The position numbers and the translations under genes are program-made. The notes under the pieces are model-generated. The model searched no databases. It was not told where the DNA came from and saw only the letters and a list, made by a program, of their open reading frames with translations. 64,000 bases of DNA from Candidatus Cloacimonadales bacterium (GTDB lineage Bacteria; Cloacimonadota; Cloacimonadia; Cloacimonadales; JAFGVF01), in assembly GCA_963677495.2 (NCBI GenBank), contig CAXXOU010000001.1:128001-192000 (forward strand), read 5' to 3'. This document shows positions 1 through 64,000 of this stretch, one piece after another (the first letter of the stretch is position 1; every line of letters starts with the position of its first letter).

Positions 1-39
1 ATAGAGCGCTCATTAGATGACTACATGAAGGTGTTATAA
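1..39 (+). CDS. istA: IS21 transposase IstA, C-terminal fragment (partial)
   Basis: Encodes IERSLDDYMKVL*, identical to the end of IstA at 62247. Confidence 0.9.
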   Translation: MERSLDDYMKVL

Positions 40-40
40 G

Positions 41-773
41 ATGATAGAGATAACTAAAACATACATCAAAAGGGCTCGTTGTACTCATATTTTGAATACT
101 CTTGAAAGTGCAGTTTTTAGAAGCAGAGAAACAGAATATGACTTATCTGGAGTTCGTACATTATCTATTTGAAAAAGAGAACTCAGGAAGGAATCAAACC
201 AATATCAACAGAAGACTTAAACAGGCTCACATCCCGGTAATAAAGACCTTTGATGAGTTCGACTATGCTTATCAACAAGTAATAACCAAAAGACAAGTAA
301 AGGAGTGGAAGAACTTTGTCTGGCTGGAGCAGAGGAGGAATATAATTTTAATGGGACCTCCGGGAGTAGGTAAGACTCATGTTGCAACAGCACTCAGTTA
401 TGAAGCAATAAAGGCAGGCTATAAGGTGGTGTTTTATAATCTGAACAACCTTATCGAAGAACTTGTACTAGCTGAAGCAGATAACAACATAGATAAATAT
501 CTAAGCAATATAGCCAAGAATGATCTGATAGTTATAGATGAGATGGGGTATCTTCCTCTCCAGACAAAGGCAGCTAATCTGTTCTTTAGACTCATCCATC
601 TCTTATACGAATTTAGATCAGTAATCATAACATCGAATAGGTTGTTTAATGAATGGGGAGCTATTTTTAACGACAATGTGATAGCAACTGCTATTCTTGA
701 TAGATTACTCCATCACTCACAACCAATTACAATGCTCGGAGATAGCTTTAGACTAAGGAATTTTCAAAAATGA
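41..773 (+). pseudogene. istB: IS21 helper ATPase IstB with a +1 frameshift (real or sequencing error)
   Basis: Walker A GPPGVGKT, Walker B LIVIDEMGY, AILDRLLH. T5 at 114-118 versus T4 in the intact copy at 62249-62980. Confidence 0.85.
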
Positions 774-1007
774 AGACTGTACCATTTTTAAATGCCAAAC
801 TGTACCAATTTAAAATGCCATTGACAGCCGGAGATGAACGAAGTAAAACGAAAGAGGACTTCCTCTATGAGTTGAACGTAAGTTGAACTCATAGTTGTGT
901 ACATTGCAAACTCGCTTAATCTTTTAACATCGGTTCCCTTTTCCCCTTTGGCGTCAATAGCTTCTCTTTATCTAATCCCTACAAGAATCTTTTTGCACCG
1001 TTAAATA

Positions 1008-1087
1008 AGTTATACACACGATGTGGATAACTTTAGGGGTTCATAGGGAGGGTCTAGGGAGACTAAAGGGAGGGACAAGCGAGATTC
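1008..1087 (+). repeat. Dispersed element copy A: inverted DnaA-box pair plus four 11-bp repeats
   Basis: TTATACACA-CGA-TGTGGATAA (1010-1030), then TAGGGAGGGTC/TAGGGAGACTA/AAGGGAGGGAC/AAGCGAGATTC (1044-1087). Aligns without gaps to the reverse complement of the 11.1-kb copy. Confidence 0.75.
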
Positions 1088-1305
1088 TAGGTTTTTGATG
1101 CAGCACGTACCAGACTCGTAGTGGACATGAAGAGAAAAAATAGAAGTCATAAATTATATTATTTAACTACAAAGCAGCTACAACATAACCTCAGAACTCG
1201 TGGTTTAGAACTAGGTAAGTCCGTTAACATAATTAATCTATTGACTGAATAAATGGTGAATATCTTATAGATAATAAATATTCATTCTTGCGATGAGGTA
1301 GATAG

Positions 1306-1878
1306 ATGAAGCTGTTAATGCATGTTTGTTGTGCTCCCTGTTTTATTGCACCATGGAAGCATTTGAAAGATAAAGAAGAATTAGAAGTTACGGCATTTTG
1401 GTACAACACCAATATCCATCCCTATACAGAGTTCCGTAAAAGACTAGAAACACTTAGAGAGTTCAGTACTAAAGAGGGCTTTGAGCTTATTGAGGATAAT
1501 AGTTATAAGCTTTTAGAGTTCTTTGAAGAAGCTCTTCATGGTCAAAAAGCAAGATGCTATTACTGCTATCTTGATAGAATGACTAAAACTGCAGAAGTTG
1601 CTAAAGAACGTGGTTTCACTCACATTTCATCAACTCTATTATATAGTAAATTCCAGAATCATGAGTTAATTGTTGAGATAGCTAAAAAAGTATCTGAAAG
1701 ATTTGGCGTAAAGTTCTATTATGAAGATTTTAGAGAATACTGGAAAGAGGGTATTGAGCTATCCAAAGAGGATGGAATGTATCGTCAGCAATTCTGCGGA
1801 TGTATATTCAGTGAAAGAGACAGATATGAAGATTACTATCACCGAAAAGATAAACGTGAAGCAGGAGAGAACAAGTGA
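1306..1878 (+). CDS. queH: Epoxyqueuosine reductase QueH (DUF208)
   Basis: N-terminal LLMHVCCAPC, YNTNIHP, RCYYCY, YRQQFCGC. Confidence 0.9.
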   Translation: MKLLMHVCCAPCFIAPWKHLKDKEELEVTAFWYNTNIHPYTEFRKRLETLREFSTKEGFELIEDNSYKLLEFFEEALHGQKARCYYCYLDRMTKTAEVAKERGFTHISSTLLYSKFQNHELIVEIAKKVSERFGVKFYYEDFREYWKEGIELSKEDGMYRQQFCGCIFSERDRYEDYYHRKDKREAGENK

Positions 1879-2336
1879 AGAAATACGTTATATTGTTTGT
1901 ACTATTAATCACAACACATATGTGTAATGCAGTTGAACGCGAGACAAAGCCTGTTCCATGGAAAGCTGCAACTCTCTCATTTGTTTTACCTGGTGGTGGT
2001 CAGGTTTATAATAAAAGCTACTATCGAGCAGGACTCTTCTTTGCTGCAGAAGCAGCCTTCCTTGGAATGTCTGTTTACCATCACAATGAGATGAAAGATT
2101 TTGAAGGAAAGCGTAATAGCGCAGGTGAGGATCTAGACCTTTACGCACTTCATGATGAAGATTATGAGTTCCATTACAGACGTAGAAACTCCTACTACTG
2201 GTGGTTAGGTATAAGTATTGTAGCAAGTATAACTGATGCATATGTAGATGCCAGCTTGTGGGACTTCGAAGCTAAGAAATCAAAGATTCACCTTGAGATG
2301 GGTGAACGTAATATCGGACTTTCCTTGAGGTTCTAA
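1875..2336 (+). CDS. DUF5683-like membrane/exported protein
   Basis: Signal-like N-terminus, PWKAATLSFVLPGGGQVYN motif, SITDAYVDA. Confidence 0.65.
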   Translation: MKKYVILFVLLITTHMCNAVERETKPVPWKAATLSFVLPGGGQVYNKSYYRAGLFFAAEAAFLGMSVYHHNEMKDFEGKRNSAGEDLDLYALHDEDYEFHYRRRNSYYWWLGISIVASITDAYVDASLWDFEAKKSKIHLEMGERNIGLSLRF

Positions 2337-2806
2337 TGAGTTATCTGACATGGATAGAAACCGATTATGGAACATTTGCTATTGAGGGCAATGATGAAGC
2401 GATAATACGTATCGGTTTCAACTACTCCCCTGCCCCACCTGCAAGAGCTTATCATAAAATTGATAATAAGAACCTTCAATTAGCGATTAAAGAGTTCAAA
2501 CTATACTTTGCTGGTAAACTGAAACAGTTCACATGCAAGATTGATCCTGAAGGCACACCTTTCCAAAAAGCAGTATGGAAAGCAACTAGCGAGATACCCT
2601 ATGGTAAATACATGTATTACTCAGATATTGCAATTGCTATTGGCAGACCAAGTTCAGCAAGAGCTGTAGGTACAGCCTTAAACAAAACACCTACTCCTGT
2701 TATTATACCATGTCATCGTGTAATTGGAAAAGGTGGAATCACTGGTTATGCCGGTGGACCATCTACACGTCTGAAACTCTTACAACTCGAAGGTGCTGAT
2801 GTTTAA
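2336..2806 (+). CDS. ogt: Methylated-DNA--protein-cysteine methyltransferase
   Basis: GTPFQKAVW, ARAVGTAL, active-site IPCHRV. Confidence 0.93.
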   Translation: MSYLTWIETDYGTFAIEGNDEAIIRIGFNYSPAPPARAYHKIDNKNLQLAIKEFKLYFAGKLKQFTCKIDPEGTPFQKAVWKATSEIPYGKYMYYSDIAIAIGRPSSARAVGTALNKTPTPVIIPCHRVIGKGGITGYAGGPSTRLKLLQLEGADV

Positions 2807-3785
2807 GAGATATTCACTTGTATCTCTATACTTTCTAATATCAATAGCACTATTCTCTCAATTCCCTTCTACACTTACAATACAAGGTGATATCACAACA
2901 ATAAAATGTATACCGCAGCAAAAAAAGTTGGGACAACATCTTAGCAAAGAGATGGATATGTACATCACTGCGTTTCAAAAGCAGATGGGTGTATATCCTG
3001 ATGAGCCTGTTACTGTAATACTTTCACCAAATGCAGATTGGTATGAGAAACATACATTCGGAAAGCGTGAGATTGTCCAACAAGCAAATGCATTTTATAA
3101 TAAACGAGATAGAACTATTATCCTTCGCACGAAGAAGAATAGTAGCGGTTTAAGAGGACTAAAGCAAGTATTTCTACATGAGTATATCCACTATTATATA
3201 GACTCGTATATTGCCAATGCACCACTTTGGTTTCATGAAGGTATGGCAGTATACTTTTCAGGGCAGCACAACTTTAATCGAGAAGTACTTTTCACATATA
3301 GTTACCTTTTTGGGGACAGAGCAAGTCTGATGGAGATGAGAAGAACCTACCCGGAATCCAAGAACGATTGGGAAGCTTTTTATGCAGTGTCATCTCTGGC
3401 AGTGAAGACTCTCTATAAAGAGCAAAAACCCGGATTCTATAAGTTCTGGTATATAGCTGAACAACTTAAATCACAAGGGAAAATAGTTCATTTTTCAAAG
3501 CTGTTTAACGCTACATTCTTTATGACTACTTCTGCATATGACAAATACTTCGAGAACATACAAAAGAATACTTTTTTGGGGCATCTGTTCGGAGTGTTAG
3601 CAAGTTTTGTAGGTCCTTTGTTGACAGTTTTCCTTATTATTGCATATGTTCGTAAGCGTAAAGAGTATAAACTTCTGACTAAACGATTAGATGAGGAGGA
3701 GCAACGTGAAGAGTCTGACGATGGAGGAGATTCAATACCTAAAGGGAGTGGGACCGAAGAAAGCACTTCTACTGAACAAGCTTAA
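2799..3785 (+). CDS. Membrane-anchored zinc metallopeptidase (peptidase MA-like)
   Basis: Signal peptide, HEYIH...PLWFHEGMA motif, C-terminal TM helix. Confidence 0.75.
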   Translation: MFKRYSLVSLYFLISIALFSQFPSTLTIQGDITTIKCIPQQKKLGQHLSKEMDMYITAFQKQMGVYPDEPVTVILSPNADWYEKHTFGKREIVQQANAFYNKRDRTIILRTKKNSSGLRGLKQVFLHEYIHYYIDSYIANAPLWFHEGMAVYFSGQHNFNREVLFTYSYLFGDRASLMEMRRTYPESKNDWEAFYAVSSLAVKTLYKEQKPGFYKFWYIAEQLKSQGKIVHFSKLFNATFFMTTSAYDKYFENIQKNTFLGHLFGVLASFVGPLLTVFLIIAYVRKRKEYKLLTKRLDEEEQREESDDGGDSIPKGSGTEESTSTEQA

Positions 3786-5785
3786 CATCTTCACTGTTGA
3801 AGATCTGCTTGAGTTCTTTCCTCGTGATTATATTGAACGTTCGGTTCAACGTCCAATCGGTACTCTAAATGAAGGTGAAAATGTCACAGTTGTAGGGCAC
3901 ATTATATCAGTTGATAAGCGTATCACCGGTAGAGGTAGAGAGCAACTCAATATAATAATTTCTGATGGACGAAGTAACCTTCTTTGCAGTTGGTTCAGAT
4001 TTGGAAAGTGGATAACTAAAGATATGGAGATAGGTAAAACTATCTGGGTTGGTGGAAAGGTTGAATATTATCGTGAGATGCCTCAAATTATACATCCGGA
4101 ATATGAGATAATCGACGATGACCATGAGGAAGATGACTTTTGGAAGAAGCGTCAAGTTCTGCCTGTTTATCCCTTAACTGCTGACTTTAAAATGAAGCAG
4201 ATGAGAAGGCTGATCTATACTGCTTTTGAGAAATATCATGATAGCATTGATGAATCTTTACCACAATATATCCTAGACAGATATGGATTCCCTGCACGTA
4301 AAATTGCTCTGCAGAAGATTCATTTCTTAAGTGATGTAAAAAGACTACCTCAGATCAAAGCACGCTTTATCTTAGAGGAATTTTTATATACACAACTACT
4401 TTGGTTAAGAACTAAAAAGGATTTCTTCCGTTCAGGTATCTGTTTTAAACCTACAGGTGAGTTGACGAAGAGACTTTACGAAGATCTCCCCTATCAATTA
4501 ACTGAAGCTCAGAAGAGGGTAGTGAAAGAGATATTTGCTGATATGACATCTAACCGTCAAATGAATAGACTCTTACAAGGTGATGTTGGGGCAGGCAAAA
4601 CTATTGTTACTCTCTTTGCTATGCTCTTAGCTGTTGAGAATAACCATCAAGCAGTTCTCTTAGCTCCTACTGAGATTTTGGCTGAACAACATTATAAAAC
4701 TATCTCAAAACTGCTTTCTATCTTCCCACATATTGAAATTGCTCTGCTTAGAGGTGGCAATTACAAAGGCAAGAAAGATACTTTAGCTCGAATAGCGAGT
4801 GGAGATGCAATGGTGATTGTTGGTACTCATGCTTTGATCCAAAAGAGTGTTGAGTATCACAAAGTCGGGCTAACTGTTGTAGATGAACAACATAGATTTG
4901 GCGTTCAACAAAGAGCTGAACTGGCAAGAAAGAACGGATGCCCTGATATGCTTTATCTTTCAGCTACACCTATCCCCCGCTCTTTAGCTCTAACAGTTTA
5001 TGGAGACCTTGAGATCAGTGTACTCGATGAGCTTCCTCCGGGAAGAAAACCTGTTAGAACCCTCTGGAAAAGTGAGTCCAAGAAACAACTTGTTTATAAT
5101 GAAATAGAGAAAGAGCTTAGAAATGGGCATCAAGTTTATATTGTCTGTCCCCTTATCTCTGATACAGAAAAATCGGATCTTTTAGCTGCTGAAACTTTGT
5201 ATGAGCATCTCTGCTCAAATGTATATCCTCAATATAAGATTGCGCTTCTGCATGGTAGAATGAAGAATGCAGAGAAAGAGGAAATTATGAACTCCTTCAA
5301 GGATAAGAAAGTCGATATCCTTGTTTCGACTACAGTGATTGAGGTTGGAATCGATGTCCCAAATGCATCTGTTATGATGATAGAGCATTCGGAAAGGTTT
5401 GGACTTAGTCAGTTACATCAATTACGAGGAAGAGTAGGAAGAGGCTCTGACGAAGCATATTGCTACCTTATCTCCTACCCACCCATGAGTAAGATAGGAG
5501 CTGAACGCTTAAGAACCATGACTTCATCAAATGATGGTTTTTCTGATCGCAGAGAAGGACCTTGAGCTCAGAGGACCGGGAGAGTTCTTTGGAACTAAGC
5601 AATCGGGTGTCCCTGCCTTTAAATTTGCAAACATAGTTAAAGATAAAGCACTATTAGATGAAGCGAAAATATTAGCAAAAGAGATACTAGCAAAAGACCC
5701 CAATCTCTCTTCGAGTGAAAACCGACTTTTACGCGAACGATATGACAAGTACTACAGGCATAGGGAGAAGCTTTTCAAATATTAA
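3706..5785 (+). CDS. recG: ATP-dependent DNA helicase RecG, split by a +1 frameshift at about 5538-5542
   Basis: LKGVGPK, RLLQGDVGAGKT, DEQHRFG, QLHQLRGRVGR. The conserved [25 protein letters not shown] continues in the next frame (ORF 5531-5785). GTG start follows a GAGGAGGAG RBS. Confidence 0.92.
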
Positions 5786-5811
5786 TCACAGCATAGATAT
5801 TATACACTAGA

Positions 5812-5894
5812 ATTAGTATCGATATTAATATTATTAATACTGACATTAATTATTTTAATTTTCTTCTTGACATTATTAATCCCCATATTAATTT
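5812..5894 (+). promoter_or_regulatory. Candidate promoter and operator array of the DUF2089 operon
   Basis: Three ATTA(A/G)T-N6-ATTAAT boxes (5812, 5833, 5875) around TTGACA at 5867-5872. Confidence 0.5.
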
Positions 5895-5947
5895 AGACCC
5901 AGAATGAGATGATAGTTATGCTCATTTGTGTCCTAAAGGAGGAAATA

Positions 5948-6307
5948 ATGAAAAAGGATACCTTACATATCTGCCCGGTTTGCGACCACGATTTAGAGAT
6001 TGTGAAATATACATGTCCAAATTGCAAAACATCTATTGAAGGCAGATTTACTCCATCGGGAATTTCAGCGTTAACAAATACTCAGCAAGAGTTTGTGACA
6101 ATCTTCATGCTTGCTGAGGGTAACATAAAAGAAGTAGAGAAAGTACTCAACATCTCATACCCAACTGTGAAAGCACGCTTAAGAGAGATTAGGGAAGCAT
6201 TACAGAAACCAAGTGAAGAAGATGAACTTCTACTGATACTTGAAGGTATAGAAGATGGAGAGTTTAGTGTAGATGATGCAATATCCGAAATAGAAAAAAG
6301 GAGATAA
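5948..6307 (+). CDS. DUF2089-family zinc-ribbon/HTH regulator
   Basis: CPVC...CPNC...IEGRF, GNIKEVEKVLNISYPTVKARL. AAGGAGG RBS before ATG 5948. Confidence 0.85.
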   Translation: MKKDTLHICPVCDHDLEIVKYTCPNCKTSIEGRFTPSGISALTNTQQEFVTIFMLAEGNIKEVEKVLNISYPTVKARLREIREALQKPSEEDELLLILEGIEDGEFSVDDAISEIEKRR

Positions 6308-6309
6308 CG

Positions 6310-7749
6310 ATGAAAAAAGAAATTAATCAATCACATGTCATCCCCCTTAAGTCAAACCCGACAATTGAGATTGAGTCTAACTATGTCAATGTTTTTGTTG
6401 AAGCCTCTCCTGACGAGAATGTAACCTTTGATTTGCATTTAGTCAGTCGAGGACATGACCTTGATAAATGCGAGAATATCTATGAATTCAGTTCAAATGA
6501 AACAGATAACAAAGCATGGCTTCAGTTTAATGATGATGAAAGTTGTCACTTAGACAGCAAAGAGAGCAGAATCCTGGTAAAAGCACCGGAAAATTCAAAG
6601 CTTCAGGTCGAGAATGAGAATGGCAGAATTCACTGTAAAAATGTAACTGCTACTTTCTCTATAGAAACAGAGAATGGTTCAATAGCTACCATTAATTGTA
6701 AAGGCACTATGAATGTCCAAAGCGAGAACGGGGCAATAAAGATACATGACATGGAGGGAGAAATCAATGCAGAAACAGAAAACGGACTTATCAAGCTCAG
6801 TGGAGGAAAAGGTGAAGCCCTTAACTGTGAGACGGAGAATGGTAAGATTAAGATCGAAAAAGCCGACTATAGAACGATTAATCTTGAAACAGAGAACGGA
6901 CGTGTTATCTGTGAGGTTCCCGTTAGAAGTGAAGGGAACACAAACATTGAAACTGAAAACGGTAGTATAGATATTGTTATTCCTGAAGAGCTGGAGTTTA
7001 CAGCTGATTGTTCAATGGAATACGGTTCTTTCAGTAATTCAGTTAAGGCAAAAGTAGAAACTATCAGCTCAGATCATGACGAGAAGAAGTTCCATATCGA
7101 AAGAGGAAACGGAAGCTACAAGATAGCAATTGAGACGGAGAATGGCAGTATACGCATGATCGACAGCAACACTATCGGAATGGATGGTGTGAAAGTTGAA
7201 GTAAACCGATTCAAGAAGAAGTGGAAAAAACTCAGCGATGAAGAGATGAACATTGAAGACAAGGTTCAACAAGCCCTGAAAGATGTTGATTTCGATAAAA
7301 TATCTCGTGTATTAGAGAAAAAAGCTGCCATTATTTCAAAAAGATCAGTCCAAAAATCTATTGATGCTGCGCTTAAGACTGTTAGTAGTCTACAAGACAA
7401 ACTTTGCAACCTTGAAATCAAGATCTCTGATGATGGTGATGAACCAAAAGTCTATACAAAGAAAGTCTTTGTTAAGAGAGAAAAGCCTGAGAAACCGGCA
7501 AAACCTGCAAAGCCTGATTGTCCTGATTGCCCCGAGGTACCGGATATCCCTGATCTTGATGAGATTGAAGATACTGTAAGTGTTGTAATAAATGACATCA
7601 CAGATGCAGTAAATAAAGCAGATACTGCTACAAAGCCTGTGGCAAAGTCAAATGATAAAGGTCAGAGCAGACTTAAGATCTTAGACCTTCTTGAGAAAGG
7701 TGTGATTACATCTGAGCAAGCAGAAAGGCTACTAGCTGCAATTAAATAA
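6310..7749 (+). CDS. DUF4097-like beta-strand-repeat protein with C-terminal SHOCT-like motif
   Basis: Many E(T/S)ENGxI repeats. C-terminal RLKILDLLEKGVITSEQAERLL. Confidence 0.75.
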   Translation: MKKEINQSHVIPLKSNPTIEIESNYVNVFVEASPDENVTFDLHLVSRGHDLDKCENIYEFSSNETDNKAWLQFNDDESCHLDSKESRILVKAPENSKLQVENENGRIHCKNVTATFSIETENGSIATINCKGTMNVQSENGAIKIHDMEGEINAETENGLIKLSGGKGEALNCETENGKIKIEKADYRTINLETENGRVICEVPVRSEGNTNIETENGSIDIVIPEELEFTADCSMEYGSFSNSVKAKVETISSDHDEKKFHIERGNGSYKIAIETENGSIRMIDSNTIGMDGVKVEVNRFKKKWKKLSDEEMNIEDKVQQALKDVDFDKISRVLEKKAAIISKRSVQKSIDAALKTVSSLQDKLCNLEIKISDDGDEPKVYTKKVFVKREKPEKPAKPAKPDCPDCPEVPDIPDLDEIEDTVSVVINDITDAVNKADTATKPVAKSNDKGQSRLKILDLLEKGVITSEQAERLLAAIK

Positions 7750-7799
7750 CCAAAGCAAAACATAAATGACCTAAAAGGGTCTTCTTCAAAAAACTCCCG

Positions 7800-7828
7800 G
7801 GCTGGTGCGTGCCATCAGCCTTTTTTTT
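7800..7828 (+). terminator. Rho-independent terminator
   Basis: GGCTGGTG-CGTGC-CATCAGCC followed by T8. Confidence 0.8.
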
Positions 7829-7835
7829 GTATTTA

Positions 7836-7999
7836 CCTCACCCCTCTGGGGAGAGGTCGATATCCGTTGAGGATATCGGGTGAGGGGTCGATAGTTTATC
7901 ACTGACTTTCAAAGGGAAACTTCCTTGCCCCCAGACATAGTAAATCAAGAGAATCTTGTATATACCCCTCACCTTAATCCTCTCCCCAGAGGGGCGAGG
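7836..7999. repeat. REP/REPIN-like inverted palindrome pair upstream of the DUF559 gene
   Basis: CCTCACCCCTCTGGGGAGAGG (7836-7856) is the reverse complement of 7979-7999 with 1 mismatch. GGTGAGGGGT (7879-7888) pairs with ACCCCTCACC (7964-7973). Confidence 0.8.
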
Positions 8000-8056
8000 A
8001 AAATATATAATGATTTATCAGTTTGCTTAAGCTCTCACCCAACTTATTATATCCAA

Positions 8057-8449
8057 ATGAGTCAAAGGATTACATCACGAAAAAGAAGCGAACTAACTTC
8101 AAGACTTAGAGATTTTGCAAGAGCAAATCGAATGAATACAACTAATGCAGAATCCAAATTATGGGCATACCTACGTAATCGGAACCTATTTGGGTTCAAG
8201 TTCCGACGTCAACACCAAATTGGTTACTATATAGTAGATTTTATTTGTATTAAGAAAAACTTAGTAATCGAGCTGGATGGTGACCAGCATTATGTAGGGC
8301 AAGGGCCGGGATATGACCAAGTAAGGACAAGTTATCTCAATTCAAGAGGGTTAAGAGTTGTTAGGTTCACTGATTATGAGACTCTAACCAATATTGATGG
8401 TGTTATTGTTACTATCTTAGAGGAATTGGGTATTGAGTTTGAAGAGTGA
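8057..8449 (+). CDS. DUF559 (Vsr-like PD-(D/E)XK) endonuclease
   Basis: AESKLWAYLR, FKFRRQHQIGYYIVDF, LVIELDGDQH, R..YLNSRGLRVVRF. Confidence 0.9.
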   Translation: MSQRITSRKRSELTSRLRDFARANRMNTTNAESKLWAYLRNRNLFGFKFRRQHQIGYYIVDFICIKKNLVIELDGDQHYVGQGPGYDQVRTSYLNSRGLRVVRFTDYETLTNIDGVIVTILEELGIEFEE

Positions 8450-8494
8450 AGAGTTTGTTTTGTTTGCAAAGGATAAAAAGAAAATCTCGTACCT

Positions 8495-8547
8495 ACCCCT
8501 CATCTTCCGAGTTAAAGCTCTCCCTCTTCTCCCCAAAGGGGCGAAGA
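8495..8547. repeat. REP-like palindrome downstream of DUF559, overlapping the helicase 3' end
   Basis: ACCCCTCATC...TCTTCTCCCCAAAGGGGCGAAGA, same family as 7964-7999. Confidence 0.65.
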
Positions 8548-10848
8548 AAATAACTCCCCAATACTATCAGCATGCATAATCTTACGATAATGTTTCCATT
8601 CCTGTGGAAAAAGCCTCGTATATCCTCCAAATCTTCTATCGAGGAGAAGGATTACACCCTTATCTTCAGCAGTTCTGATTACCCTACCACCTGCCTGCAT
8701 GACTCTGTTTAGTCCCGGGAACTTATACGCAAAATCGAATCCGTTTTTATCTTCTGAGTCGAAGTAATCACGTATCAGGTTTCTTTCTAAGCAAATTTGA
8801 GGAAGTCCCACTCCAACGATTACGCAGTTAGAGAGCTTCTCACCTCTCAGATCAATACCCTCTCCAAAGATTCCACCCATCACAGCAAATCCGATTAAAC
8901 TACGTCCCGGTTCAAATGCTGCTAAGAACTCAAGTCGCTTTTCCTCTTTCATACTTCGCTTTTGTACTTGAATATGTTTATCAGGATACTTCTCTTCAAA
9001 CTTTTCCAAAACACTTTCCATGTACTTATATGATGGGAAGAACACTAGCATATTACCTTTTCTAGCATTTGATAGCATATAAATGTTCTCAACAACTTCC
9101 GGTATAGAGTCGGTTCGACGCTGATAAGTTGTTTCAACGGTAGTATTAATCAGTAGTTTCAAGTTCTCTTGCGGGAAAGGTGAGGTTAGTTTAAGAAACA
9201 GCTCATCCCCTGTTCCTCCACAGAAATAAGTGAAGTACTGTTCTGGTAGAAGTGTTGCTGAGAAAAACACTGATCCAATAGCTCTTTTCAAGCTCTCACG
9301 ATTCATCTCAGAGGGATCCATACAGTAGATTTTGATAAAGAACTTACCTGTATTCGAAAGGTAGAAAGTGAACTTCTCGTTCATGAACTCACTGCTTCTC
9401 ACGAACTGCCTGAACACGAAGTAGATATCTAATAAATCCTGTCTCCAAGCAGTTTGTGTATTCCGAGCCAACCATGTCTCTGCATTGTTGATAAACTTTC
9501 GAATCTTCCTCATCAGGTTCTTATCAAGCTCCTGCACCTCTTCCTGCTGAAGCTCTTTCTTCATCTCCCTTCGCCACTTCATCATGTGTCGTTCTACACT
9601 CTTCAGAGGTTTAATTATATCCTCTCCGGCATCTTCTATCAAGGCTTTCACAGCTTTCTTAACATCTCCAAGCTTGATATCAGCAGAATACATACCACGC
9701 GTTCGTTCAGGGAAGTTATGGGCTTCATCAATCAGAAAGAAGTAATCACCGTTCACCGGGTCAAAGAACCTTCGTAAATAGACCGCCGGATCGAAGGCAT
9801 AGTTATAATCAGCAACCACAACATCAGCAAACAGTGATAGGAACAGTGAGAACTCGAAGGGGCAGATATAGTATTTATCAGCAATTTCATCAATCACATC
9901 TCGTTCGAATATATCGTAATTGAACAGCTCAACACTCGCATCTTTCTGTCTGTCAAAATAACCTTTAGCAAGAGGGCAATCATCCCCGTCACATCTTCTA
10001 CCCGGGAATCTGCAAACCTTATCTTTAGCTGTAAGCACAACAGATTTTAGCTTATGCTTCTCAGTTACATCTCGCAGAGTATTCAAAGCCACAGTGCGTC
10101 CAACAGTCTTGGCAGTAAGGTAGAATATCTTTTCAGCTTTCCCCTCCCCCATTGCTTTCAATACAGGGAACAGCGTTCCAATCGTTTTACCTATCCCTGT
10201 TGGTGCTTGAATAAAGATGTTCTCCTTATTCTTCACAGCATTATAAGTAGCAACAGACATATCTCGCTGGTTCTTCCTAAACTCCCCATATGGGAAAGTA
10301 AGCTCTTGCAACCAAGTATCACGGGCAGTATGCTGATCAGCAATTCTTATTGCCCAATCGTAATATAAGCGGATTGTTTCCAGAAAGAACTCTTCCAATT
10401 CAATAAAAGTAAATGGACGAACAATCTCCCTAATTGCATCATCATCTAATTGGTAATAGGTTAGCTTGATATCAACATTGGAAAGCTCATTCTCTTTGGA
10501 GAAAATAAAGGCATAGATTTTTGCTTGAGCCCAATGCATGAAAGAGTTCTCGTAAGTAATCTCATCTAACAACCTAAATGTCGACTTAATCTCTTCAATC
10601 AGATAGGTCTCCCCCGGTTGCACTCCATCAATACGTCCCTGAATCTGTATATCCAACTTCTCGGTCTCATGAATATACTTAAAAGCAACTTCTGCTAAAT
10701 AGTCATCAGGTCTTGACTTCTGGATTTTCTGGTGTGCCCGTGTTCCGGCCAAAGCCCTTTTCTGACTGACAAACACTGACTTCATATCACCTGACTGATA
10801 TGAGAATCCTATTAGGTCACGAACTGATATCTTCAATCTCTCTTTCAT
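8512..10848 (-). CDS. DinG/Rad3-family Fe-S helicase with N-terminal PD-(D/E)XK nuclease domain
   Basis: GTRAHQ...GRIDG...EEIKS...HWAQAKIY, then QAPTGIGKT, Cys cluster, DEAHN, SATL, FGEGID, QAGGRVIR. Confidence 0.88.
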   Translation of the reverse strand: MKERLKISVRDLIGFSYQSGDMKSVFVSQKRALAGTRAHQKIQKSRPDDYLAEVAFKYIHETEKLDIQIQGRIDGVQPGETYLIEEIKSTFRLLDEITYENSFMHWAQAKIYAFIFSKENELSNVDIKLTYYQLDDDAIREIVRPFTFIELEEFFLETIRLYYDWAIRIADQHTARDTWLQELTFPYGEFRKNQRDMSVATYNAVKNKENIFIQAPTGIGKTIGTLFPVLKAMGEGKAEKIFYLTAKTVGRTVALNTLRDVTEKHKLKSVVLTAKDKVCRFPGRRCDGDDCPLAKGYFDRQKDASVELFNYDIFERDVIDEIADKYYICPFEFSLFLSLFADVVVADYNYAFDPAVYLRRFFDPVNGDYFFLIDEAHNFPERTRGMYSADIKLGDVKKAVKALIEDAGEDIIKPLKSVERHMMKWRREMKKELQQEEVQELDKNLMRKIRKFINNAETWLARNTQTAWRQDLLDIYFVFRQFVRSSEFMNEKFTFYLSNTGKFFIKIYCMDPSEMNRESLKRAIGSVFFSATLLPEQYFTYFCGGTGDELFLKLTSPFPQENLKLLINTTVETTYQRRTDSIPEVVENIYMLSNARKGNMLVFFPSYKYMESVLEKFEEKYPDKHIQVQKRSMKEEKRLEFLAAFEPGRSLIGFAVMGGIFGEGIDLRGEKLSNCVIVGVGLPQICLERNLIRDYFDSEDKNGFDFAYKFPGLNRVMQAGGRVIRTAEDKGVILLLDRRFGGYTRLFPQEWKHYRKIMHADSIGELFSSPLWGEEGEL

Positions 10849-11013
10849 TATGAAGGTTTTAAAGACCAATCCACATTGTCAACGAAAACTTAAGCATCTC
10901 TTAATCAAAAATTGCATATTTCAACCCAAGTGGAACCGCATTATTGACCATTCTACACAAAACTCCGATCCCAATTTCTGACTCTGATTTAATCAAATAA
11001 TCCCGTTTTTGGT

Positions 11014-11175
11014 CCTGCTTCATCCCTTCCGGTTTCCTGACTAAAAAAGGTGTTTCAAAGGTCTCCCACAGGTGACCCTCTCGTGACCCTCTCGTGGAAA
11101 GCCTCAAGTTATTCACATCATGTGGATAACTACAAAACATATGGATTACTTTTCTTAGTCACGGAACCGGAAGGG
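11014..11175. repeat. Dispersed element copy B: 34-bp imperfect terminal inverted repeats enclosing 11-bp repeats and an inverted DnaA-box pair
   Basis: Inverted repeats 11024-11057 and 11142-11175. GTGACCCTCTC x2. TTATTCACA-TCA-TGTGGATAA at 11109-11129. Colinear with 59058-59211 (offset 48044). Confidence 0.85.
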
Positions 11176-11453
11176 AAGCATAGGGCACAAATCAATCACA
11201 AATTGCTTTTTGATTTGTTCATTCATTATAAATCTGCTAAATCCTGCTTAGAAAAGAGAAAAATATCGATGCAGACTTGCTAGTTGAGAGAGTACTGATG
11301 AACAATAAGTTAAGTATAGTAAAAGCACCTGTAATAATGAGTCAAACTCAGTGGTTACAAAAAAAAGTGATAATATAGTTTGACTTATTAAGGTATAATA
11401 GCATATTCTTGTGTTCGGTGTGAGGATGCTACTATAAATCCGGAGGAACAACA

Positions 11454-11684
11454 ATGAACGAAGAATTAATGAAAGAGATGCTTGAAGAGATAAAAATGCA
11501 AACAAGGCTTCTTGCGAAGATTTCAAGAGATATCCATCAGATGAGAGAAGCAGCAACTTTAACAGAATTTTACGGTAGTTCTGAGATTGATATTGAACCT
11601 ACATTAGGTTGGAAGAAACATATTCACTATGTTGATGAACTTATGAAAAAAGTAGATGAACCAGAGGAAGAAAAGTACTATTAG
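11454..11684 (+). CDS. Small hypothetical protein
   Basis: 76-aa ORF with a strong GGAGGA RBS, upstream of addB. Confidence 0.6.
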   Translation: MNEELMKEMLEEIKMQTRLLAKISRDIHQMREAATLTEFYGSSEIDIEPTLGWKKHIHYVDELMKKVDEPEEEKYY

Positions 11685-11745
11685 ATAATCATAAGCTCTC
11701 ACACCCCTTCCTTTTTTCATAATATTTAATCAAAAGGCTATCCCT

Positions 11746-14511
11746 ATGTGTAAGTCTATTTTTCTGCCATTAAAGACAGATTCTATTCAGTATATACTAA
11801 AAAACTATACAAATTCCAACACTTTGCTAGTATTCCCAACGAAGGCTAACTCCCGAAAAGCTCAAAAAGCGTTACAAACACAATGGAGTTTCAACCGTTT
11901 AGTTTGCAAGAGTATTGAAGAGTTTAAAGATGAGTTGTTTTTGCCCGGGATCCCCATACTTGAAGATCAAAAGCGTTATCTTGCCTTATACTCATGCCTT
12001 AATAATGAGTTGAAAGAGTTCTTTAACTGCAAAAGTTATGTGGACTCTGTTTCTTTTGCCAATGCGTTCTTTACTTTCTTTGCTGAATTAAGAGATGAAA
12101 ACATTGAGCCTGCATCTGTTCCAGTCCTATTGTCAGAGAAGATGATTGAGACAAGCCCCTGGCAAGATGAGCATTATGATAAACTTCTAGAGGTCTTCCG
12201 GATTTACAAGGACTATCTCGATAACCGTGATCTAACTGATACTATCTACCTGAATGATTTAGATTTGATTAATCTACACAACACTTTTGAGAAGGTTGTT
12301 TTTGTTAACCAAGTCTACTATTCAGGGCTTGAAAGGATGATGCTTGAGAAGCTAAGCTCTGTGCTACCTGTTGAGCTTTTGTTTTTCGGTGATGAAGAGT
12401 TCTTTAATCAAGAGAACCTAAGAGTTATGAGTAATAACTACAACAAATATGTAAATCCTGAAAGCATAACAATATCATTAGCAGAGAATGAGCTTTCAAT
12501 GTTGCAGCACTTCTGTGAAGAGATAGAACACGGAATGCAATTTGAAAGTATCGTTTACCCTAACTTTGAGGGCTCTTTTGGTGGCAACATGCTTTCCCCT
12601 GAACGGTTTAACATTCCTACCTCCAGATCATTCCGTGAGTCTGGGATTAACAGGTTTCTAAATACTCTTTCGATTCTTTTCAATGGCATTGTCTACAGCG
12701 GATCAACAAAGTTAATTAAGTTAAACTGTTTAATAGAAGCTCTTAGTGAAGACGTGTTCGTTAGCTACTATGAGTTAGATAAGCATGAGTTAATGAAAGC
12801 ATTATCGTATCAAATCGATCAGGGATTTATCTATTTTGACCTGGGTTTGCAAAACTGTAAGAAGTGGATAAATTCTAAGAGTTTAGTGCATTTTCTGGAT
12901 TTAGTTGAAGGTATAATGCTGGAACTATTTAGTGTTACTAATCCCACTGGTCTTGTTAATCTACTTGCTAACTATTTGAATCCCGAGAGTATGTTGAATG
13001 ATTGGGAAAAGACACACACTAATGCCCTCTCAGTATTCTTTGAAGGATTAGCGAATTACAAGACTATCGGTGAGTTCCCCATAGTTGAATCTTGGAGCAA
13101 GTTTGCCGGAGGAGTAAGCAAAGTTCCAAAGATATTGTTATCGTTACTGCTTGAAAATCTTAGTAGCCGTAAGATAAAATGTCAGGTAAACATTGCAGGG
13201 AATCGAATTAAGCTTAGGAATTTCCTGGACACTCGTAACATCAGTTACCGGAGCATTGCTGTGTTAAACATGCAAGAGGGCTTACTACCGGGAAAAAGGA
13301 ATCAACCATATCTGTTTACAGATGTACAACGCAAAGCACTAGGCATGAAGACTTATGAGCTTATAGTTGCACGCGAGAAGTATTATTTCTTCAGGTTACT
13401 CGCTAGTTCAAAGAGGACAAGCATCTACGGATTGAGAAATGGAGATGAGGGTATAGAAGTAAGCTCCTATATTGATGAGCTTATCGTACACTTCCCTGAG
13501 TTGAAACCAAATGAAGTAATATCTGAAAGTGATAGTCATTCCAGAAACCTGAGTATTTTAACAAAGAACAGAAGCGACTGGCAGATTCCGGATATTGAGT
13601 TAACAAATAGCTTTGCTCAAATACCTTTTGAGATTACAGACTTACCACTCTATGATAATAAGTATATGCTTTCTTTTACTGCGTTTTCTGCTCTGAGAGA
13701 CTGTCCGTTTAAATATTATCTTGAGAATATTTGTAAACAAAGACGAATGACAAAACGAGCTGAAGAGAACTTCAGTGCACTGCTGTTTGGTAAATTTGTA
13801 CATATTCTAATGTCAAGAATTGTGAAAAGATTAAACGAAACCTATAAAGACAAACTTATGCATAGACCCGAATGGCTCAATCATAAGTATGTTGAAACTA
13901 CTATAAATAGCTTGATGAACTCTAACACTAAAGAGTTTTATGGGATACCGCAATCAGTGGGAAAATACTATTATGAGGAAGTAATTAAGCCTGTGATTGC
14001 TAATAGTATCTTATCATTCTTTGCTAATATTGAGGAAAGGTTTACAAGTCTCTCGTCCGGCATGTACAAATGGATTCCGGAAGAGGAGACACAAGATGAT
14101 CTTACTGCATCAATCTCTCCATTTGTGGAAATTGAGCATGATGGAAAGCCATTGAAGGTATACCTTGTAGGTAAAGCAGACCTTCTGCTGGAAAGTGACC
14201 ATGATTGCATCATCGTTGATTATAAAACCGGTCACTACACCCCGTTTAATGATTATCAACTAATCATGTATAGTACGGTTTATCATGAACTCCTCAAGAA
14301 ACCGGCTTTTGCCTATTTTTGGTATTTTAAAGATAGTAAGCTTAAAGAACCGGGAACAAAAAGGACTCCACTTGAAAACATTATTTCTGAGAGTATGATA
14401 GGTCTTTTCGTAAATGGATTTGATGTTATAAAATTTAAGCCATATGAGAAGGAGCATCTAGATGCTCTTAGCAGATATAGCCTTGTCAAAAGGCATCTGG
14501 GAGTGAAATAG
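11746..14511 (+). CDS. addB: AddB-like subunit, C-terminal PD-(D/E)XK nuclease
   Basis: Degenerate helicase body (MQEGLLP, EKYYFFRLL), then LSFTAF...CPFKYY...GKFVH...GKADLL...IVDYKTG...QLIMY. Abuts the addA-like gene. Confidence 0.75.
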   Translation: MCKSIFLPLKTDSIQYILKNYTNSNTLLVFPTKANSRKAQKALQTQWSFNRLVCKSIEEFKDELFLPGIPILEDQKRYLALYSCLNNELKEFFNCKSYVDSVSFANAFFTFFAELRDENIEPASVPVLLSEKMIETSPWQDEHYDKLLEVFRIYKDYLDNRDLTDTIYLNDLDLINLHNTFEKVVFVNQVYYSGLERMMLEKLSSVLPVELLFFGDEEFFNQENLRVMSNNYNKYVNPESITISLAENELSMLQHFCEEIEHGMQFESIVYPNFEGSFGGNMLSPERFNIPTSRSFRESGINRFLNTLSILFNGIVYSGSTKLIKLNCLIEALSEDVFVSYYELDKHELMKALSYQIDQGFIYFDLGLQNCKKWINSKSLVHFLDLVEGIMLELFSVTNPTGLVNLLANYLNPESMLNDWEKTHTNALSVFFEGLANYKTIGEFPIVESWSKFAGGVSKVPKILLSLLLENLSSRKIKCQVNIAGNRIKLRNFLDTRNISYRSIAVLNMQEGLLPGKRNQPYLFTDVQRKALGMKTYELIVAREKYYFFRLLASSKRTSIYGLRNGDEGIEVSSYIDELIVHFPELKPNEVISESDSHSRNLSILTKNRSDWQIPDIELTNSFAQIPFEITDLPLYDNKYMLSFTAFSALRDCPFKYYLENICKQRRMTKRAEENFSALLFGKFVHILMSRIVKRLNETYKDKLMHRPEWLNHKYVETTINSLMNSNTKEFYGIPQSVGKYYYEEVIKPVIANSILSFFANIEERFTSLSSGMYKWIPEEETQDDLTASISPFVEIEHDGKPLKVYLVGKADLLLESDHDCIIVDYKTGHYTPFNDYQLIMYSTVYHELLKKPAFAYFWYFKDSKLKEPGTKRTPLENIISESMIGLFVNGFDVIKFKPYEKEHLDALSRYSLVKRHLGVK

Positions 14512-17500
14512 ATGGATAATACCTTTTTTAAAGTCATAACTGCATCCGCCGGTACCGGTAAAACATATCGGTTATCCTTGGAATATATCAGAATACTGAT
14601 TGAGTATAGTAAATATGATGAGTTTCACTATTCACAAATACTTGCCATAACCTTCACCAGAAAAGCAACAGCAGAAATTAAAGAGAGAATCTATCAACAC
14701 CTTCAGCTCATATATACCAATAATAAGGAAGCAGAGATTCTAATCGCTAATCTGGAGAATCTTCTTGGTAGAACTATAAGCAGAGATGAGATACAGTCAC
14801 TCAAAGAGATATATCTTGAGATGCTTTTGCATAAACAGGATGTTCATATCTCGACAATTGATTCTTTTGCAGGTAGTATCTTCAATAGCGTTATTGCTCC
14901 CTGGAAAGGCATTAACGAGTATGAGATCGATTTAAACTATAATGAAGAGATTCTGCCTGAGATACTCGAAAACCTTCTACGAAAAGGGCTTATCACTGAC
15001 GAGATACTTGCTTTCCTAAACAACGATTTAAGGATAAGACCGGAACTTCACACTAGAGATTTGGATAATCTTATAACACACAGATGGCAAGTCCACTTTC
15101 TTGAGAAGTATGATAATACGATGTCCGTAGAAAACTTTAAGCAAGCTTACTTAAACTATCATGACTTAGTAAACAACCTTATGGAGCTTATCCTAGAGCT
15201 CCATGCCCTGAAGGGTAAAGCCGGACTGGAAAGCTATATTAAGCCGGCAATCCGGCAAGAGTTCAACAGTTTCTCTCCACTAGAACTACCCCAGATTATA
15301 TTGAGTAATTTCACTGACTTAGATTATTTGAAAGAGAATTATCGATTTGTTATGAAGAATATAACAATATATGATGGTAGAAGACTAAGAGATAAAGATC
15401 TGAAGGCATTGGCACAAGAAGTTCAAACAGCACTTGCAGACCTTTTATATTACCATGTATATCTTAACGAATGGATCGAAATCAAGAACTTCTGGACCAA
15501 TCTCTTAGCTGAATATGATGAGATGAAACTTACTTCCGGGAAGTTGACTTATAGTGATATAACAGACTACACTTTCAACTATCTCTATGATAAAGACATC
15601 TCCATTGTTGATGCTAATACAGGAACTGTTACGAATAGGTTCTATGAAGCTCTATCTTATAGAACAAGGTTTCTGTTGTTTGATGAGTTCCAGGATACAA
15701 GCATTGTACAGTTCAAATTATTCCAACCAATGATAGATGAGATGATAAGTGGATCGGGAACCTTTCCTTATGGTGGAGTAATCATTGTTGGAGATGAGAA
15801 GCAGGCAATTTATCAGTGGCGATCAGGTGAAATGGAGTTAATCAATAAACTTGAGAATATCTATGATGTACAATATTCTAGATTAGAGACATGCTATAGA
15901 AGCTCTAAGAGTGTAATTGATTTCATCAATGAAATGTTTAGTTCCCCCAGCTTGAATCTTGTAAAGGATGAGATGGGAATAGATTGGAACTATGAAGATG
16001 TTATGTGTGCCAGAAAGAATGCACATGGAAGTGTAGCTTTTAAAGAGTATGGTTACACTACAAGTTCAGGTTCACTACAAGAAAGCTTTGAACAGTTTGT
16101 AAATGAATATCTTATCCCTCATATCCGGGTTGGGAATGATTACAATTGTGAAGGTGTTGCTGTAATTGCCAGAACAAACAGAGAGCTAACTGCAATAGCT
16201 GATTTACTTACACAATCAGGAATATCTTTTATTCAAGAGAGTAACAACTCTCTCTTCAAACATCACGCTATAACACCGATTCTTCATCTCATGGATTGGA
16301 TTGCTTATGGTGATAGATTATCCTTACTTAAATTCTTCCGGTCAGACCTTTATATGCTCCCATCTGATATTATGAAAGAGTTCTTACAGAATAGTCACAA
16401 ACTTAGTGATGAGAAGTTCAATGAATATCTTAATGACTTGTCCGCTATGGATAAGATACAAGCTTTATCTGAACATCAATCGAATCCTTTCATATTTGCC
16501 ATCAAAGTAATTGAGGCTTTCAACTTTGAGTCAATATTCAAAACAGATAATGAGAAGAAGAATTTAGATAAGTTCCTAAACATTGTTCATTCGTTTACTA
16601 CCGAGCGACATGATTATACTAATAACTTAGCAGGATTCCTGCAATATTGTATTGAGCTGGAAAAAGAGGAATCAAACCGGCAGGAAACTGTAAATAATGA
16701 TAATGCGATAACACTTATAAGTATTCATAAATCTAAGGGCTTAGCTTTTAAAACTGTTTTCTTTTATTCATCAGTTGGAACCGGTATCAGACATGGAAGT
16801 GACCTATTCGTTAATTATCGTTTTGATGATAAGTATATAGGACTTACAGATTATGATATTTCCATGCGATGTCGAGAGATTCTAAAGTTAACATCTAAAA
16901 CGGATACTATAATCAGAAAGGAGTTGAGTGAAGAGATTCAGGAGCTGAATGCTATCTATGTTGCTATGACCAGAGCGGAAGATAATCTTTATCTGTTTTA
17001 TGCTGTAAAACAACTTAAAGGTGGTGAACCCGGGGCTGACTTTAGGATAAGCAAAGTAATCTATTCTTGTGCTAAGCACTTACTGAATAATACAGAAGTT
17101 GTTAAAAATGAGTTTACTAAGAAGATTAAAGAGATAACTCACACCAAGAATCAAACAAATATCAGTCACTATTTTTCACCTGATAAGACAGAGCTTTTTG
17201 AGGAACTCAAACCGGAAAACATAATGAGCAAAGAGGAACTGACAGCTCTATACATTACAGGTAAAAGAAACGTAATCGGTTCAGTTGTGCACCATTATCT
17301 CTCCTTTATTGAGTATAATCATAAGAATGACCATGAGATTGCTCTTAAACAAACTATATCAGCATATGGCAATCTCATCCCTTATAATGAGCTGTTAAGC
17401 TATGTAGAGGTAGCTCGTAGATTTGTTGATACTAGTCCAGAGGTATTCTCTGACAAGTGGGATCATGTTTTTAATGAATATACTATTTATCATCCACAAA

Positions 17501-17697
17501 CAGAGCAAGAGTTCCGTATCGATAGACTTCAGATATCGGAATCTGAGAAGTTGATTGTTATCGTAGATTATAAAACGGGTAGCATTAAAGATGAAGCTCA
17601 GCTTGATAACTACAAAGAGATAATTTCATCACTACCACATGTTAGAAATGGAGGATATAGAATTGAAACAGAATACATTAAAATCCATACTACCTGA
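14512..17697 (+). CDS. addA: AddA-like UvrD-family helicase-nuclease
   Basis: ASAGTGKT, AITFTRKA, DEFQDTS, VGDEKQAIYQWR, IHKSKGL, YVAMTRA, C-terminal RIDRL...VDYKTG. Confidence 0.85.
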   Translation: MDNTFFKVITASAGTGKTYRLSLEYIRILIEYSKYDEFHYSQILAITFTRKATAEIKERIYQHLQLIYTNNKEAEILIANLENLLGRTISRDEIQSLKEIYLEMLLHKQDVHISTIDSFAGSIFNSVIAPWKGINEYEIDLNYNEEILPEILENLLRKGLITDEILAFLNNDLRIRPELHTRDLDNLITHRWQVHFLEKYDNTMSVENFKQAYLNYHDLVNNLMELILELHALKGKAGLESYIKPAIRQEFNSFSPLELPQIILSNFTDLDYLKENYRFVMKNITIYDGRRLRDKDLKALAQEVQTALADLLYYHVYLNEWIEIKNFWTNLLAEYDEMKLTSGKLTYSDITDYTFNYLYDKDISIVDANTGTVTNRFYEALSYRTRFLLFDEFQDTSIVQFKLFQPMIDEMISGSGTFPYGGVIIVGDEKQAIYQWRSGEMELINKLENIYDVQYSRLETCYRSSKSVIDFINEMFSSPSLNLVKDEMGIDWNYEDVMCARKNAHGSVAFKEYGYTTSSGSLQESFEQFVNEYLIPHIRVGNDYNCEGVAVIARTNRELTAIADLLTQSGISFIQESNNSLFKHHAITPILHLMDWIAYGDRLSLLKFFRSDLYMLPSDIMKEFLQNSHKLSDEKFNEYLNDLSAMDKIQALSEHQSNPFIFAIKVIEAFNFESIFKTDNEKKNLDKFLNIVHSFTTERHDYTNNLAGFLQYCIELEKEESNRQETVNNDNAITLISIHKSKGLAFKTVFFYSSVGTGIRHGSDLFVNYRFDDKYIGLTDYDISMRCREILKLTSKTDTIIRKELSEEIQELNAIYVAMTRAEDNLYLFYAVKQLKGGEPGADFRISKVIYSCAKHLLNNTEVVKNEFTKKIKEITHTKNQTNISHYFSPDKTELFEELKPENIMSKEELTALYITGKRNVIGSVVHHYLSFIEYNHKNDHEIALKQTISAYGNLIPYNELLSYVEVARRFVDTSPEVFSDKWDHVFNEYTIYHPQTEQEFRIDRLQISESEKLIVIVDYKTGSIKDEAQLDNYKEIISSLPHVRNGGYRIETEYIKIHTT

Positions 17698-18082
17698 TAC
17701 ATTGAAAGCAAATTATCTGATACTTATAGAAATCCCTATAGTAGTTATTCTTGGATTGTTATCAAAATTCTATCCCGGTCCTTATCGGGAGTGGGTAAAC
17801 AACTCTTTAGGTGGTGTGTTTTATGTTGTGTTCTTTATCTTGATTTTTGCACTCTTTGCCCGGAAGAACAGGATTTGGTTAGTAAGTCTCTCTGTTTTAC
17901 TTGTAACATCAGGTCTTGAGTTTTTGCAACTCTGGCAACCTCCCTTTCTACAAGCGATTAGAAGTACTTTTATAGGTCGTACTTTGATTGGTACGACATT
18001 CGTTCCGAGTGATTTCAGTTATTATGTAATAGGAGCAGTACTTGGCTATATATTGGCATACAACCTAAAGAAAGAAGTTTAA
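17648..18082 (+). CDS. DUF2809-like membrane protein
   Basis: Hydrophobic. LEFLQLW...IRST..GRTLIGTTF..SD..YY.IG pattern. Start uncertain. Confidence 0.7.
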   Translation: MEDIELKQNTLKSILPDTLKANYLILIEIPIVVILGLLSKFYPGPYREWVNNSLGGVFYVVFFILIFALFARKNRIWLVSLSVLLVTSGLEFLQLWQPPFLQAIRSTFIGRTLIGTTFVPSDFSYYVIGAVLGYILAYNLKKEV

Positions 18083-19134
18083 AGATCTGAAAATACTTCC
18101 ATCATAAACACATTCTGAGTTATATATAGTAGAACTAATGCTAAAATACAAGTAGCAATTGGAGTTATAATCCAACCTAAGGCTATCTTAAGAAGTACTT
18201 TCCCTTGTAAATTCTTACCACCTTTTGCCAAGCTGATACCAATCACAGCACCTACAATTGCTTGTGAGCTTGATACAGGCACAAGTGGTAATGATGGCAA
18301 ACCATGTGATGTTAGGAAGTTCTTTAATCCAACAGATGCGAACAGGAACATAGTAACGGACACAGCATATACAACTATCAAGGCAGTTACCGGAGATAGT
18401 TTATAGATGTCTGTACTAACTGTAGTCATTACCCTTTTAGAGTATGTGATTACACCGACAGCAATCGCAATTCCACCTAATAAGAAAAGCTGTTGAATAG
18501 AGCTTAATGTGAATAGGTTGAAAACGTTCAGTTCATTAAAAGGTGAAGCTTGGATAAACACACCCATAACATTACCAATATTATTGGCACCCAAGGAGTA
18601 GGAACCAAATGCTCCCACGATGATTAGTAGCCATCTTGTCCAGGAGTCAATTCTAAGCATGTGCCACTTACCATTATCCAGTATTAGTTTCACAATGAAG
18701 AACATAACGAAGGCCGTAAATGCTGTTAATACCGGTGAGAAAACCCATGACATTGCTATTTTACCTAGTACCGAATAGTCAGTAGCAGATTGGGTAAAGA
18801 TATTCCAGCCAATAATACCACCAATCACAGCTTGTGAAGTGGAAATTGGGATTCCTGACTTTGTCATTAGGAGTGAGACCAATGCAGTAGCGAGTGCAAC
18901 TGTGAATGCACCACCAAGGCTGTTTATCCCACCAAGTTTACCAATGGTTTGTGATGCTCCGGCACCACTTATTACTGCTCCAAGTACTACAAGAATACTG
19001 CATATTATTGCTGCAGTTCGGAACTTGACCATTCGAGTTCCAACTGCTGTCCCCCAGAAGTTAGCTGCATTATTGGCACCCAAAGACCAACCTAAAAAGA
19101 GTCCGCTTGAAAGATACATCAATATTACAAACAT
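18079..19134 (-). CDS. PiT-family inorganic phosphate/anion transporter
   Basis: Two signature halves: GANNAAN...PISTSQA and GANNIGN...PVSSSQA. Confidence 0.9.
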   Translation of the reverse strand: MFVILMYLSSGLFLGWSLGANNAANFWGTAVGTRMVKFRTAAIICSILVVLGAVISGAGASQTIGKLGGINSLGGAFTVALATALVSLLMTKSGIPISTSQAVIGGIIGWNIFTQSATDYSVLGKIAMSWVFSPVLTAFTAFVMFFIVKLILDNGKWHMLRIDSWTRWLLIIVGAFGSYSLGANNIGNVMGVFIQASPFNELNVFNLFTLSSIQQLFLLGGIAIAVGVITYSKRVMTTVSTDIYKLSPVTALIVVYAVSVTMFLFASVGLKNFLTSHGLPSLPLVPVSSSQAIVGAVIGISLAKGGKNLQGKVLLKIALGWIITPIATCILALVLLYITQNVFMMEVFSDL

Positions 19135-19143
19135 TAATCCAAC

Positions 19144-19794
19144 CTATAGTTTGCGTTTTATTGCTGATATTTCAAGTCGTTCTGCTACTACTTCCGATTC
19201 ATCTGAAGGCAGTGCGATTCTATCAATAATATATCTTAAGTGTATCTTCTCACTCAGTTCAAGTTCTTTGGAATCAAATACTTTACGCTTGATTCTATCT
19301 TCCATCTTATCTGCTTCATGTTCATAGAAGTAAACTTTTCCAACAAAGTTACTTACAAGCTTAAGCTCTGTAAAAAATGCTCGTGAAGCATTGGCAACTG
19401 CTTCTACTGTCAATTGGGAAAATCTTGCCAACTCACCAAAGTCGTCTCTAACATTATCAGGAATATCCGGATGCTCAACTGATAGCTGTTCCATCACTTT
19501 ATGGCAAACATCAACTACATTATCAAGCGTTTCAAGTAACCCTAACACATCTCCTCTTGATTCCGGGATTAACATGTAAGCATAAAGTTTAACTTTAATA
19601 TCTCTTCTAAGTGCATCTGCTGCTTCCTCAATATCATTGAGCTCTGTTCTATACTCTTCAAACTTGTCTGTATCCCATGCTAAGTAAGCTTTCACACCTT
19701 CCAAGAATATTAGCCCTGAATGCTCAACATGAGCAAGAAAATGGTCAATCCCAATTTGTATCTCTTTTGTCCTGTCCGTAAATAGTTTCTGCAT
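19144..19794 (-). CDS. DUF47/PhoU-like phosphate transport regulator
   Basis: IEEAADALRRDI...LIPESRGD, EHEADK. Typical partner of PiT. GGAGG RBS. Confidence 0.88.
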   Translation of the reverse strand: MQKLFTDRTKEIQIGIDHFLAHVEHSGLIFLEGVKAYLAWDTDKFEEYRTELNDIEEAADALRRDIKVKLYAYMLIPESRGDVLGLLETLDNVVDVCHKVMEQLSVEHPDIPDNVRDDFGELARFSQLTVEAVANASRAFFTELKLVSNFVGKVYFYEHEADKMEDRIKRKVFDSKELELSEKIHLRYIIDRIALPSDESEVVAERLEISAIKRKL

Positions 19795-19895
19795 AAAACC
19801 TCCTGTATATAATATCCTCAAAGCTTGGATAGAGGCAAACAGCAATATATACTGATTACCATTTTAAGTGTCAAGCAGAAATTCGGTTCTTTAAT

Positions 19896-20876
19896 CTAAT
19901 AACTTGGTCTGATATTACTATGATGTAAGTATGGATCTAGTTGTGAGTCCTCAAGTGCTCTGGAAACAGGAACAATAAAGAAACTATGCTTTTTCTGCTT
20001 ATGCAAAGCCGGATAAAAGTCATACATCTTAATTGTCTCAACACCATGTTCGATATGGGTATCATCTATCTTCAAAGGTTTGGGAGTTGCTACTACAACA
20101 ATGACAGACTCATCTTTTAGAAGGTCATTTGCTTTGTATTTATCTATCTTATTGTTAGGAAAGAAGTTTCTACCTGCTTCACTAATCTCAGTAGCAATAC
20201 TGTATACTTTCAAATCATCAAGGTAAAGCATAAAGACAGATATATACGCCGGTTCATTGATAGTGTATTCAAGCTCAATTCCCTGCCTTTCTTCCAATAT
20301 AGTTGTACCGGAAACACACTGTAAGTTATATGGGTTATAGTCTTCAGCAACTATGTTAAAACTACATTCCATGTCTGCTGAAAAAGGTTTATTTCGAACA
20401 TTTGCACGTTTCGTTTTGCGCGTGCTTGTAAACAGTTCTTCATAAGCTGTAATTTTTGCTTTAGTTGTGTAGAGGGGGTATAGATAGACTAACCACTCTT
20501 CGAAGGTTTTGCTCCATGTAGATTTGGTAAAAGCTTTTCTGTTAGTGGATATGAGCTCTTCGAAATCATAATCAAGGTTATCTTTAATGTATCGTATAAT
20601 TGCATAGTTCAGAGCTCTTTTCTTGAATGGCTCTTTCTCATAATGAACTCGACTTACATTATACTGGTACTCGAATCCTCTTACTTTCACTGCCACTCTT
20701 GGATCATAAGTCATTGTGACAAAAATCAAACCTATAATCACTATCACTGCTGCAACTACTAAATGAGGAACGTAATCTATCAGATATTCAAACTTCTTTC
20801 TCTTCTCTTCTTCCTCTTCTTCAGGTTTATCTTGATTCTCATTAAATTCTAACATGCAAAACTCCATTGTTTTCAT
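19896..20876 (-). CDS. Membrane-anchored hypothetical protein, possible DUF4384-like C-terminal domain
   Basis: Single N-terminal TM. Similar by eye to 47325-48209. Confidence 0.55.
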   Translation of the reverse strand: MKTMEFCMLEFNENQDKPEEEEEEKRKKFEYLIDYVPHLVVAAVIVIIGLIFVTMTYDPRVAVKVRGFEYQYNVSRVHYEKEPFKKRALNYAIIRYIKDNLDYDFEELISTNRKAFTKSTWSKTFEEWLVYLYPLYTTKAKITAYEELFTSTRKTKRANVRNKPFSADMECSFNIVAEDYNPYNLQCVSGTTILEERQGIELEYTINEPAYISVFMLYLDDLKVYSIATEISEAGRNFFPNNKIDKYKANDLLKDESVIVVVATPKPLKIDDTHIEHGVETIKMYDFYPALHKQKKHSFFIVPVSRALEDSQLDPYLHHSNIRPSY

Positions 20877-21305
20877 TCCTGATTATTGTTAATGTCTATA
20901 GTTTACTGTCAATCATTAATCCTCCTCCTTAAGAATACACTTTAGATTTTCCAAGGATTAACCCGTGGTCGGGAATCAGAGATCTGCCTATCATCAGCCC
21001 CTCATAATGCGGTACTAATAATTGTCTTCTTCTGCCTAGTTTCAAGACCTTCTCTTATGATTTTGCCCTAGGGAGCCCCAAGAGACTCACAGGAATCGGA
21101 CAATTTTCTCTGCTTTATTATGATAGAGCAATGAGAGGATAATTATATTGCACTCATTGTCTTGTGCCTGGTTACTATTGTTCCGGATTACTCGATTTGT
21201 GGACATAGTAGACGGGAGTGGACTTAGTGTTTGATTGCTCTCTCACAATAATAATCTAACATGTATTTCTTAGTCATTAGAAAGCAATCCCATACCCATT
21301 CGCTG

Positions 21306-21338
21306 TAACGGGGATCTAACGGGAAGCTAACGGGGATT
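21306..21338 (+). repeat. Three 11-bp tandem repeats
   Basis: TAACGGGGATC/TAACGGGAAGC/TAACGGGGATT. Confidence 0.8.
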
Positions 21339-21371
21339 CAATAGGTGTCTCATTGGAATTAAGGCAGAGCA

Positions 21372-21883
21372 GTACATCGAAATTGCACGTCGAAACGTAG
21401 GACATGCTGCCAGCTTGTCCGCTTAGCGTAGCTAAGCCCCGCCACTGACGTTAATTGGCATAAACTACTAAAGTTCTTTAGTAATTATTATCAAGTTCTG
21501 TCTCGGGGAATACAGCTCTGTCGAGCTGTGAGCAAGCAGGCTGCATGCCCTACAATTTTACATGTAATACTGATGTACCTTCCAGCTCTGAAAGAGCGAT
21601 TGTTTAATAGCCCCATGCGACAACTTGTCGCTTGGGGTTAAAGATCTCGGACATTGTTCTAGCCCTGAAGGGGCGTAAGAGCTCAAACGTGTTAATCTTT
21701 CGCCTCTATAGGGCTACAATCTTCTTTTATGACATTACCACATGCCAAAGCATGTGGCTATTGAACAGACGCCTTTTCAAGGCTAAATCAAAATAAGAGA
21801 GTTGCTTACAAGTGAGGCACTCGCACTACTTTCTAGCCCTAAAGGGGCTGAAAATTAATAACCTCGGGCTTTGTGAACCCGGG
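21372..21883. repeat. Cluster of REP/REPIN-like palindromes
   Basis: GTAG-type inverted pair 21397-21420 and 21530-21553. AGCYYTGAAARRGC-type inverted pair spanning 21584-21784. Further hairpins to 21883. Confidence 0.8.
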
Positions 21884-21897
21884 GTCGTGTACTCCCC

Positions 21898-21926
21898 AAA
21901 AAAAAGGGTGCAACATTGTTGCACCC
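21898..21926 (-). terminator. Rho-independent terminator after ffh
   Basis: GGGTGCAAC-ATT-GTTGCACCC preceded by A8 on the + strand. Confidence 0.85.
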
Positions 21927-21945
21927 AAAAGATAGATTACATGTC

Positions 21946-23268
21946 CTAGAATTGTAGATTCTTAAACTGTTTAGCGAACTTAGGGTTGTTCATCTTCTTC
22001 ATCATCTTCTTCATATCTTCAAAGTTGCGAAGCAGGCGGTTTACTTCCTGAACAGGGCGTCCGGCACCGAGAGCAATACGTTTACGTCTTGAACCGTTTA
22101 GGACTTGTGGTTTCTCACGTTCTCTATTTGTCATAGACTTGATAATAGCTTCAATATGTGCTAATTGCTTTTCATCGATGTTGACATTCTTCATCATCTT
22201 TGAGTTAACACCAGGAATCATCTTCATGATAGAATCAAGTGGACCTAGTTTCTTTATATGCTGTAACTGACTAAGGAAATCGTTAAGGTCAAACTTGTTC
22301 TTTTGCATCTTCTTTGCGAGTTTCTCTGCTTCTTCTTCATCAAAAGCTTCTTCCGCTTTTTCGATAAGGCTAAGAACATCACCCATACCGAGAATTCTAG
22401 ATGCCATTCTGTCTGCATGGAAGAGTTCAAGGTCACTAACCTTTTCTCCCATACCAACGAAGACTACAGGTTTACCGGTAACTGCTTTAATAGAAAGAGC
22501 TGCACCACCACGGGCATCACCATCAAGCTTTGTAAGGATAACCCCATGGAAGTCCATCTTGTCATTGAACTCTTTGGCAACTGTTACAGCATCCTGACCT
22601 GTCATAGAATCTGCTACGAAGAAGATGTAATCAGGTTTAATCTGCTGTTTAAGATTATAAATCTCATCCATCATATCCCCGTCAATATGCAAGCGACCGG
22701 CAGTATCGAAGATAAGGAGATTAGTCATCTCTCTGTCAGCAGCTTTAAGAGCTTTGTCAGCTATCTTAGTAACATTATTGCTATCGTCATGGATTACAGG
22801 AATATTAATCTGCTTACCTAAAACCTGAAGCTGATGAACAGCAGCAGGACGATAGATATCACATGCAACCATCATTGGTTTAATCTTTTTCTTTCTATAA
22901 TAACTTGAAAGCTTTGCACATGCAGTAGTTTTACCTGAACCTTGAAGACCAACAAGCATAACTTTAGTTAACTTATTGTCATATACATTCAGGTTAAAAC
23001 CATCTGTGTCCATGAGTTTAACAAGTTGTTCATTAACTATCTTCACTACCTGCTGACCCGGAGTTAGAGATTTCATAACCTCTTGTCCCATTGCACGCTC
23101 TTGAACAGCTTTCACAAAGTTCTTAACAATCTTATAGTTCACATCAGCTTCAAGAAGAGCCATGCGAATCTCTTTCATAGAGTCTTTTATGTTTTGTTCT
23201 GAAAGGACGCCACGACCCTTAAGTTTCTTAAAAACACCTTCCAGCTTTTCACTTAAATCATTAAACAT
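21946..23268 (-). CDS. ffh: Signal recognition particle protein Ffh
   Basis: ALLEADV, GLQGSGKTT, DTAGRL, TKLDGDARGGAALS, Met-rich M domain. Confidence 0.98.
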   Translation of the reverse strand: MFNDLSEKLEGVFKKLKGRGVLSEQNIKDSMKEIRMALLEADVNYKIVKNFVKAVQERAMGQEVMKSLTPGQQVVKIVNEQLVKLMDTDGFNLNVYDNKLTKVMLVGLQGSGKTTACAKLSSYYRKKKIKPMMVACDIYRPAAVHQLQVLGKQINIPVIHDDSNNVTKIADKALKAADREMTNLLIFDTAGRLHIDGDMMDEIYNLKQQIKPDYIFFVADSMTGQDAVTVAKEFNDKMDFHGVILTKLDGDARGGAALSIKAVTGKPVVFVGMGEKVSDLELFHADRMASRILGMGDVLSLIEKAEEAFDEEEAEKLAKKMQKNKFDLNDFLSQLQHIKKLGPLDSIMKMIPGVNSKMMKNVNIDEKQLAHIEAIIKSMTNREREKPQVLNGSRRKRIALGAGRPVQEVNRLLRNFEDMKKMMKKMNNPKFAKQFKNLQF

Positions 23269-23271
23269 TAT

Positions 23272-23919
23272 TTATCCTTTCAATAACTGATTAACCTGAT
23301 TAGAGTAAGGTTTACTCTTAAATACGAATGAACCTGCAACAAGAAGTTCAACACCTGCATCGATAAGTTCTTGTACATTATCAGCGCAAACACCACCATC
23401 AATCTCAATTAACAGGTTTGGATTATACTTCGCTTTGTACTGATTGAGTAGTTCTAACTTCTCATATACTACAGGAAGGAACTTCTGACCGCCAAAACCG
23501 GGGTTTACGCTCATTATTAAGACAAAGTCAAGGTCACAGACTAAATGCTTGATAGTTTCTACAGGAGTAGCCGGATTTAAAGCAATACCAGCTTTACATC
23601 CAAGTTCCTTAATCTCCATAACTGCACGCTGTGCATGGAAGACAGTTTCCTGATGGAATGATATATACTTAACACCCATTTCTGCTAATGGTTTGAAGTA
23701 ATCCTGCGGATTAGTCACCATTAGATGAGCATCCAAATCAAGGTCAGTTGCTTTTCTAATAGATTTAATAACAGGCATACCAAAAGTAAGGTTGGGGACA
23801 AAGTGTCCATCCATAACGTCAAGGTGCAGAATTTTAATACCTGCATCTTTAAGAGCTTTCATTTCATCTTTAAGTATACTGAAATCAGCTGATAACAGAG
23901 AGGGAAGTATTTTAGGCAT
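23272..23919 (-). CDS. rpe: Ribulose-phosphate 3-epimerase
   Basis: PSLLSADF, HLDVMDGHFVPNLTFG, MSVNPGFGGQ, IDGG. Confidence 0.97.
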   Translation of the reverse strand: MPKILPSLLSADFSILKDEMKALKDAGIKILHLDVMDGHFVPNLTFGMPVIKSIRKATDLDLDAHLMVTNPQDYFKPLAEMGVKYISFHQETVFHAQRAVMEIKELGCKAGIALNPATPVETIKHLVCDLDFVLIMSVNPGFGGQKFLPVVYEKLELLNQYKAKYNPNLLIEIDGGVCADNVQELIDAGVELLVAGSFVFKSKPYSNQVNQLLKG

Positions 23920-24210
23920 TTAACTACTCTTTATATAATAAACTATATCTTTGATTTTACCTCTGTGTTCTCTATTAAGTCTTTCAAGAATAAGAGGTTT
24001 GTTAAGAGACAATTCCTGTAACCATACGCTATTGGTAACACCAACATACAGGATATGATTATGGAATCGCTCAACAGAAGAACGCTCTGCCATGGTTGAG
24101 CCGACGACTCTTTCCCAGGACAGAGCGAATAATACTAGATCTTTATATCTGTCCCCGGCAATTTTTAGCAGTAGACTTTTGACGCCTCTGCCGGCGTTTT
24201 GCCAGGACAT
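23920..24210 (-). CDS. DUF721/DciA-family protein
   Basis: WERVVG...LYVGVTNSVWLQELS...ILERLN pattern. Confidence 0.75.
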   Translation of the reverse strand: MSWQNAGRGVKSLLLKIAGDRYKDLVLFALSWERVVGSTMAERSSVERFHNHILYVGVTNSVWLQELSLNKPLILERLNREHRGKIKDIVYYIKSS

Positions 24211-24215
24211 ATAGA

Positions 24216-25577
24216 TTATCTTTTCTTTGTTGTGATGAGAGAGAGTCCCAACCAACTAAGAATTGCGATTGCAACAGCTACGAAATAAACAGTTCCAAGA
24301 GTATTGGAAGTTGCGTCGTAAGGTTTGATTGCAATAGCAGGGAGACAAGAGATTACGATAAGAATAAGATATCCAACATAGCCAAGCGCCTTGTTAGGAG
24401 TCTTAGGTTCAGTGTTCTCTTTACCTCCGAGCTGATGTCTGATACCTTTAGAAAGGTTAATCATAACAACAGCAGCAGCACCAATAGCTACAACAACTGC
24501 AGTAAGCAGTGTTACAACTGTTAAAGCTCCTCCGGAAATCTCAGCGAGTTTATCACTGAAATGAACTTTCTGGAGTGTATATGCAGGCATATAAATAGCT
24601 GCAAATGTAGAAACAGCGCCTATAGCTCTAAATATCCACACTTTGATATTACTTTCTTCATTACCACGTTTATGCTTCATAACAAGTGATGCATAAATTC
24701 CACCGAAAACGATGAGGAAGAAGAAGAAATAAAGAGCGAACATAGACTTTGGATTATCAGTTACGAGTACGAGACAAACCATTACTATGAAAAGAAGAAC
24801 ATTAACTAAAATATTTCCAACCATAAACATAGTTTTGTTTGGAGCTTTATCTTTACCACCACTAAGTTTAGTAGAGAGGAAGAATAAAGCAAAAACAATA
24901 GCAAAGAAGATGCCGTACATAACAACACCTGAGCCAGGGTTATCTGTAACAACACCGATAGCAGCAAGAATAACAAAGAGAATTGCTATAGCTGCGATTC
25001 TTTGAATCATGAAGACAGTTGGATTAGTCTTCTTGAGCTCATGTTTCTGAGATTTAACAGAATAAAAAGCAAGTGCAAACACAGCTGCAAATACTACAAG
25101 CCAGACGAAAAACTTCCCGGTTTTTTTACCTGCTAATTTGGCTTTCATCTCTTCAGGTGTTAATGCTTGAAGATCAGATAAGACTTTTGAAAGTTCACCA
25201 TTTTGATTGATTACTTTCTCACCATTCATTAAGCTGGTGTAATTTAGCATGAACCAATCATTATTATGCCAGAACATATCTTCAGTCTGCAAGATATTAG
25301 TTCCATCTTTACTGATTAAAACTTTTGAGAAAAGTTTTTCAACTGCAAGCTGGGAACCATCCATCTCCTCATTTGAAGGTCTATCTGAAGCATCATTCTT
25401 ATAGAATCTGCCTTTATAGACTATACCACTATATGAATCAGTATAGCTATCAAAGGAAACATCATAAGAATCATTGCCGGTAACATTGAGATCTTTGTAA
25501 CCGGTTGTCAGATTACCAAATGAGAAAGCAAAGACTAAAATTATGGCAAGCCATATAATAATCTGTTTTATATTCAT
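24216..25577 (-). CDS. Hypothetical polytopic membrane protein
   Basis: Signal/TM, an extracytoplasmic domain, then about 9 hydrophobic segments with an internal repeat (V.TDNP). Confidence 0.7.
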   Translation of the reverse strand: MNIKQIIIWLAIILVFAFSFGNLTTGYKDLNVTGNDSYDVSFDSYTDSYSGIVYKGRFYKNDASDRPSNEEMDGSQLAVEKLFSKVLISKDGTNILQTEDMFWHNNDWFMLNYTSLMNGEKVINQNGELSKVLSDLQALTPEEMKAKLAGKKTGKFFVWLVVFAAVFALAFYSVKSQKHELKKTNPTVFMIQRIAAIAILFVILAAIGVVTDNPGSGVVMYGIFFAIVFALFFLSTKLSGGKDKAPNKTMFMVGNILVNVLLFIVMVCLVLVTDNPKSMFALYFFFFLIVFGGIYASLVMKHKRGNEESNIKVWIFRAIGAVSTFAAIYMPAYTLQKVHFSDKLAEISGGALTVVTLLTAVVVAIGAAAVVMINLSKGIRHQLGGKENTEPKTPNKALGYVGYLILIVISCLPAIAIKPYDATSNTLGTVYFVAVAIAILSWLGLSLITTKKR

Positions 25578-25622
25578 TAAAACCTCCGGGTTTATTAATT
25601 TCCAATTATTAAAGAAATTATG

Positions 25623-26072
25623 CTATTCCTCTTCGGCTTGAACAGTCACAGTAATATTTGCTTTGATTTCGTTATTCATCTCCACAACCAACTCCTGTGA
25701 GCCTAATTCTTTAATGTGCTTTTCAAGAGTCAGATTGTTTTTATTGATGTCAATATCTTTTTCTTTAAGAGCTTGAATGATATCGAATTCAGAAACTGAA
25801 CCATAAAGGTGGCCATTTTCATCAACTTTTCTATCGAAAGTAAGTTCCATTCCTTCAAGTTTAGCCGCAATCTCTTTCATTGCAAGAGCTTCTTTCTCTC
25901 TAATAGTAGCTGCATCAGCTTCAATCTTTTCGATTTTCTTCAAGTTACCAGGGGTTGCAAGAATAGCAAAGCCCTGAGGTAATAAATAGTTTCTGGCGTA
26001 TCCGTTTTTTACTTCAACCACCGCACCGGCATTACCAAGTCTGTGTATATCTTTAACTAAGATGATTTTCAT
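25623..26072 (-). CDS. rplI: 50S ribosomal protein L9
   Basis: MKIILVKDIHRLG...VKNGYARNYLLP, LYGSV. Confidence 0.97.
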   Translation of the reverse strand: MKIILVKDIHRLGNAGAVVEVKNGYARNYLLPQGFAILATPGNLKKIEKIEADAATIREKEALAMKEIAAKLEGMELTFDRKVDENGHLYGSVSEFDIIQALKEKDIDINKNNLTLEKHIKELGSQELVVEMNNEIKANITVTVQAEEE

Positions 26073-26934
26073 CTAAGTCCTCCTTAGTATATATTTTTCT
26101 GAAATTAAACCAGACGTCAAAGAGTCCGGTAAATGTTATAACAATTAGCATATATGGATTCAGCATCAATGCGATGATCAGTATGAATCTTAAAACAACT
26201 GTTTTTGCTAAAAACCTGCCCCAATAGAAATCTAAAACAGAAATTCCTTGTATTAGATAAACCGGAGCGAGAATCAGCAAAAGATTCATTGGGTAAGTTT
26301 TATCGGGAAGGAACAGAAAAGCTATTAGCGTAATCAAGAGTAAATAAATAGATTCATAAGGCATCTTTATAAGCTTATGATTCCAAAATATTATCTTTGA
26401 TTTCGATAAAGCTACTGCACCAAGATAAGCGCCCATTATCGCTGAACATGTCCAGATTGCAGGATTGAAACTTCTGTAAGATTCAATAATTGAACCGATC
26501 ATGAGATCAAAATCTGATTCACTGATTCCACTGTTAACAACATAACTCCTAACAGTTGCTGCTGATTCGCTCATTGAGTTCAGTAACAAATCCATGAGGA
26601 AAAATTGTCTGAAAACAGAATACAGTAGCGAGAACAATCCGAATGATAGTATTGCATATTCAAATTTCTTAAACTTAAGTAGTGTTAAGAATAGAATCAA
26701 AGAACCTATTCCAACACCAACTACTGAGTCAAGAGTTGAAGCAACAACCATTCGACTATCTTCTGCTAAAAAGTAACTTGTACCAATAGCAGTAGCACTG
26801 AACAATGCTAAATACACATATATTTGGCGATAGCTTTTAACTACGTATCTACCACCAATACCTATGAGAAAGATCAAGCCCAAAAAGGGTGAAACGGCTG
26901 CCACTAGAGCAGCCAACACGGCTGACAGAATCAC
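26053..26934 (-). CDS. DUF2232/YybS-family membrane protein
   Basis: Hydrophobic, QGISV and GLFDVWFNFRK. Canonical position between rpsR and rplI. Confidence 0.8.
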   Translation of the reverse strand: MILSAVLAALVAAVSPFLGLIFLIGIGGRYVVKSYRQIYVYLALFSATAIGTSYFLAEDSRMVVASTLDSVVGVGIGSLILFLTLLKFKKFEYAILSFGLFSLLYSVFRQFFLMDLLLNSMSESAATVRSYVVNSGISESDFDLMIGSIIESYRSFNPAIWTCSAIMGAYLGAVALSKSKIIFWNHKLIKMPYESIYLLLITLIAFLFLPDKTYPMNLLLILAPVYLIQGISVLDFYWGRFLAKTVVLRFILIIALMLNPYMLIVITFTGLFDVWFNFRKIYTKEDLDENHLS

Positions 26935-26939
26935 CTTAA

Positions 26940-27176
26940 TTAATCAATAATGTAAGGGATTAATGCCATTTGGCGTGCACGCTTGATTTCACTGGCTAAT
27001 TTGCGCTGATGCTTCGCACAAGTACCTGTTAAACGTGCCGGTTCGATTTTACCAACTTCATTTACGTATCTGCGTAACATCTCGAAGTTTTTATAATCTA
27101 ATTTAAGCTCCGGGTCTTTGCAGAATTGACATACTTTTTTGCGTGTAAAACGTTTTCTTCTTTTTATATAAGCCAT
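26940..27176 (-). CDS. rpsR: 30S ribosomal protein S18
   Basis: CQFC, DYKN, GKIEPARLTGTCAKHQR, IKRAR. Confidence 0.97.
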   Translation of the reverse strand: MAYIKRRKRFTRKKVCQFCKDPELKLDYKNFEMLRRYVNEVGKIEPARLTGTCAKHQRKLASEIKRARQMALIPYIID

Positions 27177-27195
27177 TTATTAACTCCTGTATTTA

Positions 27196-27639
27196 TTAAA
27201 ATGGAACATCATCATCAGTAATCTGAGTGTTTTTAGGTGCGCTATTATAGTTTGGTTCCTGAGGAGTAGTATTACTACTTTCAGGTCTTGGATTAGCTTT
27301 CAGGAACTGAATGCTATCAGCAACAATTTCTACACTCTTACGATTTTGATTATTCTTATCTGTATAAGTTCTAGTTTCGATTCTACCCTCTACTAATATT
27401 GGGTAACCTTTGCCTTTTCCATCGCATCTTTCAGCGAGTTTAGACCAAGCAACAACATCCATGAAATTAGCTTGTTCTCTCCATTCACCTGATGCTTGAT
27501 CGCGCCAAACACGATTAAAGGCAATTGAGAGGCGTGCAACGGGAGTACCACTAGGTGTATATCTTAGTTCCACATCGCGTGTGAGATGACCTGAGATCAT
27601 TACTTTGTTAATACGCGGGAATTTAAGATCCATAGCCAT
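27196..27639 (-). CDS. ssb: Single-stranded DNA-binding protein
   Basis: INKVMISGHLTRDVELRYTPSG, C-terminal DDDVPF. Confidence 0.97.
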   Translation of the reverse strand: MAMDLKFPRINKVMISGHLTRDVELRYTPSGTPVARLSIAFNRVWRDQASGEWREQANFMDVVAWSKLAERCDGKGKGYPILVEGRIETRTYTDKNNQNRKSVEIVADSIQFLKANPRPESSNTTPQEPNYNSAPKNTQITDDDVPF

Positions 27640-27648
27640 GTTTCCTCC

Positions 27649-27939
27649 TTAGTTTTGTTCAAGTACTATGATGTTGAATCTGATAATCTGTTCTTTGAGT
27701 TTGTAGTTACGTTCTAATTCAGGAATCTTATTAGTGGCTAATAAGAAAGTATTTATATAATAATATCCTTGATTTTTCTTCTCAATTTCATAAGCAAGTT
27801 GTCTCTTGCCCCAATCGAGAGTTTCAAGGACTTCACCACCATTTGAAGTGATGAATTCAGTAATCGTTTGATTAACTGTGAGTGCATCGTCTTTTGAAAG
27901 TGCACCGTCAACTATAAGCATGCTTTCATACTTATTCAT
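27649..27939 (-). CDS. rpsF: 30S ribosomal protein S6
   Basis: KYESMLI, WGKRQLAYEI. Confidence 0.96.
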   Translation of the reverse strand: MNKYESMLIVDGALSKDDALTVNQTITEFITSNGGEVLETLDWGKRQLAYEIEKKNQGYYYINTFLLATNKIPELERNYKLKEQIIRFNIIVLEQN

Positions 27940-28531
27940 TAAAATCCTCCTCTGGACTTACTGATCCCGACTTTTGGGTATCGGAATAGGCTAGTTTGTT
28001 TCTACTATAATAATCAACCATAGCTTGATAATCTTTCTGAATATAGATATCTAATAAATCTGTGACTATCGAGCTAACCTCTGAAATTTGTTCTATCTCA
28101 TCTTTTGAGAACTTATCAAGAACATATTTCTTCAATTCTGAAGTTGGGCTGTTGATACCAACTCTGATTCTAGGATAATCCATAGAACCATTTGATGCCT
28201 GAATCGATTTGAGACCATTGTGCCCACCTGCTGAACCTTTCTGACGGATACGAATCGTGCCCATTGGAAGGTTTATGTCATCAACAAGTACCATGAACTC
28301 ATCAATTCTAAAAGAAGTTCTAATAGATGTTAAAGCGTCACCGCTTAGATTCATATAAGTTCTTGGTTTTACAATCAGGCAATTGCGATACTCGATAAAC
28401 TCATATTTAGGTTTCTTCTTAAATTTAAGATCATGTTCCTTTGCAAAACGGTCTGCAATAATAAAACCGGCATTATGTCTTGTTTTCTTATATTTTAATC
28501 CAATATTACCAAGGCATATGATTAGTTTCAT
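27932..28531 (-). CDS. pth: Peptidyl-tRNA hydrolase
   Basis: LGNIG..Y..TRHNAGF, KPRTYMNLSG, GGHNGLKSI. Confidence 0.96.
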   Translation of the reverse strand: MKLIICLGNIGLKYKKTRHNAGFIIADRFAKEHDLKFKKKPKYEFIEYRNCLIVKPRTYMNLSGDALTSIRTSFRIDEFMVLVDDINLPMGTIRIRQKGSAGGHNGLKSIQASNGSMDYPRIRVGINSPTSELKKYVLDKFSKDEIEQISEVSSIVTDLLDIYIQKDYQAMVDYYSRNKLAYSDTQKSGSVSPEEDFNE

Positions 28532-28566
28532 TAAATCACTCTATCCCACTATTTCTTGTGTTGAAC

Positions 28567-29178
28567 TTATTCAACAACAGCTTCTACTGCTTCCTCTTCA
28601 TCAGTTTCTTCTTCTTCGTCACTTGCTGTCTTAGGAGCATGTACGATTACTAAAGCAACGTCATCAGAAAGTTCAAAACGAACATTCTCAATTTTAATTT
28701 CAGCAACATTAATTGAATCACCTATATTAAGAGAAGATACATCTACTGAGATAGCCTCTGGGATATCTTTTGGTAAACAATGTGCTGTAATCTTTCTAAT
28801 AAGAACATCAAGTTCACCACCAAGAGCTTCACCAGCTGCTTCCCCAACATAATTGATTGGGATATCAATGGTAATTGCTGTACCTGGATGTAGCTCTAAG
28901 AAATCTACATGCAAGATCTCTCTAGAAACTGGATGAATTTGACGTGATTTGATAATAGTATGAATTTCCTTACCATCTACATTGATATGGAATAATGCAG
29001 TGTCACCAATACTCTTCTTATAGCTTTTCATAAAGCTAACTTTGTCGAGTGTGATGTGCTTCGCATCTTCTCCACCACCGTAGATAACAGCAGGAATTCT
29101 CCCACTTTTACGTAGGTCTTTCGCAACAGATTTCTTGTTGGAAATAGTACGTTGATCGGCATTGATTTTGAGAATCAT
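28567..29178 (-). CDS. rplY: 50S ribosomal protein L25/Ctc
   Basis: LRKSGRIPAVIYG, QIHPV...LHVDF. Confidence 0.95.
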   Translation of the reverse strand: MILKINADQRTISNKKSVAKDLRKSGRIPAVIYGGGEDAKHITLDKVSFMKSYKKSIGDTALFHINVDGKEIHTIIKSRQIHPVSREILHVDFLELHPGTAITIDIPINYVGEAAGEALGGELDVLIRKITAHCLPKDIPEAISVDVSSLNIGDSINVAEIKIENVRFELSDDVALVIVHAPKTASDEEEETDEEEAVEAVVE

Positions 29179-29196
29179 ATGATTTCCTCCATTTCG

Positions 29197-30144
29197 TTAT
29201 CTAAATAATATACTGAGGGATTCCTCAATATGGATTTTTTTAATTGCCATCGCTAACATTTCAGCAATAGACAACTGGACTATTTTATTACACTTCTCCT
29301 TTTCGGGAGTAAGAGGGATAGAATTTGTTATATAGAGTTTGTCTATAGGAGAGTTCTCTAGGTTTTCAATAGCTTTACCGGATAAAACTCCATGTGCACA
29401 AGCTGCTATTACTTTTTTAGCACCTTTAGCTTTCACTGCAGCTGCTACTTTACACATACTTCCACCTGTATCGATGATATCATCAAACAGTATCGCTACT
29501 TTCCCATCAACATCACCAATAATATTCTGTAATACAGCATTATCATCATTTCCAGTCCTTCTTTTATCTCCAATCGCCAGATTGCATTCAAGCCTTTCTG
29601 CAAATGAACGGGCTCTATTGGCCCCTCCAGAATCTGGAGATACTACGACTAGATCCTCACTTTTAAACTGCTGTTTAAAATATCTAGCAAATAAGGGTGC
29701 AGACATTAAATGATCTACAGGGATATTGAAAAATCCTTGAATTTGATCAGCATGTAGATCCATGGTTGCAATACGACTAGCTCCGGCAACAGTTATCAAA
29801 TCAGCGACTAACTTAGCTGTGATAGGTACTCTAGGTTGATCTTTCTTATCTGATCTAGCGTATGCAAAATATGGCATCACACATGTTATTCTATTTGCTG
29901 ATGCTCTGCGTAATGCATCAATCATAATGAGTAATTCCATGAGATTATCGTTTACTGGTGCACAGGTTGGCTGAAGAATAAAAACATCAGCTCCTCTAAC
30001 ATTATCCTTTATCTTTGCAAATGATTCATCGTTAGAAAACTTAAACAAATCGACCTTAGTCAAAGGCACTCCTGAGAACTCTGATACTTCTTTAGCAAGC
30101 TTCATGTTAGCATTTCCAGCTATCAATTTCATTCTAGAATACAT
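29197..30144 (-). CDS. prs: Ribose-phosphate pyrophosphokinase
   Basis: NDNLMELL, PYFAYARSD, DLHADQIQGFF, VSPDSGG, DDIIDTGG. Confidence 0.97.
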   Translation of the reverse strand: MYSRMKLIAGNANMKLAKEVSEFSGVPLTKVDLFKFSNDESFAKIKDNVRGADVFILQPTCAPVNDNLMELLIMIDALRRASANRITCVMPYFAYARSDKKDQPRVPITAKLVADLITVAGASRIATMDLHADQIQGFFNIPVDHLMSAPLFARYFKQQFKSEDLVVVSPDSGGANRARSFAERLECNLAIGDKRRTGNDDNAVLQNIIGDVDGKVAILFDDIIDTGGSMCKVAAAVKAKGAKKVIAACAHGVLSGKAIENLENSPIDKLYITNSIPLTPEKEKCNKIVQLSIAEMLAMAIKKIHIEESLSILFR

Positions 30145-31010
30145 TATTCACCATTTAGTGTTTCTGTTGCGTATGTCCAATAACCATACCTATTTTTAAA
30201 CAATTCTGAAGCTCTTAACAGCTCTTTTCGACTTGAAAACAGTCCAAAGCATGTTGCTCCACTCCCACTCATCATTGATTTTATGGCACCAAGAGCCTTA
30301 AGCTCATTAATAATCTCACTTATCTCAATATACTTTCTGGTTACACCAGATTCCAAATCATTAGAGAAGTCTCCAATGTTCAAAGACTTTGTAACATCCA
30401 ACAAACTAGGAGTCGAGAAATTTCCTTCTCTTAAGTCATACCCCTCTTTAGCGGATATTTCTATGCCTGGATTCACAAGAAGTATATTCTTCCATTCAAA
30501 CTCTTTTATAGCAACAATTTTTTCACCTCTACCTGTTCCGATAGCTGTGTTAACTCCATCTATAAAAAAGTTCAAATCACTTCCAAACATAGAAGCGATT
30601 CTATGTAAATTTTGTTTAGAGATCTTTAAATCCCATAAGTCATTTAGCGCTAATAGTGCTGTAGCAGCATTACTACTGCCACCTGCTAAACCTGCTGCTA
30701 CAGGGATTTCTTTCAAAATAGAAATATCAATCCCAAGCTGAACGTTATAAATATCTTTAAGATACATAGCTACTTTATGAACTATATTCTTGTCTCCATT
30801 GAGATAAGCTATGTTAGACACAACATTTACCTCTCCGTTTTCTGTCAATTTAAAAGTTAGCTTATCAGATAGTGATACTCTTGAGAAAATTGTCTCTATA
30901 ATATGAAAGTTGTCGGGATATTTCCCGACAACCTTTAATATCAAATTAATTTTTGCGTAAGAATTTATTGAGACCTTTTTTCTTATGCTTATTCGGTGCT
31001 TGTTCGCCAT
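30144..31010 (-). CDS. ispE: 4-diphosphocytidyl-2-C-methyl-D-erythritol kinase
   Basis: AKINLIL, IPVAAGLAGGSSNAA, GSD, NDLE, MSGSG. Probable ATG at 31010 overlaps the wzc 3' end. Confidence 0.92.
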   Translation of the reverse strand: MANKHRISIRKKVSINSYAKINLILKVVGKYPDNFHIIETIFSRVSLSDKLTFKLTENGEVNVVSNIAYLNGDKNIVHKVAMYLKDIYNVQLGIDISILKEIPVAAGLAGGSSNAATALLALNDLWDLKISKQNLHRIASMFGSDLNFFIDGVNTAIGTGRGEKIVAIKEFEWKNILLVNPGIEISAKEGYDLREGNFSTPSLLDVTKSLNIGDFSNDLESGVTRKYIEISEIINELKALGAIKSMMSGSGATCFGLFSSRKELLRASELFKNRYGYWTYATETLNGE

Positions 31011-33252
31011 AATAGTAATAATAATAATAGTAGTAATAATAGTTATGTTTGTATTTTGAGTAGTACTTTTGTGTGTAAATTCCATTCACTACTACACCGT
31101 TAATAAATTCATCGACATTTTTAAAGAGCTCTTTTGTTCTTTGGAATACCTGCTTTTCAGTTTTTCCGATTCGAATAACTATAATCTTCATATCTACTTT
31201 CTTAGCTAAGATCATCGCATCGGTTACAGCCACTACTGGAGGTGTATCGAAAACAATATAATCATATTCCTCTTTTAATGCAGCTAACAGTTTATCCATG
31301 TTTGGTGAAGATATCAATTCAGCTGGGTTTGGTGGTATAAAACCACTTGTAAACACATCTAAATTGTTAACATCAGTTTGCTTCACATATTTGCTTAGGG
31401 TATAGTCATCCTCAATAAGCATATCACTGATTCCTATCTCTTTCTCTAATCCAAATTTCTGATGAACAGTTGGCCTTCTTAAATCAAGGTCAATAAGACA
31501 AACTTTTGTGTTCATATTAGCAAAAGTTATTGCAAGATTTGATGCAGTTGTTGATTTACCCTCTTTCGGCCCAGAGCTTGTAACTAAAAGTGTGAGAGAA
31601 CCTTCATGCTTCTTCTTTGACATGATATTAGTTCTAAGTGTCCTATAGGATTCTGCAACTGGAGATTTTGGAGAATAGTGGGCAATTAAATTACCACCAA
31701 TATATGCTAAATTCTTTTGGAGCTGAACTTTGTTTTCCCCTTCAGCTTTTTCTATCATCTTTGTCATCTCAGTAAGTTGCGTTTCAGATTCATGAATCAT
31801 TGGAATCGTTCCTAAGACAGGCAACTTAACATGAGTATAGATATCTTCAATTGTTTTCAACTTTGTATCAAGCGTATGAATTAAGAATGCCAATCCAAAA
31901 CCTGCACCTAACCCCATAACAATACCTATAAGAAAACTTTTTCTCTTATCTGGTTTTATTGGAACAACAGGCAATTCTGCCTCTTCAATTATTCTAACAT
32001 TACCTATTTTGGCCTGTTCTGCAATCTTAGCATCTTCATATTTTTCAACCATCATACTGTAGATTTTTTCATCAAGTAACAGGTTTCTAGTTAGTCTTGC
32101 AAGTTCAAGTTCTTTATCTGGAATTGTTGTAAGTTGTTGCTCATATTTCTCTACAATAGCCCTTAAACCATCTACTTTTGACTGGGCTATTTGTTTCTCA
32201 ACTTGATTTTTCGCTATATTACTTGCTAAATCAGCTCTATAGGAGAGAGGATCTGTCATCCCTTCCTGCTTACTAACAAATCTATTGATTTCAACCTCTA
32301 ATGTACTCTTTGCTTTATTGAGTTCATTGTTAAGTTGGATAATCTGTGGATGATTTTCTTTGTAATCGTTCTTTGTTATTAAATTAGTTATAAGAGATTG
32401 GGTCTCAATTACACTGTTTTGAAGTTTTGCTATATAAGGTGCACTAAGTATGTAACTTGCATCGACAAGAAGCGAGTCTTGTTCCGTAAGCTGAGATTTT
32501 AAATATCTCAACTCCTCGATTTTCATCTGAAGATCGGTTTCAGCTCGTTCTAACTCTACACTAACATTTGATGCCTCATCAATTAGATTTTCAGTTTCAC
32601 TTTGTAACTGGACTAAACCATATTCTAGTTTGTATGCTCGCAATTCTTCCTCAGAAGTTTGTAATCTCCTCGTAATTGTATCAAGTTGATTCTCTAAAAA
32701 CTGCCTTATATTGGTAAGCTCTCTACGTGCATATTGAGTATTCTGCTTATAAAGTGCCTCTGCTACAGAATTAACTACAATCATAGCTTCTAATGGTGAG
32801 GTAGAATTATAGCTTAGCTGCAATACGTCAGAATCATGTATAGAAGAAGCTGCTATTGATTGTATCCTTGCGATTGGGTTTGCTGAAGTTACTATAGGTA
32901 ACTTATCTGCTTGAGGGTGCTTCATTAATATTTGATATGCAAGTGCTGCAACAGGTTTACTCTTAAGGATTACAATGTTATTGTTCACGGATTTTTTTGA
33001 ATCCATTCGGGGAGTAATCACAAAGAAATTACTGTTTGAACGTTCCTCAAGTAGCACAGATCCACTAGCTCGATAAACATTGGCTTGCCTATTAGTATAT
33101 AGTACATTTCCAATAACTACAATGATGAAAACACCAATTATTAGAAATCTATACTGCAGCGCAATTCGAAAATAATCTAGTATATTAAATTCATGTTCAA
33201 CATTTTCATGTTGCTGAAATTCTTGGTCTACGTTTCTGTTTTGCTGTTCCAT
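30946..33252 (-). CDS. Wzc-type polysaccharide co-polymerase/bacterial tyrosine kinase
   Basis: Two TMs flanking coiled coils, AESYRTLRTN, Walker A SSGPKEGKST, IDLDLRRP, FDTPP, C-terminal Tyr cluster. Confidence 0.93.
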   Translation of the reverse strand: MEQQNRNVDQEFQQHENVEHEFNILDYFRIALQYRFLIIGVFIIVVIGNVLYTNRQANVYRASGSVLLEERSNSNFFVITPRMDSKKSVNNNIVILKSKPVAALAYQILMKHPQADKLPIVTSANPIARIQSIAASSIHDSDVLQLSYNSTSPLEAMIVVNSVAEALYKQNTQYARRELTNIRQFLENQLDTITRRLQTSEEELRAYKLEYGLVQLQSETENLIDEASNVSVELERAETDLQMKIEELRYLKSQLTEQDSLLVDASYILSAPYIAKLQNSVIETQSLITNLITKNDYKENHPQIIQLNNELNKAKSTLEVEINRFVSKQEGMTDPLSYRADLASNIAKNQVEKQIAQSKVDGLRAIVEKYEQQLTTIPDKELELARLTRNLLLDEKIYSMMVEKYEDAKIAEQAKIGNVRIIEEAELPVVPIKPDKRKSFLIGIVMGLGAGFGLAFLIHTLDTKLKTIEDIYTHVKLPVLGTIPMIHESETQLTEMTKMIEKAEGENKVQLQKNLAYIGGNLIAHYSPKSPVAESYRTLRTNIMSKKKHEGSLTLLVTSSGPKEGKSTTASNLAITFANMNTKVCLIDLDLRRPTVHQKFGLEKEIGISDMLIEDDYTLSKYVKQTDVNNLDVFTSGFIPPNPAELISSPNMDKLLAALKEEYDYIVFDTPPVVAVTDAMILAKKVDMKIIVIRIGKTEKQVFQRTKELFKNVDEFINGVVVNGIYTQKYYSKYKHNYYYYYYYYYYYGEQAPNKHKKKGLNKFLRKN

Positions 33253-33262
33253 TTAATCCTAC

Positions 33263-33751
33263 TTATTCATTTAAACTTGAGAAAGTTGCATATACTGTTA
33301 TCAGGATTGCAACATCAGCTACAAATCCGGTAAATCTTGTAATTGCATACCATATAGTACCTGCGACAACAACTGTGTCTCCAGGCATTAATACTGGAAT
33401 TAAATTTTCATCTCCAGTGTCTATATATTTCTTTAGGTTAACAAAAATGACTTTTTTCCCATCATTCGTTGGTCTGATTATTCTGATTTTGTTAAGTTTT
33501 GCATCCTCAGTTGGTCCTCCAGCTAAAGAAAGAAGTTTTAACAAGTCAGTATCATCAGGGACTATATAAAGCCCAGGTTTTCTGATTTGTCCCCAGATAT
33601 ATGTGTTAATCTTTAATTTCTCAACATTATTCATAGAACCACTATAAGTATATGCTGATGCATTATCTGCAGATTGGAAATTAATTGTAGGTTGAGCAAT
33701 TAAGAATGTCATGCACAACAGCAACCCAATTAGAACAGTAAACTTCCTCAC
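33263..33751 (-). CDS. SLBB-domain protein (Wza-related polysaccharide export component)
   Basis: IWGQIRKPGLY...LLSLAGGPT..AKL..IRIIR...LMPGDTVVV, signal peptide and C-terminal helix. Confidence 0.82.
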   Translation of the reverse strand: MRKFTVLIGLLLCMTFLIAQPTINFQSADNASAYTYSGSMNNVEKLKINTYIWGQIRKPGLYIVPDDTDLLKLLSLAGGPTEDAKLNKIRIIRPTNDGKKVIFVNLKKYIDTGDENLIPVLMPGDTVVVAGTIWYAITRFTGFVADVAILITVYATFSSLNE

Positions 33752-33811
33752 TAGTACCTCTTATTTTGTTTTATGTATTTATTTTGATTTATTATTCTCA
33801 GTCAAGAATTA

Positions 33812-34621
33812 TTACTGATATATATATAATCTATATTCGACAGACTCAGAGCCAAAATATGCATTCGTTTCACTGTTATATGTAAAAGCATCAACTCGCC
33901 AATAATACGTGCCATTTGGAATCGATAAATCCCCACCCAGAGCTGAGTAATTAATCTCGAAGTTTTCTTGATCTGTTACTGCTTCGTCGTAACTCCACAC
34001 AATCTCGTATTCCGAGTAATTATCATTACTTACATCCCGATACAATACTACTCTATAAAAATCAACTGTTTCACTAACTCCAGCTTCGTTCCATCTAAAA
34101 GATAATTCACTAAGATTATTTGATGTGGTTTCATTTACTGGTGATACAAGCTGTGCTTTATTATATAACTTATAACTTACAGTATCAGACATAGTTGAAT
34201 TACCGGCTACATCAAAAACTTCCAAATAGTAACTATATTTTCTATATGTTGTTAGATTTCTATCAATAAACTCATCTACCGAAGGAGTAATTGTATTGAT
34301 CAACTCAACTTCATCGTAGAATGAATAGCGGTATATATTCACAAAATCCAGGTCATTATCAACAAGATGATCCCATTGCAACCTAATATCATTGTTCGGC
34401 CCATGTAAGGCGTCTATTCCATTGTTGAAATCATTAATATCGTTACCATCTACCCCTTCGATTGGAAGCTGTGTAATGCTTTCTACATCCCCTAGATCTC
34501 CAATATGGTGATGAAGAACAGGTTTAGTTGGAGGAATTTTATCCTTATTTTGCTCGTCTTGTCCTGCACAACCCAAAGCTACTAATAATACTGTTATAAT
34601 ATACATTAAATAGCGTCTCAT
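33812..34621 (-). CDS. Lipoprotein with FN3/Ig-like domains
   Basis: Lipobox VALGC. LQW...YRY...FID...YSYYLEVFDVAGN and GTYYWRVDA patterns. Confidence 0.7.
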   Translation of the reverse strand: MRRYLMYIITVLLVALGCAGQDEQNKDKIPPTKPVLHHHIGDLGDVESITQLPIEGVDGNDINDFNNGIDALHGPNNDIRLQWDHLVDNDLDFVNIYRYSFYDEVELINTITPSVDEFIDRNLTTYRKYSYYLEVFDVAGNSTMSDTVSYKLYNKAQLVSPVNETTSNNLSELSFRWNEAGVSETVDFYRVVLYRDVSNDNYSEYEIVWSYDEAVTDQENFEINYSALGGDLSIPNGTYYWRVDAFTYNSETNAYFGSESVEYRLYIYQ

Positions 34622-34630
34622 AATGTCTCC

Positions 34631-35641
34631 TTAAAACAAAAATTTCAAACCGATTCTGTTTGTATTGCCTAAACTATTAGTGTTAAAACCATAATCCAAA
34701 ATAAATGAATAAACTTTTAAACTAATTCCAGCACTGATATCTTTTTCCGAGTATCCAGTCCTCACTTGTATCCGATTATCATAACTATATTCAATCCCCC
34801 AATGGTTTGGACGATTATAAACATAATCTTTATCGTAAGCTATTATTACTGAAGATTTCCACTGTGGAATTGGTTGCTCAATACTAACCCCTGTTTTTGT
34901 ATTAAATAAGACTTCATCCTTATGGTTTGAATCAGTATCCCAAGTTATTTCTGTACCTGAAACATTTTGGAAGTTCACTCCATATCTTATGGTTCCCAAC
35001 CATTCTCGGTCAAGAATAACGCCTAAATCAGTCTTAACCAGTACTCCTAAATCAAACCCTGATCCTGTACCAAAGTTCTCTTGGAGTTTCCTACGAATAA
35101 ACTTAACATTACCGCCCATATTTATTTGAAACGGTACTTTAAAAAATCCCCATCCCAAATCAGCATTATAATTCAATTGTTTTGCAAACGAAAATTGAAA
35201 CAAATCATCGTAACTTCTAAATTCACTATCAGGAATACCTGTTAGATGAAGATTAGGATCCGAAGATCTAATATCGACATTTGTTCCAACTAAATGAGTT
35301 TCACTAAACTCGGGGATATCATCTATAGACAAACGCGTCCAACCTATGGCTATTGTAACTAAGTTTGGTAACGGTTGACAATAAGTAAAACTATCATAAC
35401 TTGCCAACCCTTCATATAATTCTGCATGCATAAATCCGGCTTCAAGGTTGCGAATCTGAGCTATTCCTGCCGGGTTCCAATACACTGCACTTCCATCATC
35501 AGCTATTGATGAATAAGCTCCGCCTAGACCTAATGCTCGTACTCCAGAACCAATCTCCATGAAGTCCCCAGCATACCTTCCAGAAAAGAGACTAGGTACA
35601 AATATTAAACACACGAACAGTACAATTATTATCTTCTTCAT
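34631..35641 (-). CDS. PorV/PorQ-like (FadL-type) outer-membrane beta-barrel
   Basis: Signal peptide, FMEIGSGVRALGLGGAY..IADDGSAVYWNPAG, C-terminal Phe. Confidence 0.8.
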   Translation of the reverse strand: MKKIIIVLFVCLIFVPSLFSGRYAGDFMEIGSGVRALGLGGAYSSIADDGSAVYWNPAGIAQIRNLEAGFMHAELYEGLASYDSFTYCQPLPNLVTIAIGWTRLSIDDIPEFSETHLVGTNVDIRSSDPNLHLTGIPDSEFRSYDDLFQFSFAKQLNYNADLGWGFFKVPFQINMGGNVKFIRRKLQENFGTGSGFDLGVLVKTDLGVILDREWLGTIRYGVNFQNVSGTEITWDTDSNHKDEVLFNTKTGVSIEQPIPQWKSSVIIAYDKDYVYNRPNHWGIEYSYDNRIQVRTGYSEKDISAGISLKVYSFILDYGFNTNSLGNTNRIGLKFLF

Positions 35642-35643
35642 AA

Positions 35644-38600
35644 CTACCTCAATATGGCCATTTTCTGAATCTTTTCAATTGTCTTCTCACCATTTTTAGC
35701 GATTAGTTTATAAAAATAAACTCCATTTGCCAAATAGAAGCCATCATCATCCTTACAATCCCAGCCATAAACTGTACGTGGATACTCATGATAACCTACT
35801 CCTTTAGGCATATTTTTGAATGTTTTTACTAGACGCCCAGAAACTGTATAAATCTTCATTGTCACTCTTTCAGCAGGAGCTGTTAATAGATAAGTAAATC
35901 TTGTTCTACCATCGTTCACTGGCTCTATTGCATGCCCAACAACAGGGTTAGGATAATTTGCTAAATTTAGAATCTCAAACTCATCATTAACTCTAAAGTT
36001 AATCAATAGTTCTTTGTAATTACCATTAATATCTGAGCACTCAGCTTTAATTGTATATGTACCAACTTCTAAATCTAATTCATAATTTAGAGGAACACTA
36101 TTCAAATTATCTTTATTAATAGCCATTGTTATATAACTCAAATCCACATCTACACCATTTAAATATAGTTTTGGTTTAGCATTTATTACATCAATTCCAT
36201 TCTGATCATAAAAACTAAAACTAATAGTTCCATCACTAGCAATATAACCACCACGTGTAAACTCTTGCTCAGCAACGTTTGCTTCTATAGATGGTGCAGT
36301 TCTATCTTCATTTCTAAACAATGAATATATTCCATTTCTATTTATAGAATATGAAACTTGATTTTGCTCAGGATGCATTAAACCACCACAATAAAACCAT
36401 TTTGAATAATCCTCATTCCATAAATACAGCCTATAGCTATCACTGTATACAAAACTCTGAGTTAGAGAATCCGTTTCAGAAAAATTCATCGTTATTTTTA
36501 ACTCTCTGTTATTAGCAAAGAATCCTAAAGAATCTACAAAGCTTGTATCATGAACATGTATTTTATATGCTTTCGAACTGGCATTATCATGCAACTGTAC
36601 TGAATATATATCAGGCTGAGCTATTGCTTGTGGTTGATCAGTTGTTGTTAACTCAACAATAGTATTATTTGTGCCAAATGCCGTTGGTATCTTGATTTGT
36701 AAGTTTCCGTCAGACGATTCAATTATCTGTTCATTTGAATCAAGATAATAATAGTTACTAGTAACTCTTATCTGTCCTAGGTTATTATCAAAAGAAATCT
36801 CATCAAACTCTCTATTTTTATTAACCTCAACATAAGCTGTAAAGTTTTCAGTATCTACAAGTTGTAATGGGCAAAATATAGTTCTATTTTCTGCTGGGTT
36901 AATAGAATCTATACTGTATTCATCTAGTATAACCTCCTCTAAACCACTATATCTATAGATAGTTATAGTAGAATTTGGAGAAACTGTGTTCCCGTAATTG
37001 GCTATATTTACATTTACTCCTGACTGTTGATTAATCACATCTAATTCAGCATAATTTAGTGATAAATCAGGGCCTTTAATATTATATGCGAGTATTGATG
37101 ATTCAACTATATCGGTATCAGTGGTTGCTACAACTTTTAACTGAACCTCATAACCAGGACTATAAATCAGTGTGTCGGGATTAATTGGATAAACTGTTTG
37201 TATTGTGTTAGCATCGATAAACTCCATAGGAATATCAAACTCTTCATGAGCATGATAAATTACCTGAGAAGAACTGGAAAAGTACTCACCAACTTTTACC
37301 TGGCAATATACGTCTTCGATATTGTTTTCTGATAGTACCGATGCAGAAACATTCACGAGGTCGTCGTAATCTGGAGATTCAGGATTTGTTTTTAGCATGT
37401 TAACACTATGCTCATAAACTGGTATTTTCTGTAAGGAAACATACTCTTTTTCAGGTGATAATCCTGCAATCCTTATTGATAAATACTGCGGGGACGTGTT
37501 TTCTGGTATTACATATTCAAATTCAAAAATTCCGTTGTAAATCGGCAACTCATACAAATAATTCAAAGCAAGTTCATTCTCATCTAACACAATGGGTATA
37601 GCTGTTTCAACACTTTCGGGGAACTCTACTGAAACACTGATTGTATCCCCTGGAGCAAACAACGTCTTATTAATTGTACTTGTTAGTTCACTTTCTAATT
37701 TGCTTAAAGATAAGACTGGATCACCTAAATAAGAAAAAGCACTAATCAATCCATCTCTAGCAAAAGCTGTATATTCTGTCGCATAATAATTTGCCAATGA
37801 ATAATTTATTGATTCACCAATTGAGTCAAATGAAGGATTAAAAAGGGACTCTACCAATATTAAACCAAGATATAAATCGAAGTCAACATAACCTACCCCT
37901 GTGAACCCTATTGATCCCACAGAGCCCTTACCTTGTTCAAGTAGGAATCCTTCATTTATACATGGTTCACTTGAATCAAATGCTCCACCAAAACATGAGA
38001 GACTTGATACTATAAAATAGTCATCATTAGTCAAAGTTCTTATATCATTATAATTCATCAAATTGTAGTCAGCCCAAATTCGGCCACCACCATGACCCAT
38101 AAACTGGAGAAATGATAATCCATCTGAGATTGAGTCTTTAAGCTTGAATGTTCCGCCGTAATAACCGCTTGGTGTTGGTGCTACTGTAGTCGTATAAACT
38201 CTTGTAACAAAATACTCCTCCGGTATCCCATAACGTCTGATTGCTTCTTCTTGCTGAGAAAAAACATCATGACCTTCACCATCAGTTCCACCAGCTGCTA
38301 ACGTTATTCTCCCCCTCCATGCACTATCAGTATCTTGAGCAGAAGTATACTTATTAACCTTCTCGTATACATTCTGTATCTCTTCTGCATCTCTAGCAGG
38401 GATTCTACTAACAACTATATCAGGGACAAAATCGTCTCCGACAATACAGCCATACCAAACATCACATGCAGTTGCACCAACATTAGCTGTCCATACTTTT
38501 TTAACTGGAATCATGTTGTACTCTTCTAATGGATTATTGTCATTTTCATTATATGTGCCATCACCAATTAATACTGCATATTTTAACTGTGGATATGACC

Positions 38601-40683
38601 AGTTATTATATGCATATGATAAGAAATCTTTTATTGATTGTGCACTTTTAATACCATTATTGAATTCATCATAAACATCTTGAACATCAACGACCTTTAC
38701 AATCTGTCCCAACTCTTCCCAATGAGACTGAATGTTGTCCAATCCTTCTGTCCCTAAGAAGTCATTAATAGTGATTATAACCAAATCTGCTCTATTGGAG
38801 TGACTTTTTAAATAAGATGGGTAGTCAGGTAGTATTTGTTCTGGCTGAAGTTTTGCACTTTCTTCAACTGCGACATACTCAAATCCTTCAGAAATCACAC
38901 TGTCCTGGAAAGTCACCATGTATGGAGCCCCACCTGTTTCACTGAATGGTGTAATTTGAACATTTTCCATCTGAGCAGTTCCAAGTTTATAAACGCTTAT
39001 ATTATCAGATGAGAATCCATCAATTGCAAATTCATACAACCCATATGGACGATTTGAAGGTCTGTTAAAACTAAGAATATCAGTATCTGTTTTAAACTCT
39101 CTCCAATACTTAAGCTTGATATAGTCGAGTAAGATTACCTCTTTATCTCCAGAAACTGTATCACCGGGCATACTAATAAAGAGACTATTTGCACCATGAT
39201 ACAAGTTAGCATTACCTAAAGGATTATAGTTTTTAAATATTTTCTCTTTCTGCCCCCTCCAGTATGTATCCGCAGGCTCTGTAACACCATTCTCATCATT
39301 GTCTATCAATGAGGAATTCAATCTTACTACAGCATGGTGATCCCATTCATTTGCTGCTAAACTTGCCGCATAAGTTAAACCATATAGACATACTTCTGCC
39401 TGGAATGTCCTAATACTTGAGCTTATCGGATAAGGAACATTGAAGTTAAAAACTTTTAAGTTTGGTGCTGCAATACGATTCCAAAACCAGTTGTCTTCTC
39501 TGAAGAATGGAGTACTAGAACTATAACCACGTGCTAACTTATCAAGCATATATTGATTTTCAATATGGAGTTCTTCTTCGAATGCGTCTGGTCTGATTAA
39601 CTGATTACTTGCATTTACTAATAATCCACCATTTTCAACAGCAAGCCTTGCTCCATTTGTATCTTTTACATATAAGATATAAACATTTGTGTCTGTATAA
39701 TCATCGTAGTAACTAGTTTCACCTCGATTTCGCTCTCCCCAAAATTCAAAGTAGTCACCATTATCGAATACTCCATCTTCTTCACCAAAGAATCGTATAG
39801 GAATAATTCCATGCTCATCTTTTAGTTCAAGATAGTGAGGGTCAATTTCATCAAGATCGAATCCAAGGGTAAACTGATATTCATAAGCAGCTTCTCGAAG
39901 AGCATCTACTAAGAACTCTTTTGTAACCTTATAGATACCGTCTTCTTTTACTAGAATCTGAATCTGGTTTACGATATCATCACGCTGAATCTGGCAATCA
40001 CTAGTGTAATCTTTGTTTTTTGGTAAACGCCAGCCTTTAGAAGTATTATTATTAATAAACATATTGTCACCATGCTTATCATAAATTCCCCTACCTGTTT
40101 GATACGTTTTAACTATTCTGGACTTCGTACCGCTTATCATGATTTTAAGTCTTGCTTTTGTCGCCACTCTAACAGAATGATCTTCGTTTCTATAAGTGAA
40201 TGGAAAAAACTGGAAACCAACAAAATGCCTATCTCCTGCAAATCCACTTTCACCTTTTTTTAACTCGATTGATGGATAGAAGCTTCTTTGAGAAAGTTCA
40301 GTAGCCCTATACGCTTCATAAACTAACTTGTCTCCTTTAAGCTCATGATTGTCCGCCACTTCCAAATTTTCTATTATTACATTCTCATACTGAATGTTCT
40401 CAATTGACAGAGATATATTTCCATCTACTGGGATACCAACGATATCAGCAAAATAAGGAAGTTTAGGAAAACCTGGTTCAGCTAGCATTAGACTTCCGGG
40501 CACCTCGATTCTTTGAACATTTTCGCTATGCTTACTATAAGACTTAATCTCATAATCTGGCATCACAAAATCTAGTAATATATAATTCTCGTTCTCTTCA
40601 ATTACTTGAAAACTTCCCTTTGAATGCAGTGCTAATGCAGATAGTACTATCAATAGTACCAGTATGTATCTATTTTGAAACAT
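35644..40683 (-). CDS. Large C25 (gingipain-family) cysteine peptidase, PorU-like, with CARDB-like and C-terminal FlgD-Ig/T9SS-like sorting domain
   Basis: Propeptide-like N-terminus, VYDEFNNG, LIGDG, FMGHGG and SLSCFGG (His/Cys dyad), YLGDP, C-terminal NYPNP...IYTVSGRLVK...WDCKD..G..LANGVYFYKL...KMAILR. Confidence 0.85.
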   Translation of the reverse strand: MFQNRYILVLLIVLSALALHSKGSFQVIEENENYILLDFVMPDYEIKSYSKHSENVQRIEVPGSLMLAEPGFPKLPYFADIVGIPVDGNISLSIENIQYENVIIENLEVADNHELKGDKLVYEAYRATELSQRSFYPSIELKKGESGFAGDRHFVGFQFFPFTYRNEDHSVRVATKARLKIMISGTKSRIVKTYQTGRGIYDKHGDNMFINNNTSKGWRLPKNKDYTSDCQIQRDDIVNQIQILVKEDGIYKVTKEFLVDALREAAYEYQFTLGFDLDEIDPHYLELKDEHGIIPIRFFGEEDGVFDNGDYFEFWGERNRGETSYYDDYTDTNVYILYVKDTNGARLAVENGGLLVNASNQLIRPDAFEEELHIENQYMLDKLARGYSSSTPFFREDNWFWNRIAAPNLKVFNFNVPYPISSSIRTFQAEVCLYGLTYAASLAANEWDHHAVVRLNSSLIDNDENGVTEPADTYWRGQKEKIFKNYNPLGNANLYHGANSLFISMPGDTVSGDKEVILLDYIKLKYWREFKTDTDILSFNRPSNRPYGLYEFAIDGFSSDNISVYKLGTAQMENVQITPFSETGGAPYMVTFQDSVISEGFEYVAVEESAKLQPEQILPDYPSYLKSHSNRADLVIITINDFLGTEGLDNIQSHWEELGQIVKVVDVQDVYDEFNNGIKSAQSIKDFLSYAYNNWSYPQLKYAVLIGDGTYNENDNNPLEEYNMIPVKKVWTANVGATACDVWYGCIVGDDFVPDIVVSRIPARDAEEIQNVYEKVNKYTSAQDTDSAWRGRITLAAGGTDGEGHDVFSQQEEAIRRYGIPEEYFVTRVYTTTVAPTPSGYYGGTFKLKDSISDGLSFLQFMGHGGGRIWADYNLMNYNDIRTLTNDDYFIVSSLSCFGGAFDSSEPCINEGFLLEQGKGSVGSIGFTGVGYVDFDLYLGLILVESLFNPSFDSIGESINYSLANYYATEYTAFARDGLISAFSYLGDPVLSLSKLESELTSTINKTLFAPGDTISVSVEFPESVETAIPIVLDENELALNYLYELPIYNGIFEFEYVIPENTSPQYLSIRIAGLSPEKEYVSLQKIPVYEHSVNMLKTNPESPDYDDLVNVSASVLSENNIEDVYCQVKVGEYFSSSSQVIYHAHEEFDIPMEFIDANTIQTVYPINPDTLIYSPGYEVQLKVVATTDTDIVESSILAYNIKGPDLSLNYAELDVINQQSGVNVNIANYGNTVSPNSTITIYRYSGLEEVILDEYSIDSINPAENRTIFCPLQLVDTENFTAYVEVNKNREFDEISFDNNLGQIRVTSNYYYLDSNEQIIESSDGNLQIKIPTAFGTNNTIVELTTTDQPQAIAQPDIYSVQLHDNASSKAYKIHVHDTSFVDSLGFFANNRELKITMNFSETDSLTQSFVYSDSYRLYLWNEDYSKWFYCGGLMHPEQNQVSYSINRNGIYSLFRNEDRTAPSIEANVAEQEFTRGGYIASDGTISFSFYDQNGIDVINAKPKLYLNGVDVDLSYITMAINKDNLNSVPLNYELDLEVGTYTIKAECSDINGNYKELLINFRVNDEFEILNLANYPNPVVGHAIEPVNDGRTRFTYLLTAPAERVTMKIYTVSGRLVKTFKNMPKGVGYHEYPRTVYGWDCKDDDGFYLANGVYFYKLIAKNGEKTIEKIQKMAILR

Positions 40684-40701
40684 TTTTCCCCTCGGAACTT
40701 A

Positions 40702-41958
40702 TCAACTCAAACCTTTATGGGCAATATCTGTGCGATAAGTCTTTCCTTCAAAACTTAGTTTTTCAAAAGTCTGATATGCTTCATTAATTGTATCTTTCAA
40801 AGCTTCGGCTTTGGCAGTGATAGAAAGCACTCTTCCTCCATTTGTAACTAAGTGATTAGATTCCTTTTTTACTCCTGAATAATATATTTTGCATCTTTTA
40901 TTGCCATCTAATACTGGGATACTAATAGGTTTCCCTTTTTCATACTTACCGGGGTAACCTTTTGAAGCAGCAACGACATTTACTGCAAAACCTTCTTTCC
41001 ATTCAAGAGTTAACTTTTCTACTTGTTTCTTAATGATTGCCGAACAGACCTTGTTTAAATCAGTCTTTAGTAGTGGTAAAACAACCTGCGTTTCCGGGTC
41101 TCCGAATCGACAGTTGAATTCAACTACCTTCGGTCCTTCATTCGTTATCATTAAACCGGCATAAAGTACGCCTTTGAAAGGATTACCTTCTTCACGCATT
41201 GCTCTCAATACCGGGGTAAAAATATTCTCATCAACATACTGATGATATTCACTAGCTTTTTCTACAGGGGCGTAAGCGCCCATACCTCCTGTGTTTGGTC
41301 CTTTGTCTCCATCATAGATTGCTTTATGATCTTGTGAGAAAATTGTTGAGACAAAACTATTCCCATCAGAAAAAGCAAATATGGATGTTTCCCATCCAAC
41401 CATGAACTCTTCTATTACAACCTGGCTCCCTGCCTGACCAAATGCCTCATCAAGCATTATATCTTTTAAAGCATGAATTGCTTCATCTTTATCATCCACA
41501 ATGATTACACCCTTACCTGCTGCTAATCCATCAGCTTTTAGTACTTGAGGATATGCACAGTTTAAAAGGTATGTCAATGCTTTATCATATTCAGTAAAAA
41601 CTTCGTATGCTGCTGTCGGTACACTACATCTTTTCATAAGATTTTTAGCATAAGCTTTACTGCTTTCTATCTGTGCAGCGGCTTTAGTCGGTCCAATAGC
41701 ATCTATGTTATTTACTTGCAAGAAATCAACTAATCCATCAGCTAAAGGTTGCTCAGGTCCAACAAATACGTAGTTGATATCATTGTTTTCCACAAACTGT
41801 TTAATGTCTTCAAACTCAGGTAGTTTAACAATCTCAAACTCTTGTCCAATGCCATCATTACCTGGGGAGACAATTACAGATTCTACATTTTCACTACGTT
41901 GCATTGCTTCTGCTATTGCATGTTCGCGTGCTCCACTTCCAATAACGAGTATTTTCAC
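40702..41958 (-). CDS. purD: Phosphoribosylamine--glycine ligase
   Basis: ILVIGSGAREHA, KADGLAAGKGV, GPNTGGMGAY, EFNCRFGDPE. Confidence 0.97.
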   Translation of the reverse strand: MKILVIGSGAREHAIAEAMQRSENVESVIVSPGNDGIGQEFEIVKLPEFEDIKQFVENNDINYVFVGPEQPLADGLVDFLQVNNIDAIGPTKAAAQIESSKAYAKNLMKRCSVPTAAYEVFTEYDKALTYLLNCAYPQVLKADGLAAGKGVIIVDDKDEAIHALKDIMLDEAFGQAGSQVVIEEFMVGWETSIFAFSDGNSFVSTIFSQDHKAIYDGDKGPNTGGMGAYAPVEKASEYHQYVDENIFTPVLRAMREEGNPFKGVLYAGLMITNEGPKVVEFNCRFGDPETQVVLPLLKTDLNKVCSAIIKKQVEKLTLEWKEGFAVNVVAASKGYPGKYEKGKPISIPVLDGNKRCKIYYSGVKKESNHLVTNGGRVLSITAKAEALKDTINEAYQTFEKLSFEGKTYRTDIAHKGLS

Positions 41959-42449
41959 CTCGCCTCCGTCATTATCTTTATCAACATCTCAAGGAGATGT
42001 ATTGCAGTTTTATATCTTACAGATTCCCGATTCCCACTAAAACACTGTTTATCAGCAATAGTAACGTCCTTATAACTTATACCGAACCATACTGTGCCTA
42101 CAGGTTTTTCATCTGTACCACCATCCGGTCCTGCTATTCCTGTCACAGAACCTGCGATATCAGTCTCTATTATTTTTTTACAACCCTTAGCCATGTCAAG
42201 AGCTGTTTCTTCACTTACGGCTCCAAACTTGGCTAAAGCTTTTGCAGAGACTCCAAGAATCTGCTCTTTTATCTCATTATGATATGCAACAACTCCACCT
42301 TTAAAGAAGGTAGAACATCCTGCTAAATCAGTTATCGTCTTACTTATCAAACCACCGGTACATGATTCTGCAAATGAGATGGTAATCTCTTTTTTTTTTG
42401 CTAAATCAGAAACTTGTTCCGAGAGTTCTCTCAAGCGATCTTCAAACAT
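41955..42449 (-). CDS. CinA C-terminal domain / NMN amidohydrolase (PncC-like)
   Basis: AESCTGG, GAVSEETA, TGIAGPDGG...KPVGTV. Confidence 0.92.
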   Translation of the reverse strand: MFEDRLRELSEQVSDLAKKKEITISFAESCTGGLISKTITDLAGCSTFFKGGVVAYHNEIKEQILGVSAKALAKFGAVSEETALDMAKGCKKIIETDIAGSVTGIAGPDGGTDEKPVGTVWFGISYKDVTIADKQCFSGNRESVRYKTAIHLLEMLIKIMTEAR

Positions 42450-43972
42450 TAATAACTTTTTGCAAATAGAACTCTGCGTCTAGATGACTCACCACAGCAA
42501 ATGCATTTGCCTTCTTCCTCTACTGCATCCTCAGGGATACAACGGATAGTAACTTTTAAATGACCTTTCAATGTCTCTTCACATTCAGATGAACCACACC
42601 AATGTGCACTTGCAAATCCACCATGTATCTTTGGGTTATTTGGGTTTCTAAGAGTGAAGAACTTATAAAATGCTTTCTTCTCATCGAACTCAACAGTATG
42701 TTCTGTCCTAAACTCGAGTGCTTTCTTATAGTAGTTATCCTGAATTTCATCAAGAATTCTACCAACAGATGCAACAAACTCAGGTCTCTGCATACTTGTT
42801 TTATCTCGAGGTTCTTTATCTCTTCTACCGAAGTAGATAGAATCATTCTCGATATCTCTTAAACCAATCTCAATTCTAATTGGCATACCATGTTTTATCC
42901 AGTCCCAACTTCTTTCACTGAAAGTCATGTCACGTGTATCTAGTTCAACTTCAACTGATCTTCCATCATACATCTGATCTTTCAACTCATCTCTAAGATT
43001 AGTAACATAATCCATCACTATCTCTTCCTGCTCAGGGTCTTTTATAATAGGTATAATTGCCACATGGGCAGGAGCGACCCTAGGAGGAATAACCATTCCA
43101 TTATCATCACTATGAGCCATGATTAAAGCTCCAATTAAACGGGTTGATACACCCCATGATGTTGTCCAGGCATATTCCATCTCACCCTCTTTGTTCTGGA
43201 ACTTTATACCAGATGCTTTAGCAAAATTCTGACCTAAGAAGTGAGTGGTTCCAGCTTGTAATGCCTTTCTATCCTGCATCATTGCTTCGATACAGAGAGT
43301 AGCAACAGCACCAGGGAATCTTTCACTTTCTGTCTTTTCACCCTTAAACACAGGAATAGCCAGATATTTCTCAGCAAATTCAGCATAAACATCAAGCATC
43401 TTCTTAGTTTCTTCCCAAGCTTCTGCTTCAGTCGCGTGAGCTGTATGACCTTCCTGCCATAAGAACTCAGCAGTACGGAGGAATAATCTTGTACGTAACT
43501 CCCATCGAACCACATTAGCCCATTGATTTATTAGTAGTGGGAGGTCTCTGTAAGAGTTTACCCATCTTGCAAATGAATCACCAATAATGGTTTCACTTGT
43601 AGGTCTAACAATGTATGGTTCTGTCAACTCACCGGCAACTTTAAGTCCACCATTACCGTCATCTTCAAGACGTGAGTGAGTCACTACAGCACACTCCTTA
43701 GCAAATCCTTCAACGTGTTCTGCTTCTTTTTCTAGGAAACTCTTAGGTATAAATATCGGGAAATAAGCATTTTTGTGTCCGGTGTCTTTAAACATCTTAT
43801 CAAGGTGCATCTGAATATTCTCCCATATCGCATAGCCCCAAGGTTTAATAATCATACACCCACGTACTTCACTATTTTCAGCTAAGTCAGCCAGTTTTAT
43901 CACCTGCTGATACCATTCTGCGTAATTCTCTTCTCTAGTTGGTACTATAGCTGTTTTTGCTCTTTTTCCCAT
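42449..43972 (-). CDS. proS: Proline--tRNA ligase (archaeal/eukaryote-type)
   Basis: EAEHVEGFAKE, RPTSET, NQWANVVRWE, EFLWQEGH, SWGVSTR, C-terminal Zn domain ending FAKSY. Confidence 0.97.
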   Translation of the reverse strand: MGKRAKTAIVPTREENYAEWYQQVIKLADLAENSEVRGCMIIKPWGYAIWENIQMHLDKMFKDTGHKNAYFPIFIPKSFLEKEAEHVEGFAKECAVVTHSRLEDDGNGGLKVAGELTEPYIVRPTSETIIGDSFARWVNSYRDLPLLINQWANVVRWELRTRLFLRTAEFLWQEGHTAHATEAEAWEETKKMLDVYAEFAEKYLAIPVFKGEKTESERFPGAVATLCIEAMMQDRKALQAGTTHFLGQNFAKASGIKFQNKEGEMEYAWTTSWGVSTRLIGALIMAHSDDNGMVIPPRVAPAHVAIIPIIKDPEQEEIVMDYVTNLRDELKDQMYDGRSVEVELDTRDMTFSERSWDWIKHGMPIRIEIGLRDIENDSIYFGRRDKEPRDKTSMQRPEFVASVGRILDEIQDNYYKKALEFRTEHTVEFDEKKAFYKFFTLRNPNNPKIHGGFASAHWCGSSECEETLKGHLKVTIRCIPEDAVEEEGKCICCGESSRRRVLFAKSY

Positions 43973-44420
43973 GCTATTTTTCTCCTGATTTTATATAAAA
44001 TTTATAGACATATCCTTTTATAGGGTCTCTTAACCTCTGTCAACCTAAATTTATGTTAACAATATCAGCATTTATTTAAATATTAACAATCCGCTTTCGC
44101 AACTAGTTAATATATGAATATAAAGTTTCAGTTAACTTAGAATAAAGCCCAAACTCTCACCTTAAAGAAAACTACAATAATAATACTAATATGGTGAACT
44201 TTTCTAGGTAAAAGATTTCAGCAAGCAATAAGAGATAACTGTAATTATTAATCAAATCAGCCTTATCAACTTCTTCCTACATCGTCATCAAAATCACCAT
44301 AATCTTCCAATCTCTAACAAACATTCTATCTCAAATTTACTCTCTAAATTTCATATACTTACATCCCTATTTCTTAATACTTGCTCAAAATTAATATTGC
44401 ACTATTGTGGTAATTGAATT

Positions 44421-44600
44421 GCCCTTCCTAGCTCCCCTCTACTCTTCCTCAATCTATAGGTTTCTCTCGGGTTAGTCTCCCGTTGCTGGCAACGAGTGGG
44501 AAACGGGAGAGAAATGAGAGAGAAACACTCGAAAAATGAGTGGTTGAAAGGAGCGTAGAAGGGAAGTAAAAAGGAAGCAGATTGGGAAAGATTAATGGGA
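44421..44600. repeat. Dyad-centred degenerate 11-bp-period array
   Basis: Pyrimidine-rich left arm, central CGTTGC-TG-GCAACG (44481-44494), purine-rich right arm AACGAGTGGGA/AACGGGAGAGA/AATGAGAGAGA/AACACTCGAAA/AATGAGTGGTT. Confidence 0.6.
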
Positions 44601-44823
44601 GGTTAAAGTAAATGGATTTCGTTGCTAATGTAATTTAAGTCTGCACATGAACGGAAGATTAATATCTATTGCAACTATCCATATTAGCTAGCATCAATTG
44701 AAAGTATCGAATAGAGTTAAAAAAGGAACAATAATTGCAGTACGACAGTATCGTACTTAAAATTAATTTGACATGATAAGATTGATTTGTCTAACTTGTC
44801 TGTTCTAAACATGGAGGTAATCA

Positions 44824-47319
44824 ATGAACCGCTTAGCTATTATACTTTTACTTATTATTACAACATTGCCAATATTTGGTGCTAATCGTGACAGACCTGA
44901 GATTTACATACAGATTCAATATGATAACCGCACCCAAGTAGATGAGATTTCCGGGCTCTGTTCGATAGATAAGGTGGATGGTGAATTTATATACGCATTT
45001 GCGTTACCACATGAAGTAAATGAGCTAAATAGCAATAATATCCGGTTTCAAGAGATACCCCTCCCCTATGCCAACATTCGCGTATCAATGGCCACTACTG
45101 TAGCAGCTATGAGTAATTGGGATTTATACCCAACATTCTCAGTATATCAACAAATGTTATCGGATTTAGCTACAAATTATCCTAACATATGCCAGTTAAT
45201 AAATATTGGTTCTTCAGAACAAGGGCGTGCAATTGAAGTGCTTAAAATATCTGATAATGTTACAATAGAAGAAGCTGAGCCTGAAGTATATTATACATCG
45301 ACTATGCATGGTGATGAGACTATTGGTTGGATAGCACTGCTTAGAGTAGCTTACGAACTTTGTGAAGGTTATGGTTCAGATGCTGAACTTACTGCAATGG
45401 TTGACAATATGGAAATATACCTTAACCCATTAGCCAACCCTGATGGAACTTATTATGGTGGTAACGACAGTGTTAACAGTGCCAGAAGATATAATAGCAA
45501 TAATATAGATTTGAATAGAAACTTTATCGATGCAGAGAGTAATACAAATGGTGATGGTAATCTTACAGCTATCGAGAATACGCATCAAATGAACTTTGCT
45601 GTTGCTCATAACTTTACTATGTCAGCTAACATTCATAGTGGAGCAGAAGTTGTTAATTACCCATGGGATACTTGGTCAACCAGGCATGTAGACGACACAT
45701 GGTACCAGTATGTCAGCAGAAATTATGCTACATCTCTTCAGAATTTGGGACCTACAGGTTACATGGATGACCTGAATAATGGAATTACGAACGGATATGA
45801 CTGGTACACAACTGATGGATGCCGTCAGGACTGGATGAACTACTTCCAACAATGCCGAGAAGTAACTTTAGAACTATCCAATACTAAGCTTTTAAACAAT
45901 ACAGATTTACCTGCATATTACAATTACAACAGACAAGCACTTCTAGATTATCTGAAAGAGGTACAACATGGTATTAGAGGTATAATTACAGATGCTAATG
46001 GAAACCCATTAGAAGCTGAAGTTATTGTTAGTAATCATGATGATGCACAGTCAACAGTTTGGTCACAACCTGACCATGGAGATTATTACAGACCTATTGC
46101 AGCAGGTTCATATACTGTAACTTATAGTTGTACCGGATATCCGGATCAAGTGTTCAACAATGTTACAGTCATTAATGGGCAAGCAACTTATATGGATATA
46201 GTGTTTGGTTCTACCGTCATTACACAAGAGATCGATTTAAATGCTGGCTGGAACCTTATCTCATTGAATACTGAAGGTAGTGATATGAGTCCTGTAAACA
46301 TCTTTAGTACTATAGCATCTGATATTATTCAAGTAAAAGACCTAACTCGCACTTATGATCCTGTAATGCCTGCTCATTTTAATACTCTAAATCTATTGAA
46401 CACTGATACATCTTATTGGGTTAATATGAGAGCAGGAAGAACTTTATCTGTTATCGGAACAGCTACAGAAGAAATATCACCAATCCAATTAACATCCGGT
46501 TGGAACATGCTTGGATATAAACCGCAAGATGTAATTTCACCTGATATCGCTTTGCAAGGGATTGTTGGTGACTTAGTGCAAGTTAAAAATCTAACAGAGA
46601 CTTATGATCCAACCATGCCTTCTCACTTCAATACACTGAACGAGATGACGCCTGGTGAAGGCTATTGGATAAATGTTGGGGCAAGCACTAACCTTGTATT
46701 CAGCTCCCCTACAAGAGATGATTATTTTATTAGAGATGAGCCGGTATGGGACTTGTCAGTATATCCAAACAATACTGCAACCCTCTATATAGAGATTAAT
46801 GCATTTGATGCTGAAGTAGATGATATGATTGGTGCATTTGACGGAGATGAATGTCTAGGTTTTACTTCACCTATTCTGGTTGAACAACAAATCTATTGTA
46901 CAATGCTTGTTCAGATTCCTGAAGATAATACTGACATAGAGTTCAGGTATTATGACCAATCAACTGATACTATCTCAAGTTTTGATTCCATAGTATCAGT
47001 GGCATCAGGAGAGATATATAATGTTCAGCTAAACGCTCCAATGGCATTTGATGGTGATACTTATCCTGCTCAAACTAATGTTAGTGTCTACCCTAACCCA
47101 TTCAATCCGGAAAATGGTACTTGTGTAATTGAGTCTAAGGATGGATTAGGTAGCTGGGAGATATTTAACATGAGAGGACAGTTAATCACAGTGCTTGAAG
47201 GGACAAACCATTGGGATGGGCATGACCAGTATGGTAAAGTAAGCCCAAGTGGTCTTTACCTTATTCGTCCTGTTGAAATTCGAAATAGGAAGACAACTAA
47301 GCTGATAATCATGAAATAG
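44824..47319 (+). CDS. Secreted M14 zinc carboxypeptidase with regulatory-like domain, two internal repeats and FlgD-Ig/T9SS-like C-terminal domain
   Basis: MHGDE, NPDG, DLNRNF, IHSGAEVVNYPW, TLELS. C-terminal VYPNPFNP...IFNMRGQLI...WDG...SGLYLIR...KLIIMK. Confidence 0.9.
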   Translation: MNRLAIILLLIITTLPIFGANRDRPEIYIQIQYDNRTQVDEISGLCSIDKVDGEFIYAFALPHEVNELNSNNIRFQEIPLPYANIRVSMATTVAAMSNWDLYPTFSVYQQMLSDLATNYPNICQLINIGSSEQGRAIEVLKISDNVTIEEAEPEVYYTSTMHGDETIGWIALLRVAYELCEGYGSDAELTAMVDNMEIYLNPLANPDGTYYGGNDSVNSARRYNSNNIDLNRNFIDAESNTNGDGNLTAIENTHQMNFAVAHNFTMSANIHSGAEVVNYPWDTWSTRHVDDTWYQYVSRNYATSLQNLGPTGYMDDLNNGITNGYDWYTTDGCRQDWMNYFQQCREVTLELSNTKLLNNTDLPAYYNYNRQALLDYLKEVQHGIRGIITDANGNPLEAEVIVSNHDDAQSTVWSQPDHGDYYRPIAAGSYTVTYSCTGYPDQVFNNVTVINGQATYMDIVFGSTVITQEIDLNAGWNLISLNTEGSDMSPVNIFSTIASDIIQVKDLTRTYDPVMPAHFNTLNLLNTDTSYWVNMRAGRTLSVIGTATEEISPIQLTSGWNMLGYKPQDVISPDIALQGIVGDLVQVKNLTETYDPTMPSHFNTLNEMTPGEGYWINVGASTNLVFSSPTRDDYFIRDEPVWDLSVYPNNTATLYIEINAFDAEVDDMIGAFDGDECLGFTSPILVEQQIYCTMLVQIPEDNTDIEFRYYDQSTDTISSFDSIVSVASGEIYNVQLNAPMAFDGDTYPAQTNVSVYPNPFNPENGTCVIESKDGLGSWEIFNMRGQLITVLEGTNHWDGHDQYGKVSPSGLYLIRPVEIRNRKTTKLIIMK

Positions 47320-47324
47320 CTGAT

Positions 47325-48209
47325 ATGCTCAGACGAATACTGATTCTTCTCATAGTTATTATAGCTGTGGGATTATTATACAAACTCTATGTTATCGGAA
47401 GTAAAAACGAAAGCATTATTATCGAAGATTATTCTTTTCAAGGGCAGTACGGAACAGAGTTGGAAGGGGAAAAACTAAGAAGTGTTGCCCTAAGATTTGC
47501 AATCGCTGACTACTTTGACGAAGAAGGTATTGATTTACTCAGTTCCTTAACAACAGATACTCCAGTTGATTCAGCCGAGTTAAGCTTAATGAAGTCATTC
47601 CCAGATTTGTTTAGTGGGTTGTATATTAGAAGTGTCGAAGTAAATAGTTTAACCTCGCAAATTGAGCAAGATATGATTAATCCAAGCTACATTATGAATA
47701 AGCTTCATTGGAAAGAACAAAATACAGCTGATTACAACGATTATAGAGGAGACAAATACACTAACTATCAGATAGATTTCTCAGCAGAATTGATAGACAT
47801 TGAAGCAAATCCGTTTGGTTTACATGTTTCAATTGATTCATCTAACTATTCAAGTGGTGAGTCTTTGAGTTTTAGATACAGTCTAGACAAAAGTGGATAT
47901 GTAAACGTAATACTGGGTAGAGATGTTCCAAGATATGATATCCTTCATCAAAGTGAGAGCAAATCAAAGCCAGGTAATTATAAGTATCCGGATAATCAAA
48001 AAGAGATTGTTATCCTTCAGAATAGTAAGAAAGATTACACACTAAACTATATAATGGTAATCGTAACTCCCAGCAGAATGTTCATTCCTAAAACAGCTTC
48101 AAACAAGATTATGTATGGTGGTCTAGGCAACCATGACTTGGAAACATTAGAGGTTTCATTACAAGCACAAAAATACTTTAGTATAAAAGTGATACCCGTA
48201 ATAGGCTAG
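47325..48209 (+). CDS. Membrane-anchored hypothetical protein, possible DUF4384-like C-terminal domain
   Basis: N-terminal TM, YSSGESLSFRYSLDKSGYVNVI...YKYP...IMVIVTP. Confidence 0.55.
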   Translation: MLRRILILLIVIIAVGLLYKLYVIGSKNESIIIEDYSFQGQYGTELEGEKLRSVALRFAIADYFDEEGIDLLSSLTTDTPVDSAELSLMKSFPDLFSGLYIRSVEVNSLTSQIEQDMINPSYIMNKLHWKEQNTADYNDYRGDKYTNYQIDFSAELIDIEANPFGLHVSIDSSNYSSGESLSFRYSLDKSGYVNVILGRDVPRYDILHQSESKSKPGNYKYPDNQKEIVILQNSKKDYTLNYIMVIVTPSRMFIPKTASNKIMYGGLGNHDLETLEVSLQAQKYFSIKVIPVIG

Positions 48210-48337
48210 CTGATTAGTTTTGAGTACTAAATTTTTTACATTTATCATTGACAGTCAACTTCGAGAAAAGTAATTGAATAGAGATGAGAAAATAGTAACT
48301 CATCATGAGGTAACGAAAATATTGTTTAGGTGTATAT

Positions 48338-49738
48338 ATGTTATTTAATTCATTTGAATTTGGAGTTTTCTTAGTAGTTGTATTCTTCCTTTACTGGTTT
48401 GTCACAAATCGCAACCTGAAGATGCAAAATTTACTAATATTTGTATCTAGTTATGTCTTCTATGGTTGGTGGGACTGGAGATTCCTTTCTCTAATAGCTT
48501 TTAGTACAATTATTGATTACTCGGTAGGACTGGGATTAGCCAAGAATGAGGGTAAGAAACAAAGAGCTCTTTTGTTATGGACGAGTATAATTGTTAATCT
48601 TGGTTTTTTAATGTTCTTTAAGTACTACAATTTCTTTGTTGATAGTTTTGTAGGGGCATTTACATTCTTTGGATTCAGCTTCAATGCGAGATCTTTGAGC
48701 ATTATTCTCCCCGTCGGCATTAGTTTCTATACTTTCCAAACATTGAGTTATACAATAGATGTATATAATCGCAAACTCAAACCAACAAAAGATTTCATAG
48801 CCTTTGGTGCATTTGTCAGCTTTTTCCCTCAGCTTGTTGCTGGTCCTATTGAAAGGGCTACGCACTTACTCCCTCAATTCTATACACCCAGGAAGTTTGA
48901 TTATGATAATGCATCCGCTGGTTTAAAGATGATGCTTTGGGGTATGTTTATGAAAGTCGGTGTAGCTGACAGAGTTTCATTGTATGTTGATAATGTTTAT
49001 GGAAATGTTTCAATGCATTCTAGTGTGTCTCTAATTGTTGCAACTATCTTCTTTGCTGTGCAAATCTATTGTGATTTCGGTGGATACTCATTAATCGCTA
49101 TTGGTTGTGCAAAACTATTCGGCTTCTCTTTGATGAAGAACTTTAATAGACCATACCTTGCCGGTTCTTTCAAAGAGTTCTGGCAAAGGTGGCATATATC
49201 GTTATCATCATGGTTCCGAGATTATCTTTATATTCCACTCGGAGGTAGTAGAAACGGAAGTTTTAAGACTCAAAGAAACCTTTTCGTAACATTTGTTGTG
49301 AGTGGTTTCTGGCACGGAGCTAACTGGACATTCATTGTATGGGGAGCTCTACATGGTGCATATTTGGTTATCGAGAAGTCATTATCAATGATAAAACTTC
49401 CCAAACCCTTGCGCATTGTAATAGTCTTCATCCTGGCTTGCTTCTCATGGATATTCTTTAGAGCTGCTTCAGTTGGTGCAGCTTTTGACATAATCACAAA
49501 AATAGTACGATTTGAGAGTACTAAGCTTTATACCGGAGATATTGGTATCTTCTCCTTTTCAATAGTAGCTATTTTGGTTCTTTTCCTAAATGATTTCCTC
49601 TCTGAGTTTAAACCGAGTTTGAAGCTATTCCATAATGACAATCTTGCTATAAGATATGTATCAATAGTATTCATCTTACTTTACATAGTATCACTGGGTG
49701 TCTTTGACCAAAGTCAATTTATCTACTTTCAGTTCTAG
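48338..49738 (+). CDS. MBOAT O-acyltransferase (AlgI/DltB/PatA family)
   Basis: MLFNS, LPVGISFYTFQ, FFPQLVAGPIER, FWQRWHISLSSWFRDY, SGFWHGANW, FIYFQF. Confidence 0.95.
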   Translation: MLFNSFEFGVFLVVVFFLYWFVTNRNLKMQNLLIFVSSYVFYGWWDWRFLSLIAFSTIIDYSVGLGLAKNEGKKQRALLLWTSIIVNLGFLMFFKYYNFFVDSFVGAFTFFGFSFNARSLSIILPVGISFYTFQTLSYTIDVYNRKLKPTKDFIAFGAFVSFFPQLVAGPIERATHLLPQFYTPRKFDYDNASAGLKMMLWGMFMKVGVADRVSLYVDNVYGNVSMHSSVSLIVATIFFAVQIYCDFGGYSLIAIGCAKLFGFSLMKNFNRPYLAGSFKEFWQRWHISLSSWFRDYLYIPLGGSRNGSFKTQRNLFVTFVVSGFWHGANWTFIVWGALHGAYLVIEKSLSMIKLPKPLRIVIVFILACFSWIFFRAASVGAAFDIITKIVRFESTKLYTGDIGIFSFSIVAILVLFLNDFLSEFKPSLKLFHNDNLAIRYVSIVFILLYIVSLGVFDQSQFIYFQF

Positions 49739-49747
49739 GGGTGAATA

Positions 49748-50641
49748 ATGAAAAAACTATTTACTAAAATTCTTATAATACTCGCTATTTTTTTTGTCAT
49801 TGATCTTGCTCTAGGATTTGTACTCGATATTGCAATCAAGAAGTCAGATAATGGTAGATACTATAAAGCAAGATATAGTCTTGAAGAATCTAATGAAGAA
49901 GTTATCATTCTTGGCAGTTCAAGAGCTGAGACAAATTATGCTCCTTTTGTTGTTGAAGAGGAGTTAGGTAAAAGCTGTTGGACTACCGGCAGAGGTGGTC
50001 AGATTCTTCCATTCTGGCATGCGATGAGCAAAGGTATAATTAACAGATATACTCCAGAGATAATCATAGTAAATGTAGAACCCTACTTCCTTGAGAAGAA
50101 GCTAAGTTTCGTGAAAGCTGGCTTTCTACGCCCATTCTATAGATCACATAAAGAGATTAGAGATATTTTAGATAGAATATCTCCATTCGAGAAGCTATTG
50201 CTTCAGTCTCGCACATATGCCTACAACTCTAGTTTCTATTATTTATTTAGATCATTTGTTTTAAAAGATCTAGATGGTAGACGAGTAGATAACGGCTGGA
50301 AACCAAGGATTGGTAATTACCCATTAGAGTTTAAAGAAACTCGAGTTATGGATTATACGAGAGATCTTAATGAAGAGACAGTTGCATATTTCGAAAGGTT
50401 TATTGAAGAGATGTCCGGTAGCCAAGTCTTTGTTGTTATATCACCTGACTTTGAGTTTAACATTGTATCAACTCCGACGATTGAGTATCTTAAGAAACAG
50501 GATAGTTTTACTTTTATTAATCTTGGAGAAAACAATGAACTCTCAAAAATGAATAACAGATATAAAGATCCGGCTCATTTAAACAAAGAGGGTGCAATAG
50601 TATTCACAAAACAACTTTGTGATGAGATTAGGAATAGGTAA
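49748..50641 (+). CDS. SGNH-like extracytoplasmic acyltransferase partner of the MBOAT
   Basis: N-terminal TM, ILGSSRA and DPAHLNKEGA motifs. Directly follows the MBOAT gene. Confidence 0.75.
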   Translation: MKKLFTKILIILAIFFVIDLALGFVLDIAIKKSDNGRYYKARYSLEESNEEVIILGSSRAETNYAPFVVEEELGKSCWTTGRGGQILPFWHAMSKGIINRYTPEIIIVNVEPYFLEKKLSFVKAGFLRPFYRSHKEIRDILDRISPFEKLLLQSRTYAYNSSFYYLFRSFVLKDLDGRRVDNGWKPRIGNYPLEFKETRVMDYTRDLNEETVAYFERFIEEMSGSQVFVVISPDFEFNIVSTPTIEYLKKQDSFTFINLGENNELSKMNNRYKDPAHLNKEGAIVFTKQLCDEIRNR

Positions 50642-50720
50642 ACGGCTTAAGTAGATAGTATATTTATTTCAGTCTAATTTACTCCATTCCCATTATGGTC
50701 TCAACTTACTCTCTTTCAAT

Positions 50721-50830
50721 ACTCGGGAATGATCCGCGAATCAATGGGGATTATCTCGCGAATTTCTCGGGCAAAGTCCCGAGTGATTCCCGAGAGAGTC
50801 CCGGGAGATTCCCGAGTGTGTCCCGTGGAT
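50721..50830. repeat. Dyad-symmetric array of ten 11-bp units
   Basis: Five CTCGGG-type units (50721-50775) mirrored by five CCCGAG-type units (50776-50830) about 50774. Confidence 0.8.
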
Positions 50831-50867
50831 TGAAAGAGGGCAATAAGACGGACATGTTTGATTGCAT

Positions 50868-50900
50868 AAAAAATGGGACACCTATGTAGATGTCCCTTTT
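50868..50900 (-). terminator. Rho-independent terminator after GH38 (possibly bidirectional)
   Basis: Minus strand reads GGGACATCT-ACAT-AGGTGTCCC-ATTTTTT. Confidence 0.75.
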
Positions 50901-50913
50901 ATACTTTTGAAAA

Positions 50914-53913
50914 CTATTTGATTAATCTAAATGTTCTTATCTCATATGGGGTGAAGCCTAAGTCAAGGCAGTTAGTGCTTTCAGCAACAACTTCATCACC
51001 TGCTTCCAAGAGGTTTGTTTCAACAATCTTACTCCATACTGTTTCGGAGAAGAGAGTTACATCAACTGGTCTACCACAGGTTTCATAAAGTCTAATTATA
51101 GTATCTTTACCGTCTTCTGATGGTTTGACTGTTTCAATCTTAACCTGAATAGCCGGATTAGCACTGTTCTGTTCAATCCTGAAGCAGGAACGGTCACTGA
51201 CTGATTCCTTACCACCAAGATGAATCATCACCGGAGAATTGAGCTCATGAGCAGCCTGGAGCACTTCTGAATGAGTGTAATCACCCATATGTGGCATATA
51301 TGCAAAGGTGAAGTTATGAACTCGCATGTCACAATCAGGATCCGGGTACTTAGGACTTCTGAGTAAAGTAAGTTCCATCACGTTATCTCTGATTCTATGA
51401 CCATATTTGCAATCGTTTAAGAGTGCAAAACCATAATCAGGTTCAGACAAGTCAGCAAATCTATGGGCAGCAGTCTCGAACTTAGCTGCATCCCAACTTG
51501 TGTTGTCATGAGTAGGGCGTTTTAAGCTACCATATTGAATCTCATAAGTTGCTTCACCTTTATGAATAGAGGTTTCAGCAGCAACTCTAAGCATCTTTCT
51601 ATTCTCTTTCCAATCAACTTCTGATTCGATAGTAAGCTGACGTGAGTTCTCTTCAAGAGTGATAATCTCTGTGATTGTAGATTCACCAACTGTGAATTTC
51701 ATCTCCACTTTTACCAAGTCATTAGACTGAGAAATCACTTTTGCTGATACAAGCTTTGCCTGTTCAGGAGTTGTCTCAAGATAGAAATGATTTATATCCC
51801 AGGCATCCCAGTTGTTTGGCTTGTCTTCCCAAAGCAGAAGTGTATTAGCTTTACCTTTAAGAGTCTCTCGGTGAGCTTCTTTATCATACATAGAGATAAT
51901 CTCACCTGTCTCAGAATCAAAGTCGATGCTAAGTACATTGTTCTCAAGGTGGAAATCAAAGTCTACAACATCTAAATCAAGCTTCGAAACTCCGTGTAAC
52001 TGAGCTAATTCAGCTTTATCAATCTTAACATAGCCCATAGCAGGGATTGTTACTGGTACAGTAATCTCTGATTCTTCCATAACAAGGAGCTCTTCTCTGT
52101 CCCAGCTAAGTGAGTTCACAAGGTAATATGCATCATCACCTTCACCAAACATATTCTTCATTAAATCATCTTTGATTTCACTCAGCTTTGTAAGGTTCTC
52201 TTCAGACATCTTGTGAGCATCTTCATAAGCCCATTTTATTGAAGAACCCGGTAGGATATCATGGAACTGGTTAAGAAGGGTATTCTTCCAAATCTCATCT
52301 ATCTCCTGCTTTGGCATTTTGTTAGCCATCACAGCTAAGAACTCAACATCTCTGAGTGTTAGCTCGAGCAATCTATTATACTTCTTCATTAAGGCTTGGG
52401 ATGTGTATGTTCCTCTGTGGTATTCAAGGTATAGTTCACCAACCCAAGTTGGGAGTTTCTCCTTTGGTATCTGGTTTATCTTCTCAAAGAACTCTTCAGC
52501 AAAGGCGAACTTGAACTTTGGAGTTCCTTCAAGATTCTGTTGTCTTTTACCGAACTCTATGTGAAGTCTACCTGGTCCACCACCACCATCACCGATTCCA
52601 TAAAGGTTAAGAAACTCATCTGAGACGTCTGATTGTGCATATCTCTTGGAAGCATTTCTAAGTTGCTCCGGCCAATTAGCTAAGTTATAATCATTCGTTG
52701 GTAAGAAATGTGTTAGGATTTGAGTGCCATCAATACCTTCCCAATAGAAAGTATGGTGTGGGAACTTGTTTGTCTCATTCCAGGAAATCTTCTGGGTCAT
52801 AAAATAGTCTACACCACTTTTCTTAAGAATCTGAGGTAAAGCTGCTGAATAACCGAACACATCAGGAAGCCAAAGGTTCCTAACATCCTTTCCAAACTCA
52901 TCCATATATAGTTTCTTTCCGTAGAGACATTGACGCACAAGAGCTTCTCCACCACTTATATTCATATCAGGTTCAACCCACATTGCACCTTGAAGCTCCC
53001 ATCGGCCTGCTTTCACAGCTTCTTTCACCTCTTCAAATAGCTGAGGATAATCCTGCTTTACCCATTCGTAAAGCTGAGGTTGTGAAGCACCAAACTTATA
53101 CTCAGGGAACTCATCCATCATGCGAAGAGCAGTAGAGAAAGTTCTGCCACCTTTTCTTCTTGTTTCTCTGATAGGCCATAGCCAGGCAAGATCAAGATGT
53201 GCATGACCAATAGAATAAACGGTAAGTTCACTTGCATTTGCTGGTTTACTTAATAGCTCTTTTGTTATCTTCAAGCACTCTTTTATCCCCTGACCCTCTT
53301 TGTAGAGGTTGCAAACTTCATTCAAACCATACAAGACTTTCTGGAAACGAGTTGAATCCTGCTCAAGCTGTTCAGCTAAAGCAATAAGGACTCTCATATC
53401 AAGGTTAAGCTCATACTTATCTTCATTCAGGTATGCAACCTGAGCTTGTTTAAGGATATATTTCTCATCTTTAGCACCAAATAGGTCATTAGCTCCTGCA
53501 TCGAATAGAAGGTCTATCTCTTCTCCACCTTCTGCAACATCGAATAACGGAACCCAAGCTTTGCCAATGTGATGATGATTGTCTCTTTTATATGTAATTG
53601 CAACACGTGGTGAACCATCTTTAAAATACAGTCCTTCTCCGGCTATATCTATGATTACACCAACTTTCTGGCCTTGATACTCTTTTGGGACTTCACCTTT
53701 AAACTTAAACCAGGCACAACCCCAGTTTTCAGCCCAACAGTCTCCAATCTTGATTGGTTTAAAAGTTGCATTAACAGCTTCCTCGTAAGGAATTGGTACT
53801 ATCTTGTCATAGATGAAGCCGACTTCTAAATCAGCCCCTTTAGTAAACCGCTGGGTAAACAGCTCGTGCGTTAGTCTTCTTGCTCTATCTAAATAAATAT
53901 TAATGTTTTTCAT
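50914..53913 (-). CDS. Alpha-mannosidase, GH38
   Basis: GHAHLDLAWLW, WVEPD, WLPDVFGYS, YGIGDGGGGP, GELYLEYHRG, NQFHDILPGSS. Confidence 0.95.
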   Translation of the reverse strand: MKNINIYLDRARRLTHELFTQRFTKGADLEVGFIYDKIVPIPYEEAVNATFKPIKIGDCWAENWGCAWFKFKGEVPKEYQGQKVGVIIDIAGEGLYFKDGSPRVAITYKRDNHHHIGKAWVPLFDVAEGGEEIDLLFDAGANDLFGAKDEKYILKQAQVAYLNEDKYELNLDMRVLIALAEQLEQDSTRFQKVLYGLNEVCNLYKEGQGIKECLKITKELLSKPANASELTVYSIGHAHLDLAWLWPIRETRRKGGRTFSTALRMMDEFPEYKFGASQPQLYEWVKQDYPQLFEEVKEAVKAGRWELQGAMWVEPDMNISGGEALVRQCLYGKKLYMDEFGKDVRNLWLPDVFGYSAALPQILKKSGVDYFMTQKISWNETNKFPHHTFYWEGIDGTQILTHFLPTNDYNLANWPEQLRNASKRYAQSDVSDEFLNLYGIGDGGGGPGRLHIEFGKRQQNLEGTPKFKFAFAEEFFEKINQIPKEKLPTWVGELYLEYHRGTYTSQALMKKYNRLLELTLRDVEFLAVMANKMPKQEIDEIWKNTLLNQFHDILPGSSIKWAYEDAHKMSEENLTKLSEIKDDLMKNMFGEGDDAYYLVNSLSWDREELLVMEESEITVPVTIPAMGYVKIDKAELAQLHGVSKLDLDVVDFDFHLENNVLSIDFDSETGEIISMYDKEAHRETLKGKANTLLLWEDKPNNWDAWDINHFYLETTPEQAKLVSAKVISQSNDLVKVEMKFTVGESTITEIITLEENSRQLTIESEVDWKENRKMLRVAAETSIHKGEATYEIQYGSLKRPTHDNTSWDAAKFETAAHRFADLSEPDYGFALLNDCKYGHRIRDNVMELTLLRSPKYPDPDCDMRVHNFTFAYMPHMGDYTHSEVLQAAHELNSPVMIHLGGKESVSDRSCFRIEQNSANPAIQVKIETVKPSEDGKDTIIRLYETCGRPVDVTLFSETVWSKIVETNLLEAGDEVVAESTNCLDLGFTPYEIRTFRLIK

Positions 53914-53921
53914 TCTAACCT

Positions 53922-55397
53922 CTACCGATTAGTTTCTAGTTGTTCTTTATATGTTTTGAAGTCATATCCCAACTTCGTTAAATAATCTTCATGTTTGGGT
54001 ACTACTGATTTGAATGATTCAAAATCTTTGTTGGCATAGTCAGTCCATACAATCTCTGAGAGCGAGAATATACGCGGGATAAGCATATACTCAAACTCAT
54101 TCTCAGTATATATGTGTTCAGTCCAGATGTTAGCTTGAGCACCGATGATAAGCTTCTCCTGATCAGGAGTCAAACCTTCAGGGATTGGATTATACTTATA
54201 TACATCTTCCCAGGATAGAATTGGCAAATCCACTTTCTTATCTTCAGGGAACGGACGTTTATCAAAGTAAAGATTAGCCCATGGTGTCATGATAGCTTGA
54301 TTACCATGTTTCACAGCTTCAATACCACCATCTATTCCTCTCCATGACATCACAACCGCAGTGTCCGCTAAACCACCCTCAAGTATCTCATCCCAACCGA
54401 TTAGTGTTTTACCTTTCTCAAGAAGTACTTTTTCAATCTGACGGATAAACCAACTTTGCAATTCATCCTCGTTCTTTAAACCTTCATCTTTCATACGCTG
54501 TTGGCAGTCGGGGCACTCTTTCCAGCGTGACTTAGGACATTCGTCACCACCAATATGGAAGTATTTACTTGGGAAGAGCTCGCATACTTCATCGATTATA
54601 TCTCTCAAGAAATCAAAGGTTATATCTTTACCTGCACAGTATACATCATCAGTTACTCCCCAAACATCGATTACCTCAAAAGGTCCACCGGTACATGAGT
54701 ATTCAGGATAAGCTGCTAAAGCGGCAACTGAGTGACCAGGTAGTTCAATCTCAGGGATAACTTCTATATGAAGCTTCGAGGCATATTCAACAACATCTTT
54801 AATCTCTTCCTGGGTATAGAATCCACCATAAATGGAGCCATCTTTAGTCTTTCTCCAAGCAGACTCAGATGTAAGTTTTGGATACTTCTTAATCTCAATT
54901 CTCCAGCCTTGATCCTCAGTAAGGTGCCAATGAAACTTGTTAAGCTTATACATAGCCATCAGATCAAGTTGCTTCTTAATAAAGTCGATTGAATAGAAAT
55001 GTCTGCAAACATCAATATGCAAGCCTCTCCAATCGAAAGCAGGTGCATCACTAACCATACCGCACTGGATTTCAACTTCTTTGCCAGTATTGGAAAGTAT
55101 CATCTGCCTTAAACTCTGGAGAGCATAAAACACGCCTTTAGCAGTTGCTGCTTCAATAGAGATAGAAGCTTCAAAAACTATTAACTTGTACTCCTCTTCT
55201 TGCATCTCTTCCCTTTGCAGAATAAGGATTGTACTCCCGGTTTCATCATAATTAATATCACCAAATATGAATGCTAACTGACACTTAATCATCTCTAATT
55301 GATCCGCGAAATGAATAGTATCAATTTTGTAATTCCCCATCTTCATTGAGTCAGGGAATACTTTGCATTCCTTAGGTTTAGGTATTATCCTCATCAA
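53922..55397 (-). CDS. Beta-N-acetylhexosaminidase, GH20
   Basis: WRGLHIDVCRH, FHWHLTEDQGWR, PEIELPGH, HIGGDE, GAQANIWTE. Confidence 0.95.
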   Translation of the reverse strand: MMRIIPKPKECKVFPDSMKMGNYKIDTIHFADQLEMIKCQLAFIFGDINYDETGSTILILQREEMQEEEYKLIVFEASISIEAATAKGVFYALQSLRQMILSNTGKEVEIQCGMVSDAPAFDWRGLHIDVCRHFYSIDFIKKQLDLMAMYKLNKFHWHLTEDQGWRIEIKKYPKLTSESAWRKTKDGSIYGGFYTQEEIKDVVEYASKLHIEVIPEIELPGHSVAALAAYPEYSCTGGPFEVIDVWGVTDDVYCAGKDITFDFLRDIIDEVCELFPSKYFHIGGDECPKSRWKECPDCQQRMKDEGLKNEDELQSWFIRQIEKVLLEKGKTLIGWDEILEGGLADTAVVMSWRGIDGGIEAVKHGNQAIMTPWANLYFDKRPFPEDKKVDLPILSWEDVYKYNPIPEGLTPDQEKLIIGAQANIWTEHIYTENEFEYMLIPRIFSLSEIVWTDYANKDFESFKSVVPKHEDYLTKLGYDFKTYKEQLETNR

Positions 55398-55404
55398 TCA
55401 CTCC

Positions 55405-58400
55405 CTAATATTCAAATAGTTTCTGTAGATCATCTATAGTAAGAGCTTGGAAGACACTTTCTCCCTGTTCGATAATATAATCAAACAACTCTTTCTTATT
55501 CTTCTGAAGACTAAGAATCTTCTCTTCTACCGTACCTTTAGTTATCAATTTATAGACCTGAACTTTCTTTGTCTGTCCAATTCGATGGGTTCTATCAATA
55601 GCTTGATTCTCTACCATTGGGTTCCACCATGGGTCTACAATAATTACAGTATCTGCTGAAGTAAGATTTATTCCAAAACCACCGGTTTTTAAGCTTATTA
55701 AGAAAACTCTTAGATTATGATTGTCGTTGAAGTGGTCAATACGCCCCTGTCTATTCTTAGTTGATCCGTCCATATACTCATAAGGAACCTGCATTTGATT
55801 CAGCATATTTTTAACAATCTTAAGCATCTGTACGAACTGACTAAACACAAGAATCTTTCGGCCACTATCAAGTGCTTCTTGTATAAGCTCTTTTAACATC
55901 TCTGTTTTACCCGAGAGCTCTTCATCTGTCTTGAAGCTATCATCAATCAATGCAGGATGGTTACATATCTGCCTTAGTTTAGTTAAGCCTGCAAGGATGT
56001 GGATATACGATGATTTACTCCTATTCACGGTTCCATCATCATTGAAAACCGGCAACAGTGATTTCTTAATCTCATCAAGTACTTGTAAATAAACCTTTTC
56101 TTGAATTGGAAGCATCTTTGCAGGAATAATCTGTTCCTGTTTATCCGGTAATTCTACAAGCACATCTTTCTTACGTCTCCTTAGTATGAATGGTGCGATA
56201 AGTGAAGTAAGCTTTGCAGTATCTTCCTTAGATGTATACATATTCTTGAAGCGTTTACGTGAAGGCAACAGCCCCGGCATCAGGAAATCAAAGATTGACC
56301 ATAACTCATCCAGGTTATTCTCCATTGGAGTACCGGTTAATGCTAAACGACGTTCTGTATTCAGTTTCTTAATCGCTTTGGTTCTATGTGACGATACATT
56401 CTTTATATGCTGTGCTTCATCAAGTATAACATATCTAAAGTTCTTCTTCTTAAGTTCCTCTAAATCATTCACAATTATTGAGAATGAAGCTATAATAATA
56501 CCGGATTGCATATTCTTAAGCAGTATCTTTCTCTGGTTTTTGTTTCCTTCAAGCACAACAAATGGTAAAGCTGGATTGAATTTACTAATCTCCGCAGCCC
56601 AGTTGTACACAAGGGTTTTAGGGCAAACGACCATTGAAAGCGCATCTGCAGACTGACTTGTCAGCAACGTTATAGCCTGGATAGTTTTACCCAGTCCCAT
56701 CTCATCAGCAAGTATACCACCCAGATGGAAGCGTTCAAGCATCTTCATCCAATAGAAACCTGACTTCTGATAGTTACGCATAATAGCTTTCAAAGTTGGA
56801 GGAATATCCTCTTTCTTTGTTCTCCCTCGAGACATAATCTCATCATACATAGAGGAGAGGAACTTATCACCGAATACTTTAATAGCAGGATTTGTCTCAG
56901 TCAATTTATGCAGGTAAGGCAGGTTATAGGTTGCCATACCGTATACTTTATCTTTCTGTTCTTCTGATTTCTCCATAAGCTTTTCAACATCATCGAATGC
57001 CTTACGGTCCATGAAGTAAAGTAATCGGCCATCCTGAAGCTTCATAAATTTTTGTTTTGACTTGAAGAACTTCTTCAACTCTCCATGCGTGAAGCTCATA
57101 TCTTTGTAACGATACTTAACTTCATAATCAAACCAATCTATATCCTCTTTGCGTCTTGCTTCAATCTCTACGTTAAGATGGACTTTATAGACAAATTCAC
57201 GCTTCAAATCAGGAGATACTTCAATATTCCAATTCTCTTCCGACAGTTCAAATATAGCCTTCTTTAGTAGCTCTATCTGCACTTCCCCTTCAAATTCAAG
57301 AGCCATGTTCTCATTAAGCTTATGAAGCTGATACAATGGCAATGACATAAGAAATGTTGTTACTTCGTTTATAGTCTGCGGTGGAATATAGAACCAACCT
57401 TCATTACCACCTTTGGTGTATTGAATAAGATTGGAATCCATTCGAAGCAGAGATATTGGCAGTTGCCAATCAGGAGTGTATTCCAAGTAACCATCCATAT
57501 TGATCTTCTCCCCAACTTTGCTTAAGTGAAAGTTCACGGTTGGGCGATTATCAAATACTTCAGGCACCTCAATATCTTCATCGAAGTCTAAGTACGATTG
57601 CATCAAAGCCAGCTGCTTCGCTACAACCGAGTGATAGTAAACAAGGTCATGTTTCTTCAAGTGTAAACCACTTGTCATAATCTCTTTAAGAATATCCTGC
57701 TGGAATGGTAAAAACTTAGTGTGAACCGTGTTTCTTATGAAAATGTATGTAGTATTACCAATAAAGAAAGTACCAATATTATCACTGTAAGTATGGGTTA
57801 AAAGATAGTTCTCATCATCAACTTTCCGGATTCTAAAGTTTAGAGACAATGGTTCTTCTGAGAAATGAATACGGTCACCGGTTTCTTTTATAAACACCTT
57901 TCGTTGCAAGAGCTTTAAGACTGGTAAAACATGAATGAAATCCTCTTTATAGATTGTATAAAATATACCCTTATTACTATAGGAGCACTTATAAGTCTGA
58001 ATCAATCTATGTAGTAGAATCTCTTCATCCGGAAGAAGTTTAATCTGACGCTTAGCTTTTTCAAGTTCTTGAGGGGATTCACTAATCGGTGCTTTTCCAA
58101 CAATGAGAGTAGATATTAACCTAACATTCATAGGCGCATATTTAGTGAAATAGAGCCTAATCTTGTCTGTCTTAGGATTATAAATATCACTAACTTCAAT
58201 CTCGCTCTGCAGTATCAGCTTTTCCCAATACTCATTGAAGTTGAGCATATTCTTCTGGTAAGTTACTCTTTCAGAACCATCAATCATATCTGTACTAAGA
58301 TATTTATAAGAGTAGTCCAGTACTGTGAAGTAATGTTCACATGATTCATTTGAGATACATTCACGGCAACTATGCTCTTTAATCTCTTCTTCTATCGGAT

Positions 58401-58593
58401 CATAAACGATCTTAATATCGAGAGCAAGGCGAGGTTGTCGTTCTCTGTCTGCATTGAAGTGGAAGATTACATTCCCCTGCTCATCCCTGTATTTCCAGTA
58501 AAACAGGTCTTCCGGGGTCGTTTCAAAAATAGCTTTCTTATAAGTCCATGTGTTGGAATACTGATGATATTCCTTTCTAAACAATCGAGCCAT
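55405..58593 (-). CDS. SNF2-family helicase with SWIM-like N-terminal zinc finger
   Basis: CREC...CEH, GILADEMGLGKT, DEAQHIKN, LTGTPMEN, SLKTGGFGINL, QAIDRTHRIGQ. Confidence 0.94.
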   Translation of the reverse strand: MARLFRKEYHQYSNTWTYKKAIFETTPEDLFYWKYRDEQGNVIFHFNADRERQPRLALDIKIVYDPIEEEIKEHSCRECISNESCEHYFTVLDYSYKYLSTDMIDGSERVTYQKNMLNFNEYWEKLILQSEIEVSDIYNPKTDKIRLYFTKYAPMNVRLISTLIVGKAPISESPQELEKAKRQIKLLPDEEILLHRLIQTYKCSYSNKGIFYTIYKEDFIHVLPVLKLLQRKVFIKETGDRIHFSEEPLSLNFRIRKVDDENYLLTHTYSDNIGTFFIGNTTYIFIRNTVHTKFLPFQQDILKEIMTSGLHLKKHDLVYYHSVVAKQLALMQSYLDFDEDIEVPEVFDNRPTVNFHLSKVGEKINMDGYLEYTPDWQLPISLLRMDSNLIQYTKGGNEGWFYIPPQTINEVTTFLMSLPLYQLHKLNENMALEFEGEVQIELLKKAIFELSEENWNIEVSPDLKREFVYKVHLNVEIEARRKEDIDWFDYEVKYRYKDMSFTHGELKKFFKSKQKFMKLQDGRLLYFMDRKAFDDVEKLMEKSEEQKDKVYGMATYNLPYLHKLTETNPAIKVFGDKFLSSMYDEIMSRGRTKKEDIPPTLKAIMRNYQKSGFYWMKMLERFHLGGILADEMGLGKTIQAITLLTSQSADALSMVVCPKTLVYNWAAEISKFNPALPFVVLEGNKNQRKILLKNMQSGIIIASFSIIVNDLEELKKKNFRYVILDEAQHIKNVSSHRTKAIKKLNTERRLALTGTPMENNLDELWSIFDFLMPGLLPSRKRFKNMYTSKEDTAKLTSLIAPFILRRRKKDVLVELPDKQEQIIPAKMLPIQEKVYLQVLDEIKKSLLPVFNDDGTVNRSKSSYIHILAGLTKLRQICNHPALIDDSFKTDEELSGKTEMLKELIQEALDSGRKILVFSQFVQMLKIVKNMLNQMQVPYEYMDGSTKNRQGRIDHFNDNHNLRVFLISLKTGGFGINLTSADTVIIVDPWWNPMVENQAIDRTHRIGQTKKVQVYKLITKGTVEEKILSLQKNKKELFDYIIEQGESVFQALTIDDLQKLFEY

Positions 58594-58989
58594 TAATTCC
58601 TCTTTTCCTTGGTTAACTTGGTTAGATATTGAAAGATAAGTATGTAATATAATGTGGAATTATGGCAAGCAAAATCTTATAATACTGTTCTCTTTATCTC
58701 CTTTACTAAAGTTTCAAAGCTTTGCTAATCACTTGTTATCAACAACAAGTACACTATTTTTGTCATAACATGTTTTGAAGTAACATACACTATGGAGTGC
58801 ACCAACTGTCTTAGTGCGTCATGTCACGAAATCTTAATTTACTTCAATCTGTACCTTCGGAATGGTCACAGACCTTCCGAATGGTACACTTCGAAGTTAT
58901 TTGTGTTATATCACAAGAGTACCATTTCGAATGTCTGTAACTATTCGGAAAGTGGAATCACGAAAGCTAAACCAATTTTGTATCGGATT

Positions 58990-59211
58990 TCCCCCAATCT
59001 TTCCATAATTTTTCCCTAATCTTTCCATAATTTTGCTCAAAATTTTGCTCAAATTTGCCTGCTTCTTCCCTTCCGGTTCCCGGACTAAGAAAGGTGTTTC
59101 AATGGTTACCCACAGGTGACCCTCTCGTGACCCTCTCGTGGAATGCCTCGATTTATCCACATCATGTGGATAAATTGAAAACATATGGAATACTTCTCAT
59201 AAGCACGGAAC
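58990..59211. repeat. Dispersed element copy C with upstream 11-bp-period tract
   Basis: TTCCMTAATYT-like units from 58990. 59058-59211 is colinear with 11014-11167. Perfect TTATCCACA-TCA-TGTGGATAA at 59153-59173. Confidence 0.85.
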
Positions 59212-59340
59212 TAGCACGGATCAAGTAGGCTCATGGAAAACTGGATATGATAGCAGAGATTGAACTGAGACGAGATGGCAGTAGATACTATCGAAATTAA
59301 TAGATTTAACAACAAAAATTGTCAAATTACGCATGAATAC

Positions 59341-59368
59341 TTGACATATAAAAACATGGATGTAGACT
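59341..59368 (+). promoter_or_regulatory. Putative sigma70 promoter
   Basis: TTGACA-16 bp-TAGACT upstream of a GGAGGA RBS and ATG 59398. Confidence 0.45.
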
Positions 59369-59397
59369 AATTGTAGTTTTATATTGGAGGATATGCT

Positions 59398-59859
59398 ATG
59401 AAGAGATTTATTATATTTAGTCTTTTCCTTTTTCTGGCAATTGTTACTCTTTTTGCTGAGATTGAAACTCAGTATGGTGATTTATTTGTAAATGTTTATA
59501 GTGGGAAAAAATATAGATTGAAATATGCGAATGTAGTATTGTTTAAGGATGGAACGAACACCCATATTGGTGGCTTGAGTAATGGAAAAGGTATGTGTAA
59601 AATCACTGAAATTCCAACAGGTATGTATGATATAAGGATTTCTAGAATGGGTTACAAAAATCAGATTGTAGATAGTGTTTTAGTCCAAGCTAATCATAGA
59701 ACAGCTATAGAGGTCCATCTGGAGAAAAGAAGTAAGAAACATATGCGCTATATTCATAGACCCTACCATAAATCTATACACAGATCACTACTTCGATACG
59801 CTAGGAAACCGGCAGTAGTTAAAATACTTCTTGATCAGATAGAATGGGAGAATAATTAG
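59398..59859 (+). CDS. Exported protein with carboxypeptidase-regulatory-like (transthyretin-like) domain
   Basis: Signal peptide, ANVVL...G...IPTGMYDIRISRMGY pattern. Confidence 0.7.
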   Translation: MKRFIIFSLFLFLAIVTLFAEIETQYGDLFVNVYSGKKYRLKYANVVLFKDGTNTHIGGLSNGKGMCKITEIPTGMYDIRISRMGYKNQIVDSVLVQANHRTAIEVHLEKRSKKHMRYIHRPYHKSIHRSLLRYARKPAVVKILLDQIEWENN

Positions 59860-59864
59860 ATAAT

Positions 59865-60542
59865 ATGAAGACCTACTCACTTAAACTATTAATAGTAATA
59901 ATGCTATCCACAGTTGCACTGATTGCAGAACAGCCCATAACAAAGGGTTACAGTTATTCGATTGGAGAATATAGAGTGTTTGTTAAACCGATGGCTAGAA
60001 ACTATTCCGGGTCAGGGAAACAAAAATGGGAATCTATTGATTCTGATGGCAATCCAATAAGTAAAGACCTCTACAGAATGACATTCGATGATAATCGGTT
60101 ATATCTACTTGAAAATGAGCTAATACTAAACAGCTATTCCTATGGTGAAATCAATCAGAAAGATAAAATCGAGATTATTAATAAAGTAGTCTACATTAAC
60201 AATACAAAAGCTGAAGGGAGACTTCTTTCGAAAGAGTTTCGTGTTTCCTTAAGCTCTGAGCAATACTTCTCCTCTGCGAAACTTGGTTCTCACACTGTCT
60301 TTGTAGCCCCTGGTCTGGGAATGACAACAACTGATATTGAGAAATTAATGGGGATCTATATCTACACCTATATAGTTGGGGAAACGCATGTTTCAATATC
60401 TAATGATTCCCTGTCTGTTAATGGCAAAGGTTATGGAAATCTGAAAGAGAACTCCATCATCATAATTGAGGAAGGAGAAGTATTCGTGAATGATAAGGAT
60501 AAAATTAAAGAGATTGATACAAATAGGATAACTGATTTGTAG
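59865..60542 (+). CDS. Exported hypothetical protein with two-fold internal repeat
   Basis: Signal peptide and two similar beta-rich halves. Confidence 0.6.
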   Translation: MKTYSLKLLIVIMLSTVALIAEQPITKGYSYSIGEYRVFVKPMARNYSGSGKQKWESIDSDGNPISKDLYRMTFDDNRLYLLENELILNSYSYGEINQKDKIEIINKVVYINNTKAEGRLLSKEFRVSLSSEQYFSSAKLGSHTVFVAPGLGMTTTDIEKLMGIYIYTYIVGETHVSISNDSLSVNGKGYGNLKENSIIIIEEGEVFVNDKDKIKEIDTNRITDL

Positions 60543-60771
60543 AATGTAAAGCGACCACCCTTGGTCGCACTGAAATGGTACAGTTCACCGATCAAGGGTG
60601 ATCGGTTTACATTGTACTGTGACTCTCCTGAGTTGCTGTGACGACGAAGTCGGCAACTTCCACTGACCGAAACTGTCAATGGCAGTGAGAAATGGTACAC
60701 GATGGCAGTGAAAAGTGGTACAAAACTGCCAACCTTTAAAAATGACTACTTCAAGACAGTTTGGAGTAGGT

Positions 60772-62247
60772 ATGATTGGAGTAGAAGTGTATCATTCAAT
60801 AAAAACTATGCATAAGCAAGGGCATAGTCAGCGTAAGATCGCAGAGGAGTTGTCTCTATCAAAGACAACAGTAGGTAAATACATAAATATGACACTTGAT
60901 GAGTTCATGGAACTAATAAACAATAGCATTCGTGAAAGCAGTTTTGCCATATGTGAGCAATATGTCCGCGAAAGGCTTAGCAAATATCCACGATTAAGAG
61001 CTAGTGTACTATATTTAGAAGTTAAGAAAAAGTTCCCTGAGATAAAAGCAAAAGACAGAGCTTTCCGAGATTTTGTTCGTAAGCTAAAGCAGACTTATCC
61101 TGTCGATAAATACCGTAATTATGCAGTAATCGAGACGGCTCCCGGTGTTCAGGTTCAAGTTGATCCAGGTGAGATGAAAGTAGTTTTGGGTAATAAACGT
61201 CAAAGAGTTTATTTTATAGTTTTTGTGCTTTCCCACTCGCGTCAAAGCTATGTCCATTGGAGCACAACACCATATAACACATCAAGGTTTATTGAAGCTC
61301 ATCGTGAAGCTTTTATCTATTTTGAAGGTATCCCTTCAGAGTGTGTTTACGACCAGACAAAGCTTGTAGTAATACAGGAACGCTATCGGGAAGTAATCTT
61401 AAATAATCAGTTCCATCAGTTTGCAGCAAAAACGGGCTTTCATCCTCATGTATGCGAAGGCTATGATCCACAAAGCAAGGGTAAAGTAGAGCGTAATGTC
61501 TCAGAAGTAAAGCATGGCTTTATGTATGGCAAAGAGTTCAAAGACCTGGCAGACCTGCGTTCACGCGGACTTGAGTGGCTTTTACACTTTAACGGCAGAA
61601 CCCATGGCACAACCCGTAAAGTACCATCAGAAGTATGGCAAGAAGAGAGGTTAAAGCTAAAAGATATTCCAGAGTTTATCTTCACTTTAGAAGTTCGTAA
61701 TGCAGATAAAACAGGCTTAATCTCGTATGAGGGTAATAAGTACTCTGTTCCATTAGAGTATCAGCGAAAACAGGTATATGTGCAAAAAGAAAAGAGCACT
61801 TTAGTGGTGATGGATATTTATACAAGAAAGGAAATCTGCCAACATGAGCTATGCACAGAAAAAGGCAAAATCATCAAAAACACTAATCATTATCGGGATT
61901 TTACGGTAGTGCTACAAGAGCTTATTGAGCGAGTAAAGGATGAGATGAGTGAATATATCCAAGGAGAAGAACTAATCCAGAGGCTTGTTAATGATAACCC
62001 TAAAATAGCAAGGGATCAGTTGAGAGCCTTAAGCAAGTTTAAGCGTAACTATGAAACAGATGTATGGGAGTCAGTGCTTCCTGAGGTAATGACTCTTTCG
62101 CATGTAAAGGCAACAGCCATAGAGAAGCTTCTGAATGCAAAAGTAAGACAAATGAAGCTAAATGAATTATCAGAATCAGAACCACAACAAGACTCAGAGA
62201 GTTCATTAATAGAGCGCTCATTAGATGACTACATGAAGGTGTTATAA
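60772..62247 (+). CDS. istA: IS21 DDE transposase IstA
   Basis: N-terminal HTH (SQRKIAEELSLSKTTVGKY), ETAPGVQVQVD, VYDQ, PQSKGKVER, YSVP. Confidence 0.95.
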   Translation: MIGVEVYHSIKTMHKQGHSQRKIAEELSLSKTTVGKYINMTLDEFMELINNSIRESSFAICEQYVRERLSKYPRLRASVLYLEVKKKFPEIKAKDRAFRDFVRKLKQTYPVDKYRNYAVIETAPGVQVQVDPGEMKVVLGNKRQRVYFIVFVLSHSRQSYVHWSTTPYNTSRFIEAHREAFIYFEGIPSECVYDQTKLVVIQERYREVILNNQFHQFAAKTGFHPHVCEGYDPQSKGKVERNVSEVKHGFMYGKEFKDLADLRSRGLEWLLHFNGRTHGTTRKVPSEVWQEERLKLKDIPEFIFTLEVRNADKTGLISYEGNKYSVPLEYQRKQVYVQKEKSTLVVMDIYTRKEICQHELCTEKGKIIKNTNHYRDFTVVLQELIERVKDEMSEYIQGEELIQRLVNDNPKIARDQLRALSKFKRNYETDVWESVLPEVMTLSHVKATAIEKLLNAKVRQMKLNELSESEPQQDSESSLIERSLDDYMKVL

Positions 62248-62248
62248 G

Positions 62249-62980
62249 ATGATAGAGATAACTAAAACATACATCAAAAGGGCTCGTTGTACTCATATTT
62301 TGAATACTCTTGAAAGTGCAGTTTTAGAAGCAGAGAAACAGAATATGACTTATCTGGAGTTCGTACATTATCTATTTGAAAAAGAGAACTCAGGAAGGAA
62401 TCAAACCAATATCAACAGAAGACTTAAACAGGCTCACATCCCGGTAATAAAGACCTTTGATGAGTTCGACTATGCTTATCAACAAGTAATAACCAAAAGA
62501 CAAGTAAAGGAGTGGAAGAACTTTGTCTGGCTGGAGCAGAGGAGGAATATAATTTTAATGGGACCTCCGGGAGTAGGTAAGACTCATGTTGCAACAGCAC
62601 TCAGTTATGAAGCAATAAAGGCAGGCTATAAGGTGGTGTTTTATAATCTGAACAACCTTATCGAAGAACTTGTACTAGCTGAAGCAGATAACAACATAGA
62701 TAAATATCTAAGCAATATAGCCAAGAATGATCTGATAGTTATAGATGAGATGGGGTATCTTCCTCTCCAGACAAAGGCAGCTAATCTGTTCTTTAGACTC
62801 ATCCATCTCTTATACGAATTTAGATCAGTAATCATAACATCGAATAGGTTGTTTAATGAATGGGGAGCTATTTTTAACGACAATGTGATAGCAACTGCTA
62901 TTCTTGATAGATTACTCCATCACTCACAACCAATTACAATGCTCGGAGACAGCTTTAGACTAAGGAATTTTCAAAAATGA
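62249..62980 (+). CDS. istB: IS21 helper ATPase IstB
   Basis: GPPGVGKTH, IDEMGY, IITSN, AILDRLLH. Confidence 0.96.
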   Translation: MIEITKTYIKRARCTHILNTLESAVLEAEKQNMTYLEFVHYLFEKENSGRNQTNINRRLKQAHIPVIKTFDEFDYAYQQVITKRQVKEWKNFVWLEQRRNIILMGPPGVGKTHVATALSYEAIKAGYKVVFYNLNNLIEELVLAEADNNIDKYLSNIAKNDLIVIDEMGYLPLQTKAANLFFRLIHLLYEFRSVIITSNRLFNEWGAIFNDNVIATAILDRLLHHSQPITMLGDSFRLRNFQK

Positions 62981-63905
62981 AGACTGTACCATTTTTAAAT
63001 GCCAAACTGTACCAATTTAAAATGCCATTGACACCGAAACTAAGAAATCAATCATACATTTGAACGTAGAGCTAAGTTCACGATTTTACATGTCATTACT
63101 AGTTCAGAGCACGATTTGCTTCCCGATTATAGCTCTATCGAGCTATGTGCAAGTGGGGACACTCGCACTACGACAAGAACGATCAAGGGTGATCGGTTTA
63201 CATTGTACTGCGACTCTCCTGAGTTGCTGTGACGACGAAGTCGGCAACTTCCACTGACCGAAACTAAGAAATCAATCATACATTTGAACGTAGAGCTAAG
63301 TTCACGATTTTACATGTCATTACTAGTTCAGAGCACGATTTGCTTCCCGATTATAGCTCTATCGAGCTATGTGCAAGTGGGGACACTCGCACTACTACAA
63401 GAACGATCAAGGGTGATCGGTTTATATTGTACTGCGACTCTCCTGAGTTGCTGTGACGACGAAGTCGGCAACTTCCACTGACCGAAACTAAGAAATCAAT
63501 CATACATACATTTGAACGTAGAACAAAGTTCACGATTTTACATGTCATTACTAGTTCAGAGCACGATTTGCTTCCCGATTATAGCTCTATCGAGCTATGT
63601 GCAAGTGGGGACACTCGCACTACGACAAGAACGATCAAGGGTGATCGGTTTACATTGTACTGCAACTCTCCTGAGTTGCTGTGACGACGAAGTCGGCAAC
63701 TTCCACTGACCGAAACTAAGAAATCAATCATACATTTGAACGTAGAGCTAAGTTCACGATTTTACATGTCATTACTAGTTCAGAGCACGATTTGCTTCCC
63801 GATTATAGCTCTATCGAGCTATGTGCAAGTGGGGACACTCGCACTACGACAAGAACGATCAAGGGTGCTTAACTTACATTACGGATTGAGATGTCCGAGT
63901 TATAT

Positions 63906-63936
63906 AAAAAGGTCTGCCCTTTCGAGCAGACCTTTT
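63906..63936. terminator. Bidirectional Rho-independent terminator
   Basis: AAAAAGGTCTGC-CCTTTCGA-GCAGACCTTTT. Confidence 0.8.
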
Positions 63937-64000
63937 ATTAGTTATATTAGATTCTCTATTTCATAAGAATCATTTTCTTAGATTTGGTATAAGTACCGGC

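Follow-up and report, generated by a model that had tools for sequence, protein, structure and literature searches.

The 64,000-nt stretch of DNA analyzed here (the window) carries housekeeping genes and two IS21 copies, together with three exact matches to the inverted motif TTATNCACA-N3-TGTGNATAA at positions 1010-1030, 11109-11129 and 59153-59173 (pattern scan of the window). Only 0.07 matches are expected by chance, and none of 100 shuffles reached three. The elements around these matches, copies A, B and C respectively, each lie between open reading frames (ORFs) and have 11-bp units at -14, -25, -36 and -47 from the array-side box, in one register for B, C and the inverted copy A. Copies B and C are identical at 135 of 154 bases in a gap-free alignment. 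A preliminary description of this DNA had claimed the threefold core, its intergenic placement, its constant distance from 11-bp repeats and the colinearity of B and C over about 154 bp, and it was accurate on each of these points. The window contains the following elements.

955..1115, minus strand: copy A, an F2 element with box pair 1010-1030 and array 1044-1087, ends approximate (lag-11 region; 36 F2 copies in the genome)
11008..11191, plus strand: copy B, an F1 element with imperfect outer arms, 11-bp-period array and box pair (arm complementarity; 24 F1 copies in the genome)
11042..11108, plus strand: 11-bp-period array and linker of copy B, units at -47, -36, -25 and -14 from the box (lag-11 region; F1 mean identity to consensus 0.95)
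11109..11129, no strand: inverted DnaA-box pair of copy B with a 3-bp spacer (exact match; F1 conservation 0.98/0.995)
21298..21350, no strand: box-less 11-bp-period element of another family, with 23 regions in the genome (lag-11 region)
44481..44537, no strand: box-less 11-bp-period element of a family that is rare here (2 regions) and common in the sister species G001 (lag-11 region)
50765..50833, no strand: box-less 11-bp-period element of a type with 20 regions here; in G003 (L007) an array like it has a box pair (lag-11 region)
58982..59056, plus strand: decayed 11-bp-period run extending leftward from copy C (lag-11 region)
59053..59230, plus strand: copy C, an F1 element with box pair 59153-59173, ends approximate (pattern and alignment to B)

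Copy A is inverted, as originally noted, but instead of being a decayed version of B it is typical of F2, a sister family. Copy B does have inverted arms; they are not the 34-bp terminal repeats first proposed but an imperfect pairing of 11008-11062 with 11137-11191 (55 nt, 71% complementary) that runs past the end given earlier. An arm search in copies A and C called no inverted pair like that of B. Rfam has no match in the window, and a promoter/terminator scan found nothing within copy B. The array of copy B (11042..11108) is predicted to offer docking sites for a cognate 150-aa protein, described below.

The IS21-family copies lie at 102-823 (an istB fragment) and 60715-62980 (istA-istB), and the genome has 18 near-identical istA copies. 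A further dispersed palindromic repeat of the CCTTCG/CGAATGGT type occupies 58800-58970, adjoining copy C on its left, and recurs near other elements.

Boxed families and the larger set of 11-bp repeats

The genome studied (G000; 3.41 Mb in four contigs, C1-C4) contains 58 exact inverted pairs, in each of which the spacer is 3 bp; pairs spaced by 0-2 or 4-12 bp are absent. When mismatches are allowed there are 77 boxed elements, which fall into families F1 (24, including B and C), F2 (36, including A), F3 (6) and F4 (11). Profile searches added one F4 element with a longer spacer, one decayed F2 element and the second half of a split copy. The F4 copy at C1:479418-479551, with a spacer 2 bp longer, is the sole spacing variant seen. 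All 77 elements lie outside ORFs of at least 100 aa, in gaps that are tandem (34), divergent (29) or convergent (14), and they occur in both orientations (16 minus and 13 plus along C1).

Exact pairs occur in 4 of 41 relatives, all of the same genus, in 58, 53, 2 and 1 copies, and in none of 198 genomes outside the genus (from a phylum-wide sample of 201). G002 and G003 have F1-like genes of the kind described below together with F1-like elements, and G001 has no F1 or F2 gene and a single exact pair. This lone pair was considered as a candidate oriC and rejected, as it belongs to an F3-type element. Among the 118 loci listed in a scan for exact pairs in other phyla, six had a lag-11 score of 19 of 33 or higher, and none was array-like by eye.

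The boxed elements belong, as a single branch, to a set of about 280 repeats with an 11-bp period. There are 283 lag-11 regions in G000, versus 1-54 for the other lags from 7 to 15, and 70 of them lie at boxed elements; roughly three in four elements with this period are box-less. With the threshold set slightly lower, the lag-11 regions number 318 and group into 15 multi-member families and 35 singletons. Other periodicities in the genome include 54 regions of 7 bp, 44 of 9 bp and 40 of 12 bp, and the 7-bp runs often adjoin the 150-aa genes.

Resemblance of the inverted pairs to DnaA boxes

DnaA probably binds the boxed elements, because the boxes are their best-kept part, box changes concentrate at the free consensus position and break hairpin symmetry there, the same variants flank dnaA, and the DnaA protein keeps its signature. 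Conservation in F1 is 0.98/0.995 for the boxes, 0.95 for the array, 0.83 for the right flank and 0.43 for outer DNA; the corresponding F2 values are 1.0/0.97, 0.94, 0.77 and 0.40, so that the boxes are kept better than the flanks. Position 5, which is free in the consensus, accounts for 14 of 22 within-family box changes and for 7 of 14 distinct types (p = 3.5e-4), in a count that drops one IS-disrupted half-site and includes copies that are not independent. The search pattern left position 5 free, yet the profile search found few missed copies. Hairpin symmetry at this position is broken in 36 of 36 F2 and 11 of 11 F4 elements. The boxes agree with TTATNCACA, with position 5 free, and match the genome's own origin boxes; F4 has one deviant half-site. 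The DnaA of G000 retains DHTTVIHA, which we take, from comparison with E. coli DnaA, to be a DnaA signature. In Streptomyces, DnaA acts cooperatively on a head-to-head box pair with 3-bp spacing; a literature search for such a cooperative pair found no paper.

The single dnaA gene has six exact boxes around it, of the same variants, and GC skew flips sign there. The likely oriC is at C1:868034-869780 (L001, L008), with exact boxes on both sides of dnaA and dnaN not adjoining, and the sign change falls in the 50-kb bin of dnaA. The elements themselves were rejected as oriC, given their 77 dispersed copies and the separate six-box cluster. It had been remarked that no dnaA is nearby; there is indeed none in the window, but the gene is found about 680 kb from it on the contig that holds the window. 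The 11-bp units were also tried as degenerate, low-affinity DnaA boxes and rejected: F2 and F3 arrays are no closer to the box than random 46-mers, and near-boxes among the units are limited to the distal F1 unit and some F4 units.

The palindrome could instead be bound by a different dimeric protein, for which the cognate protein of this clade is a candidate, or could form a hairpin, with its likeness to DnaA boxes arising by chance. The box pair is the core of a 27-bp near-palindrome with a fixed spacer and a 5' AAG flank in 115 of 154 half-sites, it is confined to one protein clade (see below), and weakened half-sites are tolerated at position 4 in F4 and position 3 in the F3 element of G001, all of which would suit such a site. 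The variation at the free position of the DnaA consensus, the pairing that is broken there in F2 and F4, and the occurrence of the same variants and the same AAG flank beside dnaA make this explanation quite improbable.

The boxed elements hold 94 of the 154 (61%) perfect boxes TTATCCACA in the genome and 134 of the 322 TTATNCACA boxes. In line with the preliminary description, they could be read as a host-selected network that titrates or recycles DnaA in the manner of datA, DARS and box clusters, and a third near-box at -47, within one mismatch in 12 of 24 F1 copies, could be added in favor of this reading. Like DARS and datA, the elements have non-origin boxes with a pair in opposite orientation, irrespective of pair direction (PMC6868365, PMC5742627), and non-origin box clusters are described as repressing initiation in several phyla (PMC5742627). 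In the account of PMC6868365, DARS boxes I and II are opposed across a 5-bp spacer and accompanied by a box III, whereas the spacer here is 3 bp in 58 of 58 exact pairs and the third near-box is present in only half of F1. Unlike DARS, datA or the clusters, the elements exist in dozens of copies at non-conserved places in one genus and are tied to a repeat-gene system. With 1 to 58 exact copies among sister species, positions that differ between species, both orientations along C1 and most related elements box-less, it is improbable that dedicated replication control is the reason for their existence.

A 150-aa paralog family is paired with the arrays

Clustering of the ORFs that flank lag-11 regions yielded a partner family whose members are about 150 aa long; G000 has 24 hits, 22 of them near full length. 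Seven paralogs form a separate clade II, where one of the seven has an array within 1 kb. The other 15 have a lag-11 array within 1 kb upstream in 13 cases and downstream in none, compared with 217 of 474 genes whose gap is 250 bp or longer (Fisher p = 0.0025). With the limit set at 600 bp the enrichment is weak (10/15 versus 191/474; p = 0.06) because arrays fill many gaps. The nearest arrays of the 13 loci represent 11 families, including rare ones (p = 0.0013; some assignments by eye). In G000, G001, G002 and G003 alike, the boxed units have the order array, box pair, 220-370 bp, start codon. The F1 gene of G000 is at C2:33661-34113 and its F3 gene at C4:692506-692958. The F2 gene is 1187 bp from its own element, and L147 has a reversed box element with another array nearer. 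No array occurs within 1 kb of L152, L164, L170 or six of the seven clade-II genes; no gene could be assigned to the 23-region family; and the CCCGAG family is present in G001 without a sister gene.

Array similarity tracks protein identity across species (rho 0.24, 227 pairs from 26 array-bearing loci, permutation p = 0.003), and in 8 of 14 cases the best protein match and the best array coincide. The co-variation also appears where the flanks map elsewhere (L167/L146, L185/L147). Cis linkage would account for it without recognition. In a quick tree of 44 rows, one clade of 14 rows (SH-aLRT 87) includes 11 with a box pair upstream, and the remaining 30 rows, among them one that lacks upstream DNA, include 0; the exceptions within the clade are L145, L180 and L185, which have no boxes. 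Repeat family and 150-aa paralog are thus very probably paired. The element just upstream of the paralog is the master copy, and most other copies are gene-less.

Between array and start codon many paralogs have a TATA-rich motif, ending in GAGG or similar, that is perhaps a promoter:

Upstream of L145, L147, L150, L151, L155-L157, L170, L178-L180 and L182: TATA-rich motif

The clade-II paralogs L158-L163 are followed by terminator-like hairpins and mostly have no arrays.

The partner protein

The AlphaFold model of the partner protein (pLDDT 95.5) has a beta-hairpin followed by five helices, and residues 1-40 have a mean charge of +5. Only K2, G14, R33, Y72 and L109 are conserved at 90% or more, and the conserved residues include no HUH motif, no conserved His pair and no recognizable catalytic set. 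Foldseek found no match in PDB or BFVD at E<=0.001, and no solved relative was found. The best VIA score is Z 3.9 (rmsd 2.4, 49 aligned) for the whole model and Z 2.9 for residues 1-66; these weak rows are mostly ribbon-helix-helix DNA-binding proteins, and at such scores a ribbon-helix-helix or AP2-like fold is at most a candidate. Pfam and PHROGs gave no family beyond stray members (HMG-box in 2 of 142 only), and the gene matches no Rep or Par family. Atlas matches are limited to unnamed Cloacimonadota clusters, with a DUF6266 cluster at 0.82 as a lead; the taxa of these clusters are a basis for assigning G000 to the phylum Cloacimonadota. One paralog has a 66%-identical relative that its source labels Candidatus Zophobacter franzmannii.

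Arrays in other Cloacimonadota and beside DUF6266 genes

Of 41 relatives, 28 have the partner family, for which 365 representatives were collected at E<=0.001. In G013 and G014, which belong to two other Cloacimonadota families of the same order, a gene-linked array has at least 41 matches in each own genome (40 candidates scored). These gene-bearing genomes have 9 and 6 lag-11 regions per 200 kb, respectively, versus 0 and 0 in 200-kb samples of G024 and G031, two gene-less genomes of one family. The divergent members are expanded in G021 (L290-L296) and G027 (L297-L301), with 20 and 25 hits and extended C-termini; upstream 11-bp arrays were not seen in seven G021 genes and are doubtful in five G027 genes.

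Bacteroidota DUF6266 (PF19781) genes may have a related arrangement. A lag-11 array lies upstream in 13 of 25 and downstream in 0 of 25, in a set that omits second genes of tandem pairs, one gene without upstream DNA and one broken hit. As in the partner loci, the array is about 170-580 bp upstream and differs by paralog, and the protein has an N-terminal SGK...R..P segment. An N-terminal profile match between the two families scores 27.3 (at most 16.9 in 20 controls), in a weak alignment of the first 53-63 columns with a probability of 24-29%. The C-terminal parts are unalignable, unlike the N-terminal segment, and membership of the partner in PF19781 was rejected, with 0 hits in G000 over the Pfam cut-off.

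Gain, loss and structure of the elements

Comparison with a G001 sample (1.2 of 3.1 Mb) finds synteny for 8 of 99 element-bearing gaps and, among gaps of 250 bp or more that have no element, for 38 of 145 (p = 4e-4, or p = 0.017 when stratified by gap length), where gaps counted as not syntenic include those with partners missing from the sample. In all eight syntenic gaps the G000 element, in one case an F2 box copy, is absent from G001 by eye. These empty orthologous sites show gain or loss of elements and, with the conservation values above, bear out the earlier view of a dispersed element, with the boxes as its best-kept part. No empty-site junction was found in contigs from four runs of one sample.

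A unit of 822 bp, which begins at the left end of an F1 element and finishes 5 bp beyond the gene stop, exists in two copies that are 96.8% identical and have unrelated flanks. Their first 62 bp hold half of the mismatches (13 of 26), a pattern indicative of a junction within the core. Left and right arms are loosely coupled among copies (rho 0.24 and 0.15), and the arms are mosaic. A search for target duplications of at least 4 bp found no consistent one (best shared offset 8/24 in F1 and 2/36 in F2). With such ragged arms and no consistent duplication, the likeness to a classical MITE is not supported. The arms match no IS end in G000, so that the elements are not simply the end of a known IS there, and none of the IS of this genome supplies a transposase with the same terminal repeats. 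IS21 in particular was rejected as the source: its ends are of another kind, and one copy sits in an F2 box, where its insertion left a 7-bp duplication. The IS21 insertions are in an F2 box at C3:196532/198910 and in a box-less 11-bp element at C4:1304907.

The protein might only bind the arrays, as an operator-binding or nucleoid-organizing factor like a centromere-binding protein, with host recombination or Y1 or IS transposases spreading the repeats in trans. This is consistent with the lack of a catalytic motif, the ribbon-helix-helix rows, and the 14 Y1-family (PF01797) hits and multi-copy IS genes in the genome. Several families also fold as single-stranded hairpins (z down to -6.8), but in F2 the folding is barely stronger than in shuffled sequences (z +0.9 to -3.0). 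None of the Y1 hits is a partner gene, and Y1/RAYT was rejected as the partner after inspection of 7 of the 14 loci, each of which has its own, different repeats. The unmatched IS ends, the inconsistent target duplications and the abundance of arrays, which follows gene presence in five sampled genomes, also count against a binding-only role, and we consider it rather unlikely. Homologous recombination of the ordinary kind could, in turn, explain arm swaps and synteny breaks in the copying model preferred below.

Several Y1 genes (L012-L018) are flanked by their own REP-like palindrome clusters, which suggests that ordinary REP/RAYT systems coexist with the 11-bp system. A RAYT gene is directly downstream of the array-less paralog L152, and the same arrangement occurs in G001 (L164).

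Comparison with known systems

REP/REPIN repeats with their RAYT (Y1 HUH) genes, as far as PMC3116915 describes them, place a repeat family of its own next to each different gene, and most of these genes are single-copy. The 11-bp system is similar in its many gene-less intergenic copies, its family beside each distinct gene and its repeat-gene co-variation (PMC3116915); a family beside each gene together with dispersed gene-less copies was found here with exceptions. It differs in that the partner is not Y1/HUH (no Pfam hit, no HUH motif), the repeats are phased 11-bp arrays rather than short palindrome doublets on both sides of the gene, the master copy is upstream only, and one clade carries DnaA boxes. 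The system is therefore likely to have a REP/RAYT-like pairing with a different protein, which would bind and mobilize the repeats.

The BrickBuilt MITE of Porphyromonas gingivalis is likewise intergenic and lineage-specific, with tandem units inside imperfect inverted ends (PMC4596501). Unlike bacterial MITEs such as BrickBuilt, as PMC4596501 presents it, the present elements have no sharp ends, target duplication or IS with the same ends, and they form many parallel families with a partner gene each. A literature search, with subscription journals and bioRxiv supplements outside its coverage, found no description of an array/150-aa gene system.

Iteron plasmid origins and parC/ParR-type arrays have direct repeats at helical-turn spacing, with DnaA boxes adjoining and a gene that may be autoregulated. 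The elements resemble them in repeats one helical turn apart beside DnaA boxes, upstream of a possibly autoregulating gene, and are unlike them in that there is no Rep/Par match, most copies are gene-less and there is no plasmid context.

A model for binding and copying

Copies A, B and C are gene-less members of dispersed 11-bp-unit families, most of which have a paralog of their own as partner. The preferred reading is that the product of each paralog binds the array of its own family and brings about copying by way of the core, and that one clade also recruits DnaA; we hold this proposal in even balance. The basic N-terminal beta-hairpin domain would read the 11-bp unit, with one protomer per helical turn, and the upstream master copy could double as the operator of its gene. 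The protein-coated core might then be the site of strand exchange or copy-in, which is proposed to give rise to the gene-less copies, the arm swaps, the 822-bp element-plus-gene duplicate and the synteny breaks. If DnaA binds beside the array, it may help to open or replicate the core, and as a side effect the copies, with their majority share of perfect boxes, would soak up DnaA.

In its most far-reaching and tentative form, the model describes a new class of bacterial mobile DNA in which a 150-aa protein of unmatched fold coats and copies its own array without a known transposase, in Cloacimonadota and, via DUF6266, in Bacteroidota. One lineage would have captured a DnaA-box pair and would use the host initiator to open or replicate itself, holding most of the perfect boxes of the genome and reshuffling gene order.

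The partner family provides a candidate protein for a widespread, unexplained kind of intergenic repeat, with about a dozen protein-array pairs in one genome. These pairs form a natural specificity series, which makes the question of how such repeats spread directly testable. If the protein is the mobilizer, it would be a small recombinase of a new kind, whose specificity looks programmable. Repeats that hold most of the perfect DnaA boxes in one species, versus almost none in a sister species, also offer a natural test of initiator-titration models.
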